In this document: piece after piece, positions 1-64,000 of the stretch | Layout: the number at the start of each line of letters is the position of its first letter | Numbering within the stretch: position 1 is the first letter of the stretch | IMG/VR virus record: IMGVR_UViG_3300025684_000010 | Strand: one strand, 5' to 3' | Length of the DNA: 64,000 nt | Source: a virus | Translations under genes and position numbers: made by a program | The notes under the pieces: generated by a model | The model's database searches: none | The model's input: only the letters and a program-made list of their open reading frames with translations | Told to the model about the DNA's origin: nothing

Positions 1-36
1 AGGCGAGAAAATTGGTTTATTTAAATAAATAGTATT

Positions 37-318
37 ATGGACGATCAAAAAGACAACCCTTTTAACGAAGACAGCAACGTTGACTACCACAAGTGGTTAC
101 GTATGAACGCATTCCTTAAAAAGTTGCATGATGAGTTTTATATAGAGCAAGTTAAGAAACAACATCGTGAAGAAATAGCGTGGTTAGCAAGAAGAGATGA
201 AATGCTCTGCGACTTAGCTATCATTGACGAAGTGATTGAAATGATGGATGAATATCCAGAAGCTGACTATTTGATTAACAAAATTAACCGTAGGTTGGAT
301 AATGACAAAAAATATTAA
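37..318 (+). CDS. hypothetical protein (93 aa)
   Basis: ORF track. ATG lies 5 nt after a TAAATA late-like box. No recognisable motif. Confidence 0.6.
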   Translation: MDDQKDNPFNEDSNVDYHKWLRMNAFLKKLHDEFYIEQVKKQHREEIAWLARRDEMLCDLAIIDEVIEMMDEYPEADYLINKINRRLDNDKKY

Positions 319-487
319 AGTTAATGAAGCAACTCCAGCTGAATTAAAAGCATGGGCAGAGACCGATTACTTTATGTCAGGAAATTTTGATCCTATGACA
401 TTATTTGTCGTGATCCCTGCAGTAGTACAGATTGTAGTATTCGGTGGAATGCTATTATCTTTTTATATAATTGGGAAGGTATTCTAA
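302..487 (+). CDS. small membrane protein
   Basis: Overlaps the upstream ORF. C-terminal hydrophobic stretch LFVVIPAVVQIVVFGGMLLSFYII. Confidence 0.6.
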   Translation: MTKNIKVNEATPAELKAWAETDYFMSGNFDPMTLFVVIPAVVQIVVFGGMLLSFYIIGKVF

Positions 488-609
488 TGGAAGAAACAAA
501 AAAGTATATTTACGAAAGTCCTGATAAAGGCAAAACAGTTTATGCAAGAGAACTTGGTCAACCAATCTCTGAACGTAAACTAATTAAGGAGACGAAAGAT
601 GAAAAGTGA
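487..609 (+). CDS. small hypothetical protein (40 aa, MEETKKYIYESPDKGKTVYARELG...)
   Basis: Read by eye, below the ORF-track cutoff. Fills the gap with stop/start overlaps on both sides. Confidence 0.6.
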   Translation: MEETKKYIYESPDKGKTVYARELGQPISERKLIKETKDEK

Positions 610-928
610 TTATGTGGTAGTTGATACGATTTCTGTATTCAAACAGAGATACATTATTCCACGTGAAGAAGTTCAACGCTTTAATGAAGAAGTGAAGTTA
701 ACAGATAAGCTCGCAAAGCTCTGGGCTCAAGAATCTGTAGAATCAGAAGAAGTAAAAGAATTCAGTCAAAGATGGTTAGGCGAAACAGTAACTAATGTCG
801 ATTTTGCGGGTACAGAAAAAGTATTACAATTTTTTAAAGAAGATAACGAACAGTTATCTGAAGAGTGGTCTCAGGCTCAACAGCTTGACTATATCAATGA
901 TTGGAAAGATAAAACACCGAAGAGATGA
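599..928 (+). CDS. hypothetical protein (109 aa)
   Basis: ORF track. SD-like AAGGAG upstream; coupled to its neighbours. Confidence 0.65.
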   Translation: MKSDYVVVDTISVFKQRYIIPREEVQRFNEEVKLTDKLAKLWAQESVESEEVKEFSQRWLGETVTNVDFAGTEKVLQFFKEDNEQLSEEWSQAQQLDYINDWKDKTPKR

Positions 929-1161
929 TCTACATCTATGGTACCAAAGGGTGCCAGTTTTGTGAGAAGGCAAAACATAAAGCAAATGATATGTATGGTG
1001 AGTATAAATTCCTTGACATTGGACTCACTTTATATTATAATAAACTAAAAGAATTAAACGTAAGTACAAACGTATTACCTCAGATCTTTGAGGACGAACG
1101 ATATGTTGGTACTTTTTACCATTTCGTAAAGGAATGTCAATTGAAAATGAGTGAGGAATAA
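925..1161 (+). CDS. glutaredoxin / NrdC-like thioredoxin
   Basis: CQFC redox motif after IYIYG, the cis-Pro motif LPQIF and YVG; 78 aa. Confidence 0.8.
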   Translation: MIYIYGTKGCQFCEKAKHKANDMYGEYKFLDIGLTLYYNKLKELNVSTNVLPQIFEDERYVGTFYHFVKECQLKMSEE

Positions 1162-1169
1162 ATTACACA

Positions 1170-2330
1170 ATGTTAGATGAAAGAATCAATAAGATTTACC
1201 AAAAAGAACTATCACGCCAAAAATTAACCGTCGAGTTAATTGCATCAGAAAACTTTGCTTCTAAAGCCGTAATGAAAATGTGCGGTTCAGAGTTTACAAA
1301 CAAATACGCAGAAGGATATCCTGGAGCCCGTTATTATAATGGTTGTGAATTCATGGATGAAGTTGAACAACTTGCTATTGACCAACTAAAAGAAATATAC
1401 GGTTGCGGATTTGCTAATGTTCAGCCACACAGTGGAGCCAATGCAAACCTTGCGATTATGAAAGCCTTTCTAAATCCAGGTGATACTATTCTCGGTATGG
1501 ATTTAGCAAGCGGTGGACATCTAACTCATGGAGCTCCTGTTACTATTTCAGGTAAATGGTTTGATGCTCATACGTTTGGTGTTGGTGACGATGGTTTAAT
1601 TAATTATGATGATGTTGCTTTAATGGCAGAAGCTCATAAACCTAAACTTATTATTGCCGGTGCAAGTGCATACCCAAGACAAATTGATTGGAAACGATTT
1701 AGAGAGATTGCTGATTCAGTAGGCGCAATGCTTATGGTTGACATGGCTCACTATGCTGGTTTGATTGCTGGTCATGCATACGACAGTCCTATTCCTTATG
1801 CCGATGTAGTTACTTCTACAACTCATAAAACATTACGTGGTCCTCGTGGTGGAATTATATTGTGGAACAATCCTGATTATACAAGAAAGATTAATGGAGC
1901 CATATTCCCAGGTACTCAAGGCGGACCTTTAATGAATACGATTGCGGCAAAAGCTCAAGCATTCATTGAAGCCAATACAACAGAGTTTAAAGCATATGCT
2001 CATCAGGTTGTTATTAACGCACAGTCCTTTGCTGAAACATTAAATAAAGCAAAAACATTAGATGTACTAACAGGTGGTACTGATTCTCATATTATTTTAA
2101 TTAGTTTAGTTAATTCTGAATTGAGTGGAAGACAAGCAGCTGATATCTTAGAGAAACATCGTATCACTGTAAACAAGAATGGTATTCCAAACGATCCTCG
2201 AAACTTTAAAGAAACATCTGGTATTCGATTAGGTACTGCAGCTGAAACAACTCGAGGTTGGAAACAACAAGACTTTGTTGAACTAGGTGAAAGAATTATT
2301 AATATATTAGAAGATCCTACCCAATGGTAG
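1170..2330 (+). CDS. glyA: serine hydroxymethyltransferase
   Basis: Motifs SENF, NKYAEGYP, VQPHSG, GGHLTHG, GASAYPR, DMAH, TTHKTLRGPRGG (PLP Lys), FPGTQGGP, GTDSH, VNKN and SGIRLGT. Confidence 0.97.
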   Translation: MLDERINKIYQKELSRQKLTVELIASENFASKAVMKMCGSEFTNKYAEGYPGARYYNGCEFMDEVEQLAIDQLKEIYGCGFANVQPHSGANANLAIMKAFLNPGDTILGMDLASGGHLTHGAPVTISGKWFDAHTFGVGDDGLINYDDVALMAEAHKPKLIIAGASAYPRQIDWKRFREIADSVGAMLMVDMAHYAGLIAGHAYDSPIPYADVVTSTTHKTLRGPRGGIILWNNPDYTRKINGAIFPGTQGGPLMNTIAAKAQAFIEANTTEFKAYAHQVVINAQSFAETLNKAKTLDVLTGGTDSHIILISLVNSELSGRQAADILEKHRITVNKNGIPNDPRNFKETSGIRLGTAAETTRGWKQQDFVELGERIINILEDPTQW

Positions 2331-2926
2331 CTCTTATATTAGGCAACGGAGAATCACGACTAGGTGTTAACTATCGTGAAGAATATCCAGGTGCCTTTGT
2401 GTATGGCTGTAATGGAGCTTATAAAGAAAGTCCTGATGCTTTAATTTGCAGTGACATTTATATGCAGCATATTATTTACAAAACAGGATACTGCAAAGAC
2501 AATCTTTGTTACTTTAGTGAATGGGCTCCAGTACCTTCTGGAGCTGCTGAACATATAATCATGGCTTTAAAAGAAAATGGTTTGCCAGTCATTGAGAATA
2601 GAAAAGATACGACATTCGGCCTAACAAGAACTCAGGCAGTCATATCTGGCTCTGCGAATGCAAATTATGTTACTTGGGTTGACGATAAAGATATGGTCAA
2701 GTCAATTGAACAAATGGAAGTAAGTTCTGGCTCAAGAGCGTTATTAACAGCTTGCGAGTCAGGACAGTATAAAGAAATAGTTCTATTAGGATTTGATGGT
2801 ATGAACGCTTCAAATGTATATCAGAACGATGAAGGATACGAAAGATCTACCCCTCGCAATGAGTGGGTTCAAGAAAGACAAGATATTATGGATAAGTTTC
2901 CAAATATAAAATTCAATGTTGTATAA
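2324..2926 (+). CDS. MptE/DUF115-like (glycosyltransferase-fold-associated) protein
   Basis: ILGNGESR, YGCNGAY, SSGSRAL and LLGFD motifs typical of this phage family. Confidence 0.45.
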   Translation: MVALILGNGESRLGVNYREEYPGAFVYGCNGAYKESPDALICSDIYMQHIIYKTGYCKDNLCYFSEWAPVPSGAAEHIIMALKENGLPVIENRKDTTFGLTRTQAVISGSANANYVTWVDDKDMVKSIEQMEVSSGSRALLTACESGQYKEIVLLGFDGMNASNVYQNDEGYERSTPRNEWVQERQDIMDKFPNIKFNVV

Positions 2927-2998
2927 TAGGTTAGCATCAGCATCTTACGGTGAAGGCCGTAGGTATTTTAAATGGTGGTTAAACGTATGGTGTAATCG

Positions 2999-3052
2999 TT
3001 AAGTATTTGTATAAATATACTTTATGGCTTATTCTAAAAAGTTTTAGACAGA
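2999..3052 (+). repeat. direct repeat copy 1: late promoter plus iscU 5' end (1-nt deletion, reads MAYSKKF-stop)
   Basis: ttaagtatttgtataaatatactttatggcttattctaaaaagttttagacaga matches 3353-3407 except for one fewer A. Confidence 0.95.
3010..3017 (+). promoter_or_regulatory. T4-type late promoter TATAAATA
   Basis: Exact gp55 consensus upstream of 3069. Confidence 0.8.
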
Positions 3053-3068
3053 AAGGATTTTATAAGAT

Positions 3069-3356
3069 ATGAAAAGTTTCAATGAATTCATGACAGAACA
3101 AAAAAAGGTTAAATGGAATAAAGTTCCAGATGGCTATGATGGCAAAAAGAAAGTGTTCAAACATGTTACCTCTGATGGTAAGTTTGAGATTCGTTTGTCA
3201 GGTATGGACTCTATGAAAATGAATAAAGACGGTAGTCAGAAAGTGATGCCGACGGTCTTCGATAAGAGTGGAAACACCCCAAAACACCCTGTAATTGCAT
3301 ATAGTAATGTTGATAAGGCCAAGGCAGAAGTCCAAAGATGGATAGATGATCATTAA
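3069..3356 (+). CDS. putative internal head protein with a capsid-targeting-like N-terminus
   Basis: Starts MKSFNEFMTE, resembling the T4 internal-protein CTS MKTYQEFIAE. Late promoter and SD aagga upstream. Confidence 0.5.
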   Translation: MKSFNEFMTEQKKVKWNKVPDGYDGKKKVFKHVTSDGKFEIRLSGMDSMKMNKDGSQKVMPTVFDKSGNTPKHPVIAYSNVDKAKAEVQRWIDDH

Positions 3357-3407
3357 GTATTTGTATAAATATACTTTATGGCTTATTCTAAAAAAGTTTT
3401 AGACAGA
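3353..3407 (+). repeat. direct repeat copy 2: late promoter plus the intact iscU start
   Basis: Same sequence as 2999-3052 with 6 A, in frame with iscU. Confidence 0.95.
3364..3371 (+). promoter_or_regulatory. T4-type late promoter TATAAATA (6 nt before the iscU ATG)
   Basis: Exact consensus. Confidence 0.8.
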
Positions 3408-3821
3408 TTCGAAGCAGTAACTAATAATCCTGCCGCGCATGGAGTTGGAAGGTTTGATCCTAACGACCCTAATGTTGCTACAGGAATGACAGGTGCACCT
3501 GCTTGTGGAGATGTAATGAAACTCGATCTCAAATTAAATCCTGAGACCGAAGAAATCGTTGATGTTAAATTTAAAACTTATGGTTGCGGTTCAGCAATCG
3601 CAAGTTCATCAATGTTCGTTGAGATGTTGGTTGGTAAAACAATAGAAGAAGCAAAACTAATAAAAGATAGCGAAATCGCAGAAGCTTTAGAATTACCGTC
3701 AATCAAAATACATTGTTCTGTTTTAGCGGAAGATAGTATTAAGAAAGCAATTGAAGATTGGGAAGAGAAAAAAGCAGGTCGTAATGAATCGTGGATTGAG
3801 CGTCATACTAAAAGGACATAA
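3378..3821 (+). CDS. iscU: Fe-S cluster scaffold IscU/NifU-N
   Basis: GAPACGDVM, FKTYGCGSAIASSS and LPSIKIHCSVLAED: all three Cys present, with a variant of the LPPVK motif. Confidence 0.95.
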   Translation: MAYSKKVLDRFEAVTNNPAAHGVGRFDPNDPNVATGMTGAPACGDVMKLDLKLNPETEEIVDVKFKTYGCGSAIASSSMFVEMLVGKTIEEAKLIKDSEIAEALELPSIKIHCSVLAEDSIKKAIEDWEEKKAGRNESWIERHTKRT

Positions 3822-3823
3822 CA

Positions 3824-4324
3824 ATGTACGAGTATAGAACAAATTTAATTAAAGTCGTTGATGGTGATACAGTAGATGTAGACATCGATCTAGGCTTTGG
3901 AATCTGGTTGAGAAATGAAAGAGTCCGTATTATGGGCATCGATACACCAGAATCAAGAACAAGCGATAAAGTAGAAAAACTATTCGGTAAAGCTGCAAGT
4001 CGTCGATTAAAAGAACTCCTTGGTAAATCACCAACATTGAGAACTCAGGTTGCTCGAAACGGCGAAGATATGAAAGGTAAGTTCGGTCGTATCCTTGGAG
4101 ACTTTGATGTATATTGCGCAGTCACTGATGCTTGGAGACCAGTTACTTCGGTAATGTCAGAAGAAGGTCATTGTGTACCTTACTACGGTGGATCCAAAGA
4201 AGATACTCAAGCCCAACACATGGCAAATCGAGTTAAACTTCTAGAGAACGGTTACGTAGATCAAAAGGCATATAATAAAGAAATTGCCAAACAAGAAAAA
4301 GATGCAGCTAAAAATAAATCGTAA
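3824..4324 (+). CDS. thermonuclease (SNase-like)
   Basis: VVDGDT, RVRIMGIDTPE and GKFGRILG motifs. Confidence 0.85.
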   Translation: MYEYRTNLIKVVDGDTVDVDIDLGFGIWLRNERVRIMGIDTPESRTSDKVEKLFGKAASRRLKELLGKSPTLRTQVARNGEDMKGKFGRILGDFDVYCAVTDAWRPVTSVMSEEGHCVPYYGGSKEDTQAQHMANRVKLLENGYVDQKAYNKEIAKQEKDAAKNKS

Positions 4325-4330
4325 AAACTA

Positions 4331-4359
4331 TTGACATCTTTACCAAAACTTGATATAAT
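4331..4359 (+). promoter_or_regulatory. sigma70 early promoter (TTGACA-17-TATAAT)
   Basis: Perfect consensus; the bS21 ATG follows 6 nt later. Confidence 0.85.
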
Positions 4360-4365
4360 ATACAA

Positions 4366-4656
4366 ATGAATTACAATAAAAAGAATGGCGGAAGATCAGT
4401 TGATCTAACCCCACAAAAAAGACATCCTAAAGATAAAAGACCACCATCAGCAATGCCGTTTGATATTGGTCTAAGAAAGTTCAGAAAGAACGTCGAATCT
4501 GCAGGAATTATAAAAGAACTGAGAGCAAGAGAATTTTACGAAAAGCCAACAAGCAAACGTAAAAGGAAAAAAGCTGAAGCTATTAAAAGGCACCAAAAGA
4601 AAATTGCGATGGAGTTTCAAACAACCAACGCAAGAGGCCAAAGAAATTACAGATAA
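4366..4656 (+). CDS. rpsU: 30S ribosomal protein bS21 homologue
   Basis: [38 protein letters not shown] matches the S21 signature (ALRRFK...R.REFYEKP...RKRK). Has an N-terminal basic extension. Confidence 0.88.
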
Positions 4657-4669
4657 ACTTAAAAAACTA

Positions 4670-4698
4670 TTGACATTTGGAAAATAGTTTGTTATAAT
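4670..4698 (+). promoter_or_regulatory. sigma70 promoter (TTGACA-17-TATAAT)
   Basis: Perfect consensus; predicted +1 near 4705-4706. Confidence 0.85.
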
Positions 4699-4704
4699 TA
4701 TATT

Positions 4705-4860
4705 TGAAACGGTGGGATAAACCACGACGGCGAGATGGAATCACGGAGTTAATAGCTCTACCATTTAGGACCCATGACGGAGAACTGCCTTCGGGAGCAA
4801 CACCTGAACTACCGACATACTGAGTAGGAACGGAACGCCAAAGAAGCAACCACTGTTTCA
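4705..4860 (+). ncRNA. putative structured non-coding RNA, family unassigned
   Basis: GC-richer intergenic segment with its own promoter. TGAAACGGTGG (4705-4715) pairs with CCACTGTTTCA (4850-4860). Internal hairpins include a cUUCGg loop. Followed by CCCTTTTT. Confidence 0.6.
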
Positions 4861-4883
4861 CCCTTTTTGACGGAGTTTATATT

Positions 4884-5297
4884 ATGGCATTAGCAAGAGG
4901 TCTATCAACGATTTCCACTCGGAAACGTAAAGTTAAAATCACTAAAGCTAAAATGGCTCAATACGAGCTTAATCGGCGACTGCACAACAAAGCAATGAAA
5001 CGTAGTGGTATGCATGATCTAAGGTACGACACTGTTGATGAATATATAAATTATTGTTTAGGTAAAGTAAAACCTAGCAAAGAGTTTAAACCATTTGTAC
5101 CAACCGATACATTTCGTAGAGAAGTACCAGAATATCCTTCTTGTCATTCTACAGGTGGCGGTGGTCATGGAACTAAAAAGGAATCGCCCAAATACACGGG
5201 TACACTCGTAAAAGGTATTGCTACGATGCATAAATCAAATGCAGTTCCAATTATGAATCAAAAAGAAGCAACAGAAATAAGTGAGATGGCAAGATGA
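4884..5297 (+). CDS. conserved T4-like hypothetical protein (C-terminal YTGTLVKGIATMHKSNAVP)
   Basis: ORF track, SD GGAG; the C-terminal motif is familiar from T4-like phages. Confidence 0.65.
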   Translation: MALARGLSTISTRKRKVKITKAKMAQYELNRRLHNKAMKRSGMHDLRYDTVDEYINYCLGKVKPSKEFKPFVPTDTFRREVPEYPSCHSTGGGGHGTKKESPKYTGTLVKGIATMHKSNAVPIMNQKEATEISEMAR

Positions 5298-5494
5298 TGT
5301 ATGTTGACTATAAATTTGAAATAACTCCACAGGGTTTAGTTATGCTCGATAAACCAGACCCTGATGAGAAGTATATGATTCAACTAAAGAACACTCCATT
5401 TGAAGTTGGAGATAAATTCACGTTGGAAACAACAGAAGACGGTCGTATGTTTTTTAAGAAAGACGGACCAGCACAATTGAACCTGGAAATATAA
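5294..5494 (+). CDS. hypothetical protein
   Basis: ORF track; translationally coupled. Confidence 0.55.
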   Translation: MMYVDYKFEITPQGLVMLDKPDPDEKYMIQLKNTPFEVGDKFTLETTEDGRMFFKKDGPAQLNLEI

Positions 5495-5736
5495 TGGCAA
5501 CAAAGAACGACATAACTGGTGATTCTCTCAGAAGCAAAGCATCTACTAAATCGTATGATGATGGCTGGGATCGAATCTTTGGTAAAAAGGATGACGCTGA
5601 TTTAGGTCTTGAAGGAGATACTCGAATGACTAGTAAAGAACGGCACGAAGCTGAATTTAATACCGTACATCCTGCGGAAACAAGGTATCCTCATTTGAAG
5701 GATAGTAACTTCAAGTACAAAAAGGAGGGTGAGTGA
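5494..5736 (+). CDS. hypothetical protein (MATKNDITGD...YDDGWDRIFG)
   Basis: ORF track; the N-terminal motif is common in T4-like small ORFs. Confidence 0.6.
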   Translation: MATKNDITGDSLRSKASTKSYDDGWDRIFGKKDDADLGLEGDTRMTSKERHEAEFNTVHPAETRYPHLKDSNFKYKKEGE

Positions 5737-5954
5737 TGAAAGAAATCACTGACGAAGAACATGAACTGTTCACCAAGCTGAAAAAGATTTGGTTTCATAC
5801 TCAGCCGGATAAGACAGGCTCATTCTTTATATGTGGTGAAGCTGGTAACAGTGATGAGCATGGATTACCGGAGTTTATTTTAGTATGCCCGCAAATGGGC
5901 ACAAACACCACAGCAGTGTATAAACGAGATCTTGTTGGGAGAAGTGGACAGTGA
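5733..5954 (+). CDS. hypothetical protein
   Basis: ORF track, SD GGAGGG. Confidence 0.55.
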   Translation: MMKEITDEEHELFTKLKKIWFHTQPDKTGSFFICGEAGNSDEHGLPEFILVCPQMGTNTTAVYKRDLVGRSGQ

Positions 5955-6024
5955 AGAAACGATTGGTAGTTTGGTATGCTGTGGTGAAGATCTCACAAAT
6001 AGCTGAAAAAAGTGAAAATAACCA

Positions 6025-6053
6025 TTGACATTCTTTATGATACTGTATATAAT
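6025..6053 (+). promoter_or_regulatory. early promoter repeat element
   Basis: TTGACA-ttctttatgatactgta-TATAAT. Confidence 0.85.
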
Positions 6054-6083
6054 GGTTGTATAAATTGAATAAAGGAATATATT

Positions 6084-6317
6084 ATGAGTACTGAATTGAG
6101 AAATGTTCCAAACACTGATTTGTCCCAAACACGATTTTACGGCGGTTCAAAGCGTGGAACGTGTGTACAGGTTACTAGCAGTGATGGCAAGCAATTCCTT
6201 CAATTAACTCGTGAACAGGCTGATCAGCTTTCTCGAGAATTAGCGTTGTTTGCTAATGCAGAAGAAGTTGTTTATGAAGCTGATGGTGAAGCTATCTGCG
6301 AGGCACTTTGTTCATGA
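6084..6317 (+). CDS. hypothetical protein
   Basis: ORF directly behind the promoter, with SD AAGGA. Confidence 0.65.
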   Translation: MSTELRNVPNTDLSQTRFYGGSKRGTCVQVTSSDGKQFLQLTREQADQLSRELALFANAEEVVYEADGEAICEALCS

Positions 6318-7591
6318 ATATGGAACCATGGAAAATAATACAGTTACTTGAGAGAGATAACAGTCGACTATATAAAGAAGATATGTTGTCTCAATATATT
6401 GATGATGAAGGTCTAGTCAAAGGTTTATTATATTGTCTTAATAATATGATTACCTTTGGTGTGGCTGATGTACCAACAAGTCAAAACGACGGTCCTGGTC
6501 TATTACCTGAGGATTTCTATATTCTCGCAGATCAATTAAAGAATCGTGAATTAACAGGCCATGCTGCTCGAGACGCAATCGTAGTCGCAAGAGAAGCAGC
6601 AACATCAGAACAATGGAATGATTGGTACCGTAGAATCTTAATTAAAGACCTTAGATGCGGTGTATCTCTCAAGACAGTTAATAACGTTAAGAAAGGAACC
6701 ATCCCTGTATTCACTTGTATGCTTGCCCACAGTGGTGACAACAATCCTAAAAAGATTACAGGAGACTGCGTTGTAGAATATAAGTATGATGGTGTAAGAG
6801 CAATCATAATCGTTCAAAACGGTAATGCAGTCATCTATTCTAGAAATGGTAAACTACTTACCAACTTCCCACATATCGAAAAAGCGTTTAGTAAAAAGAT
6901 CTTTGATGACTTAGTCTTTGATGGTGAAGTTATGTCGAAAGATTTCCAATCATTAATGAAACAAGTTCATCGTAAAGAAGGAGCTCAGACTGAAGATGCA
7001 TACTTTGCATTGTTTGACTTTTTACCTATTGACGAATTCCAAACAGGTAGTGGTACATTACCTCTAATCAACAGAAAAGAATTATTAAAAGGATTTCAAA
7101 GTTCTGAGTACTTTGATGATTGTGTTGTTGTTACGAAATACGATGTTCTTAATATCGAAGATGATGCTGATAAGTTCAAAGGAATTAATAATACAGCAAT
7201 AGAAGAAGGTTATGAAGGTATCATGGTCAAACCTATCAACGGTCTTTATGAATGTAAACGATCTTACGGTTGGCTAAAAATGAAACCTTACATTGAAGTT
7301 ACATTAAAGGTTATTGACATTGAAGAAGGAACAGGTAAAAATGAAGGAAGCACAGGAGCACTTGTATGCGAAGGCACCGACGAAGGTAAACATATCAAAG
7401 TTAATGTTGGGACAGGTCTTAGCGATGCTAACCGGGATGATATTTGGAATAGTGTTGACACTGTCATTGGTCAGTTAGTTGAAATAAGAGCTGATGCAAT
7501 TACTATCAGTCAAGACTCAGATGAACTGTACAGTTTAAGATTCCCACGATTTAAATGTTTTAGAGGTTTTGAACCAGGAGAGAAACTATGA
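6308..7591 (+). CDS. ATP-dependent DNA ligase
   Basis: Motifs KYDGVR (adenylated Lys), FDGEV, EGYEGIMVK, WLKMK, VGTG and LRFPRF. Confidence 0.95.
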   Translation: MFMNMEPWKIIQLLERDNSRLYKEDMLSQYIDDEGLVKGLLYCLNNMITFGVADVPTSQNDGPGLLPEDFYILADQLKNRELTGHAARDAIVVAREAATSEQWNDWYRRILIKDLRCGVSLKTVNNVKKGTIPVFTCMLAHSGDNNPKKITGDCVVEYKYDGVRAIIIVQNGNAVIYSRNGKLLTNFPHIEKAFSKKIFDDLVFDGEVMSKDFQSLMKQVHRKEGAQTEDAYFALFDFLPIDEFQTGSGTLPLINRKELLKGFQSSEYFDDCVVVTKYDVLNIEDDADKFKGINNTAIEEGYEGIMVKPINGLYECKRSYGWLKMKPYIEVTLKVIDIEEGTGKNEGSTGALVCEGTDEGKHIKVNVGTGLSDANRDDIWNSVDTVIGQLVEIRADAITISQDSDELYSLRFPRFKCFRGFEPGEKL

Positions 7592-7866
7592 CACAATATA
7601 CTAAAATGGTTGAAGATTTTGCCATAATGGAAGAGGCTCTTGAATGGTCTCGTGGTGTTGGTTGCATCCATTCACATTCTATGGATTCTATGTACTACGA
7701 TGATCGTCCTGACGATACTGCTAATATGACTAAGAGTGTAACTGACATTGAATACAATGCTGGTTATATCGAACGTTTTCAGAATGGTAAACTTATTCAT
7801 ACGTTCGGAAAGAAAATGTCCGACGAAGAATTGCTTAATGCATATTGTGTTACGAGACAAGCATGA
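7588..7866 (+). CDS. hypothetical protein
   Basis: ORF track, SD GGAG, ATGA overlap. Confidence 0.55.
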   Translation: MTQYTKMVEDFAIMEEALEWSRGVGCIHSHSMDSMYYDDRPDDTANMTKSVTDIEYNAGYIERFQNGKLIHTFGKKMSDEELLNAYCVTRQA

Positions 7867-8414
7867 GAACCTTTAATAAAATTGGGTTTTTAGCTCTAGC
7901 GTTAATGGTCGGAATGATTTTTGGTACGGCAAAGGTTCAAGGTACTGCGATTGATTATGATATGCATGGAGATTCATTTCAAATGACTCGTGATACATAT
8001 TGTATGGCATTAAACATTTACCACGAAAGTAGATCTGAGAATCTTGCTGGTAAATTTGCAGTTGCTGATGTAGTATTAAATCGTGTTAATGATCGTAGAT
8101 ACCCTGATGAGATATGTGGTGTAATCTACCAAGCAGAACTCAAACCTTCTTGGAAGGATCCTACTATAGAGGTACCTGTAAGGAATCGTTGTCAGTTCAG
8201 TTGGTACTGTGATGGCAAGTCAGATGAACCTACAGAAATAGATGCATGGAACGAATCTGTTTTAGTTGCACACCAAGCAATATACGAAGGTCGTATGAAT
8301 GGATTAACGGAAGGTGCAACTCATTACCATACAGTTTACATTGAACCTTATTGGGCAAGTTCTTTAGATTTAATTGGACATGTAGGTTCTCATATCTTTT
8401 ACCGAGAAAACTAA
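7863..8414 (+). CDS. cell wall hydrolase, SleB/Hydrolase_2 family
   Basis: CMALNIYHESR, VADVVLNRV, ICGVIYQ, CQFSWYCDG, GATHYH and GSHIFY motifs; N-terminal signal anchor. Start moved to the second ATG. Confidence 0.9.
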   Translation: MRTFNKIGFLALALMVGMIFGTAKVQGTAIDYDMHGDSFQMTRDTYCMALNIYHESRSENLAGKFAVADVVLNRVNDRRYPDEICGVIYQAELKPSWKDPTIEVPVRNRCQFSWYCDGKSDEPTEIDAWNESVLVAHQAIYEGRMNGLTEGATHYHTVYIEPYWASSLDLIGHVGSHIFYREN

Positions 8415-8437
8415 TAAATAATTCTATAATTTAAATT

Positions 8438-9019
8438 ATGGAGTTAGGTATGAGAGTCGCTGGTGTTGACTACAGTTTAAGTAGTCCAGCAATTTGTGTT
8501 CATGAAGGTGAAGAATGGAGTTACGATAACTGTACTTTTTATTATTATGTAAAGCAAAAGAAATTGCTAATTGGAGAGAAAGGACAGTATCAAGCAACAA
8601 TGTATCCTGACAATTGGTTTAACGATCAAGAACGATATGATATCATTGGATCTTGGTCTCAGGAAAAATGTTTTGAATGTGACTTTGTTGGAATTGAAGG
8701 ATACGCATTTGGAGCAGTCGGTAGAGTATTTCAGATAGCAGAGAACTGTGGTTTATTTAAACATAAACTATGGGAACGAAGAATACCTTACGATGTATAT
8801 CCACCAACAATGATTAAAAAGTTTGGTTGCGGAAAAGGTAATGCTGGTAAAGATTTAATGATTGAAGCCTTTGAGAAAGAAACTTCTATTGACATTCGCG
8901 AAAAATGTGGTATAATAAACAAATCGTGGAATCCTATTACTGATATTGTAGATGCCTACTATATTTGTAAATACGGTTTTACTCAACTTACAGAGAAGAA
9001 AGATGATAGTAATATTTAA
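8438..9019 (+). CDS. RuvC-like nuclease/resolvase fold protein
   Basis: GVDYSLSSPAI, GIEGYAFG, KKFGCGKGNAGK and DIVDAYY motifs. Confidence 0.65.
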   Translation: MELGMRVAGVDYSLSSPAICVHEGEEWSYDNCTFYYYVKQKKLLIGEKGQYQATMYPDNWFNDQERYDIIGSWSQEKCFECDFVGIEGYAFGAVGRVFQIAENCGLFKHKLWERRIPYDVYPPTMIKKFGCGKGNAGKDLMIEAFEKETSIDIREKCGIINKSWNPITDIVDAYYICKYGFTQLTEKKDDSNI

Positions 9020-9629
9020 CGGACCACCAGCTTCAGGTAAGGATGAAGCAGCAAGTTTATATAAAGAAAAGTACGGATTTGGTAATCTGTCTTTCAAGTA
9101 TCAATTATTTAAAGAAACGATTAAGCACTTTGATGTTGATGAAAGATGGTTCATGGAAGGCTATAACGATAGGACTCAAAAAGAAAAGTCAGAGTTTGCC
9201 TTACAAGGTATGTCAAGACGTGAAGCAATGATTCATGTATCAGAAGATATTATTAAGCCAAAGAAAGGTTTAGATTATTTTGGTAAATCAGTTGCTGAAG
9301 AAATCTTTGAAGATAAAAACTATGCGTTAGCAGATGGTGGATTTGTTGAAGAACTTGAACCTATTATTGAAAAGGTTGGAGCAGAGAATATTGTCATCGT
9401 TCAATTAACAAGAGAAGGTTGTGATTATTCTTCTGATAGTAGAAAATATTTTAATGGTCGACTAATTAACGAATGGACAGTCGGATCCAAAACAGCAATA
9501 GACAAAGCGTACGTTCTCAAAGAAGAGATGGATATTAAAACGTATCGCGTACATAATAATGGTTCACTGCATAACTTACACGATGCGTTAGACCAAATAC
9601 ATAATGAAATTAATGGAGAACTAAAATGA
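9003..9629 (+). CDS. deoxynucleoside monophosphate kinase (gp1-like)
   Basis: Walker A GPPASGKD and ADGGF.EE. Start moved to MIVIF. Confidence 0.75.
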   Translation: MIVIFNGPPASGKDEAASLYKEKYGFGNLSFKYQLFKETIKHFDVDERWFMEGYNDRTQKEKSEFALQGMSRREAMIHVSEDIIKPKKGLDYFGKSVAEEIFEDKNYALADGGFVEELEPIIEKVGAENIVIVQLTREGCDYSSDSRKYFNGRLINEWTVGSKTAIDKAYVLKEEMDIKTYRVHNNGSLHNLHDALDQIHNEINGELK

Positions 9630-10594
9630 GTTGCATTTATAAAGGTGTAGTGATTGATTCAGAACTCTCTGCCAATTCAAAAGGCGGAAGTGAAATGATG
9701 AGACAACGATTGATTGATAACATGGATGCGGAAGTACTTGAAAAGGTTGCTATCCATTTATCGAGACCAAGAGAATTATATGATGATGTACCAAATATCT
9801 TTTGGTGTCATGATCTATCGGAAGATCCAGAAAATCAAGTTTTAAAAGATGAAGGTTGGCAGAAGTTTGCTCACTTTGTTTTTGTCACTTCATGGCAAAG
9901 AGATCAGTACATTATGCGATATGGTATTCCTTATGGTAGATGTTCTGTTATTCATAATGCTGTTGAAGTAAAGTATGACCCACAGGAAAAAGATATGGAA
10001 ACAATTCGTTTCGTATATCATACAACTCCGCATCGTGGATTAGAACTACTTGTACCAATCTTTGCTTCATTGGCAAAAGAGTTTGATAATATTCATCTTG
10101 ATGTCTATTCAGGATTTGAAATTTATGGATGGAAAAATCGAGACGAAGCATATAAGCCATTATATGAACAGATTGAAGCGCATCCTAATATGACTTATCA
10201 TGGAGTTAAATCAAATGATGAAGTATTAGCAGCATTAAAGAAATCTCATATTTTCCTATATCCTAATATATGGAAAGAGACATCTTGTATTGCATTACTT
10301 GAAGCAATTAAATCTCAAATGATTTGTATTCATCCAAACTATGGAGCATTGCCTGAGACTGGTGCTAATGCAACCATTATGTATGATTGGAATGAAGATA
10401 TGAATCATCACGCAAATTATGCGTATTCAGTAGCAAAACAAATTCTAATTGCGATGAAGAACGATCCTAATTACTTTAATGGATTTACCTTCTCTGATAG
10501 ATTTAATTTGGCAAGAAATAATATACAATCATTTACCACAATGTGGAACACTTTATTAAGGAATATTGGAGATGTCTACCAACTCGAAGGGTAA
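9626..10594 (+). CDS. GT-B glycosyltransferase (family 4-like)
   Basis: GGSE, FWCHD, TTPHRGL and ETSCIALLEA...GALPET motifs. Confidence 0.85.
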   Translation: MSCIYKGVVIDSELSANSKGGSEMMRQRLIDNMDAEVLEKVAIHLSRPRELYDDVPNIFWCHDLSEDPENQVLKDEGWQKFAHFVFVTSWQRDQYIMRYGIPYGRCSVIHNAVEVKYDPQEKDMETIRFVYHTTPHRGLELLVPIFASLAKEFDNIHLDVYSGFEIYGWKNRDEAYKPLYEQIEAHPNMTYHGVKSNDEVLAALKKSHIFLYPNIWKETSCIALLEAIKSQMICIHPNYGALPETGANATIMYDWNEDMNHHANYAYSVAKQILIAMKNDPNYFNGFTFSDRFNLARNNIQSFTTMWNTLLRNIGDVYQLEG

Positions 10595-10955
10595 ATTAAT
10601 ACCATTTCCAAAGATACATTCTAATCCTCCAATTGATGAGGTAAGTGTTGGCGAAAGGATTCGTGAATATAAGGAATCTTATTCAAGCGAACTTGCAGAA
10701 ATTATTTGGGAAAACGTACTAGGTGAGATGGCAAGAGCAGGATGTGATTTTGAAGATAACATGGAATTATACTTTCCATCTATGATACTTATCTTTGAAT
10801 CTATTCGTTCTTTACATCTACAAACAATGAACGAAGAACATCAGTTACAAGCATATGCTGCAAATAATGTTATCGTGGATGCAGATGAAAATGCTATATC
10901 TGGTGGATTAAAAAAGAATTTAGAAGAAACCATTGACATTGATGAAGATGTTTGA
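10566..10955 (+). CDS. hypothetical protein
   Basis: ORF track. Confidence 0.6.
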   Translation: MEMSTNSKGKLIPFPKIHSNPPIDEVSVGERIREYKESYSSELAEIIWENVLGEMARAGCDFEDNMELYFPSMILIFESIRSLHLQTMNEEHQLQAYAANNVIVDADENAISGGLKKNLEETIDIDEDV

Positions 10956-10961
10956 TATAAT
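10933..10961 (+). promoter_or_regulatory. sigma70 promoter upstream of rnh
   Basis: TTGACA-17-TATAAT. Confidence 0.75.
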
Positions 10962-10992
10962 ATAATCTGTAAATTTAAATAATGGATAAATT

Positions 10993-11850
10993 ATGATATT
11001 AGTTGACTATAACCAAGTTATGCTCGCGAGTCTTTTCGCAGGTATTGGTAATCACACAAACATGGAAGTTGATGAAAATCTTCTTCGTCACATGTTTCTC
11101 AATTCAATCAGATTCAATCGCAAAAAGTTTTCGAGAGAATACGGTGAGATTGTGATCTGCGCTGATAACACAAACGTATGGAGAAAGGATTACTATCCAT
11201 ACTATAAAGCAAATCGTAAAAAGAACAGAGATGATTCTGATCTTGATTGGAATGCGCTGTTTGATGTTATTCATCAGATCCGTAGAGAAATTGAAGAGTT
11301 CTTTCCTTACAAGGTAGTATATGTTGACCGCTGTGAAGCTGACGATATTATCGCAACACTCTGTATGGAACATGGTACTGAATTAAATAATGGTTCTGAA
11401 AAGATTCTGATTCTATCTGGTGACAAGGACTTTATTCAATTACAAAAATTCGCAAACGTTGACCAATACAATCCCGTCCTTAAGAAATGGGTGAGACATG
11501 CGAATCCTCAGCAATATATAACAGAACACGTTCTTCGCGGTGATACTGGTGACGGTGTACCAAACATATTAAGTCCTGATAATTGTCTTGCTATTGGTGA
11601 AAGACAAAAGCCAATGACTAAGAAGCGTATTGAGTTGTTTAGCAAAGATCCAGACGCAATGGATGAAGAAACAAAATTAAGGTTTAATCGTAATAAACAA
11701 ATGATTGATCTTACAATGATACCTCAGGAGTTTGTTGATAATATTCTTGAGGCTTATAATAACCAAGAAGAGGTGGGAAGGTCTCACTTATTCAATTACT
11801 TCGTCAAACAAAAGTTGAAAAACTTGATTGGCGATTTACAGGATTTTTAA
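10993..11850 (+). CDS. rnh: T4-type RNase H / 5'-3' flap exonuclease
   Basis: ILVDY, WRKDYYPYYKANR, EADDIIA, SGDKDFIQL and GDTGDGVPN motifs. Confidence 0.93.
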   Translation: MILVDYNQVMLASLFAGIGNHTNMEVDENLLRHMFLNSIRFNRKKFSREYGEIVICADNTNVWRKDYYPYYKANRKKNRDDSDLDWNALFDVIHQIRREIEEFFPYKVVYVDRCEADDIIATLCMEHGTELNNGSEKILILSGDKDFIQLQKFANVDQYNPVLKKWVRHANPQQYITEHVLRGDTGDGVPNILSPDNCLAIGERQKPMTKKRIELFSKDPDAMDEETKLRFNRNKQMIDLTMIPQEFVDNILEAYNNQEEVGRSHLFNYFVKQKLKNLIGDLQDF

Positions 11851-11851
11851 T

Positions 11852-12289
11852 ATGTTAAGAATATCAATAGCAGATATCATCAATGGTGCTGCAAAAGAAA
11901 AAAGTGTAAAAGGAAAAGTCGAGCACTTACAAAAACACGACACCGTTCCATTAAGACAGGTTCTTCGTTTGATTTATGATGAAGATATCGAGTTCTTACT
12001 ACCAGATACTCCACCTCCGTTTAAAGAGAACGAACTCGTTGACCTTGATACTATGTTATATAGAGAAGCAAGACGTTTACGAATATTCTTTAAAGGTGGC
12101 GGATACGACAACCTCAATAAGAATAGAAGAGAAGCATTGTTTATTCAGTTGCTTGAAGATTTGAATCCATCTGATTCAAGAATGCTTGCAGAGAATATGA
12201 TTAGTCATACTCCTATTAAAGGAATAACTAAGAAAACATTAGAAGCAGCTTTTCCAACACTATTCACTGATCCACTCAACTTTAGATAA
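11852..12289 (+). CDS. conserved T4-like hypothetical protein downstream of rnh
   Basis: LYREARRL and REALFIQLLEDL motifs; typical rnh neighbour. Confidence 0.65.
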   Translation: MLRISIADIINGAAKEKSVKGKVEHLQKHDTVPLRQVLRLIYDEDIEFLLPDTPPPFKENELVDLDTMLYREARRLRIFFKGGGYDNLNKNRREALFIQLLEDLNPSDSRMLAENMISHTPIKGITKKTLEAAFPTLFTDPLNFR

Positions 12290-12303
12290 TAAGGAAAATT
12301 GCT

Positions 12304-12450
12304 ATGCCTCGGCAGCGCAAATCAACCATTCATTCTGATGATTGGTATGAACCGAAGATACAAGATCGGAAACAAAAGAAAAAGAAAAATCAGGCAAGAA
12401 AAGACCTTCAAAAGCAGAAATTTTCTGATAAAAGAGCTTTTCTTTCATAA
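12304..12450 (+). CDS. small basic hypothetical protein (48 aa)
   Basis: Read by eye: SD AAGGA, MPRQRKST...KRAFLS. Confidence 0.5.
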   Translation: MPRQRKSTIHSDDWYEPKIQDRKQKKKKNQARKDLQKQKFSDKRAFLS

Positions 12451-12455
12451 AACTA

Positions 12456-12484
12456 TTGACAAGATCCTATAACTGTGTTATAAT
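12456..12484 (+). promoter_or_regulatory. sigma70 early promoter
   Basis: TTGACA-17-TATAAT, preceded by ttcataaaacta as in the repeat family. Confidence 0.8.
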
Positions 12485-12501
12485 ATCTATATAAATTAAT
12501 A

Positions 12502-13098
12502 ATGAACAGGAATAATATGGATCACAGAGCAGAAAAGCTAATCCTTGTAGATTGCGATGGAGTACTCCTTGATTGGAAGTATGCATTCTATAAGTACATG
12601 AATGAAAACGGATATACCGTTATTGAAGAAGGTCATTACGACGTAGCACAAACCTTTGGTATTACAAAGGAACAATCAAGACAACTTGTAAGACAGTTTA
12701 ACGAGTCTGCAAGAATCGGATTTTTACCAGGCCTCAGGGATGCAATTAAATATGTCAAGAAACTCCATAGTGAAGGTTATGTTTTTCATTGTATTACTAG
12801 TCTCAGTACTGATTACTATGCCGGTAAACTAAGAGAACAGAATCTCGAAAGATTGTTTGGTAAAGATGTATTTGAGAGAGTGGTATGTTTGGATTGTGGA
12901 GCCGATAAGGACGACGGTCTATTACCTTATAAAGATAGTGGATGTATTTGGGTTGAAGACAAACCTTCTAATGCTGAATGCGGACTCGATATGGGACTTA
13001 GATCTATTCTGATTGAACATGACTTTAACAAAGATTACGAAAATAATAATTTGGTAAAAGTTAAGAATTGGAAAGAAATCTACGAATCTATCGTATAA
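12502..13098 (+). CDS. HAD-family 5'(3')-nucleotidase-like protein (T4 30.2-like)
   Basis: DCDGVLLDW and WVEDKPSNA motifs. Confidence 0.8.
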   Translation: MNRNNMDHRAEKLILVDCDGVLLDWKYAFYKYMNENGYTVIEEGHYDVAQTFGITKEQSRQLVRQFNESARIGFLPGLRDAIKYVKKLHSEGYVFHCITSLSTDYYAGKLREQNLERLFGKDVFERVVCLDCGADKDDGLLPYKDSGCIWVEDKPSNAECGLDMGLRSILIEHDFNKDYENNNLVKVKNWKEIYESIV

Positions 13099-13101
13099 AT
13101 A
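13094..13101 (+). promoter_or_regulatory. late promoter TATAAATA
   Basis: Exact consensus upstream of the FmdB-like/phoH block. Confidence 0.7.
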
Positions 13102-13129
13102 CTATTATGGAATATAAGATTGGAAACTA

Positions 13130-13375
13130 ATGCCTACATATACCTTTGAAGATACAAAAACTGGTGAGCAATTCGAGAAATTCATGTCGATGTCTGCGAT
13201 AGACCAGTTCAAAAAAGACAACCCCCATTTAAAATCTATCATTCTTAGCGGACAGCCCGTGATTGAGTCTGCGCGTCTTGGACGGATGAAACCGGATCAA
13301 GGCTTTCGTGATATACTTACATCAATGAAAGAAAACAAATCATACACTGGAAACAAAATCAACGATTGGAAGTAA
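13130..13375 (+). CDS. FmdB-like small protein
   Basis: MPTYTFEDTKTGEQFE N-terminus; typical phoH neighbour. Confidence 0.6.
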   Translation: MPTYTFEDTKTGEQFEKFMSMSAIDQFKKDNPHLKSIILSGQPVIESARLGRMKPDQGFRDILTSMKENKSYTGNKINDWK

Positions 13376-13417
13376 TTTCAATTGCTTCTTACATCTGTTG
13401 ATGCAAAGGAGAGTTTT

Positions 13418-14176
13418 ATGTCAAGAGCACGTCGTATAACAGCAAAGGATAAAAAAATGTCGCGGAGGGAAAAGGAAGGTTCAAGAATGGATACTAAATT
13501 CAGTATGAATCAGATTAGTCCTTTAACCGATAACCAAGCTCATTTTTTCGATAGTTATAACGCAGGTTATAATATAGCTGCAATTGGTACAGCAGGAACG
13601 GGAAAAACAATGTGTGGTCTTTATCTAGGCTTATGTGATATACTAAGCAACGATAATTATCATCAAGTTATTATTGTACGTTCTGCAGTCCAAACAAGAG
13701 AGCAAGGTTTTATGCCTGGGACTCTGCAGCAGAAAGAAGCAGTTTATTCTTTACCTTATGCTGATATAGTTAATGATTTATTTGGCCGAGGAGACGCATG
13801 GAGTATCTTATCTCAAAAGTCTTCAGTCAAATTTATGACGTCATCGTTCGTTAGAGGTTTAACATTCGATAATTCTATTATTATTGTAGACGAATGCCAA
13901 AGTATGACTTATCACGAACTCGATAGTATTATTACTCGAGTCGGAGATTCGTCACGAATCATATTCTGTGGTGATACTGCCCAGGATGATCTTGCTGGAA
14001 CTAGACACAAACATGACAACTCAGGACTTCAGGATTTTCTCAAAGTCCTATCTCGTATGGACCATTCCTTTAGGGTAGTTCAATTTGGAATTGAAGATAT
14101 CGTAAGAAGTGGTTTAGTTAAAGAATACATTATAGCAAAGGAGAGAACCGAACTCAAGCCTCGTATGGTGGCTTAA
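13418..14176 (+). CDS. phoH: PhoH family ATPase
   Basis: GTAGTGKT, RSAVQTREQGFMPG, RGLTF, IIIVDECQ, TRVG and CGDTAQ motifs. Confidence 0.93.
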   Translation: MSRARRITAKDKKMSRREKEGSRMDTKFSMNQISPLTDNQAHFFDSYNAGYNIAAIGTAGTGKTMCGLYLGLCDILSNDNYHQVIIVRSAVQTREQGFMPGTLQQKEAVYSLPYADIVNDLFGRGDAWSILSQKSSVKFMTSSFVRGLTFDNSIIIVDECQSMTYHELDSIITRVGDSSRIIFCGDTAQDDLAGTRHKHDNSGLQDFLKVLSRMDHSFRVVQFGIEDIVRSGLVKEYIIAKERTELKPRMVA

Positions 14177-14183
14177 ATCGAGG

Positions 14184-14207
14184 GGGTGGTCGCAAGGCCA
14201 CCCTTTC
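14184..14207 (+). terminator. putative intrinsic terminator after phoH
   Basis: gggtggtc-GCAA-ggccaccc followed by tttc. Confidence 0.55.
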
Positions 14208-14230
14208 AACTTAACTTATTGGATTATATT

Positions 14231-14926
14231 ATGAAATTATTTGAACACAACTCAGAGGCTCCCGTCCTCGAAAAATTAACAAGAGCTTCAGTGGATGGTA
14301 AACGTATTTACCAAACTCCATCAGGCAAAGGTTATCCATCAGTCACTACTGTATTAGGTATTCTTGGAAAAGAAGATATACAGAAATGGCGTGATCGCGT
14401 TGGCCATGCAGAAGCAAACAAAATATCTACTCAAGCCGCTCGACGTGGTACCGCAGTTCATAAACTTTGTGAAGACTATTTGGATAACGATCCAGATTAC
14501 GGCAAGAAGCATATGCCTGCTAATCTTCATATGTTTAATACAATGAAACCCATTCTTGATGAACGAATAAATAATATTTGGTACCAGGAGTGTTTCTTAT
14601 ATTCCAATGAATTAGAAACAGCAGGTCAAGTTGACTGTATTGCTGAATGGGATGGAGAACTTGCGGTCGTTGATTTTAAAACATCAAAGAGACCAAAGAA
14701 AGAAGAATGGATTCTAAACTATTATATGCAAGTATCCTTCTACGCAAAAGCATTTGAAGAAATGACTGGTCATAAAGTAAAGAAAGGAGTGATATTCATT
14801 GGAGTTGATGGCAGTGAACCTCAAGTGTTTGAGTTTGAGCCTGCTGATTACAATGATCATTTTAAAGCTGTAAGGTCAACATATAAAGAGCTCTATGAAA
14901 AAGATACGGTACATAATAACGGATGA
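14231..14926 (+). CDS. PD-(D/E)XK exonuclease (Cas4-like / exonuclease A type)
   Basis: YPSVTTVL, RGTAVH, AGQVDCIA, VVDFKTS and YYMQ..YA motifs. Confidence 0.85.
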   Translation: MKLFEHNSEAPVLEKLTRASVDGKRIYQTPSGKGYPSVTTVLGILGKEDIQKWRDRVGHAEANKISTQAARRGTAVHKLCEDYLDNDPDYGKKHMPANLHMFNTMKPILDERINNIWYQECFLYSNELETAGQVDCIAEWDGELAVVDFKTSKRPKKEEWILNYYMQVSFYAKAFEEMTGHKVKKGVIFIGVDGSEPQVFEFEPADYNDHFKAVRSTYKELYEKDTVHNNG

Positions 14927-15242
14927 AAACATGGGTGTATTCTTAGGAACCTATAATGGATATGACCTAGGAATGGAAGATGATGGTAGAGTATATGCAT
15001 GTTTTGCGGCCAACAACCCATTTGGTTTAACTACGGCTTGTTCGTTTAAAACTGAAAGGACTGCTCAGAATTATATAACAGATCTATTCCCACCCAAGAA
15101 ACAAAGACAGTTGTCTACACTGACAGTTGAAACAGAAACAGAATTTCCGACCGTCGTTGATTTAATAAAGTCAGGACACGGCGACCAAACATTTGATATG
15201 ATAGATGGGTTAGTTGCGGAAGGAAGTCAACTAATACATTAA
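14895..15242 (+). CDS. hypothetical protein
   Basis: ORF track. Confidence 0.6.
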   Translation: MKKIRYIITDENMGVFLGTYNGYDLGMEDDGRVYACFAANNPFGLTTACSFKTERTAQNYITDLFPPKKQRQLSTLTVETETEFPTVVDLIKSGHGDQTFDMIDGLVAEGSQLIH

Positions 15243-15248
15243 TAGGAT

Positions 15249-15971
15249 ATGATTATGAATTACAATACGCTAAACAAAAATATGGACATGGGTTTTCTCG
15301 ACATGGATCATGTAGCAAACATGAGAAAAGAATTCTTTATTAATAAGGATTATGAATGGTGGGGCCAAGTAAAAGAAGGTGATGTCGTAGTTGATGTTGG
15401 TACTTGTGTTGGTATGTTTAGTTGTCATGCTCTCGATTCTGGTGCAAGTAAAGTCTATATGATTGAACCAAATCAGCATCTATTAAAAACGGCAATAAAC
15501 AATACTCTTCCTTATGTTATTAATGAAGTTGAATCTAAAGTAGTTCCATGCCATGCTGCTATTATGAATACTGACGATCATATTACTCATATCTATGATG
15601 GTGACAGTTCTGGAGATTTTAAACGTTTTCGCTTTAAAGAATTCATTGAACATTATGGTATCGAAAAAATCGACTTTCTCAAAATTGATTGTGAAGGTGG
15701 AGAGTACGATATCTTAACAGAAGAAAACTTTGATTGGATCTACAATAACGTTGGTCATATTGCAGTTGAAGTACATCGTCGTCATGCGGATTCAGGTAAT
15801 CGTGATATGATTAAGTTCCGTAATGAATTCCTTAAAAAGTATGAAGATGAAGGTCGTTTGAAATATCAAAACGAAGATCATCGTAAAGGAATGTGGAACG
15901 ACGAACTTATTCTTGCTAGTGATTGGTGGAACTTACCATCAGAATTCATGGCATATTTTATCAAAAAGTAG
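15249..15971 (+). CDS. FkbM-family SAM methyltransferase
   Basis: VVDVGTCVGMF, IEP and IDFLKIDCEGGEY motifs. Confidence 0.85.
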   Translation: MIMNYNTLNKNMDMGFLDMDHVANMRKEFFINKDYEWWGQVKEGDVVVDVGTCVGMFSCHALDSGASKVYMIEPNQHLLKTAINNTLPYVINEVESKVVPCHAAIMNTDDHITHIYDGDSSGDFKRFRFKEFIEHYGIEKIDFLKIDCEGGEYDILTEENFDWIYNNVGHIAVEVHRRHADSGNRDMIKFRNEFLKKYEDEGRLKYQNEDHRKGMWNDELILASDWWNLPSEFMAYFIKK

Positions 15972-16000
15972 TTGACAAGTCTTTCATAATGGTATATAAT
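15972..16000 (+). promoter_or_regulatory. sigma70 promoter (leaderless start of the HD gene)
   Basis: TTGACA-17-TATAAT with the ATG 6 nt later. Confidence 0.8.
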
Positions 16001-16006
16001 TAACTC

Positions 16007-16534
16007 ATGACAGATAAACAATTAATACAAGACGCGTTAATGTTAGCTATTAAAGCTCACGACGGTCAAAGACGAAAGTATACCGGAGAACCTTACTCTG
16101 CCCATCCTATTGGAGTTTCAAAGATAATTGAAACAATTCCCGACCATACACCAGAGATGGTTGCAGCTGCGTTATTACATGACGTCGTTGAAGATACACC
16201 GGTAACGCTTTCAGAAATAAAAGAAGCATTTGGTACGACTGTTGCTGAGTACGTTCATTTCTGTTCTAACGTTTCTGAACAATCTGACGGCAATCGTGCG
16301 TTTCGTAAAAAGATGGATGCTGATCATTTTGCGATGGGACCTGCAGAAGCTCAGACAATAAAGGTTGCTGATTTAATACATAACAGTGAAACCATCATAC
16401 CTCACGATCCTAAGTTCTTTCACAAAGCTTACAAGTACGAAAAACAGTACCTATTGGATGTTTTAATTAAAGCAAACCCAATACTCAGAAGTCATGCTCA
16501 ATCGATGCTTGACAAAACGTGGGATCCGTCTTAA
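16007..16534 (+). CDS. HD-domain (p)ppGpp hydrolase-like protein (Mesh1/SAH type)
   Basis: AH.GQRRK.TGEPY..HP..V, AALLHDVVEDT and IKVADLIHN motifs. Confidence 0.85.
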   Translation: MTDKQLIQDALMLAIKAHDGQRRKYTGEPYSAHPIGVSKIIETIPDHTPEMVAAALLHDVVEDTPVTLSEIKEAFGTTVAEYVHFCSNVSEQSDGNRAFRKKMDADHFAMGPAEAQTIKVADLIHNSETIIPHDPKFFHKAYKYEKQYLLDVLIKANPILRSHAQSMLDKTWDPS

Positions 16535-16564
16535 TCGGCGGATTTCATTTCTATATTCCTTCCA

Positions 16565-16649
16565 GTTCTATCCATATTCCTATTTGATCTAAAAAAAGTT
16601 AGTTTATTTTCATAAAACCATTGACATTCTTTATGAAACCGTTTATAAT
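16565..16649 (+). promoter_or_regulatory. composite early promoter repeat (upstream palindrome-like box, inverted repeat around -35, TTGACA-17-TATAAT)
   Basis: ttcataaa(16609)-accaTTGACAttc-tttatgaa; TATAAT at 16644. Confidence 0.85.
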
Positions 16650-16679
16650 AACTGTATAAATTAAACAAATGGATCAAAT

Positions 16680-17045
16680 ATGAAAAATACCTATATCGTT
16701 AAACAAGTTGCCATTCCTAAGGAAGAACGAGAACTGCCTAACCAAAAAGGATGGGATGGAGCAATTGCAGAGTCTGATCATTGGAGAGTCAAGATGGACT
16801 ACATGCACGGTTTAAGAAAGGTAGGTTTCAAATCAGAAGATCTCAAATACTTTACCGATACTTACAAGGTTGAAGCTGACTGTTTGGAAAGTGTATTTAG
16901 AATCACTAACTTATGGGAAGAAGACGAATCTGTTGAGAGATTCAGAATGGGTCATTCTACTTCTGTTGGAGATCTTATCGAAGATACCTCTACAGGAAAA
17001 ATTCATATGGTTGATAGCTTCGGCTTTCAGGAGGTAGTAGCATAA
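16680..17045 (+). CDS. hypothetical protein (YodL-like C-terminal GHSTSVGD)
   Basis: ORF behind an early promoter; weak motif resemblance. Confidence 0.55.
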   Translation: MKNTYIVKQVAIPKEERELPNQKGWDGAIAESDHWRVKMDYMHGLRKVGFKSEDLKYFTDTYKVEADCLESVFRITNLWEEDESVERFRMGHSTSVGDLIEDTSTGKIHMVDSFGFQEVVA

Positions 17046-17299
17046 TGGCATTTTATAACCACACGGTAGCACCAATAGGTTGTTTTACTGAAAAGGAAGT
17101 AGGTAACTACTTTGAATACAGTGTTAATGACACTGGCATGTTTCCTGAGTATCCACATAAGGTGTGGGTTGGCAACACACTCTGCGGAGATCAAGGTTTT
17201 CGTTTTGCTAAAGTAAAGAAGACCGTTGCGTATATCCTCACTGATGAAGACACGCTTGAAAGATGGTTTTTAAAATCAAATATGGAGTATGCAGTATGA
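17045..17299 (+). CDS. hypothetical protein
   Basis: ORF track, SD GGAGG. Confidence 0.6.
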   Translation: MAFYNHTVAPIGCFTEKEVGNYFEYSVNDTGMFPEYPHKVWVGNTLCGDQGFRFAKVKKTVAYILTDEDTLERWFLKSNMEYAV

Positions 17300-17583
17300 T
17301 TACTTGGGAAGATTACAAAGCGCCTTACTCATTCCCTAAAACGTGGGAAGACACATCATGGGGTAACGATGAGTTGCCTTCATTTGAGTTCAACGGATAT
17401 CGCATCTGGGTCAATTCTCCAGATGAAGACGAAAGGTTAGAAACTGGTACAGAAGATTGGATCTTTGCTGTCACATATTGCTCGGAAATGGGAGCTGATG
17501 AAGACCTACTGACCACCATGGACTTCGACGAAGTGGTAGTTTTTGTTAATAGTATGCATTCTACTCAATTAAAACGAAAATAA
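17296..17583 (+). CDS. acidic hypothetical protein
   Basis: ATGA-type coupling with SD GGAG; start moved to MITW. Confidence 0.6.
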   Translation: MITWEDYKAPYSFPKTWEDTSWGNDELPSFEFNGYRIWVNSPDEDERLETGTEDWIFAVTYCSEMGADEDLLTTMDFDEVVVFVNSMHSTQLKRK

Positions 17584-17594
17584 ATGAAATTTTT

Positions 17595-17635
17595 ATCATA
17601 AAACTATTGACATTCTTTATGATATGGTTTATAAT
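17595..17635 (+). promoter_or_regulatory. early promoter repeat element
   Basis: atcataaa-actaTTGACAttc-tttatgat (compensatory arms); TATAAT at 17630. Confidence 0.85.
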
Positions 17636-17664
17636 ATATCTATATTAAACAATAAGGAAAGGAA

Positions 17665-18006
17665 TTGATTATGGCTACTAAATTTAACAAAGAAGATTTT
17701 ACTTGGGATGGAATGTATCTAATGTATCGTGGAGATTTTAACGGATCTCGTAAGATGCTTGATGTCCACCCTGATGCTCATCCTTCATGGAAAGGTATGA
17801 ACAAGCCTGCATTCGTTGCTAGGTTCAAGTACGGTTACAAGCCTTGGAAAGCTTGGGTTAATTTCTTAGTCAAAAATGCTACTGTTGAAAAATACATGGA
17901 ACTTTCAAGTCATGACAATAAGTACTTTAACGAAAGGTACGGTTATGAAACTTGTGGTTCACCAGTTGCAGCAATGGAACAGTTAGGTTATAAGGGGAAG
18001 GTGTAA
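17665..18006 (+). CDS. hypothetical protein
   Basis: ORF behind a promoter, SD AAGGA. Confidence 0.65.
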   Translation: MIMATKFNKEDFTWDGMYLMYRGDFNGSRKMLDVHPDAHPSWKGMNKPAFVARFKYGYKPWKAWVNFLVKNATVEKYMELSSHDNKYFNERYGYETCGSPVAAMEQLGYKGKV

Positions 18007-18329
18007 TGTCTAACACTTATTGGAATGGAAACGGAACTTATCAAGGTTTCATCGACAAGCTTTCAGAAGAGATCCCATTAGAAGGAGCTTGTGAAGACAA
18101 AGCAATAGATCGTTTACGTAGAGCAATCAATGCTTACTATGACATCTATAATAATGGTGGATGTAATTCTGTAAGTCGCAAGGTTTCTTACTTCTTTCCT
18201 GGAGTTATGAAACATCTGCAATATGGTAGAAGCTATCGAGATGATTGGGAGTCAGTTGAGAAAATCACTGAGCCAAAGATGGATGCTATCATACTCAAAG
18301 TAGCTAAAGCTAAAGGTCTTATAGTATAG
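18006..18329 (+). CDS. hypothetical protein (YWNGNG...YYDIYNNGG)
   Basis: ORF track, coupled. Confidence 0.6.
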   Translation: MSNTYWNGNGTYQGFIDKLSEEIPLEGACEDKAIDRLRRAINAYYDIYNNGGCNSVSRKVSYFFPGVMKHLQYGRSYRDDWESVEKITEPKMDAIILKVAKAKGLIV

Positions 18330-18358
18330 AACTTTATGAAAATAAATGAAAATAACTA

Positions 18359-18387
18359 TTGACATTCTTTATGATATGGTTTATAAT
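18359..18387 (+). promoter_or_regulatory. early promoter repeat element
   Basis: TTGACA-ttctttatgatatggtt-TATAAT. Confidence 0.85.
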
Positions 18388-18423
18388 ATCTATATTAAAT
18401 AATTAAATATCAGGAAATATATT

Positions 18424-18750
18424 ATGAAATTTGACTTAAACGGAAAACAACGTACTGACGCTTACCAAGGTACCTTTGATACTTTTTGTGCTGAAGATAT
18501 GCTGAGTGTTGAGACTATCAAGACTTACGTGAAAAGCATGAACAAAGAACTTAAATATGCTGGTGCTGTCGATAGACGTGGATCACCATTGAGATACAGA
18601 GTTTGTGTTAAAGCAAGAAAGCCAATCCACAAAGTTCTTAATAAGAGAACAGGAAATATGATTGGTCATACTTTCCATGGAGATGTTATCGGTGGAATGG
18701 GTAATGCTGCCGCTGTTGATGTTTATATCCAAAGAAGGTGTATGCTGTAA
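18424..18750 (+). CDS. hypothetical protein
   Basis: ORF behind a promoter. Confidence 0.6.
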   Translation: MKFDLNGKQRTDAYQGTFDTFCAEDMLSVETIKTYVKSMNKELKYAGAVDRRGSPLRYRVCVKARKPIHKVLNKRTGNMIGHTFHGDVIGGMGNAAAVDVYIQRRCML

Positions 18751-18798
18751 TGTTGAAAGAATTTAAAATTAATTATGTAAAAACAGGAGATATAAATT

Positions 18799-19752
18799 AT
18801 GCATGAATTAGAAATAGTAAATGGTGAAGCGGCAATGGCTTATCGTCAATCGTCAGGAGTACCATGGCATGGTCTTGGAGTTCCGGTTGAAGACAACATG
18901 ACACCAATCGAAATGATGAAGGCTGCGAATCTGGATTGGAAAGTATCCAAGCAACCATCCTTTGTAGAAATTAATGGAGAAAAGGTACTTACAGGTCAAG
19001 AAGCATTGGTTAGAGAAACTGATGGTAAGATTTTGACTAACGTATCTGGTAATTGGAAACCATGTCAAAACGAAGATGCATTTAACTTCTTCAACGATTT
19101 TGTTGGTGCAGGTGATATGCAGATGGATACAGCTGGTAGTCTTAAGGACGGTCAAATCGTTTTTGCTGCTGCTGATGTTAAAGACGGTTTTACCCTCGCA
19201 GGTGGAGATGAAGTAAAAGGTTACCTTCTATTTTCTAATCCTCATGTATATGGTAAGTCCATCGATGTTAAATTCATTATGACAAGAGTTGTTTGTAATA
19301 ATACATTGTCTATGGCTTTAACTGAACGTGGTCAACCTGCAGTTAGGTTATCACACAGAAACCACTTTAATCCAGAAATGGTTAAAGAGTTGTTAGGTAT
19401 CTCTCACAATCGTGTAGAGCAATTCAAAGAAGCCGCAGAATTCCTTTCATCGAAAAGATACTCTGATAAAGCTTTCAAGTTATTCCTATCGCAAGTATTC
19501 GGTACTTCAAATCAAGAAGGCAAGATCCTCTCAAGGACTGCTGAACGTGCATTGGAAATCGTTGATACACAACCTGGAGCTGATATGGCAAGAGGAACGT
19601 GGTGGAATGCTTACAACGCAGTAACATATATGACTGACCATGAAATGGGAAGGTCCGCTGATACAAGAGCTACAGCTGCTTGGTTCGGACATAACGCAAA
19701 AAGAAAGCTTGATGCTCTCGATACGGCAGTTAAAATGGCGGAGGTGGCGTAA
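18799..19752 (+). CDS. DUF932 / TIGR03299-type phage-plasmid protein
   Basis: PWHGLG, MDTAGSLKDG, RVVCNNTL, H...F and GTWWNAYNAVT motifs. Confidence 0.85.
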   Translation: MHELEIVNGEAAMAYRQSSGVPWHGLGVPVEDNMTPIEMMKAANLDWKVSKQPSFVEINGEKVLTGQEALVRETDGKILTNVSGNWKPCQNEDAFNFFNDFVGAGDMQMDTAGSLKDGQIVFAAADVKDGFTLAGGDEVKGYLLFSNPHVYGKSIDVKFIMTRVVCNNTLSMALTERGQPAVRLSHRNHFNPEMVKELLGISHNRVEQFKEAAEFLSSKRYSDKAFKLFLSQVFGTSNQEGKILSRTAERALEIVDTQPGADMARGTWWNAYNAVTYMTDHEMGRSADTRATAAWFGHNAKRKLDALDTAVKMAEVA

Positions 19753-19774
19753 GCCCCTCCTTTAAGGAAGAAGT

Positions 19775-19909
19775 ATGAAAATTAAAATTGAAATAGAACT
19801 TGATACGGAAAGAGATGCACAAGAAATCAGTGACTTGATGGAAATTGCTAATCGTATTAGGAATAACGTTGACGAGGCGGATGACTACGAGGTGGGTGAG
19901 TATGAGTAA
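19775..19909 (+). CDS. small hypothetical protein (44 aa, MKIKIEIELDT...)
   Basis: Read by eye, SD AAGGA. Confidence 0.5.
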   Translation: MKIKIEIELDTERDAQEISDLMEIANRIRNNVDEADDYEVGEYE

Positions 19910-20915
19910 AGTTCTTATAACTGGTGGTTGCGGATTTGTAGGTACAAATCTTCTTCCACTATTGAAAGCCGAAGGTCATGATGTAGTGATCGTCGATAAT
20001 CTTTCGCAATCTGTATATGTATCAGAGTTCCATGATCGAGCCAAGTTCTACGAAGAAGACATACGTAATGCTAAAGAGTTACAAGATATCTTCAATATAG
20101 AAAAGCCTGATGTTGTATTCCATTTTGGTGGTTTAGTGTCTATCTATGATTGCCACAATCATCCTGTAGAGGCTGCAACTAATAACATTGTTGGTTCTAT
20201 TAACGTATTTGAAGCTGCCTTACAAGCAGGCTGTGAGAGAGTTATCTTTTCTGAAACTTCTGCGGTATATGAAAACGTTGATTTACCTGAAGATGGTTAT
20301 AAAGAAGATACTTCAGATCCTACAACATTCTATGCTGCTTCTAAAGCATCCGTTGCTTTGATTGCTGATAGCTTCGCAAGAACAAGAGGCTTGAAGTATA
20401 CTGCATTGAGATACTTTAATATCGCAGGACCAATTCAAGACTATAAGAGAACAGTGCCTCCATTATTTGCTGGTTTTGCTCTAAGGCTATTGGGTGGTAA
20501 TAATCCAATCGTATTTGGAGACGGTACTCGAAGGCGTGATTTTATTCATGTTGACGACGTAAACAGGTTTCACTTACAATGCTTAACAGACGATAGAACA
20601 GTCAATGAAACTTTCAATCTTGGTATGGCAAGTAGTCATTCACTACATGAAATTGGTACGATCATCTTCGAATACTTAAGAGACGAGGTTACCTTGGATT
20701 ACCTTGAGTATGACCAAATGGACGAAATCAATGGAGAAGCCCATACGATATTTGCTAATATTGAAAAAGCTAAAGCCATCGGTTGGGTTCCTGAGAAGAC
20801 GATACAGGATGCCATATTTGATACGATAGATTACCTGAAGAAGGAAATTGAGTCAGGCAACGTTAACCCTAGTGACTTTATGAAGGACCTAGACACATCA
20901 AAGGTAAAAATATAA
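19902..20915 (+). CDS. NAD-dependent nucleotide-sugar epimerase/dehydratase (GalE-like)
   Basis: GGCGFVG, YAASK, LRYFN and GDGTRRRDFIHV motifs. Start moved to MSKVL. Confidence 0.9.
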   Translation: MSKVLITGGCGFVGTNLLPLLKAEGHDVVIVDNLSQSVYVSEFHDRAKFYEEDIRNAKELQDIFNIEKPDVVFHFGGLVSIYDCHNHPVEAATNNIVGSINVFEAALQAGCERVIFSETSAVYENVDLPEDGYKEDTSDPTTFYAASKASVALIADSFARTRGLKYTALRYFNIAGPIQDYKRTVPPLFAGFALRLLGGNNPIVFGDGTRRRDFIHVDDVNRFHLQCLTDDRTVNETFNLGMASSHSLHEIGTIIFEYLRDEVTLDYLEYDQMDEINGEAHTIFANIEKAKAIGWVPEKTIQDAIFDTIDYLKKEIESGNVNPSDFMKDLDTSKVKI

Positions 20916-21238
20916 TGAATAACAGATATGCAGAATCGGACGGAAGAAAGCGCGGTGGTAAAGGTGATAGGAACTTCGATAAAGAAGCTACTGAACTATT
21001 AAAAGGGTTATCAGAAAGACAACTCTATCAGCTATTTGAGATCGCTCACACTGAGTCAAAACGACCATGCTCTGACGAAAGAATGATGGAATTAGAGGCT
21101 GTTAAGAAAGCCATTAAGAAATCTCCTTTAGTTGAACTGTATAGGTTCAGTCGTATCATCGACGGTTATCAATCAGAGATGGCAAGAACTGGTAATCCAA
21201 AGGATGGTCAATATAAACCAATTAAGAAAAAGGCATAA
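20915..21238 (+). CDS. hypothetical protein
   Basis: ORF track, coupled. Confidence 0.55.
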   Translation: MNNRYAESDGRKRGGKGDRNFDKEATELLKGLSERQLYQLFEIAHTESKRPCSDERMMELEAVKKAIKKSPLVELYRFSRIIDGYQSEMARTGNPKDGQYKPIKKKA

Positions 21239-21240
21239 TC

Positions 21241-21324
21241 GTTATAACCATATAACGAAAAGTTCTAAATAAAATGATTTATTTTCATAAAACTATTGAC
21301 ATTCTTTATGAAACCATATATAAT
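21241..21324 (+). promoter_or_regulatory. composite early promoter repeat
   Basis: gttataaccatataac at 21241; ttcataaa/tttatgaa arms at 21284 and 21305; TTGACA at 21296, TATAAT at 21319. Confidence 0.85.
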
Positions 21325-21355
21325 GGTTGTATAAATTGAAAAAAGGAACAAAGAT

Positions 21356-21877
21356 ATGAAATTAGTAATTCACACACAATATAAAGAAAACTACTCAGCT
21401 CACAATGATGACTGGACTGGTCCTTCTGAAAACGACCATTGGAAATTCAAAGGTGGTTCCACTTACGTGGTTGCTGACATTCAGTCTTCTGTTCTGTATA
21501 CCGGCAGTGTATCTGCTAATGCTCTATATGAGATCGTTGATTCTGTTAGAGAATTGATCTGTTACTCAAATGGTGCTTCTGAGGAGTATATCATTGATTG
21601 GGAAGTAATGAATGACGGTGCTACCGTTTGTGAACATTGGGAAACACCAGTTCAGTTATGCTTCAAAGATAATCAGTGGACAGCCATGAAGGTTTCTGAT
21701 AATAGAGGAGAAAGTGGTCATATGAGAAAGGAGATTCTCGAAGCCACTGAGACTTGGGTTCTTGAAAAAGACAATGAAAGGACTGATTATAAGTCTGAGT
21801 ATTTGATGGAAGATGGAGACATCGTTTCATACCAAGAGTTAAGCAAGTGGTTTGAAGATCATAAGGAGGTAGCGTAA
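21356..21877 (+). CDS. hypothetical protein (KLVIHTQYKENY...WKFKGG)
   Basis: ORF behind a promoter. Confidence 0.65.
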   Translation: MKLVIHTQYKENYSAHNDDWTGPSENDHWKFKGGSTYVVADIQSSVLYTGSVSANALYEIVDSVRELICYSNGASEEYIIDWEVMNDGATVCEHWETPVQLCFKDNQWTAMKVSDNRGESGHMRKEILEATETWVLEKDNERTDYKSEYLMEDGDIVSYQELSKWFEDHKEVA

Positions 21878-21878
21878 T

Positions 21879-22094
21879 ATGAATAAGTTTCCTTTACAAG
21901 CAACTGCTGGGTATGTCATGGGTGTTATTGCACTCGTCGCTGTGTTCTTCGCTTTAACAACCGCTCTTGATATTCCTGATGTATACGTATCGCATTCTAC
22001 TGATGAGTGTGTTACGGTCATTAACTATACCGACGAGGATATTTACTCTTGTGAGAATATGCCTACGAAGTATAACAAAGTTTGGGTGAAGTAA
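21879..22094 (+). CDS. small membrane protein
   Basis: One hydrophobic segment and a Cys pair. Confidence 0.55.
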   Translation: MNKFPLQATAGYVMGVIALVAVFFALTTALDIPDVYVSHSTDECVTVINYTDEDIYSCENMPTKYNKVWVK

Positions 22095-22096
22095 TT

Positions 22097-22318
22097 ATGG
22101 AAATATTAGAAAACTTAGTTGGATTCATTTTTGTCTCTGTATTTTTTATATTCAGTTATATAGGAATACATATGTCGTTTGAGAAAGATGCAAAGAAAAG
22201 CATTCCTTTAATTTGGGAGAAAGGTGGAATCCTCCACAAGTTTCTAAAACCGCAAGAATATACGGACGGTGTTTTTGATAAGTCTAAAATTAAATATCGA
22301 GATGGAGACAATACATAA
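22097..22318 (+). CDS. small membrane protein
   Basis: N-terminal hydrophobic segment. Confidence 0.55.
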   Translation: MEILENLVGFIFVSVFFIFSYIGIHMSFEKDAKKSIPLIWEKGGILHKFLKPQEYTDGVFDKSKIKYRDGDNT

Positions 22319-22534
22319 ATGAGACCATTAATTGAATACTATAATTCTGCAGCAGACTCTGTTGTATCGTATTTTAAGTCGGTTGATTGGGTAAGAGTAG
22401 GTAAGTTAATAATTTGTGTTCCTATAGCAGTCGTTTGGACACCAACGTTCTTTGTAATAGAAAATGTATACAAAGGCTGTAGTTGGTTCAATGTATTTGG
22501 TGGTGAAATTATGGAGAGGTTTTTAAATGATTGA
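22319..22534 (+). CDS. hypothetical protein
   Basis: ORF track. Confidence 0.5.
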   Translation: MRPLIEYYNSAADSVVSYFKSVDWVRVGKLIICVPIAVVWTPTFFVIENVYKGCSWFNVFGGEIMERFLND

Positions 22535-22853
22535 GATATTAAAAGAAGTTACCGATTGGGGCGATCACACGATCACTAATGGTTTCTATCACGTAAATGG
22601 TCAAACACAACTTGTGGCTTATCAAGCTCCAGGTGGAGAACTCAAAGTCTTTAATTCACCAATGAAACAATTCTCAAAATCAAGACGTAAGTTTGTAAAG
22701 GTCGGAGACTATCAAGAGAAAGGATCTCTCGGTGGTACGGCAGTAAAAGGAAGTAACGGTAGTACCTATTATATCACGAATGGTAAATGTTCTTGTAAAG
22801 GATTTACCTTCCGTGGTGACTGTAAACACATAAAACAATTAGAGGTGGCATAA
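22527..22853 (+). CDS. SWIM zinc-finger protein
   Basis: YYITNGKCSCKGFTFRGDCKHI matches CxC...CxH. Confidence 0.75.
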   Translation: MIEILKEVTDWGDHTITNGFYHVNGQTQLVAYQAPGGELKVFNSPMKQFSKSRRKFVKVGDYQEKGSLGGTAVKGSNGSTYYITNGKCSCKGFTFRGDCKHIKQLEVA

Positions 22854-23233
22854 TGGAACAGAAAGACGCGATCATTGAAAACAAAGTAAGGGATTACTTC
22901 GAAGCTTTTGGAAATAAGGATGAACAGACTCTATGTAAGATGTTTGACTCCGATATCCATTTAACCGATAGTCACGTTGACTGTAAAGGTATCGTAGAGG
23001 TACTTCAAGCCAACGAAACTATCTTTAATAACTGTTTAAGGATTACTCCTATTATTGATGATATCATCATTGATGGTAATAATGTATGTGCAGTGATTGA
23101 CATTGAAATCATGACTGAAGGTACTGATCCTATAAACGATTATGCCGAGAATCATGTAACCTTAAAGGTAGTTGATCTTATTCAGTTTAATGATGAAGGA
23201 TTAATTACACGAATATCTGCATATAAGCAGTAG
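22853..23233 (+). CDS. SnoaL/NTF2-like protein
   Basis: YFEAF..KD...L..MF, VVDLIQFNDEGLITRISAY; 126 aa. Confidence 0.7.
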   Translation: MEQKDAIIENKVRDYFEAFGNKDEQTLCKMFDSDIHLTDSHVDCKGIVEVLQANETIFNNCLRITPIIDDIIIDGNNVCAVIDIEIMTEGTDPINDYAENHVTLKVVDLIQFNDEGLITRISAYKQ

Positions 23234-23241
23234 GAGAAATT

Positions 23242-23412
23242 ATGGATGAAAGAGTCCTAAAAGAAATTCAGTTAGCACGTAATCTCGCAAGAGAGATTCA
23301 ATGGGTTATAGATTCTGGTGGTGTAATGCCTGTTCAGATCCGTAAGCAATATGATCCTCTTAAAAAGTTTTACGACGAATGTTTGGCTGAAGAAAACTCG
23401 ATCTTTTATTGA
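23242..23412 (+). CDS. small hypothetical protein (56 aa)
   Basis: Read by eye, SD AGGAG. Confidence 0.55.
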   Translation: MDERVLKEIQLARNLAREIQWVIDSGGVMPVQIRKQYDPLKKFYDECLAEENSIFY

Positions 23413-23425
23413 GAGTGAGTGTTTG

Positions 23426-23433
23426 TATAAATA
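23426..23433 (+). promoter_or_regulatory. late promoter TATAAATA
   Basis: Exact consensus. Confidence 0.7.
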
Positions 23434-23489
23434 GCTGTGGAATCGTTTATCGGTTTCGTGAAAATAACTTCAAATGTAAGGAATCTTAA

Positions 23490-23600
23490 ATGAAAGCAAT
23501 CATCAACCGATTGCGTTTCAGTAGTGACATTTGTATTGAGTGTATTATATTTTCGGTCTTTATCGGAACGACATTATTTAGCTTGAGTACTATTGCCTAG
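23490..23600 (+). CDS. small hydrophobic peptide (36 aa)
   Basis: MKAIINRLRFSSDICIECIIFSVFIGTTLFSLSTIA; SD AAGGA, own late promoter and terminator. Confidence 0.5.
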   Translation: MKAIINRLRFSSDICIECIIFSVFIGTTLFSLSTIA

Positions 23601-23625
23601 CCTGGTGCAATCAAATAAGAACTTT

Positions 23626-23651
23626 AGGGATCCGCAAGGGTCCCTTTTTTT
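23626..23651 (+). terminator. intrinsic terminator at the strand-convergence point
   Basis: agggatcc-GCAA-gggtccct followed by a T run. Confidence 0.85.
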
Positions 23652-23658
23652 ATCTCCC

Positions 23659-25704
23659 TTATTTAGAAGTGGCAATGAACACACCATTCCAGTCTTTAGG
23701 TAGATCTTGAGTCTTCATATATTCACAACGCTCAATCCACATTGTATAATAACCTTTCATCTGTCCTTCGAAGCATTCCATTAAATCATTACATATTTTA
23801 ATTGCTTTATCAAAGTTTTGTTTCTGATAATTCATATACATGGCTTCATGCATTTCAATAGGTTTAAGATACTTATCTTTATTTAAATCAAGTACAGTAT
23901 GTATTCCTACACCAACCGTCTTACCTTTTACTGCAAGATCATCTACTTTTAAGAAAAGGAATTCTTCAGGATTACATCTGTTAACTGTTTCTTCTCCTAC
24001 TAATAATAGGCATCCATATTCTTTACATTTAGATTCGATCCTTGCAGCAGTTGATACTGCATCTCCAAGTATATCGTAACTGTGTCGTGATGTACTTCCC
24101 ATTTCACCAATATAACCAAGACCGCTATTAATGCCAGCACCCATACCAATAGGTGGTCGTCCTTCTTTAACAATCTTATCATTAAACTTCTCCACTGCTC
24201 TTAACATACGTATACCTGTTCTTACCGCAGATTTTGCGTGGTCTTCGTCTTCCATTGGAGCATTATGTATATGCATACTTGCGTCTCCAATGTACTTGAT
24301 TATCATTCCATTCGCATCTAAGACAGGTTGCGTGATAGCGTCCATATAACCATTCATAAGATCAGTCAGTCCTCTAACATCATCTCCAAAGGATTCGCCT
24401 AATGGTGTAAACCCTCTCAGATCTGAAAAGACAATACTTACATCTTTTTTCATTCCTTCCTTGACAAGTCCTGGGTTTTGTTGTAAAATAGTAACAACTT
24501 CAGGAGAACAGTAACCAGCGAATTGTTTCATGATTTCGCGTTTTTCTAAAAATGTTAAATAGTATTTGTTAAAAGAAGATTGTGCAAACACCACTAAGGA
24601 TCCCAATGAAATCAAAGTTGCGTCAACAAATGTTAAAGAAGCAGTCCAAAGGTAATGACTCACTCCGTATGCAGAACCGACGAGAGCAAGAGACGTTACC
24701 ACCCCAAGACCTATGGGTAAAATATAGACCGCTGCAAGGATACCTAGACTCACTAAAACCAGAAAGGCAAGCTCGAATATTGCAGACCAGTCGGGAATGC
24801 GTATTTCGTATCCTGAAAGCAAGGTCTGAATCAACTGAGCTTGAACTTCGTGGGGATACATTGCACCCGTTGGGGTTGCGACTGGATTAGAATAGCCTTC
24901 GGCGGTTATTCCAAAGACAAGTACTTTTCCTGCTGGTAATGGATCAGTGATACTTACTTGTTTGAATTGATTCCAAAAGGCAATAGGTACTTCAGCATTA
25001 CTATTTGTTGTAATAGGATCTTGACGACCCATACGAATCCATTCCACTCCTTGTGGACCTACCTTCATTTGATAGGAAGACTCTCCAGAGAAGACCCGCA
25101 AAGTTTCAAGAGCGAGACTGGGATATTGATTTCCTGCTGCATTGACAACAAGTGGGCTTCTTCGCACAATCCCAGTTGGTTCGTCAGGTACTGCAAGTAC
25201 ACCGCCAATGCCAAAGGCAAAACTAGAAAGGTCATCAATGGGATAAAGTAAGCCCGGAATATTGTAGAGCCAGTTTGCATCTTGGTCACCAAATGTAGCA
25301 ACACCGACAAAGTTGCCTACACCTCCGCTTGTTTGTTGAGTTGGAGCAGAAGCCAATACAACAGCCTTGGTTGCCATTGCTTCCTGTAATAAATGATCTT
25401 CTTTGAATCTATCTGCTTCTGAATAAATTACATTGAGTATATAAAGAGAATCGTCAGGCCCAGACTCAATATACTTAGCCACAGAACCACGAGGCCAAGG
25501 ATATTGACCTTCGGCGGAGATTGCGGCTTCGTCGATGTTGACGAGGACCACGTCTTCAATAATCTCTTTTTCTTTAGCCTGCTGTAACGAGTCATAGTAA
25601 GCGTATTCTATACTTTGTATAATGTCCGGGTTAGATACTGACAGAACTCCAAATCCTGCGATAGTAAGTAATACCGTCCACCATTGGGTTAACGTTTTAA
25701 ACAT
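23659..25704 (-). CDS. CHASE2-domain membrane adenylate cyclase (class III)
   Basis: N-terminal TM; CHASE2 motifs (VLVNIDE, YPWPRG, GIVRR, YPSLALE, PHEVQAQ); three TM helices; catalytic domain FSDLRGFT, KYIGD, GINSG and YDILGDAVSTAAR. Confidence 0.92.
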   Translation of the reverse strand: MFKTLTQWWTVLLTIAGFGVLSVSNPDIIQSIEYAYYDSLQQAKEKEIIEDVVLVNIDEAAISAEGQYPWPRGSVAKYIESGPDDSLYILNVIYSEADRFKEDHLLQEAMATKAVVLASAPTQQTSGGVGNFVGVATFGDQDANWLYNIPGLLYPIDDLSSFAFGIGGVLAVPDEPTGIVRRSPLVVNAAGNQYPSLALETLRVFSGESSYQMKVGPQGVEWIRMGRQDPITTNSNAEVPIAFWNQFKQVSITDPLPAGKVLVFGITAEGYSNPVATPTGAMYPHEVQAQLIQTLLSGYEIRIPDWSAIFELAFLVLVSLGILAAVYILPIGLGVVTSLALVGSAYGVSHYLWTASLTFVDATLISLGSLVVFAQSSFNKYYLTFLEKREIMKQFAGYCSPEVVTILQQNPGLVKEGMKKDVSIVFSDLRGFTPLGESFGDDVRGLTDLMNGYMDAITQPVLDANGMIIKYIGDASMHIHNAPMEDEDHAKSAVRTGIRMLRAVEKFNDKIVKEGRPPIGMGAGINSGLGYIGEMGSTSRHSYDILGDAVSTAARIESKCKEYGCLLLVGEETVNRCNPEEFLFLKVDDLAVKGKTVGVGIHTVLDLNKDKYLKPIEMHEAMYMNYQKQNFDKAIKICNDLMECFEGQMKGYYTMWIERCEYMKTQDLPKDWNGVFIATSK

Positions 25705-26641
25705 TCTTTCTGAATTCTTTTACTGTATTAATTAGATTCCTTACATTCTCAACTGGAGTTGTTTTATCAATACCATGAGCAAGGTTTACAATGTAAGGTC
25801 TATCTTTCATCTTTTCGAGAACAGGAGTAATATCTTCTCCTTTAATTAATCTCTTAACAGATATGCCACCCTGAATTACTTCACCATTAATTTCGTCAAC
25901 TGGTAAATCATCACTAATATTAATTGCATCAGGATTTACTTGTTCAATATAATCATTAATTAATGGACCTACTAATCGTGGGAATGCGATAATACATACT
26001 TCAGGATACCAAACTCTTACTACATCAACTATTGTTTTTGTTGGTGTAATTACAAATTCTTGAAAGTCCTCATTAGATATTTCACCTGCATGAGAATCAA
26101 AGATTTGTACTGTATCACAACCTGCTTCTATTTGGTGTAATAAGTGATTAATAATATATGGTATTAGTTTTTGTACGACATCTAATTTTTGTTCACCATC
26201 ACACATGTATTTACATAATGTCCATGGAGCTGCCGCAAATCCAATTAGAGATTTACTGTCGTCAAGTTCTTCTCTTACCTTTCTTATTGCTTCATAAACG
26301 GGTTCACACCTTTCTAAAAAAGTATCAAGTGGAGTATCGAAGAATGATTCTTTATATGGACCTAAGTCAGGGGAAGGATTATAATCGAGTTCTTGGCCGA
26401 GTGCGTAATTAATTACAAGTATATCACTAAAGATAATTGCTGCATCCATATCAAATTCTAATATAGGTTGCATTGTGATTTCAGCTGCCTTCCATGGAGT
26501 CATTGCCATGTCTAAGAAACCATTCGATTTTGCTTTCATTGCCATATACTCTGGCATGTATCGACCTGCTTGTCTCATTAACCAAACTGGGTATAGGTTT
26601 GTTTCTTTATCTTGTATGACTCTTTGTAATAGTGTTTTCAT
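25697..26641 (-). CDS. hemE: uroporphyrinogen decarboxylase
   Basis: PVWLMRQAGRYMPEY, AAIIFSDIL, GFAAAPWTLCKY, QIFDS and NLAHGI motifs. Confidence 0.93.
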   Translation of the reverse strand: MKTLLQRVIQDKETNLYPVWLMRQAGRYMPEYMAMKAKSNGFLDMAMTPWKAAEITMQPILEFDMDAAIIFSDILVINYALGQELDYNPSPDLGPYKESFFDTPLDTFLERCEPVYEAIRKVREELDDSKSLIGFAAAPWTLCKYMCDGEQKLDVVQKLIPYIINHLLHQIEAGCDTVQIFDSHAGEISNEDFQEFVITPTKTIVDVVRVWYPEVCIIAFPRLVGPLINDYIEQVNPDAINISDDLPVDEINGEVIQGGISVKRLIKGEDITPVLEKMKDRPYIVNLAHGIDKTTPVENVRNLINTVKEFRKNV

Positions 26642-26677
26642 AATATACTCTTTGTTGAAATTAATTTAAGAAATCCA

Positions 26678-26706
26678 TTGACAGATTGCTATAGTTGTGT
26701 TATAAT
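26678..26706 (+). promoter_or_regulatory. sigma70 consensus promoter facing antisense into the curli operon
   Basis: TTGACA-gattgctatagttgtgt-TATAAT; no + strand gene follows. Confidence 0.65.
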
Positions 26707-26738
26707 AGATTTATCAAATCGTTAATACTACAATAGAT

Positions 26739-27548
26739 TCAGTCTTGTGTTACCGATGTTGAGCAACCACCAACAGTCATACAGTTAACTGATACTGAAT
26801 ATGTTTGATTTGTATCACTCATTTGAATCAAAGTAAGATCCGTTCCATATAGACCATCAAGTGTTATCGTTGCGTTGTGAGTTGCACCAGTACCTTTCTG
26901 ACGAACGAATACATCGTTATAGTCATTGTAAATTGTTAAATCAGTATTCTTTCTTCCATTACTTTGTTGTTTAATTTTAACTTCATTACTATCACCTGCT
27001 AAATGTAAATCAAAATTATGTCCATCGCTCGAACCTGTTTGGTTCGTTTGTTGAACTGCTAATTGATTGTTGTCTCCATACATTGTGATTCCAATATCAT
27101 GTCCACCCGATTCATAAAGATCACCATACCAAGTTAAATCTGTATCAGAATCTAATGTAGTCCACGCAACACCTTGTGCAAGTTTCATTTGATTACCTGA
27201 ACCACTTACTTCGTCGAATATAATCGTATTCGTCATTGCAGATGGATTGGTATTGTACTGAACCAAATACATATCTAAACTTGATGCTGTAATGTATGAC
27301 TGAGTACCAAACATACTGACTTCATTAGCGTGACCATATTGATCTATACCTAATTGAAAAGTATCACCAGTTTGTTCCATTGTAATTAAGTTATCGGCGT
27401 TAGCGGCTAATGGTAGCACAACAAGTACGCCTATGAAAAATCCAACACAGAACCATACCGCCAAATCCTTGCCTGTCCAGATATGTGGCCCAACTGATTT
27501 GCGGAACATCTCCCAAGCTCGTTCCTCATTTGTATCTTTATATTTCAT
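26739..27548 (-). CDS. curlin-like secreted protein (CsgA/CsgB-like)
   Basis: Hydrophobic segment ending ANA-D; repeated QxGxxN-type strands (EQTGD, DQYGHAN, QQTN, KQQSN, RQKG); C-terminal Cys pair. Confidence 0.65.
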   Translation of the reverse strand: MKYKDTNEERAWEMFRKSVGPHIWTGKDLAVWFCVGFFIGVLVVLPLAANADNLITMEQTGDTFQLGIDQYGHANEVSMFGTQSYITASSLDMYLVQYNTNPSAMTNTIIFDEVSGSGNQMKLAQGVAWTTLDSDTDLTWYGDLYESGGHDIGITMYGDNNQLAVQQTNQTGSSDGHNFDLHLAGDSNEVKIKQQSNGRKNTDLTIYNDYNDVFVRQKGTGATHNATITLDGLYGTDLTLIQMSDTNQTYSVSVNCMTVGGCSTSVTQD

Positions 27549-27556
27549 ATTTTTAT

Positions 27557-28717
27557 TTATCCACCCTGTCTTAAATTAATAATGGTATCTTCACCACCGT
27601 TTAATATGATAGTTCCGATATATCCGTCTACCGACGTTGTTATGGCAGCATTAGAATCAACACTTAATATGATCTGAATTGTTTCGTTTACACTACGATA
27701 AAAATAGATCTTCCCATCTGACTCATAAATGTTAAATTGTGAGTCCTGATTGAATCCAAGGGCAGCGCCTTTTAATTCAATTCCTAAAGAACTGCCATCT
27801 AATTTATTTGATAGAGAAGCGGTTGTTCTTACAAGTTCTTCGACTACTGATAAGGCATCTGTTAAAAAATCAACGTCTAAATAATCTATATCAAGTTCAG
27901 TAAATTCTAATGCATCGTCTTCAAGATAATCATATTCTAATTCGTTAAATGCCAAAAAGTCAAAATCAAGTAATCCTTGATCCTGATTGGCTTCATCAAG
28001 TAATGTTTCGTCTAACGCTTCTTTTACCTCAGGAGGTGGAGAAACGATAAACATATTATCAATCATTGGTGTTGTAATACCTCTTAATTCTATTTTCTTC
28101 GTTGGAGGAGTATCGAGTGATGAAACCATTGTAGCAGCGAATGCTTCGTTAAGTACAATTGTCCCACCCTTATTAGATACTGTTATTTCACCAGAAGAGT
28201 TTCCGAATTCATCAGGTAGTAATATAACGAGAGATCTTCCGAGTTCATCTATCGTTGTTGTAAAATCTGTTCCACGAACCGCGATTGAGGCCGTGGGAGT
28301 TTGAATGTCAATGTTATTCTTATTAACCATTCCTAATCGTCCAGACGCAAACCGTGCGGTGCCTAATGCCATACGCATTGCCATTTTTGATTTACTTGGA
28401 TCTGGGTCGTAGTATACTTTGTCTATGTATACCTTCGTGTTTTCTGTGAGTGATAGTTCTGCCTCATCCAAGAACTGAATAAGCATACGACCATTGCCTG
28501 TCTCTGCCGTATCGTTTAGATTAACATCAGGAACGAAACCGATTTCAACATCGACTTCGTTCCCAGCTTCTCTAACTAATTTAGTTTCACCCTTAAACTC
28601 GGTTATCTCTCCAATAGACGTAGCGCTAACATTAAGTGAGAATACTAATGCAACTCCTATTAGGAAAGTATTAACTGTCGCCTGGGCTATCTTTCTGATT
28701 GATTTGAATCGTAGCAT
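27557..28717 (-). CDS. FecR-domain periplasmic protein
   Basis: Signal/TM; DTAETGNGRMLIQFLDEAELSLTENT, GTARFASG and IQTPTASIAVRGTDF (FecR PF04773 pattern); acidic C-terminal region. Confidence 0.85.
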   Translation of the reverse strand: MLRFKSIRKIAQATVNTFLIGVALVFSLNVSATSIGEITEFKGETKLVREAGNEVDVEIGFVPDVNLNDTAETGNGRMLIQFLDEAELSLTENTKVYIDKVYYDPDPSKSKMAMRMALGTARFASGRLGMVNKNNIDIQTPTASIAVRGTDFTTTIDELGRSLVILLPDEFGNSSGEITVSNKGGTIVLNEAFAATMVSSLDTPPTKKIELRGITTPMIDNMFIVSPPPEVKEALDETLLDEANQDQGLLDFDFLAFNELEYDYLEDDALEFTELDIDYLDVDFLTDALSVVEELVRTTASLSNKLDGSSLGIELKGAALGFNQDSQFNIYESDGKIYFYRSVNETIQIILSVDSNAAITTSVDGYIGTIILNGGEDTIINLRQGG

Positions 28718-29402
28718 TGTCTGAAGTCACATCTAATGTTATGATACCGTTACAAGTAGTAACACCCGTAGCACAAGTACCGCTCATTTGGTTAATATCA
28801 ATGTCTGCAGAATCACCGGTCAAAGTCACGTTGATTTCCTGTTCTCCACCATCTTTTTGCATAGTGTTGATATTGTTTGATGCACCTGTAATATCGAAAT
28901 TCCAAATGGCGTCATCTACGTCGATGTCAACATCAAAAATATTTGTGTTACCTAATACTGTTAAATCCAAATCTAATCTTTCAGCACTTGCGTTATAACC
29001 TTGGTCAAAGTCCATTACATTACTGTCACCAGTGATATCTACATCTATTGCAGATGCATCACTTGATCCAATATATCCAATGTTCCAATCCCATGAATTA
29101 CTATCTCCTGTGAAAAGAAGATTGTAAGTCGAGCTATCAGCAGCTATTGTACCAAAAAGTAAATTTTCATTACCTACTTGGTCAATATTAATGTTTAACG
29201 AAGTACCAGTAACAGACATAGGACTCGATGAACTTGAGAAGTCATCTAATCCAATCTTGTTACCATAACCGTACTGGTCGATGAACAATGTTAATGTATC
29301 ACCAGTTTGGTTAATGTTAATTTCGTTATCATCAGTTGCTTGCGCAGCTGCATTGAAAGAAAACATACATAACAAAGATATACCTATAATTTTATGTTTC
29401 AT
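28671..29402 (-). CDS. curlin-like secreted protein (CsgA/CsgB-like)
   Basis: Signal peptide; INQTGD, IDQYGYGN, IDQVGNEN and repeated ITGDSN/GNTN/GASN strands; C-terminal Cys pair. Confidence 0.7.
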   Translation of the reverse strand: MKHKIIGISLLCMFSFNAAAQATDDNEININQTGDTLTLFIDQYGYGNKIGLDDFSSSSSPMSVTGTSLNINIDQVGNENLLFGTIAADSSTYNLLFTGDSNSWDWNIGYIGSSDASAIDVDITGDSNVMDFDQGYNASAERLDLDLTVLGNTNIFDVDIDVDDAIWNFDITGASNNINTMQKDGGEQEINVTLTGDSADIDINQMSGTCATGVTTCNGIITLDVTSDNATIQINQKDSPGDS

Positions 29403-30375
29403 GTTTTTCCTTTTTTAATTTTTCATCGACGCTATGCTTTTCGTTTGTTCCCATATGATCTTTCTGATGGGGGTGACGATGCCCAGCTTCGATTTCCCAG
29501 AAGCCTCTATCATGGCCCTGGTATACCATCTCTAGTACCGCAGCTTCAATTGCTGTACGTACCGCGTAAGTCACTGATTCATTATTACCAACTCCGTCTT
29601 CATACTCTAACAACTGAGTCCCTGCTTCTATAAAGCGAAAGACATCTCCACCTGAACCGTAGCTCAGGATCGTTTTTCGAGTTTGAACATTCAATAATAT
29701 TTCACCTGTTAATACAGAGACTGCGCGTATGGATACTGTCACTACATCCTGTCTGTAACTCCTACTGAACCCGATACCCAAAGTACGAGCTCCGCGTCCA
29801 CCTGTCTTTATATTACTATCATAACCAATTATACCACCTTCTATAAGCATTCCCGCGAACAGCAAAGGCCCAACACCTGGAGATTCTTTATTCAATTTCT
29901 TTGAAGCTTCATCTCTTGCTGATCTTATAATCTGTCTTTCACGAACAAGAGCATCAATACCTTCTCGTTCGACTACTCTAAACCACTTGCCATTTGCAGC
30001 TGTTTTTAAAGCATCAATTAATAATTCTGTTCCACCTTGAGTTACCGCAGTGGAGAAACTTTGTCCGCTTTGCGAATCTTTTCTCTGTCCTGTTTTATCT
30101 GCAAATCTATATACTGCAACAACTGGCATTGTTGTTGCAGCTGGCAAAGCAAGCAAGTCAATATACGAAGGCAGCTTAATAACTTCAGGACCTTCTACGC
30201 AAATCTGTTTGCTTTCCTGATATTGTCTTACACCCGTGTATAGATCTTTGCTCCATCCTTCCTTATACTCCCCTTGGCCGTATTCACACTTTGCTGGTCC
30301 TTCTGACCATTGTGGCATCTGTGCACAACCTGTAAGGAGTATTAGAAATAAACTAACCGCCGTCTGACGAATCAT
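29392..30375 (-). CDS. csgG: curli secretion channel lipoprotein CsgG
   Basis: Lipobox LTGC; VAVYRFADKTGQRK, FSTAVTQG, WFRVVEREG, ERQIIRSAR, EGGIIGYDSN and YRQDVVTVSIR motifs. Confidence 0.93.
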   Translation of the reverse strand: MIRQTAVSLFLILLTGCAQMPQWSEGPAKCEYGQGEYKEGWSKDLYTGVRQYQESKQICVEGPEVIKLPSYIDLLALPAATTMPVVAVYRFADKTGQRKDSQSGQSFSTAVTQGGTELLIDALKTAANGKWFRVVEREGIDALVRERQIIRSARDEASKKLNKESPGVGPLLFAGMLIEGGIIGYDSNIKTGGRGARTLGIGFSRSYRQDVVTVSIRAVSVLTGEILLNVQTRKTILSYGSGGDVFRFIEAGTQLLEYEDGVGNNESVTYAVRTAIEAAVLEMVYQGHDRGFWEIEAGHRHPHQKDHMGTNEKHSVDEKLKKEKHET

Positions 30376-30856
30376 CGCTACTCCCAAAATTTCCCGATCC
30401 TATAGGGATCTCGATAACAGTAGTAGATCCATCTTCGCCTACAATTGTCATCTTTATAAATTCAGTACCATCATCACCTGTAATTACTTCGTATGTAACA
30501 GTTGAACCTTCAAGTATGAATGATCCAAAACGAACTGGGTTATCGTTACTGAACATATTGTCCACTAACTGTTTTGATAGTTGAGCATAAATACGCGATT
30601 CCAAGTTTCTAATGAATTTGGCTAATGTTGTATTTTCTTCAGCTCGTTCTGCTGCTCTCTGTGCCGCGTCTAACGCATCTTTAATTGCTTTCTTTCTACC
30701 GTGTTCCTGATTCTCAACAGTTAAGTAATGAGCTCCAGTTCCTATTCCGCTGAAAGACGGATTTTTAAAACCATGAACAATAGGCTCTGCACAAGCATGA
30801 GCTGTAAAATAGAAGCCTATTACTAATAATCCTAAATGTGTACCATTAATTTTCAT
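30353..30856 (-). CDS. csgF: curli assembly protein CsgF
   Basis: Signal peptide then F.NPSFSG...YLT..NQE (CsgF FRNPNFGG motif); adjacent to csgG. Confidence 0.85.
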   Translation of the reverse strand: MKINGTHLGLLVIGFYFTAHACAEPIVHGFKNPSFSGIGTGAHYLTVENQEHGRKKAIKDALDAAQRAAERAEENTTLAKFIRNLESRIYAQLSKQLVDNMFSNDNPVRFGSFILEGSTVTYEVITGDDGTEFIKMTIVGEDGSTTVIEIPIGSGNFGSSDDSSDGG

Positions 30857-31124
30857 TTGCCTTCTTTCTCCTCTTCCCTTCCTCTTTCAATTTTTCCATT
30901 TCTTTATATTTCAGAACAACATCTACTTTTTGCTGTAAACGAATTAAATCCTGGTCAAGCATTCTCATACGGTCAATGAGTTTGATTAGAGCAATATGTT
31001 GCTTATCAATTTCTGGCTGTAACTTCTCATTCACAAACTTCCAAACAAAGAATACAAAATAACCAAGGCCAACCACCATGACAGTAGGAAACCCGTACTC
31101 ATTAACTAAATTCGCAATATCCAT
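30846..31124 (-). CDS. single-TM coiled-coil protein (YvrJ/holin-like)
   Basis: EYGFP plus a TM helix and a charged coiled coil. Confidence 0.6.
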   Translation of the reverse strand: MDIANLVNEYGFPTVMVVGLGYFVFFVWKFVNEKLQPEIDKQHIALIKLIDRMRMLDQDLIRLQQKVDVVLKYKEMEKLKEEGKRRKKANEN

Positions 31125-31125
31125 T

Positions 31126-31422
31126 CTAATCTCTTCTTACGTCTATTTTCCCATCCTCTACAAAATTCTCGGCTCGGGCCACTCTGCCGATATCTGGGGT
31201 TAATCCTAATGCACTCGAAACAAGGAGATCAATCTTGATCATTTCGTTCGACATAGTTCTTGCTCTATTTTCTAATGATTCTGCAAACATTGTTAGCGTC
31301 GCTATATTCTCAACGATTCCTTCGAATATTTGCTTAATGATAATAAAAATAAAGAAGCCCATTGTCACTGCGCCGGCAATAGGTAATCCTACATCGCTTA
31401 TAAGCTTAAAAATATCTTCCAT
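31126..31422 (-). CDS. single-TM coiled-coil protein (YvrJ/holin-like), first gene of the curli operon
   Basis: DVGLP plus a TM helix. Start placed at MEDIF, 5 nt after TATAAATA. Confidence 0.6.
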   Translation of the reverse strand: MEDIFKLISDVGLPIAGAVTMGFFIFIIIKQIFEGIVENIATLTMFAESLENRARTMSNEMIKIDLLVSSALGLTPDIGRVARAENFVEDGKIDVRRD

Positions 31423-31427
31423 ACCGT

Positions 31428-31435
31428 TATTTATA
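31428..31435 (-). promoter_or_regulatory. late promoter TATAAATA driving the curli operon
   Basis: The + strand reads tatttata at 31428-31435. Confidence 0.75.
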
Positions 31436-31567
31436 CAGATAAGGGTGTTCAATACACTAATACCAGGGTCTTATATCGTCACTCTAGAGGACTTTAACCA
31501 GTCAATGGTATCAATATATGGAGAAACTGTAGGTCGTCTGGCTGAGGATAATCTGTTATAACTTCTG

Positions 31568-31642
31568 GTTCTATCCATATAACTAAATGTTCTAACCAGA
31601 CTGAAAAAAGTTGTTTACATTCTTTATGAAACCGTTTATAAT
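31568..31642 (+). promoter_or_regulatory. composite early promoter repeat
   Basis: gttctatccatataac at 31568; TTTACA at 31614, 17-nt spacer, TATAAT at 31637. Confidence 0.8.
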
Positions 31643-31672
31643 TGTTCTATAAATTGAGAAAAGGAAACAAGA

Positions 31673-32218
31673 ATGGATCGTATTGACATGAAGAAGAAAT
31701 TTGCATTAGGATACTTTGATACTAAAGCAAATGATGATACTTGGGTAAGATTAGGTTCTTTCTCTAAGCTTCAGGTCTGGGTTGATAATTCGATGCAAAA
31801 AGAAGGTTACCTTGAGGTAACGGTAGTAGATACCAGCGTGGTTCATGGAAGAAGCCCTCAGCGAGTTAAAATCGTCCTTGAGATCAACCTATCAACAGAA
31901 TGCTTCAAAGATGCTTTCCATATCAACATGACTCGACTTGATCATCGTTATGGTGGTCGTGGTATTGCTGCTAAAGCTTACCGTTATATCATTAAGAAAA
32001 TGGGAATTACTTTACAAGCTGGTACGGCTCAGTCGAAAGGCGGTCGAAAGGTTTGGTTTGATCTTGCACAAGCTAATGATCTTGAAGTATATACTAGGTC
32101 AAAACGTGGTATGCCTTTCGTCGTTGGTATTGACGAAGAGGAACGCGAAATATGGCATCCTACTAAAGAAATATACGATGGGATGAAGGAGATGTTTGTC
32201 TTCGCTCGAGCTGCATAA
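31673..32218 (+). CDS. GNAT-like acetyltransferase (putative)
   Basis: RYGGRGIA (motif A-like) and QSKGGRKVW. Confidence 0.5.
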   Translation: MDRIDMKKKFALGYFDTKANDDTWVRLGSFSKLQVWVDNSMQKEGYLEVTVVDTSVVHGRSPQRVKIVLEINLSTECFKDAFHINMTRLDHRYGGRGIAAKAYRYIIKKMGITLQAGTAQSKGGRKVWFDLAQANDLEVYTRSKRGMPFVVGIDEEEREIWHPTKEIYDGMKEMFVFARAA

Positions 32219-32229
32219 TATATCAAAAA

Positions 32230-32304
32230 GTTATATGGATATAACAAAAAGTTCTATCCAGACTGAAAAAAGTTGTTGACTTTTGTTATGAAACCGTTTA
32301 TAAT
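32230..32304 (+). promoter_or_regulatory. composite early promoter repeat
   Basis: Perfect palindrome gttatat-gg-atataac at 32230; TTGACT at 32276, 17-nt spacer, TATAAT at 32299. Confidence 0.8.
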
Positions 32305-32337
32305 ATCTATATTAAATAATTGAAAAGGAACGAAAAA

Positions 32338-32517
32338 ATGCAAGTAGAAATCATCGCAGTAGATCTTAATACTTTCAGTGGTACCATTCCTTCAGGATTC
32401 GATCTTGTAGAATATGAGAAAGGAACTGATCCTCTTGATGGTTGTGTATTGATGGGCTTTGACGAAGTTGGCATGTTCTTTCCGAGAGGAATTCATTGCT
32501 TTATAGAAAGGAACTAA
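32338..32517 (+). CDS. hypothetical protein
   Basis: ORF behind a promoter, SD AAGGA. Confidence 0.55.
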   Translation: MQVEIIAVDLNTFSGTIPSGFDLVEYEKGTDPLDGCVLMGFDEVGMFFPRGIHCFIERN

Positions 32518-32525
32518 AATAACTA

Positions 32526-32554
32526 TTGACATCATAAAGAAACTGTTGTATAAT
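32526..32554 (+). promoter_or_regulatory. sigma70 early promoter
   Basis: TTGACA-17-TATAAT. Confidence 0.85.
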
Positions 32555-32593
32555 AGTTGTATAAATTAAATTAAATCGTAAAGGAAATAAATT

Positions 32594-32872
32594 ATGAAAT
32601 TATCAAAATCTGAAATGACTAAGTTAGAAACTTTAATCAACAAAGCTGAAGGTACCGATATTGGTGTCATCATCGAGCTGATTAAAATGAAGCAGAGATC
32701 TGAACAGTTTAAAGCTGCTCGTGAATTTACTGTTGGTCAAGCAGTTTCGTTTACCACAAGCCGCGGACAGAGTATCGTCGGTGAAGTAATCAAAGTCAAT
32801 ACCAAGAACATCAAGGTAAGGACTCCTCAAGGTAACTGGAACGTTACTGCTTCGCTATTGTCCGCTGCATAA
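32594..32872 (+). CDS. hypothetical protein with an SH3/KOW-like C-terminus
   Basis: FTVGQAVSF...GEVIKVNTKNIKV...WNV. Confidence 0.6.
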   Translation: MKLSKSEMTKLETLINKAEGTDIGVIIELIKMKQRSEQFKAAREFTVGQAVSFTTSRGQSIVGEVIKVNTKNIKVRTPQGNWNVTASLLSAA

Positions 32873-32946
32873 ACACATCAGGAAAATGTGTCGACGTTTT
32901 AGTTAAATGTCGACATATTAAAATTAACTTGTAGAGGAGTTTTACA

Positions 32947-33228
32947 ATGCACGGCAAGAATTGTCCAAGTTGTAACACTGATTGGGAAGAAGAAGAAACA
33001 ATCACACAGTACTTCGAGAGTCAAGGTTACTCTCGCGAGAAGGCAGTACAAACCGGAGCGATGTATGGATGTACTCCTAAGTCACCAAAGCATTTTGGTA
33101 AGAACGTAGTTGGAATAGAAATCCAAGGTAAATACGATGGCGTCAGTTATTGGAAATGTACTGAATGTGAAACAGTCTTCGACCGATGGACAATGGAAGT
33201 AGCGGATGACGCCTATGACAATGCCTAA
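32947..33228 (+). CDS. zinc-ribbon protein
   Basis: CPSC and WKCTEC motifs. Confidence 0.65.
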   Translation: MHGKNCPSCNTDWEEEETITQYFESQGYSREKAVQTGAMYGCTPKSPKHFGKNVVGIEIQGKYDGVSYWKCTECETVFDRWTMEVADDAYDNA

Positions 33229-33424
33229 TGAACGTCGTAATGCAGTCAATTATACTCGTCAGTTCTTAGTTGATCTGATGGATCCTAAAAAGACTCCACG
33301 TGTTCCTAAGGAAATTCGTAAACGAGCATATAGTTGTTTGAAACATTACCCAGGTGAATACTATATGGAAGAAGCAGCTGAACAGGCACCTAACATATTT
33401 GGAGAGTGGAACAGTGGATTATAG
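33206..33424 (+). CDS. BPSL0761-like protein
   Basis: ERRNAV..TRQFL..L.DP..TPRVPKEIR..A...LKHYP. Confidence 0.65.
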   Translation: MTPMTMPNERRNAVNYTRQFLVDLMDPKKTPRVPKEIRKRAYSCLKHYPGEYYMEEAAEQAPNIFGEWNSGL

Positions 33425-33743
33425 TCCAGACAGTTGGGTAGTATTAAAAGTTAAGGCAGGCAAAGGCACATTTCCTTTCTATAAAGTTCTAGCAGGATGG
33501 GGTGGTGGTTACTTAGATGGTGACAGTTGGCGTATGAACAGTGGCATTACAAAGGTAGAAGAGGACAAAGAGTTCTACTACTTCTCTGGTTCTAGTGGGT
33601 CAGTCTACAGATGTCCTAAAGGAGCTTACGGACTTAGAATGAGTACTGCTGGTATCTATAATCAGTTGATAGAAAACCAGCAGTTTGAAGGTCAAATTCA
33701 AATGATGCCCGAAGATACAGATTGGTCTGAGGTAAAGTATTAG
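33414..33743 (+). CDS. conserved phage hypothetical protein (YSPDSWVV...GGYLDGDSWRMNSGI)
   Basis: GTG start after SD GGAG; a motif common in myoviruses. Confidence 0.65.
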   Translation: MDYSPDSWVVLKVKAGKGTFPFYKVLAGWGGGYLDGDSWRMNSGITKVEEDKEFYYFSGSSGSVYRCPKGAYGLRMSTAGIYNQLIENQQFEGQIQMMPEDTDWSEVKY

Positions 33744-33877
33744 TGCAACTATTACTCGCAAGAATACTTCTAATCCTGTGGTTAGCTTTTGCAGTAAAAC
33801 AAGATGATGATCTGTATGGTACATTGATGAGTATAAGACGATTGAATGAATGTAAAAAAGTTGTCACGACCTATTGA
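33743..33877 (+). CDS. possible small membrane peptide (44 aa)
   Basis: GTG start overlapping the previous stop; hydrophobic N-terminus. Confidence 0.35.
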   Translation: MQLLLARILLILWLAFAVKQDDDLYGTLMSIRRLNECKKVVTTY

Positions 33878-33902
33878 CATTTTACTTAAACTGTTGTATA
33901 AT
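33874..33902 (+). promoter_or_regulatory. sigma70 early promoter
   Basis: TTGACA-17-TATAAT. Confidence 0.85.
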
Positions 33903-33928
33903 ATCTAATCTAAACAAAGGAAAGAACT

Positions 33929-34123
33929 ATGAGTAATGTAATTCAGTTCCCAATGGACCGAGTACGTTTGAGCCCAACTGCTGAAGATATCTTTTTTGAC
34001 GAAATCTTACAGCAAGCATTTGACTTGGAGCAAGAGTCATTACAAGTACTCGCTCAGGCAAAGGCTATTGAAGAACAATCAAGGCGTGTTCTTGACCTTA
34101 TGACAGATTTAGAAAACTATTAA
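33929..34123 (+). CDS. hypothetical protein (MSNVIQFP)
   Basis: ORF behind a promoter. Confidence 0.6.
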   Translation: MSNVIQFPMDRVRLSPTAEDIFFDEILQQAFDLEQESLQVLAQAKAIEEQSRRVLDLMTDLENY

Positions 34124-34126
34124 ATT

Positions 34127-34684
34127 ATGAATATTTTTATCTTAGACAACGACCCAGTCAAAGCAGCCCAAGATCAGTGCGACAAGCATGTCGTAAAAAT
34201 GATTATTGAGTCTGCTCAAATGCTATCAACCGTTCATCGTATGTTGGACGGCAAAATGGAACGCAGACCTTCTAAGTCCGGTTCTATGTTAAAATATTAT
34301 TACCTTGAAGACAGTCGCGAAGATACACTCTACAAAGCCTGTCATCACAATCATCCATCTACTGTATGGACGAGAGAATCAAAAGCCAACTATGATTGGC
34401 ACTATAAACACTTTGTTGCGTTATGTGATGAATATACTTATCGTTATGGTAAGACCCATATGACAGATACTAAATTAAGAAATGCATTAAAACAAATTCC
34501 AAATAATATACCGGATTTAGGACCAACTAAATTTAAGTTAGCTATGGGTTCTAATCCTGAGTGTATATTTGAGGATGCCGTTAAATCGTATCGCGCTTTT
34601 TACCATACTAAAGAAGATAGATTCAAATTGGTGTGGAGTAAAAGACCGATTCCTGACTGGTGGCAAGGTCAGAGATTAGCTTAA
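34127..34684 (+). CDS. pyrimidine dimer DNA glycosylase / endonuclease V-like family protein
   Basis: MNIF.LD..P..AAQ..CDKHVVKM..ESAQMLST, HHNHPSTVW and EYTYRYGKTH motifs. Confidence 0.65.
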   Translation: MNIFILDNDPVKAAQDQCDKHVVKMIIESAQMLSTVHRMLDGKMERRPSKSGSMLKYYYLEDSREDTLYKACHHNHPSTVWTRESKANYDWHYKHFVALCDEYTYRYGKTHMTDTKLRNALKQIPNNIPDLGPTKFKLAMGSNPECIFEDAVKSYRAFYHTKEDRFKLVWSKRPIPDWWQGQRLA

Positions 34685-34713
34685 TTATAATTAATAGTAA
34701 CCAGGAGTGTTAT

Positions 34714-34944
34714 ATGGAAAAGTTAGCAGAGCAATTACTTGCGGATGCAAATAAAAGGTTTATTGATAAAAATGAACTTTTGCGTGCGTGTCTATCAACT
34801 TTAACTGCCGACCAATTGTATGAAATGGCAATTCGACATGGATTCCTCCTAACGAAGGAAGATGTAAGTGCTGAATTATTAGATCGTTCAAAGTCATCTC
34901 AGGAAAAGATTATTGACGCAGTCTTAGCAAGACACGGAGAATAA
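34714..34944 (+). CDS. hypothetical protein
   Basis: Start moved to MEKL after SD AGGAG. Confidence 0.55.
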   Translation: MEKLAEQLLADANKRFIDKNELLRACLSTLTADQLYEMAIRHGFLLTKEDVSAELLDRSKSSQEKIIDAVLARHGE

Positions 34945-34945
34945 T

Positions 34946-35182
34946 ATGGAACTGTGGATGTTTTTAACAACCGCAATAGTATTTACCGCCATGGGATGGT
35001 TTATGCGAAGTGATAATTTGTCGTTTAAGCAATCAAAAGAAAACACTCAACAAGTTATTGATACTCTTATCGCAATGGGTTATGTTAAAGTTGTTGGTTC
35101 AGGTGATCAAGCAGAAATGATTCGTTGGCCTGACGATGACGACATTATATTTCTAGAAGAGGAAGAAGAGAATGATACCTGA
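34946..35182 (+). CDS. small membrane protein
   Basis: N-terminal TM and an acidic tail. Confidence 0.55.
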   Translation: MELWMFLTTAIVFTAMGWFMRSDNLSFKQSKENTQQVIDTLIAMGYVKVVGSGDQAEMIRWPDDDDIIFLEEEEENDT

Positions 35183-35369
35183 AGTAGCAGAAGTATCAGC
35201 AAACTACAATGTCCCATACACACCTCCTGTAATGGAGTACCGACAGCAAACTGTTAAACATGTTGTCACTGTGAATGGTTCATTTCAATCCGAAACATTG
35301 TACACGTATGATAAGTATGGTCGTTTAATTACAACCGAAGTGCGGACTCATCAGATAGGACTCGTATGA
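35172..35369 (+). CDS. hypothetical protein
   Basis: ORF track, coupled. Confidence 0.5.
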   Translation: MIPEVAEVSANYNVPYTPPVMEYRQQTVKHVVTVNGSFQSETLYTYDKYGRLITTEVRTHQIGLV

Positions 35370-35569
35370 GTAATCATTTTGAGTTAGTAAATGTTTATAT
35401 AATCAATCCTTCTACAATGGAAAGAATTGACCAAGGACAAATGCGTAATAGAGAAGCCAAACTATTCGTTGAGAAAATGGATAAGCAAGGAATTCCAGTT
35501 CTCGTCCAAGGTGTAGAAGGCGACACAACTAATTTCCAAGAATACCTTCTTGATAATTTAGATACATGA
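35366..35569 (+). CDS. hypothetical protein
   Basis: ORF track, coupled. Confidence 0.55.
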   Translation: MSNHFELVNVYIINPSTMERIDQGQMRNREAKLFVEKMDKQGIPVLVQGVEGDTTNFQEYLLDNLDT

Positions 35570-36393
35570 TTCTTCTCGTCGGAACAAGAAAATCAAAGTT
35601 AGCAATTGCCTATACTCAAAAAGCCCAAAAGCAAATTCCCTTTGAAACATCTACCTTTCTTATTGATTCTAAAGCAGATCTAAACCCAACAACATCTATT
35701 GAAGAAATGGGTGGTAAAGGAGTCTTCTGTAAGGAGATAGAACAGGCTTTAATAAATGGCTCGATAGATATTGCAGTACATGCCTTTAAGGATCTAACAA
35801 GAGATAACGATGACTTGTTAGAGATTCCGTGCGTACTTTCAAGAAATGATTTCCGAGATTGTTTGATTGGTAATAATAACAACCCAAGAACAATAGGTAC
35901 AAGCAGTCCACGCAGAATAGCGCAGCTAAAAGACTTATATCCTGCTTCTCAGATCATTCCAATACGTGGCAATATAGATACTCGGATCCAGAAACAAGAG
36001 AATGGAGAGTATGACGCGATCGTTCTAGCAAAGGCTGGAGTAGACGAACTTGGATATACTCACAAAGTTTCAAGAATATTTGGAACTGCTGATATGTTAC
36101 CTGCACCAGGACAGGGCGTAATCGCAATACAGATGAGAAAAGACAACCGTATGAAAGGTGCTTTATCTAATGTTAACCATTGGGATACTTGGTATACCTG
36201 TATGGCTGAAAAAGAAATGTTAAGAGTTATAGATGGAGATTGTCATACTGCCATTGGTGTTCTATCATACGTTGAGGGTAATACATTACACATGGTTGCG
36301 AAAAACTTTGAGACTGAAAAGTTATCAATACAACAAGGACCTAAAACAGAATACATAATGATTGGTTCTGAAGTTGGGCTAAACTTATTATGA
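35566..36393 (+). CDS. hemC: hydroxymethylbilane synthase (porphobilinogen deaminase)
   Basis: GTRKSKLA, GGKGVFCKE, DIAVHAFKD, GTSSPRR, RGNIDTR, LPAPGQG and DGDC (cofactor Cys) motifs. Confidence 0.9.
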   Translation: MILLVGTRKSKLAIAYTQKAQKQIPFETSTFLIDSKADLNPTTSIEEMGGKGVFCKEIEQALINGSIDIAVHAFKDLTRDNDDLLEIPCVLSRNDFRDCLIGNNNNPRTIGTSSPRRIAQLKDLYPASQIIPIRGNIDTRIQKQENGEYDAIVLAKAGVDELGYTHKVSRIFGTADMLPAPGQGVIAIQMRKDNRMKGALSNVNHWDTWYTCMAEKEMLRVIDGDCHTAIGVLSYVEGNTLHMVAKNFETEKLSIQQGPKTEYIMIGSEVGLNLL

Positions 36394-36414
36394 ACCTTGG
36401 AGAAACTGCCTGCA

Positions 36415-36439
36415 TAAAAAAGGCAACCCTTGAGTTGCC
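36415..36439 (-). terminator. intrinsic terminator
   Basis: ggcaac-6-gttgcc with an A6 run on the + strand (U-tract on the - strand). Confidence 0.75.
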
Positions 36440-36447
36440 AATTCTAT

Positions 36448-36615
36448 TTACCATCCGCTTTTGATTTTCGTATCAAAGTAATACTGTTTACATTCGCGAA
36501 CAGTTTCTGAAATTTCTTGTTCTACTTCTATTTTGCATTTCTTATTCAATTCGATCGTGTTATTCGTTGCACTGATAGTTCCTACGGCAAGAATAACCCA
36601 AAATACAATAGTCAT
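36448..36615 (-). CDS. small membrane/secreted peptide (55 aa)
   Basis: Read by eye: MTIVFWVILAVGTISATNN...CK...CKQYY...; SD GGAG. Confidence 0.55.
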   Translation of the reverse strand: MTIVFWVILAVGTISATNNTIELNKKCKIEVEQEISETVRECKQYYFDTKIKSGW

Positions 36616-36635
36616 GATTTACATTCTCCAAGAGA

Positions 36636-36665
36636 TAAAAAAAGGCAACCCCCGAAGAGGTTGCC
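36636..36665 (-). terminator. intrinsic terminator after gp23
   Basis: On the - strand, ggcaacc-t-cUUCGg-g-ggttgcc followed by U7. Confidence 0.9.
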
Positions 36666-36711
36666 CAAAGAATGTCTAATTAAAATTAGATTCTTATTAT
36701 TTTAACAAGGT

Positions 36712-38019
36712 TTAGAACAAGTTAGCAATTGTAACTTTTCTGTAATACACGTTTGCGTTAGCAGTAAGTGCACCAGAACCTTGAGCCGCGCCATTTGCGA
36801 ATGGATTAGATACCATACCATAACGGGTTTTGAAACCAATTTTTGGTTGGAAGCTATTCTCACCAACAGCACGAACCATTTGTAATGGAACGTATGGGCA
36901 ATAGAATAAACCTGCGTCGAATGCAGATGAACCCTTATAACCAACTACTAGGTAGTTAGCGCCTGCGAATGGATCAACATAAACACGGAATCTTCCGTTA
37001 AGAACACCAGCAAAAGTATTGCCACTGTCATCAACTTCTAGAGTGTTGCTGTTTAGAGCAGGAGTGTAATCCAATACACCAGCCATTTGTAAAGCAGAGG
37101 CTACGTCAGAAGAACAGATAACGATGTTACCTTTACCACGACGAGTTCCTTTAGCAATTGCGTTAGCTTCTTGCTCGATTTGGAACATTAGACCTTTGAA
37201 CTTCTCAACAGACCAACGACCGTTTGCATCAACGTCCAGATCAAAAGTACCTGGGGTTGCAGCACCAGCAGCACCAGCGACAGCAACTGCGTGGATTGTT
37301 CTAATAACTTCACGATTGATTTCTGAAAGGATTTCAGTCTGAAGAATATTAGCCAATTCAGTTTCAGCGTCGAGGCCGTGAACAGCTTTAAGATCCTGAG
37401 CAAGCTCAGTAGTGTATTCTGCTTTCAAAGCACGAGTCTTAGCAGATACAGTTACTTTCTCAATTGAGAAGGCCATTTCTGCGTAGTTAGATCCACCACC
37501 GTCGCCTAAGGCTTCAGCAGCTCCAGTTGCCATACCAGTACCAGTAGTAGCAGCTCCGCCAACAGCAGGAAGGCCGTTTGCGTGAGCACCAGCACCAGAG
37601 AAGTCGGTATCGGATTCGTTGTAAAATGCTTCTGCACCGGCTTGAGTACCATATCTTGCGCGCATTGCGAAGATGAGGCCTGTAGGACCAGTCATAGGCT
37701 GAACACCACAGATGTCATATGCAATCATGTTAGGAACCGCACGTCTTACCAATGAGATAAGAATCGGATCGTAACCAGCAACAGGACCTGCTGCAGTTGA
37801 GGCACCACTAAAACCACCAGTTCCGGCAGCGTTAACAGGAGCTTCTGACAATAGTGAAGTCATGTTTGCAGAAAGATCACCAGTTTCAGCTAGTGCGCGT
37901 TCTGTGTTCTCAAGGATAGTAGCAGTAACTGCTTTCCTATGAGAATCCTTAATTGGTGAAAAAGAATCGTGCCCTAGAATTGGCTCCCACTTTTCCACTA
38001 GTCTTGTATAGTTATCCAT
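36712..38019 (-). CDS. major capsid protein gp23
   Basis: LISLVRRAVPNMIAYDICGVQPMTGPTGLIFAMR, KTRALKAEYT.ELAQDLKAVHGLDAE and FQPKIGFKTRYG motifs. Confidence 0.98.
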   Translation of the reverse strand: MDNYTRLVEKWEPILGHDSFSPIKDSHRKAVTATILENTERALAETGDLSANMTSLLSEAPVNAAGTGGFSGASTAAGPVAGYDPILISLVRRAVPNMIAYDICGVQPMTGPTGLIFAMRARYGTQAGAEAFYNESDTDFSGAGAHANGLPAVGGAATTGTGMATGAAEALGDGGGSNYAEMAFSIEKVTVSAKTRALKAEYTTELAQDLKAVHGLDAETELANILQTEILSEINREVIRTIHAVAVAGAAGAATPGTFDLDVDANGRWSVEKFKGLMFQIEQEANAIAKGTRRGKGNIVICSSDVASALQMAGVLDYTPALNSNTLEVDDSGNTFAGVLNGRFRVYVDPFAGANYLVVGYKGSSAFDAGLFYCPYVPLQMVRAVGENSFQPKIGFKTRYGMVSNPFANGAAQGSGALTANANVYYRKVTIANLF

Positions 38020-38080
38020 TATGGATCTCCTTTATATTTAATTAAAATTAAGTTAAATAAACCAAATAATTAATTATTCT

Positions 38081-39034
38081 TTACTTCTTAGCGTTGAAAG
38101 CTTCAACTAGAGAATTAATAGAGGCGTAATCGGAAGATGGTTTAATTACTTCCTGTTCCTCTAGAATAATTTCGTCAGACTCAGATTGAACATCATGTTT
38201 TTCAACAAGAGGCTTATCACTAAAGAATGACTCCTTGATTACTGTTAGATTTTCTGCATAAGCATCAAGATCTACAACGTCAAGCTTTTCAGACAATACT
38301 TTCAAACGTTCTACCTGGTTTGCAGATAGTCCTTCTGATAGTTCGTCAAATTTTTGTCCTGCTTTGAAAGTGGCGATTTCTTTTTGTAATTCGATATTCT
38401 CGTTTACAAGATCATTAGCTTTCTCTTCCAACTCAGCTACATTTGTTTCTAAGTTTGCGACAACATCAACAGTTTCTTCTGAAACAGTAACATTGTGTTC
38501 AACAAACAAGTTCTTAAGACCTGTCATTAATGACTCAGCCATCTCAACCTTAATACCGGATTCGATTGCGATCTCATTCTCTGACATCCATTCTGAAACA
38601 ACGTAATCTAAATACTTATCGACATTTTCAGTAATAGTATCCAATTTCTCAGTTACTGCTTCTTCCAATGACTCTTCCAAAGACTTAGTTAGTTCTTCGC
38701 GGATTGTTTCGGTTCTTTTGTTAACTTCTTCATTTAAAGCGGCTTCAAATACAAGACTAATCTTGCCTTTGAATTCTTCAGATAAATCTTCGCCTTCGAT
38801 GATAGATTCAATTGAAGATTCGATAACGATTTCTTCAACTACTTCTACTTCTGCATCAACTTCAACTTCTTCAGTTGCTGGTGTTTTAACTTTCTCTCCA
38901 GCTCCTTTAGGCTCATCAGTTGTGGTTTTCTTTAGCTTATCCTTTTTGCCTTCACCACCCTCGGGGGTTACTGCAGCAGGTACACTAGAGACGCCATCAT
39001 CAGATACGAATGCTTCGTTATTTACGTCTGACAT
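38081..39034 (-). CDS. prohead core scaffold gp22
   Basis: LSEEFK.K...VFEAA and VDKYLDYVVSEWM.EN..AIE.G motifs; position next to gp23. Confidence 0.92.
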   Translation of the reverse strand: MSDVNNEAFVSDDGVSSVPAAVTPEGGEGKKDKLKKTTTDEPKGAGEKVKTPATEEVEVDAEVEVVEEIVIESSIESIIEGEDLSEEFKGKISLVFEAALNEEVNKRTETIREELTKSLEESLEEAVTEKLDTITENVDKYLDYVVSEWMSENEIAIESGIKVEMAESLMTGLKNLFVEHNVTVSEETVDVVANLETNVAELEEKANDLVNENIELQKEIATFKAGQKFDELSEGLSANQVERLKVLSEKLDVVDLDAYAENLTVIKESFFSDKPLVEKHDVQSESDEIILEEQEVIKPSSDYASINSLVEAFNAKK

Positions 39035-39095
39035 AATTTTCTCCTTTTTTAATTTGTTTTTCTACAAATAATAAATTTTTTGTATTCGACTGTTT

Positions 39096-39103
39096 TATTT
39101 ATA
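39096..39103 (-). promoter_or_regulatory. late promoter TATAAATA
   Basis: Exact consensus upstream of gp22. Confidence 0.75.
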
Positions 39104-39108
39104 AAAGA

Positions 39109-39792
39109 TTAATTTTTCAAAGTACGGATAAAGTTCTGGAACATTCCAGCAGCCGCGGCTTCGTCAATAGTCTTTGTTACAGTCCTATATTGTTTTTCTA
39201 CCTTCTGCTGGATTTCTTCGACCATTTGAGTGGCTCTCCAATTTCCAGAAGCAATATCGTAGTAATACTCTACGTTCTCCATGATTCCATTTACGAACGC
39301 ATTTGGTGCAGAAGGGTCAGTAACAATATCAACAGTAGAGAGGTGAAAGTCTTTTTGAACTTCCATTACTCCATCTCTACCTGCCTTGACTGAACCAAGA
39401 CCACGTGTCGAAACACCGATCTTAACGCCTTCATCTAATAGGCTTTTAACGATTTCCCCCATAGGTGTCGATAAGATTTTAGCCTTACCGTAAAAATCGT
39501 TATCTTCACGTCTCATTTCTGTAATCAGATGTGAAACGCGATCTCCGTTGATCTGGGGACCATCAGGATGACCTAATTCTCCAAGAGCACGCTTAGTTTG
39601 AATGAATTCTTTGTTGTATCTATTCATTTCATTTTCTAACGTGGCACTTGGATAAATTCTTCCATTGCGATTTTTTAGATCGCCTTGCATGAAAATTCCT
39701 TCAATAAAGTAATTCTTTTTACCGTCTTCTTTAGCTTCGGTAATTACTTCTACGGAATCTTCCCTATATTCTGTTATTAAGTTTAAATTCAT
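39109..39792 (-). CDS. prohead protease gp21
   Basis: IEGIFMQ...NRNGRIY, ALGELGHP, GVSTRGLGS and DIVTDPSAPNAFV motifs. Confidence 0.96.
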   Translation of the reverse strand: MNLNLITEYREDSVEVITEAKEDGKKNYFIEGIFMQGDLKNRNGRIYPSATLENEMNRYNKEFIQTKRALGELGHPDGPQINGDRVSHLITEMRREDNDFYGKAKILSTPMGEIVKSLLDEGVKIGVSTRGLGSVKAGRDGVMEVQKDFHLSTVDIVTDPSAPNAFVNGIMENVEYYYDIASGNWRATQMVEEIQQKVEKQYRTVTKTIDEAAAAGMFQNFIRTLKN

Positions 39793-39803
39793 AATAGTTT
39801 CCT

Positions 39804-40055
39804 TTATGTGTAGTGAGCAACGCCAACCATTAATACTGAAGTGGCGGCGGTTAAGGTATCTGTTGAATCTTTCTTAACAAACGATTGCCCAGAACCAGCA
39901 GTAAATGTACCAAGAACATCTCCGCCAACATTCTTATGAGTAATAAGTATACCTGCAGCAGTTGCGTTAAACAATCTAACGAGAGTTGCTGAACCAATAT
40001 TATCAGCGGTTGTTACTGCAGCTTCAGTACCTTTAACTTTAATTATACTTGGCAT
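39804..40055 (-). CDS. conserved small head-region protein
   Basis: Lies between the core gene and gp21; beta-rich. Confidence 0.6.
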   Translation of the reverse strand: MPSIIKVKGTEAAVTTADNIGSATLVRLFNATAAGILITHKNVGGDVLGTFTAGSGQSFVKKDSTDTLTAATSVLMVGVAHYT

Positions 40056-41179
40056 TATACGTTCTCCTTCGCAAATTCGAGGATTTCATTGTAGCCTGCT
40101 TCATCAGCAACCAATACACTATACATTTCTTTTGTATTTGTTTCTGTTAGTTCACTGAACATTTTATTTAAAACAGTTGCATCTTCTTCTGATACTTCCA
40201 TTACTGTTTCGTTTTGTAATTCAAATGATCCTGCTTCAATTGATTCGTATTGCTTTGACGCTTTATACATCTTTGAAGCTGATAGAGGTTTACTGTTAAC
40301 CATTTGATCGCCTTTAGCATAAGCATATAATGATTTAACATTTGAGAATACTTCAGCTAATTTATTCTGCCACCATTCTTCAGGATCTTGTCCTGAAGTT
40401 TTAAGGTAATCTCCAATCTCTTCAGAAGCATAAGTAATGAAGTGTAGCTGTTTCATCATCATAGGAATTTCTTGCTGGGGACTCTCAAGCAATTCTTCCT
40501 CTGTTGAAACTTTACTTAACATTTCTTTAAATGTCATTGATAGAGTTTTACCATTACTGTCTTTGATAGTAACTTGTGTTGGTGAAGGTTTAGGCTTATT
40601 AATTGGCTTTGCTTCAGGTTCTAAAGAATCCTTATTATCCTTTGCATCAACTTTATCTTCTTTAGTTGTTGCTTTCGCAATAGGTTTCTTTTCTGCCTTT
40701 ATTGTACTCTCTGCAACGTTACAGTCACAATGTGGACAATCAGATTCGCAAACGCAATCTTCAGCTTTAACATCAGAACCACAACACTTGTCTGAACAAA
40801 AACCAGCAGCTTCTTCCATATCTTCGCTGTCATCTTTCTTGGCTTCTTTCTTTTTATTGACTCCAAGTATTTCAGTAATGGATTTCTTAACGATATCTTT
40901 TTCTTCATTCTTTACATCGTCAATATCTTTGCCATCACCTGTACCGCGTTGAGGTAGTGTTTGCGCTGTTTTCTTTTTATAAGCCTTATCGTAGTTTTCA
41001 TCGCCTTTCTGGTCAGCTGGTCTTGCAGCCTCTCCTTTACCAGGTATCTCTCCAGTGAAAACGTGATCAGGCGCAACAGGATGAGGGATTACCTCGATCG
41101 TATGTTGATCCTTAAATCGTTTTTCTTCTGGAGCCACTGGTTGGGCAACTTCCGAAACTAGATCTTTAAAATTTTTCAT
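40055..41179 (-). CDS. prohead core protein (gp67/gp68 position) with a Cys-rich insert
   Basis: Starts MKNFKDLVSE; highly charged; position after the portal gene. Confidence 0.6.
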   Translation of the reverse strand: MKNFKDLVSEVAQPVAPEEKRFKDQHTIEVIPHPVAPDHVFTGEIPGKGEAARPADQKGDENYDKAYKKKTAQTLPQRGTGDGKDIDDVKNEEKDIVKKSITEILGVNKKKEAKKDDSEDMEEAAGFCSDKCCGSDVKAEDCVCESDCPHCDCNVAESTIKAEKKPIAKATTKEDKVDAKDNKDSLEPEAKPINKPKPSPTQVTIKDSNGKTLSMTFKEMLSKVSTEEELLESPQQEIPMMMKQLHFITYASEEIGDYLKTSGQDPEEWWQNKLAEVFSNVKSLYAYAKGDQMVNSKPLSASKMYKASKQYESIEAGSFELQNETVMEVSEEDATVLNKMFSELTETNTKEMYSVLVADEAGYNEILEFAKENV

Positions 41180-41211
41180 ATTTAGTCCCTAATTTAATTT
41201 ACTCTATACTT

Positions 41212-41219
41212 TATTTATA
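41212..41219 (-). promoter_or_regulatory. late promoter TATAAATA
   Basis: Exact consensus. Confidence 0.7.
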
Positions 41220-41220
41220 T

Positions 41221-42738
41221 TCAGTAAGAATCATCTTCTGCGTGTCCGCCAAGTGCCTTTTCGTCAGATATTTGTTGTTCCATATCTGAAGCTTGTTCTT
41301 CGGTCATTTGTAACACGTTTGTCGTAATCCACTGATGAGAGAAATACTTGCCTGTATAATCAGTTATATCTCTGAGAGTATTTAATCGTTCTCTCAAAAT
41401 CTCAGCTTCCTTCAACTCTTCAAAGTAATTATCCTTAACAAAGTCGTAACGAAGATCATTTCTAATTTCGTTAAACTCTTCAGGTGTTAAAATACCTTTG
41501 AGTATCAATTGCTTTTCCAGTACCATACTGAATATCCAAGAAAAGCGATTACGGATCCTTCTAATAAATTTACCAAACTTCAGTTCATCTCGAGTAATCT
41601 CAGATGTTCTACCAAAGCTTGCCATGGCCTCCGGCTCTAAACGAGATAAGGGTACTTTCAACGCTTTAAATAATTTTCGTTGAAAATACTCTAAGTTTTC
41701 GTTACTGCTCAATCCTGGTGCAGAACCTCCTGCGAGAGTATCAACTTCTGTTGATCTTTCTCCACCACGACGAGGAAACCAAAAATCTTCTGTCATTGTT
41801 AACATTTTTCTTGAATCAGTAATTTGTCCTGACTCTGAGTTGTATTGTAACTTGTTCTTATGTCGAGCCATCATATCTCTAAGATATTGCTCTGCCTTGT
41901 TCTTTGGCAAGTTACCTACATCTATATAAAAAATTCTTCTTTCCGGTGCTCTTGTTAATGTATAAATTACAACAGCATCTTCTAACATTCTTAACTGGTT
42001 TAAAGCTTTACTTGCTGGATGCAAATGAGATAGAACTAAACTATTGTTCTCATTCATCAATCCCGAAGTAACTCGAGCAATAGAATCCTTTGATATCTTA
42101 ATTCCAGTTGTACTACTGCCACTTGCTCCTGTACTTGTATTCTGAAACCCTGATTCTGAATACATGTAATACTCATTCTTAATCTTCTTAACAGATATTC
42201 CTGAATGAGGATCTTTTTGCTTCTTATCAACTTCTCGTATTAACTTTAACTTACGAGGGTCAACGTATCTTAATTCTATTATACCCTTCTTAACATCTTC
42301 AGGGTCAATTATAATATGATAGTTTAATCTTCCATCAACATAAAACTTTTGAAACATGTCATACGAGTTATTCGTAAAATCAAATAATGCAAGTACATTA
42401 TCAAATTCCTTTACGATAGATTTTTTAATCTTATCTGATAGATCTGTTTCTCCTAACGAGATATCAACAACTCTATCATTCGTATCAACACTAATTGCTT
42501 CATTCACAACGTCATCAATTGCCTGACTAATTTCAGGCTGCATTGCCATTGAACGATATTTAGTAATAAGGTCGGATTCCGTTTTAGCGGAACCTTCCAT
42601 ATCTAATATCGTATTATAAAAACCACCAAGAGCATTACCAACGGTAATCGCTCCATCATCATTAGAGGGTTCGGCGAAACTAACTGGTAATGTAGTCTCC
42701 TCCTCAGCCCTCTTTATATCAAATCCAAAAATTTTCAA
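41221..42738 (-). CDS. portal protein gp20
   Basis: LRMLEDAVVIY..TRAPERRIFYIDVGNLPK.KAEQY and EDFWFPRRGG motifs. Confidence 0.97.
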   Translation of the reverse strand: MKIFGFDIKRAEEETTLPVSFAEPSNDDGAITVGNALGGFYNTILDMEGSAKTESDLITKYRSMAMQPEISQAIDDVVNEAISVDTNDRVVDISLGETDLSDKIKKSIVKEFDNVLALFDFTNNSYDMFQKFYVDGRLNYHIIIDPEDVKKGIIELRYVDPRKLKLIREVDKKQKDPHSGISVKKIKNEYYMYSESGFQNTSTGASGSSTTGIKISKDSIARVTSGLMNENNSLVLSHLHPASKALNQLRMLEDAVVIYTLTRAPERRIFYIDVGNLPKNKAEQYLRDMMARHKNKLQYNSESGQITDSRKMLTMTEDFWFPRRGGERSTEVDTLAGGSAPGLSSNENLEYFQRKLFKALKVPLSRLEPEAMASFGRTSEITRDELKFGKFIRRIRNRFSWIFSMVLEKQLILKGILTPEEFNEIRNDLRYDFVKDNYFEELKEAEILRERLNTLRDITDYTGKYFSHQWITTNVLQMTEEQASDMEQQISDEKALGGHAEDDSY

Positions 42739-42758
42739 AATATCATCCTATATTATAA

Positions 42759-43292
42759 TTAACTAGTAGGAATTCCGGTGCTACCCTCTACCATCCAAAG
42801 ATCGTAGCTAAACGTAACATCGAATGTTTGTATCCCATCAGTATCCCAATCCATTGTTTGAGCAGCAACACTAGTAGGGAATAAACCTTCAAACTTGTAA
42901 GTACGTAATGGTTCACCATTTTTACTATACTGCGTAATTAACGCGTTTGATTTATAATCCTGTGGCAAGCCACTCAAGTTACTATCATGTGAAACAATAC
43001 CATTCATCCAAGCTTCCATTGCATTTCTGACTAAGAAATCTTCGTCGTTAATGATTGTAACTGTCCAACTGTCAAATGATCTTGCTCCCGCATACTTAAC
43101 AGCACGACCGAAGTAATTAATTGTGTCAATTGACGCAATAGTACTAGCAGGTAGCGAAGAAGCCTTTGCCATAAATGGAACTTTGAAATCAGCTGTAGAA
43201 TCAACAGGGTTTAAGATTTGCACTTGGAAAAGATTGCTACGAGCGCCACCACCAGTTAACTGGGATTTGAACTCATTTATATTAAATGCCAT
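42759..43292 (-). CDS. tail tube protein gp19
   Basis: GGARSNLFQV, YFGR.VKYAG.R.FD.WTVTI.NDEDF and FDVTFSYD motifs. Confidence 0.95.
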   Translation of the reverse strand: MAFNINEFKSQLTGGGARSNLFQVQILNPVDSTADFKVPFMAKASSLPASTIASIDTINYFGRAVKYAGARSFDSWTVTIINDEDFLVRNAMEAWMNGIVSHDSNLSGLPQDYKSNALITQYSKNGEPLRTYKFEGLFPTSVAAQTMDWDTDGIQTFDVTFSYDLWMVEGSTGIPTS

Positions 43293-43321
43293 TCTTTTTC
43301 TCCTTTATTTAAAATTATTTA

Positions 43322-45307
43322 TTAAGTTAGTGATCCAACAATTTCTTCGAACTCAACACCCGATCTTGTAGCAACAAAGGTTAACTCAATCACATTGATT
43401 GAACGTGCAGGCTTAATAAAGATATTAGCCCTGAACTTACCTGAGTCAATTACTGATGGAGTATTAACTGTTGTATCAGAAACAACTCTGAAATCAACGA
43501 TTCCTCGCTTACCTTGAATGTCTCTTAAGAATGGTTCAACGATTCCTTTGAATTGCGCTTGAGTAAACTCGTCGTTCAATTCAAACAAGAATGATTCTGC
43601 AGCATTGGCAATTGCCTTTTCTACTGCAATAAACAATCTTCGAACATTGATACTATCAAAAGCACTGTTGCCGCCTAATCCTGTCTTATCACCGAATAGG
43701 ACAACTCCTCTTCCTGATTGAGCCATTACTGGGTTAACTTCATTGCTATATAGTTGATCTCTCTGAGCCTTATTAGGATTAAAGGCAAGTTTGACAACGT
43801 TCTTAATAACACCCTTACGGAAACCAGCTGGAGATTCAAAAGGTTCAACTCTTGAAGCAAGACCTGCTATATCACCGTTAAGTGGAGTATATCTATATAC
43901 ATCGTTATATCTGTCGTATCTGTACTTATAACCTGAATCAATTACAGAGTAAGAAGAATTTGGTAATCCATTCTTAAACGCAATTATATTAGCAAGTTTA
44001 GCTTCAGATTTGCTTTCGTCAACAACATCTGATTTAGCAGGACTGATAAATGCAATTGCGTCTTTTCTGTATTCAGCAATATTTGAGATCAGATATGTAC
44101 CTAGGTTACCGGTATCATCAGATTTACCACCAAGTACGAATGAAACATCAATTTCGTTAGATGCCTTAAACAAATCGTAACCAGGTGCAAGATCCGCTAG
44201 AGTTGCTAGTGATTCAGATCTTCCGTCTGTACCGACGTTTGAACTTGTTATTGCTGTATTACCTGAAACACCCAAGTTAGTACCCAGTCTTTCATATGTA
44301 CTTGCCTGAGCAGAAGCTTCGAAGTGAGCGGTATTTGCTACCTTAACCCACGAAGACTCTTGTTCAATTGCTTCTTTGTAGTAATTTGTTTTACCACTTG
44401 GTAGCTTAGCTGATGGGCTAACTGATACATCGCTGTATAATTCTAATACCGATCCAGCTGTACCACTGATTGCGCCATCTGCATCAAGAACTGCAATATG
44501 ATAGTTTGCAGCTGCAGGTGCTTTTCCGAATAAATTGCCATAAGCCCATTTTCTTGTAATGGAAAGCTTATTTAAATTAGTTTCAGCCAATAGGTATTTA
44601 CCACCTAAGGATAATGTATGATGAATTGCAGTTGTAAGAACTGTGTTTGCTGTTGGATCTCCCAAGGAATCTCTTGATTCTTTGGTTACTGCATTAACAA
44701 CAATTTCTTGATATCCTACTGAATCGTTACCGATAGTAATGATATCACCGCTTTCTATTGATGTTATTTCGTTTGATGGTAGGACTTCGAATGCAACATT
44801 TGCTGAGTTAAAACTAACTGTTTGAGATGTTGCTTGCTGTACGACACTGCCAGTAATTCTCGTAGCAGGAATTTCTCCTACTGTAATTTCTGTATTGGTA
44901 AAGTTGCTACCCTTAACATATGCTATTTCTAATGAATTACCTAATGCACCTGGGTACAAGGCATCGAATGCTCCGTACGTAGTAAATGTTGGGTTAATGT
45001 CGTTATTTGCATATCTCTGAATATCGGTTGAGGAAGCGGTGACTGCTCCGTTATCAACTCTTGCTACATATAATGCATTTGCGTATGAAAGGTAATCTGC
45101 TCCGACAAAAAATGTTTCATAGTTATCAGCGCCTGGAGTACCAAACCTTGAAACTAATTCATTTTCTGATGAAACGAGAACTGCTTCACCTACAGGACCC
45201 CATCTAAACACACCGGCCATTGCTGCAGGTGGTGTCGCGATGGCAGGAACCGATGCTGATGCGTCCACCTCTCTAACAATTACGGAAGGACTTACGGAAA
45301 AAGCCAT
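43322..45307 (-). CDS. tail sheath protein gp18
   Basis: SPSVIVREVD, F.WGP, SPAGFRKG, GDKT, INVRRLFI and IKPARSINVIEL motifs. Confidence 0.97.
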   Translation of the reverse strand: MAFSVSPSVIVREVDASASVPAIATPPAAMAGVFRWGPVGEAVLVSSENELVSRFGTPGADNYETFFVGADYLSYANALYVARVDNGAVTASSTDIQRYANNDINPTFTTYGAFDALYPGALGNSLEIAYVKGSNFTNTEITVGEIPATRITGSVVQQATSQTVSFNSANVAFEVLPSNEITSIESGDIITIGNDSVGYQEIVVNAVTKESRDSLGDPTANTVLTTAIHHTLSLGGKYLLAETNLNKLSITRKWAYGNLFGKAPAAANYHIAVLDADGAISGTAGSVLELYSDVSVSPSAKLPSGKTNYYKEAIEQESSWVKVANTAHFEASAQASTYERLGTNLGVSGNTAITSSNVGTDGRSESLATLADLAPGYDLFKASNEIDVSFVLGGKSDDTGNLGTYLISNIAEYRKDAIAFISPAKSDVVDESKSEAKLANIIAFKNGLPNSSYSVIDSGYKYRYDRYNDVYRYTPLNGDIAGLASRVEPFESPAGFRKGVIKNVVKLAFNPNKAQRDQLYSNEVNPVMAQSGRGVVLFGDKTGLGGNSAFDSINVRRLFIAVEKAIANAAESFLFELNDEFTQAQFKGIVEPFLRDIQGKRGIVDFRVVSDTTVNTPSVIDSGKFRANIFIKPARSINVIELTFVATRSGVEFEEIVGSLT

Positions 45308-45370
45308 ATTATTCTCCTTTAATATTATCTAATTAAATCTTTTGTTACTAATTAATAGTTATCACAGTTT

Positions 45371-45378
45371 TATTTATA
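45371..45378 (-). promoter_or_regulatory. late promoter TATAAATA
   Basis: Exact consensus upstream of gp18. Confidence 0.75.
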
Positions 45379-45391
45379 AAAGTTTCTATAT

Positions 45392-47002
45392 CTAAAAACT
45401 ACTGCTATCAGTCCGATACGTGATCCACCCCTGTTCGTCAGGGATATCGTCTCCAGTATCTATAAAGCCGAACGGTAATAATTCTTCGTCAAGCTGTTGT
45501 TCTGTTTTTTCTTTCAATGCCGCTAAGGTATTGATGTCTGTTAATTCCCTAAAGAATCGTTGGTCTGATAACCACGCAAATAATACCAAGGTCATGACCA
45601 AATCATCATTATGACCTGACTCTGCTTCGTATGAATTGCCTTTTTTACTAAATCGTGATAACTCCTGTATTGTGTTATAATCCTGTAGTATTAACTGATT
45701 TTGTTCAATTAATAGTTTCAATATAGAACAACCTTTTGATTTTACGCTTTTGGTTGTTCGTATTCCATGATCTGATCTCTTCCCTCCAAAATTTGATACT
45801 TGTTTCCCGGCTCTGCCGTGGTTTTCAGTAAAGAGAAGATTTTCATAGCCGTAATCCATAAAGAGTATATCAGCAACTTGTTCACCAATATCGTTAATTT
45901 CAATTAACACTGCACTCTCATTGTACATCAGCCCTATTCTATATATAACGGAGGCAAAGTCTACCGGACTTATGGTATTATCTTTGTATACGCATACTTG
46001 TTTGTATGGCATTTCCGTTGTATCAATTATATTAAAAGCAGAATAATCGAGTCCTTTACCTCTCGATACATCAACTACCATTACATATGCATGTTCTTGT
46101 TGTACTGCTTCATATTGTGTAATACCTTCAGCCTCATGTAATGGCCTAGACGGTGCAAGTTCTTTGAGTTTGGCACCGCTTATTAGTGTACCTGAGCTTC
46201 CTAAGAACTGACAACAGTATTCTTGATTAAATTTTTCTATATCGAAATCTAACGCTTCGAGAGTTTCATCTTTCCACGCATCATCTCGACCAGGTACATC
46301 GTACCACATAACCTCAACGTATTCATAACCATTTGTACCTTCTTTAGCACCCTTACATGTTTTCCAAAAGTGGTTCAACCCATTAGGTGTGGAGGTCATT
46401 AATAATTTTGTTGTTTTACCAGAAGATATCGTTGGATATACTGAAGCAAAGAATTCATCAAATCCTTCAATAAATGCAACCTCATCAAGATATAGAAACG
46501 ATATAGATTTACCACGAATAGCAGAAGATGTTGTAGTACCTGCATAGATCTTACAACCATTCTCTAACGTGATGTTACCTTTATTCCATTCTTCAATACC
46601 TTGCTGCATCCACTTAGGTAATGCTTCATAAGCTAACTGAACTCGGCCTAGAACCTCTCGAGCAGCATCTCCTTTGTTTGCCAATATGGCTACAGTCTTG
46701 AATTCATTAAAGAGGATGTAGTGTAATATAACGGCTACTGCTGTAGTTGTTTTACCAGCCTGCCTTGATGTTAATACTGCAACTCTTCTTGAGTCAGTAA
46801 TCTTACGTGTAATATCTTTTTGGTAGTCATACATGTCCATTGGAATTAATCCATGGTCAACATGCACAATCTTAATATATTGCTCTGCAAAATAAACTGG
46901 GTCATCAGCACACTTCATATACTCTTTAAGCATCTCAGGAGTAAATTCTATCTGTTCTCCAATCTTTTTAAGATATGAGTTGCCTAAGTAGCCACGATCC
47001 AT
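45392..47002 (-). CDS. terminase large subunit gp17
   Basis: SRQAGKTT, LYLDEVAF, STPNGLNHF, DVSRGKGLDYS and DDLVM motifs. Confidence 0.97.
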   Translation of the reverse strand: MDRGYLGNSYLKKIGEQIEFTPEMLKEYMKCADDPVYFAEQYIKIVHVDHGLIPMDMYDYQKDITRKITDSRRVAVLTSRQAGKTTTAVAVILHYILFNEFKTVAILANKGDAAREVLGRVQLAYEALPKWMQQGIEEWNKGNITLENGCKIYAGTTTSSAIRGKSISFLYLDEVAFIEGFDEFFASVYPTISSGKTTKLLMTSTPNGLNHFWKTCKGAKEGTNGYEYVEVMWYDVPGRDDAWKDETLEALDFDIEKFNQEYCCQFLGSSGTLISGAKLKELAPSRPLHEAEGITQYEAVQQEHAYVMVVDVSRGKGLDYSAFNIIDTTEMPYKQVCVYKDNTISPVDFASVIYRIGLMYNESAVLIEINDIGEQVADILFMDYGYENLLFTENHGRAGKQVSNFGGKRSDHGIRTTKSVKSKGCSILKLLIEQNQLILQDYNTIQELSRFSKKGNSYEAESGHNDDLVMTLVLFAWLSDQRFFRELTDINTLAALKEKTEQQLDEELLPFGFIDTGDDIPDEQGWITYRTDSSSF

Positions 47003-47532
47003 TACTTATCTTCACCTTTAATCATTTTCAGTAAATCAGCCGTTGATACAATAAGGTTATTATTTGTAACGTTTGTACTCTTATCAGCCGAAGGATCTTC
47101 TTCTTTAGCGTATCTTCTCTTTGTTGACATCTCAACGTAATCTTTGTTTGCGTCAAGTAATGTTTTCATTAAAGTAGATACAACTTCAAATGCTCGAGGA
47201 GATTCAGACTGTTTTGCGATCTCAGTCATTTCTCTAACAGCGTCGTCACCGAGATTAATAATGTTTTCGATATTCGCTTTAGCCAATTCAATATCTTTTA
47301 AATTCTCTTTGGCAGTATCACTCATAACAGCTGGTAGGCCGGCTACACTTTCTTGCGGCAAATTCTTTAAAGAATCTACACTTTTCTGCAGTTCACCGTC
47401 CATTGCGACTTCGTTTGTTGAAAAAGAGTTAACTGGTAAGTCAGATACTTTCACATCTAATTTATCCAAACCTTCTTGAGTATCTTGGAGCGGTCTCATA
47501 TTTAACTTTTGCGCTATAGTATCTTCATTCAT
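47002..47532 (-). CDS. terminase small subunit gp16
   Basis: SESPRAFEVV..LMK and NNNLIVSTADL.KMI motifs; position. Confidence 0.85.
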   Translation of the reverse strand: MNEDTIAQKLNMRPLQDTQEGLDKLDVKVSDLPVNSFSTNEVAMDGELQKSVDSLKNLPQESVAGLPAVMSDTAKENLKDIELAKANIENIINLGDDAVREMTEIAKQSESPRAFEVVSTLMKTLLDANKDYVEMSTKRRYAKEEDPSADKSTNVTNNNLIVSTADLLKMIKGEDK

Positions 47533-47536
47533 AATA

Positions 47537-47980
47537 TTATTTATCCGTAACCTTCCAGTCACCATCTTTGTTTACCCAAGCGCAGCTTTGACGAAGCTTT
47601 GATGTACTAAACCGATGATCGCGTTTATTAAAGAAAAGTTCAATATCACGTTTACGACAAATGTCCTTTCCTGTAAATTCTTTATCTCTATACTCTGTCC
47701 CTAAGATACGAACATTAATTGTATACAGTTCAAGTATATCTTCAAGATCTTGTTCTGTTGAATAAGGAATAATTTCGTCAACGTAACTCACCGCTTTAAG
47801 TTGACTGTATCTTTCAACAATTGTTTGGATTGGTTGATTCTTTTCTTTAGGACGATCTACAGCAGGATCCATTTGTAATCCTACAATTAAATAATCACAT
47901 TGTTCTTTTGCTTCTCTTAGCATCTGAACGTGCCCAGCATGAAGCAGGTCAAAGCTGCTACAAGTAAATCCAATCTTCAT
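47537..47980 (-). CDS. cytidylyltransferase (TagD-like)
   Basis: SFDLLHAGH (HxGH), LIVGL, ERY..L and FSTS motifs. Confidence 0.88.
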   Translation of the reverse strand: MKIGFTCSSFDLLHAGHVQMLREAKEQCDYLIVGLQMDPAVDRPKEKNQPIQTIVERYSQLKAVSYVDEIIPYSTEQDLEDILELYTINVRILGTEYRDKEFTGKDICRKRDIELFFNKRDHRFSTSKLRQSCAWVNKDGDWKVTDK

Positions 47981-47995
47981 AATAAATGTTCCTTC

Positions 47996-48853
47996 TTAAC
48001 TAGGTTCTGTATCAGAGCTTTGCCCTAAGTATGCCCAGTTGTCGTCAAATTCAATCAAGCTATAATCAATAGTTTGTGTTATATCAGTGGTTGCTACATT
48101 ATTTGCTGTAGAACCTGGTTGTCCAGTTTGGAATGTTTCAAACTCCGTATCAGCTGGTGTATCAGTTGCCACTCTTGCATCAACAAACTTAATAACTGCC
48201 TTATCCTTCTCAGGACCGAAGAACCAACCTTTCATTGTAAAGTTTAATGTATATAGTATACTTCTTCTTTGCGTAAATGCTTCTTCATAAAGATCTTCTG
48301 ACGCCACGTCATTTAATATGAGAGGAATATCAATTGCTTCTAATCCTGGTATCAGATTCACAGTGCTTGTAAATTCTGGATTAAAGAACGGTAATATTTG
48401 TTCTAAACATTTAACCGCGTCTTCGTTATATTTTGCCATGATGTATAAACTGAATCCCATATTATATGGAGTTCCTGAATATACAAATCGTCTGCCGCCG
48501 TTATCTACATCTACAGCGGTCTTTCTTAATTTTCTTGTTGGTGCAACTTTTCGTTCTGGGTCATATGTAAAACTATTTAATTCAAAAGCCATACGAGGCA
48601 ATGTCATTGCGAATGGTTGTCCTGCAGTTGGCTTTCCAAATGCGTCTTGCGTTGCTCCGCCTTGTAATGTAGGATCTTGTTCAAGTCTTGCTAAAATCTT
48701 TTGATATGGTCCATAAGAAATAGGTACTATCTGTCTCTGATTAAGAGTCCCATCAGTACTTGTTCTGCGAACTTCTAATTGATTAAAATATGTACCAAAT
48801 AAAGCAACATATTTGCGAATCGTAGAATTATAAAAATAATTTGCTATTGCCAT
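47996..48853 (-). CDS. tail sheath stabiliser / terminator gp15
   Basis: IRKYVALFG..FN, VPISYGP.QK..AR, LPRMAFE and EQILPFF.P motifs. Confidence 0.93.
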   Translation of the reverse strand: MAIANYFYNSTIRKYVALFGTYFNQLEVRRTSTDGTLNQRQIVPISYGPYQKILARLEQDPTLQGGATQDAFGKPTAGQPFAMTLPRMAFELNSFTYDPERKVAPTRKLRKTAVDVDNGGRRFVYSGTPYNMGFSLYIMAKYNEDAVKCLEQILPFFNPEFTSTVNLIPGLEAIDIPLILNDVASEDLYEEAFTQRRSILYTLNFTMKGWFFGPEKDKAVIKFVDARVATDTPADTEFETFQTGQPGSTANNVATTDITQTIDYSLIEFDDNWAYLGQSSDTEPS

Positions 48854-49542
48854 TAGGTATCACTTATAGATATGTTTTCACTGAAAGGATCTACCTCTGA
48901 GAAATCAATAATACCATCGGCTTCTATTTCAAAGTCAAGGTTCATTGAGTTATCATCAGTTGCAGCAAGTGCCGACAACGTTGCATTATTTGCATCAACA
49001 ATTATGTCTGTATTATATGCAGCAAAGTAATCATCAATATTCGAACGACCAGTATTAAACCTTTGATTTGAATATTCTAACAATTCGCATTGCATATCAT
49101 ATACTTGTGTTTGTCCCATTTGATAAAATATGCTTTCGTGTTCAACATATTTAATTTCAAACATCTTTTCGTTTAATGGGAAGTAAATTAAATCGCCTTC
49201 TCTTGGTCGAGTGAGTTCAACAACTTCTCGAGTTACGTATCTTTCAAATGTTCTATTCGCAACTGTAAGCGTTAATGTATCTCTTATTTCTAAACCAAAC
49301 TTAGATAAGAAATCGCCTTCTCCTTCAAAACCTTCCATACTCTTAACATAAGTTTCAAATTCAAATGTTTCGTTGTATTCTGGAAAGTCATCTTCGTTAA
49401 AGATCTTATCTCGACCTTTAATTGCTCTACTAATATAAATGACATCAACACCATAAATCTTAATTGACTCAATAACTAAATCGTCAATTAAAGATTGTTC
49501 TTGGACTTGAGCATAATTATTAAAGAATGTATTCGTAGCCAT
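48853..49542 (-). CDS. neck protein gp14
   Basis: EQSLIDDL..ESIKIYG, FLSKFGLEIRD and RPREGDLIYFP motifs. Confidence 0.93.
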   Translation of the reverse strand: MATNTFFNNYAQVQEQSLIDDLVIESIKIYGVDVIYISRAIKGRDKIFNEDDFPEYNETFEFETYVKSMEGFEGEGDFLSKFGLEIRDTLTLTVANRTFERYVTREVVELTRPREGDLIYFPLNEKMFEIKYVEHESIFYQMGQTQVYDMQCELLEYSNQRFNTGRSNIDDYFAAYNTDIIVDANNATLSALAATDDNSMNLDFEIEADGIIDFSEVDPFSENISISDT

Positions 49543-49547
49543 TTAGC

Positions 49548-50291
49548 TTACCCAATAAATCCATAGGAAAGAGGTTGCAGATTCTGTATTGCTTCTTCCT
49601 CCAATATTTTCCTTTCTTCTCTGGCATCAGCAAGTATCTGTTCTCCGTTGAAAGATACTCCACCAACAAGTTGCATTCCGGTAAATTTAGTTAGGTTCGA
49701 TCCCCACTGTTCTTTAATTAACGCAGCTGCGTAATTTTGTAAGAAACGATCACCCCATACATCTGCATATGTTGTTCCGTCAATTACATCATACGCCTCA
49801 ATAATAATATATTCGCCGACAGGCATTGTGTCTGCCCCAGAATCAATCCATAATTTATTTACATGTTTATTATAACGGACCATTGGTTTTCCAACAAGCA
49901 TTTCCTGTAAGAATTCCATATGTTGCATTGACATAAAATAGTTTGTGATATTATAACCAGTAATGTCTTCAAGATTATTTAGAACAAATTGGTACTGAAC
50001 ATTAAATATACCACCGCCTGTAGAAATACTTGACTGCATATTAAAGATGCCTGATATACCAAGTATCGTTGTAGGTAAAGTTACATAACCGTTATCTTTA
50101 TCTTCTTGTGTAATCTGGTGTTTCAAATAAACAAGTTGACTTCCATTATAATGATAGTCTCTCCAGAAATCTACAGCTTCATCAACACGATCGTCAATCT
50201 GTTCATCAGACACGTTAATATCAATCACAGGAGCTCCTAGTTTACGGAGTATCCAGCCTTTGAATTGTTCTCTTGTTGTTGGTTGTGCCAT
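49548..50291 (-). CDS. neck protein gp13
   Basis: LRKLGAPVIDINV...QIDD, WG.NL.KF.G.QL.GGV..NG motifs. Confidence 0.93.
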   Translation of the reverse strand: MAQPTTREQFKGWILRKLGAPVIDINVSDEQIDDRVDEAVDFWRDYHYNGSQLVYLKHQITQEDKDNGYVTLPTTILGISGIFNMQSSISTGGGIFNVQYQFVLNNLEDITGYNITNYFMSMQHMEFLQEMLVGKPMVRYNKHVNKLWIDSGADTMPVGEYIIIEAYDVIDGTTYADVWGDRFLQNYAAALIKEQWGSNLTKFTGMQLVGGVSFNGEQILADAREERKILEEEAIQNLQPLSYGFIG

Positions 50292-50316
50292 TAGTTTATT
50301 CTCTTTTGTTTATTTA

Positions 50317-50817
50317 TTATGTAAACACACAAGTTGTTGTCCCACCAGTATTACCAAAAGGATCCTCTGTACCGTTATTATCAGTGCCATCGTACCAAGT
50401 CCAATATGTATTACCACCAGAACCGTTGTAAGTTGCGCTCGTTCTTTGATACGCCGTACTGCCTATAGTTAAAGTAGTCCAGCCACTATTTGCCCGGTTG
50501 GTGCCAGCGATGATGAGGGTGACTCCGGAGGTCGGATAATAAGTATCCCACTGATACATAATCTGTAAGATTGAGGCGCCACTATAAAGATTGCTTGTTC
50601 CATCAGAGATAGAACCGCCAGCACCGCTAATTAAGAAGCCTCTACGAACGGTTGAGCCTGTGGGCAATCCGCTACCGCCGGTTGCGCTGGTTGCTTGCCC
50701 AACAGTAACTACTTGACTATCTAAGTTACTACCGCCGCCCCCGCCGCCACCGCTACCCGTGCCTGCTGATACTATTCCTGCGTTACTAATAATATTCATT
50801 ACATGTGATAGTGCCAT
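50317..50817 (-). CDS. Gly-rich putative tail adhesin-like protein
   Basis: Poly-Gly linker; C-terminal SGWTTLTIG...YWTW...DPF domain resembling that of 51891-52811. Confidence 0.5.
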   Translation of the reverse strand: MALSHVMNIISNAGIVSAGTGSGGGGGGGSNLDSQVVTVGQATSATGGSGLPTGSTVRRGFLISGAGGSISDGTSNLYSGASILQIMYQWDTYYPTSGVTLIIAGTNRANSGWTTLTIGSTAYQRTSATYNGSGGNTYWTWYDGTDNNGTEDPFGNTGGTTTCVFT

Positions 50818-50825
50818 TTTATTTC

Positions 50826-51650
50826 CTATGCGCCTCCGAAGTACTCGACTTTATAATAGCCTGTTGCTAATACTGGTGATCCACTACTATTCGCTGATAT
50901 TTCTATTTTCATAACACAATCTTCATCGGCATAAGTACTGTAGCCTCTATTATCATATACCACGAATTCTCTTGTTGTGTTTAAAGGTATCCATGTGTTG
51001 AGCGTAGAACTTTGGGCTACGTTTAAGTTAACTGATCCTGAGTAATTGGACGCTTTTATATAATATGTTTGCGATGGAGTAATGTTATTCCAAGTTGTGG
51101 TAGAAAATAAAGTTTCGCCGCTACCGCCTACATTATTTGGATGCTCCCATGTATATACATTACCATCTGCTTTAAATCTCCAGCCTGCTTCAAACGGTAC
51201 TACTCCAGTAGCGTCAAAAATTGTTGAGCCCGCCTGACTAGACGTGGATCCGTCTAAAGTAATGGCTTCTGTTGGTGAAGATCCTGCATATCCTACAGCA
51301 GACCCCGTCTGATAAGTTCCTCTTGAAAGAAGTGTTATTTGCCAATATCTTCGAGTGGACCAAGTTGGTTCTGCACCTACCCACTTTATACTAGAAGGAA
51401 ATGTTGGAGTGTGACCAGAAGATGTTGTATCTAATAGTAACGCAGTTGTTCTACCTTCTTCTCCGCCACTTATAGTAAATGTTTGGTTTCCAGTCATAAT
51501 ACAAGTCTGAATAGAATTAGACATACTAATGTTTGAAGTAACAGAAGATGGAGAAGCGTGTAAGTCTCCATACGTGCCAGTACAAGACTGAACATTTACA
51601 AAAGCTCTATTATTATCTATAATAGTAGAGTTTGATATTTTAATTGCCAT
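50826..51650 (-). CDS. MAIKI-family tail-fibre-associated protein, paralogue 3
   Basis: Shared N-terminal domain (MAIKI..IIDN.R...LLLDT...H.PTFP..W...P.W...YW). Confidence 0.55.
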   Translation of the reverse strand: MAIKISNSTIIDNNRAFVNVQSCTGTYGDLHASPSSVTSNISMSNSIQTCIMTGNQTFTISGGEEGRTTALLLDTTSSGHTPTFPSSIKWVGAEPTWSTRRYWQITLLSRGTYQTGSAVGYAGSSPTEAITLDGSTSSQAGSTIFDATGVVPFEAGWRFKADGNVYTWEHPNNVGGSGETLFSTTTWNNITPSQTYYIKASNYSGSVNLNVAQSSTLNTWIPLNTTREFVVYDNRGYSTYADEDCVMKIEISANSSGSPVLATGYYKVEYFGGA

Positions 51651-51668
51651 TTTTAGTTTCCTCTATTA

Positions 51669-51878
51669 CTATTCGGCAAGATCTTCGATTATCTCATCTG
51701 CACTACCTTTAGCAGATGCCTGAGATGCAGCAGTATCTATATTGCCTTCGCTGTCGTATATAGATGGTGCCTCAACATAAATTTGTGCTGGGTGTTCTAA
51801 TACTCTGCACGTAGTCCATACATGATCTTCACCGTCTATATTTTCAATTCTTGTATTAAATTCGTATTCGTAGTCCAT
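51669..51878 (-). CDS. small acidic hypothetical protein
   Basis: ORF track, SD AGAG. Confidence 0.55.
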   Translation of the reverse strand: MDYEYEFNTRIENIDGEDHVWTTCRVLEHPAQIYVEAPSIYDSEGNIDTAASQASAKGSADEIIEDLAE

Positions 51879-51890
51879 TTTTATTTCTCT

Positions 51891-52811
51891 TTAGGTAAAC
51901 GTCATTTTTACTGTGCCACCGCCTGTCTGGCCAAGGAAGGGATTTCGTGGTGAATCACCGCCGCTTGAACCTGAGCCGCTATAAGTTCTTTTCCACTGTG
52001 TTACATAAACACCGCTGGATAGAAAAGTTGAATATGTTGAGGAGGATCTTGACTGAACCTGTACTCCGTTAATACTATCGCTATCAGTATCCCAGGTTAA
52101 AGTAGACCATCCAGTTCCATCACCTGAAGACGTTGGAGCCTGATTTGGATAATAGGAACTGTTGTTTTGCAGCTGCAACCAAAACTCATCATCTTGCTGA
52201 CTACTCTGATAAAGATATCCATCTCTAAAAGTCATTGATCGTACAGTACCGGCAGGTGATGAATATATTCCAGTAGGAACTGCATTAGTATCCAATGAAC
52301 CAAATGCCGAAGCGCCATACGGACTTCCAGTACCACCATTATTTTTACCGTAAAGCGCCGTTGCTGTATAACCGACGTTACCAACGGTCATTGTAAATTC
52401 CATATCATTAGCAGGAGTACCTGATCCTGCGCCCCAGCCTGTTGCTGTTGCTCTAATAGTAGTGCTATCCCAACAAGTAAAACCAACTAACCAATGTTGT
52501 ACTCCAGTTGCATCCCAATCTGGTTCAGTACCATCTCCTGGCCATTGTATTGAAGAAGGCCAAGTTGGAAGATGTCCGCTTGCAGATACATCTAGCATAA
52601 GTATAGAACATTTTCCTGTGGCGATATTAGTCGCAGTAAATGTAGTAGGTGCAGATAAAGTCCGCCTCATGATTGGTTTAGACATGTCTAAGACTGTCGT
52701 TATTATTGTTGCTGCGCCGTGGAACTGACTGTACTTACCTTCAATATCGCTCATGTTAACCACTTCACGAGAATCGTTTATGACTGGTAGCCCGCCTATT
52801 TTAATTGCCAT
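51891..52811 (-). CDS. MAIKI-family tail-fibre-associated protein, paralogue 2
   Basis: Same N-terminal domain, different C-terminus. Confidence 0.55.
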   Translation of the reverse strand: MAIKIGGLPVINDSREVVNMSDIEGKYSQFHGAATIITTVLDMSKPIMRRTLSAPTTFTATNIATGKCSILMLDVSASGHLPTWPSSIQWPGDGTEPDWDATGVQHWLVGFTCWDSTTIRATATGWGAGSGTPANDMEFTMTVGNVGYTATALYGKNNGGTGSPYGASAFGSLDTNAVPTGIYSSPAGTVRSMTFRDGYLYQSSQQDDEFWLQLQNNSSYYPNQAPTSSGDGTGWSTLTWDTDSDSINGVQVQSRSSSTYSTFLSSGVYVTQWKRTYSGSGSSGGDSPRNPFLGQTGGGTVKMTFT

Positions 52812-52822
52812 TTATATTATCC

Positions 52823-53746
52823 TTATGGTTCCTGTCCAGGCCACGATCGTGCGAAGCATGACCCGCTGCTTTGCGTAAATTCGCATGTTGAATATAAAGT
52901 TCCCTGATCGCATACAACTTTGATTCTAAAGTCTGGATCGGCAGTATTTAAACTGAATGATGTTTGTGCCAGGCCTGTGCTGGCCACCCTAGCCATCCAC
53001 CCAAACTGCCGGCCGCCAGGTGAATTAGGAACACTATAATAAGTGCCTGAAGCATATCCATCATCTGCTGGAGTTGGGCCAAAGGCATAACCGGAAGGAC
53101 TGCCAGGACCTGATTGCGAGCTAACGTTATATTGACATTCTATTGAAGTAATATTAGTGCAACCTGATGTATCAATATATGTATGATAAACTGTTGCTAT
53201 AGCCGCGTTTGTTCCACCAACATATGCAACATCTATTCTATCGTTAGCAGTGTCGTTTGAAAATGTTACTTTCGCAAACGCCTCAGCGGCGGCGCCGAAT
53301 TCAACGCTCCGCGTCTGAATATGGCCCCAACCTGGTATTGTAAACGAACTTTGTAGTGCTGGTGCAGCAGGTGTATCGTCATATCCTGCAGCAGATGCGT
53401 AAATATCATTTGGACCAAAACATACAGTAGTAATTATCCAATATCTATTAGACGACCAGTTAGGAGTAGACTGAAACGACCAATCGCCAGGAAATGTAGG
53501 CACATGATTTGAAGTAGATATATCTAATAGCAATACTGCAGTTCTACCAGTAGCGCCGTTAATATAAGTAAATGTTGTTGCTGCCGAAAGAGTCTTAGAT
53601 AACATTGTCTGTGACAAGTCTATCACAGTTCCAGAAATAGCTTGAACGTGTGGGTGAAATGACGTATACGTACCGTCCATACCACTAATCGATGCCAGCG
53701 CACGATAATCGTTAATGACGGTTGTGCCGCCGATCTTAATTGCCAT
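52823..53746 (-). CDS. MAIKI-family tail-fibre-associated protein, paralogue 1
   Basis: Same N-terminal domain; late promoter and SD GGAGG upstream. Confidence 0.55.
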   Translation of the reverse strand: MAIKIGGTTVINDYRALASISGMDGTYTSFHPHVQAISGTVIDLSQTMLSKTLSAATTFTYINGATGRTAVLLLDISTSNHVPTFPGDWSFQSTPNWSSNRYWIITTVCFGPNDIYASAAGYDDTPAAPALQSSFTIPGWGHIQTRSVEFGAAAEAFAKVTFSNDTANDRIDVAYVGGTNAAIATVYHTYIDTSGCTNITSIECQYNVSSQSGPGSPSGYAFGPTPADDGYASGTYYSVPNSPGGRQFGWMARVASTGLAQTSFSLNTADPDFRIKVVCDQGTLYSTCEFTQSSGSCFARSWPGQEP

Positions 53747-53784
53747 CTTCGTCCTCCAGACTATTAGCGTTTAAGTTATATAGT

Positions 53785-53792
53785 TATTTATA
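53785..53792 (-). promoter_or_regulatory. late promoter TATAAATA
   Basis: Exact consensus. Confidence 0.75.
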
Positions 53793-53793
53793 C

Positions 53794-54546
53794 TTAATCT
53801 CTTCTTTCAATATCAGATTCTTCTAGTTTATCTCCAAGCCATACTTCAATTACTTTAGCAGGTCCTGAACCAACGTTAGTTGCTTTATGCCAAACACCTT
53901 TTGGTATATCAATACTTTGACCTTCCCAATAGATACGAGATTCTGTTAAACGATTACCATGGTCAAGTTCCATTAATATAGAACCTTTTACAACATGCCA
54001 ATGTTCAGATCTATGCTCGTGTTTTTGGTCGCTTAGTGATTGTCCTTCGTCAAAACTTAGTTCTTTAACTCGCCATGAACCATTTGAATCTAATACTTTA
54101 TATGTTCCCCATTTACGTTGAGTTGTAGGTTGAGACCATTCTTTGAGTATCCAACTTGATGAATTCTTTTTATCTTCTCCACCAATTCCAAACTCAAACT
54201 CAATACCCTCTACTGCCATCTCAGGGATGTTATCTGATGTTCTATCACCACCGTTTACAAATATAATAGTATCTGAAGGATATAAAAGTTTAACTTGTTC
54301 TAAGCAATGTATCGCGCTTCCATCCGAATCGTCAAATGAAATTACTTTATCAACGCAAGCAAGTTCTGAAACAATAGCTGCTCTTTCTTCAAACGGCATA
54401 AAGAATTTTCCTTTCTTTCTTATAAGCCATTCATCTGAATTTACACCAACAATTAATTGAGTACCACTTAGAGAAGCATCTTTTAAATATTGAATGTGTC
54501 CTGAATGAATTGGATCAAAGCCACCTGTGGCAACTATTGTAATCAT
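53794..54546 (-). CDS. cytidylyltransferase fused to a cupin (MPI type II-like) domain
   Basis: GGFDPIHSGH, NGGDRT, GGEDKKNSSS; C-terminal RKWGTY, LSDQKHEHRSEHW and IPKGVWH motifs. Confidence 0.88.
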   Translation of the reverse strand: MITIVATGGFDPIHSGHIQYLKDASLSGTQLIVGVNSDEWLIRKKGKFFMPFEERAAIVSELACVDKVISFDDSDGSAIHCLEQVKLLYPSDTIIFVNGGDRTSDNIPEMAVEGIEFEFGIGGEDKKNSSSWILKEWSQPTTQRKWGTYKVLDSNGSWRVKELSFDEGQSLSDQKHEHRSEHWHVVKGSILMELDHGNRLTESRIYWEGQSIDIPKGVWHKATNVGSGPAKVIEVWLGDKLEESDIERRD

Positions 54547-55772
54547 TATGCTTCCTCTTTAATAGGTCCCATCATATAGTCAAATACAAAATTAGTATCT
54601 TTCTTTGCTATCATTTCTTTTGGAATATCAACAACGTCTGGGTGATAATACCAATCTTCGTAAGGGTAACCAACTTCATGGAAACCAATGTTTGAAACAG
54701 CAAGTTTATACCCAGCTCCTTCAAGAATCTTTTTAGCGGCAAACTTTTTATCAGTACCTAAACGATAAGAATCGTGTTCAAAAGTAATAACACCAAATTT
54801 AAATTTATCAAGTGGTAGCCTTTCTAATACAGCCATCGAATAATCGTCACAATCAATTTGTAAGTAATCAATAACTGGATCTACACAATGTAACTTAAAC
54901 AACTCTTCATAATCAATTGCTGTTGCATCCGTACAAATAACGGTATTATTTCTTGCTTCTTTAAATGCATAACATAGACCATCGTCAATATCAATTGAGA
55001 TACCTTTCCAACCAAACTTGGTTTCAAGCAGTGCAGTATTATTATGAATAAAAGGACCACCTGATCCAATCTCTAAATAAGAACCTTGTCTTTTACCTTT
55101 ATGTGCAGATAATACAAACATATCTTGGAAGTGTTTAGAATGATTAATTTTAATATCTTCAATACCATCAAACTTGTACTTAAATCTATCAAGATCAGTT
55201 TCAACATAGGGAATAATATCAGGATAGAAAATCCAACCTAACGCCTTTTCAATTTTTTCTAATAAGTAAGGTTTAAGGTTTTGTTTGTGTTTTAGATTGA
55301 AGAACAACTGCTTACCATCTTGTTGACCTGTAATAGACCATTTAGATAATGCTTGATAGTATTCTAAATCTTGAGTACCAGGATATAGAAGTTCTTCATT
55401 TTCTGCCGCGACATGTTGAGTGGCCAATCCTAAATTTGCGTGTAATAAACATCTTTTCCAAGCTCTCATTTTTTCGTAAATAGTACATAAGTGATAATGA
55501 GCTTCAGGTCTTTCTGGTAATAACGCGGCCGCGTCAAGGAAAGCACCTTCAGATGTATGGTTCCTATCTCTTTGTCTATCGTAACAGAGACCAATACCAA
55601 TTAATGATTTGTATTGAAGATTTTTGTCTTCAGTGATATCAGCTGCTTTAAGATATAAAGATACACCCATAGCACCATTTTCTAATTTATCATATTCTTT
55701 TGCCAAATCGTAAATCTTAAAAGGATTCTTTGAATCTAAAATATGAGCTTCTAGTTTTTGTTGTAAATTCAT
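54546..55772 (-). CDS. TPR-repeat protein fused to a FkbM-like methyltransferase domain
   Basis: TPR-like helices (LPERPEAHY); QDMFVL, YLEIGSG, GWKGISID, IDYLQID and ITFEHD motifs. Confidence 0.7.
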   Translation of the reverse strand: MNLQQKLEAHILDSKNPFKIYDLAKEYDKLENGAMGVSLYLKAADITEDKNLQYKSLIGIGLCYDRQRDRNHTSEGAFLDAAALLPERPEAHYHLCTIYEKMRAWKRCLLHANLGLATQHVAAENEELLYPGTQDLEYYQALSKWSITGQQDGKQLFFNLKHKQNLKPYLLEKIEKALGWIFYPDIIPYVETDLDRFKYKFDGIEDIKINHSKHFQDMFVLSAHKGKRQGSYLEIGSGGPFIHNNTALLETKFGWKGISIDIDDGLCYAFKEARNNTVICTDATAIDYEELFKLHCVDPVIDYLQIDCDDYSMAVLERLPLDKFKFGVITFEHDSYRLGTDKKFAAKKILEGAGYKLAVSNIGFHEVGYPYEDWYYHPDVVDIPKEMIAKKDTNFVFDYMMGPIKEEA

Positions 55773-55774
55773 AA

Positions 55775-56821
55775 TTAACACCTGTTCACAAAGTCAAAGA
55801 AAACATCTTGAGGAATTTTTAATAAGAACGTACCATTGTCTTGATAACCAAAAGCAATAATAATATTACCTTCATAGAATATCATTCCTGTGGCAAACTC
55901 AATATTATATTCACTTCCTGTTGTTGGATCAATTTGACTACCTAAGAAATTAAAGTCAGATGTCCATTTTTCTAAATTCCAATCTTTATCCCATATAAGT
56001 ACTCTATGATTATAATGACCATCTTTGCGTCCAAAGGCATCTTTATTTAAATCAACCTCGTGAGTTAATGTCATTCTTCTACCTTCACCAATTGGCCATA
56101 CCTGAGTACCGCCACGAAGATCTCTATATATTTCTGTCCTAGAAACAACATTTGATTCTGGTGTTAAATGAACTGTTGTTGTCGTTTTTGTTTTAATATC
56201 AAATTTAACGACTTCACAAGGATTACACCATTTAACAAAGTGCCATGGCATATCAACTATAGGCATCCAATTCTTTTCACAATATGTACCATCATCGCCT
56301 GGAGCAGGAATAGGATAACGAGCAACTTCTTTCCAGATGCCATTAATATATTCTATTTCTTGTAGCTCCATTCTGCCTTTACCTTTATCGTCATAACAAT
56401 CTCGACGAACTCCACAAAGGAATAGACGCCCTTCCCAATTGAATAAACGACCATCTTCAAGACCGATAAAATTCCATGTAGGTTTTGTATCAAGTTCTGA
56501 AGTATCAATCCTACTTGCATGAATAACCTCTAAGTCACCATTTAACTCGGTCATGATATTGTAAGTAGTTAAACTTATATCGTTTTCTGGGTGGATGTAT
56601 TGTAAGGGACCCCAGACATGAGGCCACTTTTTACCTTCTGAATGATAAAGAGTATAATTAACATGACGGACATTCAAAAGAATCCTTCCTTCGTGTAGAA
56701 AGATGGAAGGATTCATTATCCCTGTCTCGCCAGTTAACTCTTTGGGTAGTGTAATTGGGTGTATGCTTCCGCCACGTTTTAGCGCGTAGTGCACCAAGCC
56801 GTGATGACGTAAATCATGCAT
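55775..56821 (-). CDS. five-bladed beta-propeller glycosidase-like protein (GH130/GH43-like clan)
   Basis: NPSI, EDGRLF, EKNWMP, LRGGT and IEFATG motifs. Confidence 0.55.
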   Translation of the reverse strand: MHDLRHHGLVHYALKRGGSIHPITLPKELTGETGIMNPSIFLHEGRILLNVRHVNYTLYHSEGKKWPHVWGPLQYIHPENDISLTTYNIMTELNGDLEVIHASRIDTSELDTKPTWNFIGLEDGRLFNWEGRLFLCGVRRDCYDDKGKGRMELQEIEYINGIWKEVARYPIPAPGDDGTYCEKNWMPIVDMPWHFVKWCNPCEVVKFDIKTKTTTTVHLTPESNVVSRTEIYRDLRGGTQVWPIGEGRRMTLTHEVDLNKDAFGRKDGHYNHRVLIWDKDWNLEKWTSDFNFLGSQIDPTTGSEYNIEFATGMIFYEGNIIIAFGYQDNGTFLLKIPQDVFFDFVNRC

Positions 56822-56860
56822 GTTGACTCCATTATATAGATCAAAATTTTATTTATTCAT

Positions 56861-57193
56861 TTAAGACCAAGGAATTGCTCTTGAACCAGCGCCTTGTCTA
56901 TCTATCTTATCCTGAATAGCTGTATTATAAGAATTCATCAGTTCAGTAGATATACCTGCTTCTAGCCAGCCAACAACAGTTGCTTCAGTTAAATCAGAAA
57001 AGCCAACAAAGTCTGCTTCTCCAACAGAGGCTGCTGTAAGTTTATGAAACCCCACAACGCTGCCTTTTTTACCGTCGTCTGCTGTGCCAGTTTTAACCCA
57101 CTGTATTTTAACAACTGCGTTAGATAAAGTTACACCGTCACCGTTAACTTGGTCGATGGTTTCTAAATTAACTATTGTCCAAGAATAGATCAT
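56861..57193 (-). CDS. tail-fibre-associated small protein (paralogue of 57205-57618)
   Basis: YSWTI, VV.I.W...G.D, F..FSDLTEATVVGW and PW motifs. Confidence 0.6.
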   Translation of the reverse strand: MIYSWTIVNLETIDQVNGDGVTLSNAVVKIQWVKTGTADDGKKGSVVGFHKLTAASVGEADFVGFSDLTEATVVGWLEAGISTELMNSYNTAIQDKIDRQGAGSRAIPWS

Positions 57194-57204
57194 TTTTTAT
57201 AACC

Positions 57205-57618
57205 TTATTCTGGGTCAGCTGCTGGATCTTCGCCAGGTACTGGTGTAACAACTTCAACTGCAGGTGCCCAAGGCATAACGCCTTCTTCAATACTGGCTTC
57301 GTCAATCTGTTTTCCAACTCTTTCAGAGATATGATCTGCATATCCTTGATCGCCGTTTACGACAGCTTGAATCCAACCTAAAACAGTTGCTTCTGTTAAT
57401 TCTTCGAATGGTGCAAAAGAACCTGCTGGTACGTTAACTGCAGTGAAAGGTGTAGCTCCTGAGAACTCTCCTTCGTTACCGCTGCTATCTACTCCAACAA
57501 CTTTCCAATATGTTTGAACTACAGCGCCGGCAAGCGTTGCACCTTCAGTGTTAACTTGATCCCTTTTCTTAAGGGAAGTCACACTCCAAGTCCACGTATA
57601 ATCTGTGCTAAGTGCCAT
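57205..57618 (-). CDS. tail-fibre-associated small protein
   Basis: YTWTW, VVQTYWKVVG.D, FAPFEELTEATVLGW and MPW motifs. Confidence 0.6.
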   Translation of the reverse strand: MALSTDYTWTWSVTSLKKRDQVNTEGATLAGAVVQTYWKVVGVDSSGNEGEFSGATPFTAVNVPAGSFAPFEELTEATVLGWIQAVVNGDQGYADHISERVGKQIDEASIEEGVMPWAPAVEVVTPVPGEDPAADPE

Positions 57619-57655
57619 TTTATTTTCTCCTATTAATAACTTAATGTTATATTTC

Positions 57656-57663
57656 TATTTATA
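57656..57663 (-). promoter_or_regulatory. late promoter TATAAATA
   Basis: Exact consensus. Confidence 0.7.
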
Positions 57664-57673
57664 ATTTATTTCT

Positions 57674-57702
57674 ATTATATCAAAAACTAGTTCATATGTC
57701 AA
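57674..57702 (-). promoter_or_regulatory. sigma70 promoter within the structural region
   Basis: On the - strand, TTGACA-tatgaactagtttttga-TATAAT. Confidence 0.75.
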
Positions 57703-57707
57703 CTAAT

Positions 57708-60700
57708 TTATGAAAGTTTTTCAACCAACTTTGAAACCATGTCTTTCAAGTCATTAATTTCTTGTTGCTGATTATTTATAATGGTTCGTTGTTCTTTGAT
57801 TGCCTTTGCTAACTCTACTGCCGAAGCCAATGCCGCTCCACCATAGTTAACTGATAAAGTTCCCATTTCGTCTTGTGCAGTTATAATTGCTTCTGGTAAA
57901 AGCACTTGGAGGGATTGAGCTGATACACCAACCTGCGTGAGTTGTTCCCCATCAGTACGATCGTAAATACCTACACGAACTTCTGATAAACGAGAAACAA
58001 AGTTATCAGGCATTGGTTTCCAGTTTGTTTTTAATCGCTCATCCGAATAAGCAGTAACGTTACCACTTGCTTTTATTGAATAAGACATGGAAGAACCATA
58101 CTGGCCATTAATCAACACTAACAAACCGTGGCTATCTAGGTTTCCTGCAGCTCCACCGGCATTTGGATGCGACCAGGCCATTCCATAAAGATTACCAGTT
58201 GTAGTACCATTAGCAGGTAATCTATAAGAGGTACCCATTGAGAATACATTCTGATATCTTGTTGATGTATATACACCAACGAGTCCATAGCCATAGTTAC
58301 CATCAACAATAATATCACCGTAGAATCTAGCAGATGTCCCTGCAGTTGCATCAACATAATAATTTGTATTATCAGAATCGTAGAATACATTAGCGCGAAG
58401 ATCACCACTTCCGCCGCCGCCATACATAGCGAATTCTTTCCAACCAGATGTAGATGTACTCCACTTACCTCTTGCCCAATACCTATTGGCGGTTGCGTTC
58501 GTAGCACCTACCATCATCCAACCGTATGATCGACTACCGTCACTTAGTGCATAGTGTTGTCCAGATACAATACCTTGTGCGTGAATATATCCACCACCTT
58601 GTGGATGGTCAGTACCGCCTCCCCAAATATCCCAACCAGAGAAACCACCTTTCCAAGCGTTGGCCCAGGTACCAGCACCAGTTCCCCAACCAAAAGTACC
58701 TGTGTGATAGTTAGTATCACTAGTGTAGTCAGATCGAGGAGTAATCCAATGGTGAGCATTACCCATTCTAACGTGAGCAGCATTAGTCCATTTATTTGTA
58801 TTTGAAGTACCGTCCGGATCTATATAAAAACCAGTGTTATTTGTATCGTAGAAGATTGGCGCTCTGTGAGAACCACCAGCAGTCACAACTCCCGTAAAAT
58901 ACGCGCCTTCAGATGCGAACGAGATTCTATGGTATGTACTACCATTATTTTTTAGTGCAAGGTGATGGCCGTAACCACTTCCATATGAATATGCCAATCC
59001 GTACATATTACCAATTGGCCATGATTCACCAATTGTCCAAATGACCTTTTCAGCAGTACCGGTAGCATTGTAACTACCCATCATTCCGCCGTTGCCTCTA
59101 GAAACAACGTAATCAGAGAACCACATTCTTCCGGCGAAGTTGCCTTGGTTAAAGTTAGAATATGAATGAGGATCAGCATAGTAACCAGTGTTATTAGCAT
59201 CGTAATAAATGCCAGCGTACATTGCACCTTCGTTACCGTTATTAACATTGAGTACTGGTATTGTATTCCAACCGCTCCAACCTGCCCATGCGTTACGGAA
59301 ACGAAGGTTCGGAATTGGACCACCAACCATCTGCCAACCAAGGTTATACGTAGGAGAGGCATTGTAGTGGTACGCTTGCATTCCAACCCAGTGAGATGTA
59401 CCCGATGGTTGGTTGGCTGGGTTGCCCCAAGAATCAATGAAACCCGATCCCCAAGTACCAACAGTGTTCATATCAATCGTGCCCCAACCCATTGAACCGG
59501 TCCAATAGTTGGTATCGCCTGTGATGCGAGGTCTTGCTGAATAGTATTCAGCGGAATTATATGTCTTACCAGCAAGACCCATCATCGCCTTAGTTCTATT
59601 ACTTACACCTTCAAATCGTGTTGAGTTAACTGATGCGCCATCGAAGTAGTAAGCAGTATTATCTCTGTCATATAGGATATTGGCCTGAATAGAACTAGCA
59701 TACAAGGTACGATATACTTCAGCGTTTCCATTGCCCGGCTCCATTCTAAAGCCCCAGTTACCTGAACTGTTTAATAGACCGAAACCTGAACCATCGTAAT
59801 AGAGGTAACCACGACGACCTGTACCCGATCCCTGCGATGGTTGATGTCGATCGTATATAATCAAACCACCAGAACCAGCTGCACCGTCTAAGTGCCAATA
59901 GGAAGAACCTGGACTGTAGAAGTGACGGCCTGTTGCTTGGTTATATAAACCAGTTCCTGAATTATAGTTACGGAACCAACCATCGGTATAAGCTTCGGAC
60001 ATTCTTGTTGTATTAAATCTTGAATCACCAGAGCCTGAACCAAAGTAGAAAGCAGTATTTTCTCTATCGTAAAAAATGTTAGCTCTTACATCATTCATAT
60101 ACGAAGTAGAAGCAAAGTCACCATAATAATTAGTATCGTTTCTATCGTAATAAATGTCAGCTTGCAGCGCGCCGTTAAGATAAGTTGTTCCACCTACATA
60201 CCATTGTAAGTATAGGCTATTACCTGAACGAGAATCTAAGTGTAAGTTACCGTTTGTAGTCGCAACTGAAGCTTCGTTATTATATCGACCATTTGTACCA
60301 ACAGCAAGGTATCTGCCCCAACTTGGATTAGGTCCGTGTAATGCGCCACCTCTAATTCTTAAAGCAGCATCAGAAGTTGAATTAGGATCTAGATAATAAG
60401 TAGTATCATTATTGTCGTAGAATATTGGAGCACGAGCTGAAGCAGTGTGGAATGAGTTACCACTGTTATCCATTCGTAACGACCAACTACCACCGCTATT
60501 TAAGAAACCAATATTGTTACTGTTATCAGCATATGCATAACCGCGAGGGGTGTCGCCTGCAGTTGTAAATAGAATCTGTGAAGTACTACTTGTTGAATAC
60601 AATCTGAATCTTGAAGAGTTATCAGAGTACCAATGCATTGCAGTACCTTGGTTATATAGACCAGTGCCGGGCGAATCGTTACGGAACCAGCCACGAGCAT

Positions 60701-63700
60701 AGAATTCATTTGTTCTTAGATCTTGAGCCAGATTTGAAGAACCGTTAGGATCTAGATAATAACCTGTGTTATTATAATCGTAGAATTGTGTACCACGAAC
60801 ATCATTTGAGAATACCGCTCTACTTGATATAGCAGCTCTGAATGTTCCGTTATTAATAATCAACAAACCGTGATCGTTTAGATTGTTTGCACCACCAAGA
60901 CCGCCTGCATTTGGATGTGACCAATATAAACCGTAAGCATTCTGCGTTGCAGTACCTGCGGCATTAATCGAATACTGATCATCCATATTAAAGATTGTTT
61001 GTAATCTTGTAGATGCGTAAGTACCTGTCATACCTAATCCATAATTCATGAATCTTACGGTTCCATTAATCTGAACCGTATTCATGTTGGATGTAGAGGC
61101 AAAGTCTCCGAAGTAACCAGTATCATTCTGATCGTAGAATATTGGAGCACGAACACTAACAGTGTTAAAGAAATCTGTTGTAGATGTTGCTACCTGTCTC
61201 CAACCTGGGCTGTAACCAGCACTTTGGTTGTTGTAAATATAAACTGAACCGCCGCCATTACCAGTTGTAGGTCTAATGACTAAAGATGTATAATAAGAAC
61301 CATCATGCCAAGTAGCAATCGCAGTACCAGCCATCTCAATATTCTGAATACCTGTATTTACATCAGAGTTACCAGCGTATGACCATGGAACCTTCTGAGC
61401 TGTAAAGCCTACTGCTAACGCTTCGTTATCTCCTAGGTCCTGAATAAAGTTATCGGTTGAAGTACCGTTATTAAAGTATCCTGTACTCCATCTGAACCTA
61501 CCAAAGTTATCAGGATAGAAACCATTTAACCTGTCGTTAATTGTTAAGTTTCTTAATACTGAATTTCCATTAGGATCTACACGATAAGTTGTATCGTTAT
61601 AGTCATAGAAGATTGGAGCTCTAAGGTCGTAGAACGCGTAGAAGATGCGGTCAGTATCTAATCTTGCTGCCTCGACTTGACCAGGCGCAAACATTCTTGT
61701 TCTACGACCAGAATAATAGTTGAGGTATATATCATTGCCGCCTTGAGCATCAATGTGTAAGTTACCACCAAGATAAATTCTACCAGCACCATTTACGGAT
61801 TCAATTGTTACACCATTTTCAACTCTAATGTTATTAGTTCTAACATCACGGAATCTTGCATCACCTTGGCTTGAACCAAAGTAGTAAGCAGTATTTTCGC
61901 GGTCGTAGAATATATTTGCTTGTACAGAATTCATATACGAAGTAGAAGCAAAGTCACCATAATAATTAGTATCGTTTCTATCGTAGTATCTATCTGAGTA
62001 CATATTACCGATGTTGTATGTTTGGCCACCAACATAGTTATTCAAGTATATACTATAACCAGATTTTGCGTCGAGATGCAAGTTACCGTTTGTAACAGCA
62101 ACTGATGCAGTTCCAGTTCCTACCCAACCGTTTGTGCCAACGTATAAGTATTCACCCCAAGTTGTATTAGGTCCGTGGAATGTACCACCACGTTGTCTTA
62201 TTGAACTATTACTTGTGCTGTTAGGATCTACATAATAACCAGTATCATTTGAATCGTAGAAGATCGGTGCTCTTAATGAATCGCCTGCTTGTAAGTTGTA
62301 GTTTACATATACGTTATTTCCACCTAATGGATCTGAACCATTATTGATTGACATGACCTGAGTTGCCATGGTATAATCATTATAGAAACGCATACCGTTA
62401 TAGCTAGCATTTGCACCAAACTTAATACCTGTATGGAAAGCAATTCTTAAATCAGGATATGGATAAGACCAAGCACCGCCTTCTTTATAGATAGCGTATG
62501 CCGTACTTCTACCTGACGCAAAGTATAAACCAAACGTAGAAGCATCTGAAACATCAGCTGTATGAGAGAAGTAGTTAGCTTGCTGAATATTATGTCTAGA
62601 TGTACTTGCCTGATCTGTATAGTAAGATGTATCATTTGAATCATAAAATATTGGAGCTCTTAACGAAGCACCCGCACTTAGAATCTGATTAGCATACACG
62701 TTGCCATCTGGTTGCCATTGCATTGTGCTATAACGAGTACCACTTGTATTCGTATTATAGAAATAGATATGACCGTCAGTCGAGAATCGCATGTATCCTT
62801 GACCACGAGTAGTATTTGGTCGACCAAAGTAATATACGTTAGTACCACTATTGAGATTATTATCAACGTTATAACCGAATCCGCCCCAGTCCCAAGTATT
62901 ACCCGGTTCTGAAACCCACATCTGTAATGCAAGTTCACCAGTACCTGCACCGTTATTACCAGCAGGAAGTGCCAATCTTATTGCCGTATTACCGTGATCA
63001 CCAGTTACATCTAATCTCTTACCACCTGCACGATAACCAATACCTAATTGTAGCATACGACCGTTAGAGTTTGGATCCAAGTAGTAAGCAGTATCATTTC
63101 TGTCATACATTAACGTAGGACGAATATCACCTACGAATTCAGATCTGCCTGCATATGTTCTTTGTTGCCAATCATTAACTCGACGAGTTTCTAATCTATC
63201 AGAGTATCCTAAGATTGAAGTAGCAGGTGCACCTGCAGTTCCTGTAGCACTAAATGCGATTACTGATACACCGTTTGATGCATTAAATAGACGAATGTTT
63301 TCGTTGTAAGAGTTAACATTGTCGCCATCGTTAATCCAAACAGACGGATTTTGAATCTCGCCACGAACAAGTAATGATGTACCTGTTGAAGCAGGATCTA
63401 CATAATAAGCAGTGTTGCCACGGTCTCTAAATATATTTGCATCAATAACATCGGCAGTAATATCATCAACTGTTAAGTCACCAGTAATAAACGCATTACC
63501 ATCAACATTCAGTTGATCCTGTACTCTTAAATCATCAACTAATAAATTAGATTCAGCATTACGTCTCTTCAACATAATACCGCCGTACTCTCTTAAAGCA
63601 CCGCCACTGTTATAGTTAAGTAATATTCTAATTCTTACATAATGACAACCTAAACCATCTGATCCATTATAAGGTGTATGAGATGTTGGAATTGTTGTAT

Positions 63701-63998
63701 GATTTCTTAATGTTTCCCAAGCAGTACTTGTTCTGTTTGAACCACCAACAACAAAATATGTTGTACCTGTATTACCTGCGATTGGATTCTTATCTTTATC
63801 GAATCTCTCAACACCGTAGTATAATAAACCGCCTGAACCTGAAATAAGCCGAGTTGAAATTTCACCGTAAATATCTTCGCCAGGAGTAACAGGAATATAG
63901 TTTGAATAGAAGTTTCTATACGCAGCTGTTCGTAATACCATTCCACCTGCGAAAGGACCATCTCCTGATTTAACATATTCACTAGTTGTTCCTGTAAG
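57708..63998 (-). CDS. long tail fibre (5'-truncated by the window) with a C-terminal peptidase S74 intramolecular chaperone
   Basis: Frame stays open past 63941 to the window edge. About 16 FYDxNDTxYYxD repeats. C-terminal YSDERLK...GVSAQ...LPEAI...VNYG followed by a coiled coil. Confidence 0.85.
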   Translation of the reverse strand, partial: LTGTTSEYVKSGDGPFAGGMVLRTAAYRNFYSNYIPVTPGEDIYGEISTRLISGSGGLLYYGVERFDKDKNPIAGNTGTTYFVVGGSNRTSTAWETLRNHTTIPTSHTPYNGSDGLGCHYVRIRILLNYNSGGALREYGGIMLKRRNAESNLLVDDLRVQDQLNVDGNAFITGDLTVDDITADVIDANIFRDRGNTAYYVDPASTGTSLLVRGEIQNPSVWINDGDNVNSYNENIRLFNASNGVSVIAFSATGTAGAPATSILGYSDRLETRRVNDWQQRTYAGRSEFVGDIRPTLMYDRNDTAYYLDPNSNGRMLQLGIGYRAGGKRLDVTGDHGNTAIRLALPAGNNGAGTGELALQMWVSEPGNTWDWGGFGYNVDNNLNSGTNVYYFGRPNTTRGQGYMRFSTDGHIYFYNTNTSGTRYSTMQWQPDGNVYANQILSAGASLRAPIFYDSNDTSYYTDQASTSRHNIQQANYFSHTADVSDASTFGLYFASGRSTAYAIYKEGGAWSYPYPDLRIAFHTGIKFGANASYNGMRFYNDYTMATQVMSINNGSDPLGGNNVYVNYNLQAGDSLRAPIFYDSNDTGYYVDPNSTSNSSIRQRGGTFHGPNTTWGEYLYVGTNGWVGTGTASVAVTNGNLHLDAKSGYSIYLNNYVGGQTYNIGNMYSDRYYDRNDTNYYGDFASTSYMNSVQANIFYDRENTAYYFGSSQGDARFRDVRTNNIRVENGVTIESVNGAGRIYLGGNLHIDAQGGNDIYLNYYSGRRTRMFAPGQVEAARLDTDRIFYAFYDLRAPIFYDYNDTTYRVDPNGNSVLRNLTINDRLNGFYPDNFGRFRWSTGYFNNGTSTDNFIQDLGDNEALAVGFTAQKVPWSYAGNSDVNTGIQNIEMAGTAIATWHDGSYYTSLVIRPTTGNGGGSVYIYNNQSAGYSPGWRQVATSTTDFFNTVSVRAPIFYDQNDTGYFGDFASTSNMNTVQINGTVRFMNYGLGMTGTYASTRLQTIFNMDDQYSINAAGTATQNAYGLYWSHPNAGGLGGANNLNDHGLLIINNGTFRAAISSRAVFSNDVRGTQFYDYNNTGYYLDPNGSSNLAQDLRTNEFYARGWFRNDSPGTGLYNQGTAMHWYSDNSSRFRLYSTSSTSQILFTTAGDTPRGYAYADNSNNIGFLNSGGSWSLRMDNSGNSFHTASARAPIFYDNNDTTYYLDPNSTSDAALRIRGGALHGPNPSWGRYLAVGTNGRYNNEASVATTNGNLHLDSRSGNSLYLQWYVGGTTYLNGALQADIYYDRNDTNYYGDFASTSYMNDVRANIFYDRENTAFYFGSGSGDSRFNTTRMSEAYTDGWFRNYNSGTGLYNQATGRHFYSPGSSYWHLDGAAGSGGLIIYDRHQPSQGSGTGRRGYLYYDGSGFGLLNSSGNWGFRMEPGNGNAEVYRTLYASSIQANILYDRDNTAYYFDGASVNSTRFEGVSNRTKAMMGLAGKTYNSAEYYSARPRITGDTNYWTGSMGWGTIDMNTVGTWGSGFIDSWGNPANQPSGTSHWVGMQAYHYNASPTYNLGWQMVGGPIPNLRFRNAWAGWSGWNTIPVLNVNNGNEGAMYAGIYYDANNTGYYADPHSYSNFNQGNFAGRMWFSDYVVSRGNGGMMGSYNATGTAEKVIWTIGESWPIGNMYGLAYSYGSGYGHHLALKNNGSTYHRISFASEGAYFTGVVTAGGSHRAPIFYDTNNTGFYIDPDGTSNTNKWTNAAHVRMGNAHHWITPRSDYTSDTNYHTGTFGWGTGAGTWANAWKGGFSGWDIWGGGTDHPQGGGYIHAQGIVSGQHYALSDGSRSYGWMMVGATNATANRYWARGKWSTSTSGWKEFAMYGGGGSGDLRANVFYDSDNTNYYVDATAGTSARFYGDIIVDGNYGYGLVGVYTSTRYQNVFSMGTSYRLPANGTTTGNLYGMAWSHPNAGGAAGNLDSHGLLVLINGQYGSSMSYSIKASGNVTAYSDERLKTNWKPMPDNFVSRLSEVRVGIYDRTDGEQLTQVGVSAQSLQVLLPEAIITAQDEMGTLSVNYGGAALASAVELAKAIKEQRTIINNQQQEINDLKDMVSKLVEKLS
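60093..60149. repeat. 57-nt perfect direct repeat in the tail fibre, copy 1
   Basis: Identical to 61929-61985 (encodes YDRNDTNYYGDFASTSYMN). Confidence 0.9.
61929..61985. repeat. 57-nt perfect direct repeat in the tail fibre, copy 2
   Basis: Identical to 60093-60149. Confidence 0.9.
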
Positions 63999-64000
63999 GT

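Follow-up and report, generated by a model that had tools for sequence, protein, structure and literature searches.

A predicted two-domain RNA beside the bS21 gene of uncultured marine T4-like phages

The gene for ribosomal protein bS21 is the commonest virus-encoded ribosomal protein gene in phages. Phage T4 also encodes small, stable, structured RNAs among its early genes, namely RNA species 1 and 2 (rnaC and rnaD), and in phage HK022 the put element is an antiterminator RNA located just past the early promoters. A survey of pelagimyophages found S21 in no specific gene cluster, seemingly needing no other viral factor (PMC7029224). Furthermore, bS21 is able to bind RNA outside the ribosome, as seen with OLE RNA, which is structured and non-coding (PMC12054373). 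In contrast to the situation described in the survey, we found that, in the phage lineage analyzed here, bS21 usually travels with a predicted, elaborately folded RNA, which is better conserved than the surrounding proteins.

The locus, its promoters and its relatives

The 64-kb stretch of DNA analyzed in the present study (hereafter the window) comes from an uncultured T4-like myophage, of whose genome it is a fragment. Compared with the sheaths of cultured phages, Sinorhizobium phiM12 and Pelagibacter HTVC008M among them, its tail sheath protein is at most 44% identical. An open reading frame of 2077 aa on the minus strand (57708-63941) reaches the window edge. The genes around the RNA are all on the plus strand, in the following order: a NifU/IscU-like iron-sulfur scaffold gene (3378-3821; PF01592, E = 4e-41) just 5' of the SNase-bS21 block, an SNase-like gene (from 3824), the bS21 gene (4366-4656; Pfam PF01165, E = 1e-16), a gap of 227 nt that holds the RNA, a gene for a 137-aa protein (phrog_27048; 4884-5297, hereafter gene X), which is the neighbor 3' of the RNA and has no promoter of its own in the window, and an ATP-dependent DNA ligase gene (from 6308).

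Directly 5' of the bS21 gene is a perfect promoter (4331-4359, plus strand). The ATG of bS21 is located 6 nt past the perfect -10 box and is not preceded by a ribosome-binding site, and a spacing of 6 to 9 nt was observed here and in 14 relatives; the bS21 mRNA is thus apparently leaderless. In the gap that follows, the initial annotation had placed a perfect promoter with a start of transcription at 4705-4706, and we arrived at the same assignment: a sigma-70-type early promoter (4670-4698, plus strand; TTGACA-17-TATAAT, with both hexamers perfect and a TG extension), from which a +1 near 4705, the first base of the closing helix P1 of the RNA, is predicted. Seven promoters in the window have in common the longer word AACTATTGACA, a spacer of 17 to 19 nt and TATAAT (plus strand, at 4326, 4665, 12451, 17602, 18354, 21291 and 32521), where none is expected by chance. 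For six of them, a start codon is found 6 to 40 nt downstream; the RNA promoter alone has about 180 nt before the next one. An eighth perfect promoter, at 6025, has CCATTGACA in place of AACTATTGACA.

To gather relatives, viral and metagenome contigs were probed with gene X, with bS21 and with two DNA patterns, and a covariance model (R1), from which the short helix P5 was left out, was built from 38 distinct sequences. R1 matches the window at full length at 4705-4862 on the plus strand (175.2 bits, E = 3e-46); this is its sole match in the 64 kb, and related contigs likewise have one copy each. The family has at least 45 distinct variants, all on contigs of uncultured marine T4-like phages. 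A pattern scan of metagenomes gave about 20 true members among the matches listed, most of the others being chance matches. The nucleotide identity of the RNA is 77 to 90% even where the identity of the gene X protein is only 49 to 65%.

The RNA had been described as unassigned, and the searches of catalogues agree with this. At gathering cut-offs, none of the 4227 models of Rfam 15 matched the whole window or 10 related loci, and at E <=10, positions 4600-4950 gave three weak matches, the best of which was S774 (23.8 bits against a cut-off of 48). ARAGORN called no tRNA or tmRNA gene in the window. A blastn search with positions 4300-5300 found no copy in 50,697 phage records, and a tblastn search with bS21 gave distant prophage or host copies only. 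A pattern scan of 185,579 prokaryote genomes gave 19 matches, all in high-G+C bacteria, none of which fit R1. Our literature searches found no description of the RNA. The RNA family is therefore absent from the catalogues searched, and was found here only in uncultured marine T4-like myophages.

The position of the promoter was tabulated for 43 representative loci. In 32 of them, a perfect promoter ends 5 to 14 nt 5' of the RNA (5 to 8 nt, with 14 nt in the L092 type), so that transcription would begin at P1. In eight others, the perfect promoter is located 3' of the RNA and 5' of gene X, and the RNA follows the bS21 stop codon by 4 to 12 nt. Two variants have a promoter on neither side, and the remaining locus, L023, is outside these classes. 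In 10 variants, the RNA is thus without its own promoter, at the 3' end of the bS21 transcript.

At the other end of the RNA, the U run noted in the initial annotation is present at 4864-4868 (plus strand), 3 nt past P1 and after three C residues. Runs of T5 to T7 past P1 were observed in most of the promoter-first variants, and the run is weak or absent in several variants. The tract would be a poor intrinsic terminator, because it lies 3 nt beyond a helix that encloses 134 nt and behind the three C residues, and a terminator scan of the plus strand from 3000 to 7000 called none, the U tract included. It is possible that the tract functions as a weak terminator or attenuator, or as a U-rich element before the ribosome-binding site of the next gene.

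Comparative evidence for the fold

Taken alone, the sequence of the window does not have a significant fold (z = -1.13 against shuffled copies; +0.14 for the minus strand), and hence the case for an RNA rests on the relatives. In a model-fitted alignment of 43 distinct sequences, 94.3% of the cells are paired and 23 pairs are changed on both sides; the covariation score was 0.392, versus 0.151 for shuffled alignments and at most 0.063 when the partners were slid. Similar values were obtained with a plain MAFFT alignment that was not fitted to the structure (90.9% of the cells paired, 21 pairs changed on both sides, a score of 0.330 versus 0.149 shuffled and at most 0.074 slid). The covariation of homologues, which had been named as a check, is thus found with either alignment. 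Among the relatives, hairpins are exchanged or inserted and the core is undisturbed. The G+C content of the stretch is 0.49 versus 0.29 to 0.38 in the flanks, in agreement with an earlier remark that it exceeds that of the surroundings. From these comparisons, and from those of the open reading frames given below, we conclude that positions 4705-4862 encode a conserved, non-coding, structured RNA with two domains.

In the supported model, all elements of which are on the plus strand, the ends are joined by P1, the 11-bp helix with one G-U pair that the initial annotation had proposed (4705-4715 with 4850-4860); seven of its 10 modeled pairs are changed on both sides. P1 is followed by a purine-rich conserved joiner, J1/2 (4716-4721), which reads GAUAAA here and GAAUAAA in most relatives. 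Domain 1 (4722-4780) is an irregular hairpin composed of P2, P3 and P3b. P2 (4722-4730 with 4772-4780) has two G-C pairs at each end and a symmetric 5x5 non-canonical loop between them; its outer pair, C-G here, is G-C in L025 and L143 and U-A in L003 and L004, and the neighboring A.C pair becomes G.U in L367 with no change of shape. Above P2 is a variable hairpin, P3 (4733-4738 with 4761-4766), with the inner stem P3b (4746-4749 with 4755-4758). These correspond to the AGAUGG/CCAUUU stem and the GAGU/GCUC stem recognized from the single sequence, and in relatives P3 is exchanged for hairpins of 3 to 5 bp with GCAA, GAAA or GUAA loops, that is, for substitutes with a GNRA cap.

Domain 2 (4786-4848) is an irregular rod composed of Pa, Pb, P5 and P6. 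Four pairs of Pa (4786-4787 with 4847-4848, and 4789-4792 with 4843-4846) are changed on both sides. Pb (4797-4798 with 4837-4838) covaries, and P5 (4803-4804 with 4832-4833, CC with GG) is paired in 54% of the cells, one clade having U-rich mismatches. P6 (4809-4812 with 4824-4827) is the CUAC/GUAG stem seen earlier, and all four of its pairs are changed on both sides. It is capped by a conserved loop of 11 nt (4813-4823), at which relatives tolerate the insertion of a hairpin of 20 to 35 nt. The internal loops of both rods are near-invariant across the family. On inspection of the model for kink-turns, the loops were symmetric (4x4 by Pa, and GAA opposite GAA by P6), and the canonical 3-nt bulge could not be placed.

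Two of the stems proposed from the single sequence did not withstand the comparison. A cUUCGg hairpin is paired in only 30% of the cells across relatives; its CUUC (4789-4792) pairs instead with GAAG (4843-4846) in Pa, with strong compensatory change. A GGCG/CGCC stem has no compensation and is broken in 10 of 38 sequences, and the same G and C residues covary instead as Pb. A local hairpin (GUGG, a loop of 6 nt, CCAC; 4712-4725, -6.3 kcal/mol) had been proposed to compete with the terminal helix, and would compete with both P1 and P2. It can form here and in about 92% of the cells (92.5% paired), but none of its pairs is changed on both sides, and L143 has lost the pairing. When all column pairs were scanned for pseudoknots, G-U noise swamped the result, and only the nested helices and the P2 pairs emerged. 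The energy of the supported model is -29.5 kcal/mol (-33.0 kcal/mol as an enforced constraint) versus -38.2 kcal/mol for the unconstrained minimum, a difference to be expected where a fold has many non-canonical loops.

The window contains two small open reading frames over the RNA, one of 39 aa on the plus strand (4704-4823) and one of 64 aa on the minus strand (4667-4861), and stop codons are often lacking from the minus strand, as might be the case if the element were a small protein gene. However, the longest open frame changes its frame and strand between relatives, and the lengths of the element (134, 137-140, 142, 156-158 and 161 nt) differ by numbers that are not multiples of three. 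Moreover, the substitutions in the helices are compensatory and the neighboring genes are all on the plus strand. Conservation of the overlapping 64-aa frame had been named as the result that would speak against a non-coding element, and neither frame is conserved. It is thus extremely improbable that the element encodes a protein.

Linkage to bS21 and variant forms

In the gene X loci that have the RNA and enough upstream DNA, bS21 is always located just 5' of the RNA, and the spacing is 4 to 67 nt across RNA-bearing loci. Both the RNA and bS21 are absent from 27 gene X loci, and in nine of these the SNase gene is followed directly by a promoter and gene X. In L210, the order is reversed, with the RNA preceding bS21. 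Two groups of relatives (seven loci: L085, L089, L115 and L131, and L092, L117 and L367) have the promoter and the RNA before other genes, with no bS21 in the record. The gene downstream of the RNA thus varies by lineage: it is gene X or, in three further contexts that have both the promoter and the RNA, bS21, the gene for a 447-aa ParB-like protein or the gene for a 69-aa membrane protein. The RNA is lacking at other bS21 genes of phages, such as those with a RecA/UvsX-like gene next to them on the 3' side. Searches of whole records found no bS21 in five RNA-bearing records and no RNA in five other bS21-bearing records, all of which are fragments, so that these absences are weak evidence; one of the RNA-bearing records without bS21, a contig of 108 kb, is rated as about 50% complete. 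The link between the RNA and bS21 is therefore usual and not universal, and most of it could be inherited gene order.

The two domains occur in several arrangements. In L210, domain 2 precedes domain 1 as a separate hairpin, and both hairpins are closed by the same 12-bp helix, of which each has its own copy. In L085, L089, L115 and L131, they are likewise separate hairpins, with domain 1 first. In L316 to L323 and in L356, a 96-nt mini form has only P1 and domain 2 (in L316, at 1780-1935, between bS21 and gene X). The existence of nested, tandem 2-1, tandem 1-2 and domain-2-only forms suggests that the two domains are independent folding units and that domain 2 is the common core.

Several of these loci have further features. 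The permuted RNA of L210 (1060-1300) is located between a perfect promoter and a terminator-like hairpin, 5' of bS21. In one of the lineages in which the RNA has no bS21 neighbor, L089 encodes 3' of the RNA (1929-3272) the 447-aa protein, which has a DGGHR motif and looks ParB/DndB-like. In L092 (204-413, minus strand), L117 and L367, which have no bS21 neighbor, the RNA precedes the gene for the 69-aa protein, a conserved predicted membrane protein starting with MKWLAT. In L026 (1-192), there is a decayed copy of the RNA, of which the 3' half of the P3 hairpin and the 3' end of P1 with the U tract are left; it is followed by an apparent tRNA gene with the anticodon TGT, as identified by eye.

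Possible functions and comparison with known systems

The best explanation of these observations, to which we give a probability of about 0.45, is that the element is a gene for a non-coding two-domain RNA, whose product is a protein-binding, discrete RNA of the early phase, with bS21 as the first candidate for the protein. The early sigma-70-type promoter would start the RNA at the first base of P1, early synthesis would give a stable RNA of about 155 to 165 nt, either discrete or processed, with its end at or near the U tract past P1, and read-through would supply the 137-aa gene. Since the fold is kept while its position relative to promoters and genes shifts, and since invariant bases are located in the internal loops, the RNA may be a folded protein-binding module and not an RNA for antisense pairing or a regulator of one particular gene. 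The stand-alone small RNA proposed in the initial annotation is retained to this extent: the element is structured and non-coding, has its own promoter in 32 of 43 variants and occurs in unrelated gene contexts, and that it yields a discrete RNA is what we infer from these features. We would guess that the likeliest partner is the translation apparatus, and the adjacent phage bS21 is the first candidate because of the gene linkage and the precedent of bS21 binding OLE RNA (PMC12054373). A more specific version by analogy, which we regard as rather unlikely, is that the RNA is a dedicated partner of phage bS21, either in an extraribosomal particle or by joint loading on the platform of the host 30S subunit, and reprograms early translation initiation; the two modular rods would then be the protein-binding surfaces.

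A different possibility, which we consider doubtful, is that the RNA acts as a cis-acting leader on its own transcript, either as an attenuator controlled by a ligand or protein and composed of P1 and the U tract, or as a put-like element that alters RNA polymerase so that transcription continues into the early genes further downstream. In 32 of 43 variants, most of which have the T5 to T7 run past P1, the RNA indeed follows a perfect early promoter and precedes the next gene, and thus has the position of a 5' leader; gene X has no promoter of its own in the window, and the local hairpin at 4712-4725 competes with P1 and P2. Aptamers typically have near-invariant bases in their junctions and loops, as this RNA does; together with covarying helices, such bases are a riboswitch-like trait, which is generic to structured RNAs and no proof of ligand binding. 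However, a perfect promoter splits the RNA from gene X in eight variants and two more variants are promoter-less, with the RNA after bS21, and the downstream gene, of which there are four, differs between lineages, which is ill-suited to control by one metabolite and is not the position expected of a riboswitch. The competing hairpin has no covariation and is lost in L143, the U tract has a poor terminator geometry, and no riboswitch family matched. The suggestion of a switchable leader for the gene at 4884 is accordingly weakened, and sequestration of the ribosome-binding site of gene X finds a CUCC in only 16 of 43 variants. Alternatively, the RNA could be a cis element of the leaderless bS21 mRNA, that is, a 3' operator or stabilizer (5' in L210) for self-control by free bS21; a leaderless bS21 mRNA has no 5' leader to hold an operator, which would then be located elsewhere. 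No terminator intervenes, so that bS21 transcripts would traverse the RNA in every bS21-linked variant, the RNA begins 4 to 12 nt past the bS21 stop codon in the promoter-less variants, the leaderless start is kept in the window and the 14 relatives, and bS21 and the RNA are co-present or co-absent in gene X loci. Nevertheless, we think this improbable, as a strong promoter lies between bS21 and the RNA in most variants, the RNA occurs without bS21 in the two groups of seven loci, and other phage bS21 genes have no such RNA. To our knowledge, there is no 3' operator known for a ribosomal protein gene.

It is very unlikely that the RNA is a titration decoy, that is, a GGA-rich RNA that soaks up CsrA/RsmA-type regulators, the anti-Shine-Dalgarno (anti-SD) tail of 16S rRNA or, like 6S RNA, RNA polymerase. 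Such a function would be compatible with the strong early promoter and with the GGA words, which number about 5.8 per copy and several of which lie in conserved loops; but these words are distributed over the helices, junctions and internal loops of a single compact structure and not over repeated hairpin loops, and none of the 43 variants contains GGAGG or CCUCC. No 6S or CsrB-type match was found at E <=10, and the supported fold, in which a three-way junction carries two short irregular rods, is not the long rod of 6S RNA with its central bubble resembling an open promoter. The earlier idea of an RNA polymerase or ribosome decoy thus found no specific support, there being neither a 6S match nor an anti-SD word in the 43 variants. 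Whatever the partner of the RNA, it appears to be a compact new RNA fold with strong covariation and a natural permutation of domains, and would be a good target for structural and binding studies.

Compared with known systems, the RNA resembles T4 RNA species 1 and 2 in being small, structured and encoded by T4-type phages, although the likeness is by description only; the T4 species are encoded within the tRNA cluster and excised from a tRNA precursor, whereas the RNA described here has its own promoter and no tRNA neighbors and is located beside bS21. With terminating riboswitches and HK022 put it shares a structured element that lies immediately past a promoter and has a closing helix with a U tract beyond it. 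However, put is composed of two simple stem-loops of about 70 nt, and, unlike riboswitches and put, the phage RNA has no constant downstream gene, an intervening promoter in eight variants and no covariation of a switch. Small RNAs derived from 3' UTRs with an internal promoter are similar in that their own promoter is located just past a coding region and the upstream mRNA also traverses the RNA; those RNAs pair through an open seed with the aid of Hfq, whereas the phage RNA is predicted to be compact and multi-helical with no evident seed. The CsrB/RsmZ sponges differ in having repeated hairpins with an apical GGA, whereas the phage RNA has its GGA words dispersed in one fold, in stems as well as in junctions and internal loops.

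The autoregulatory leaders of ribosomal protein genes (such as S15, L20 and S4) are also folded RNAs beside a ribosomal protein gene, with invariant internal loops of a type recognized by proteins. In contrast, these leaders are 5' of the regulated cistron and mimic rRNA, and the phage RNA is mostly 3' of bS21, often with its own promoter and sometimes without bS21; none of the rRNA or ribosomal protein leader families of Rfam matched. OLE RNA is similar as a conserved, structured, non-coding RNA tied to bS21 (PMC12054373), but it is about 600 nt and found in Bacillota, whereas the phage RNA is about 155 nt and has no match to the OLE family of Rfam. Furthermore, OLE RNA binds bS21 at a duplex that mimics the pairing of SD and anti-SD (CCUCCU with AGUAGG) (PMC12054373), and CCUCC is absent from 43 of 43 phage variants; AGUAGG is present in the RNA of the window, but the stem that contains it covaries to other sequences. 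If bS21 and the RNA do cooperate, the way in which phages retune host ribosomes could be approached through a concrete, testable system. Should the RNA prove to be a dedicated partner of bS21, the two would be to phages what the OLE-bS21 complex is to bacteria, and a ribosomal protein encoded by a virus would for the first time be known to have an RNA cofactor.
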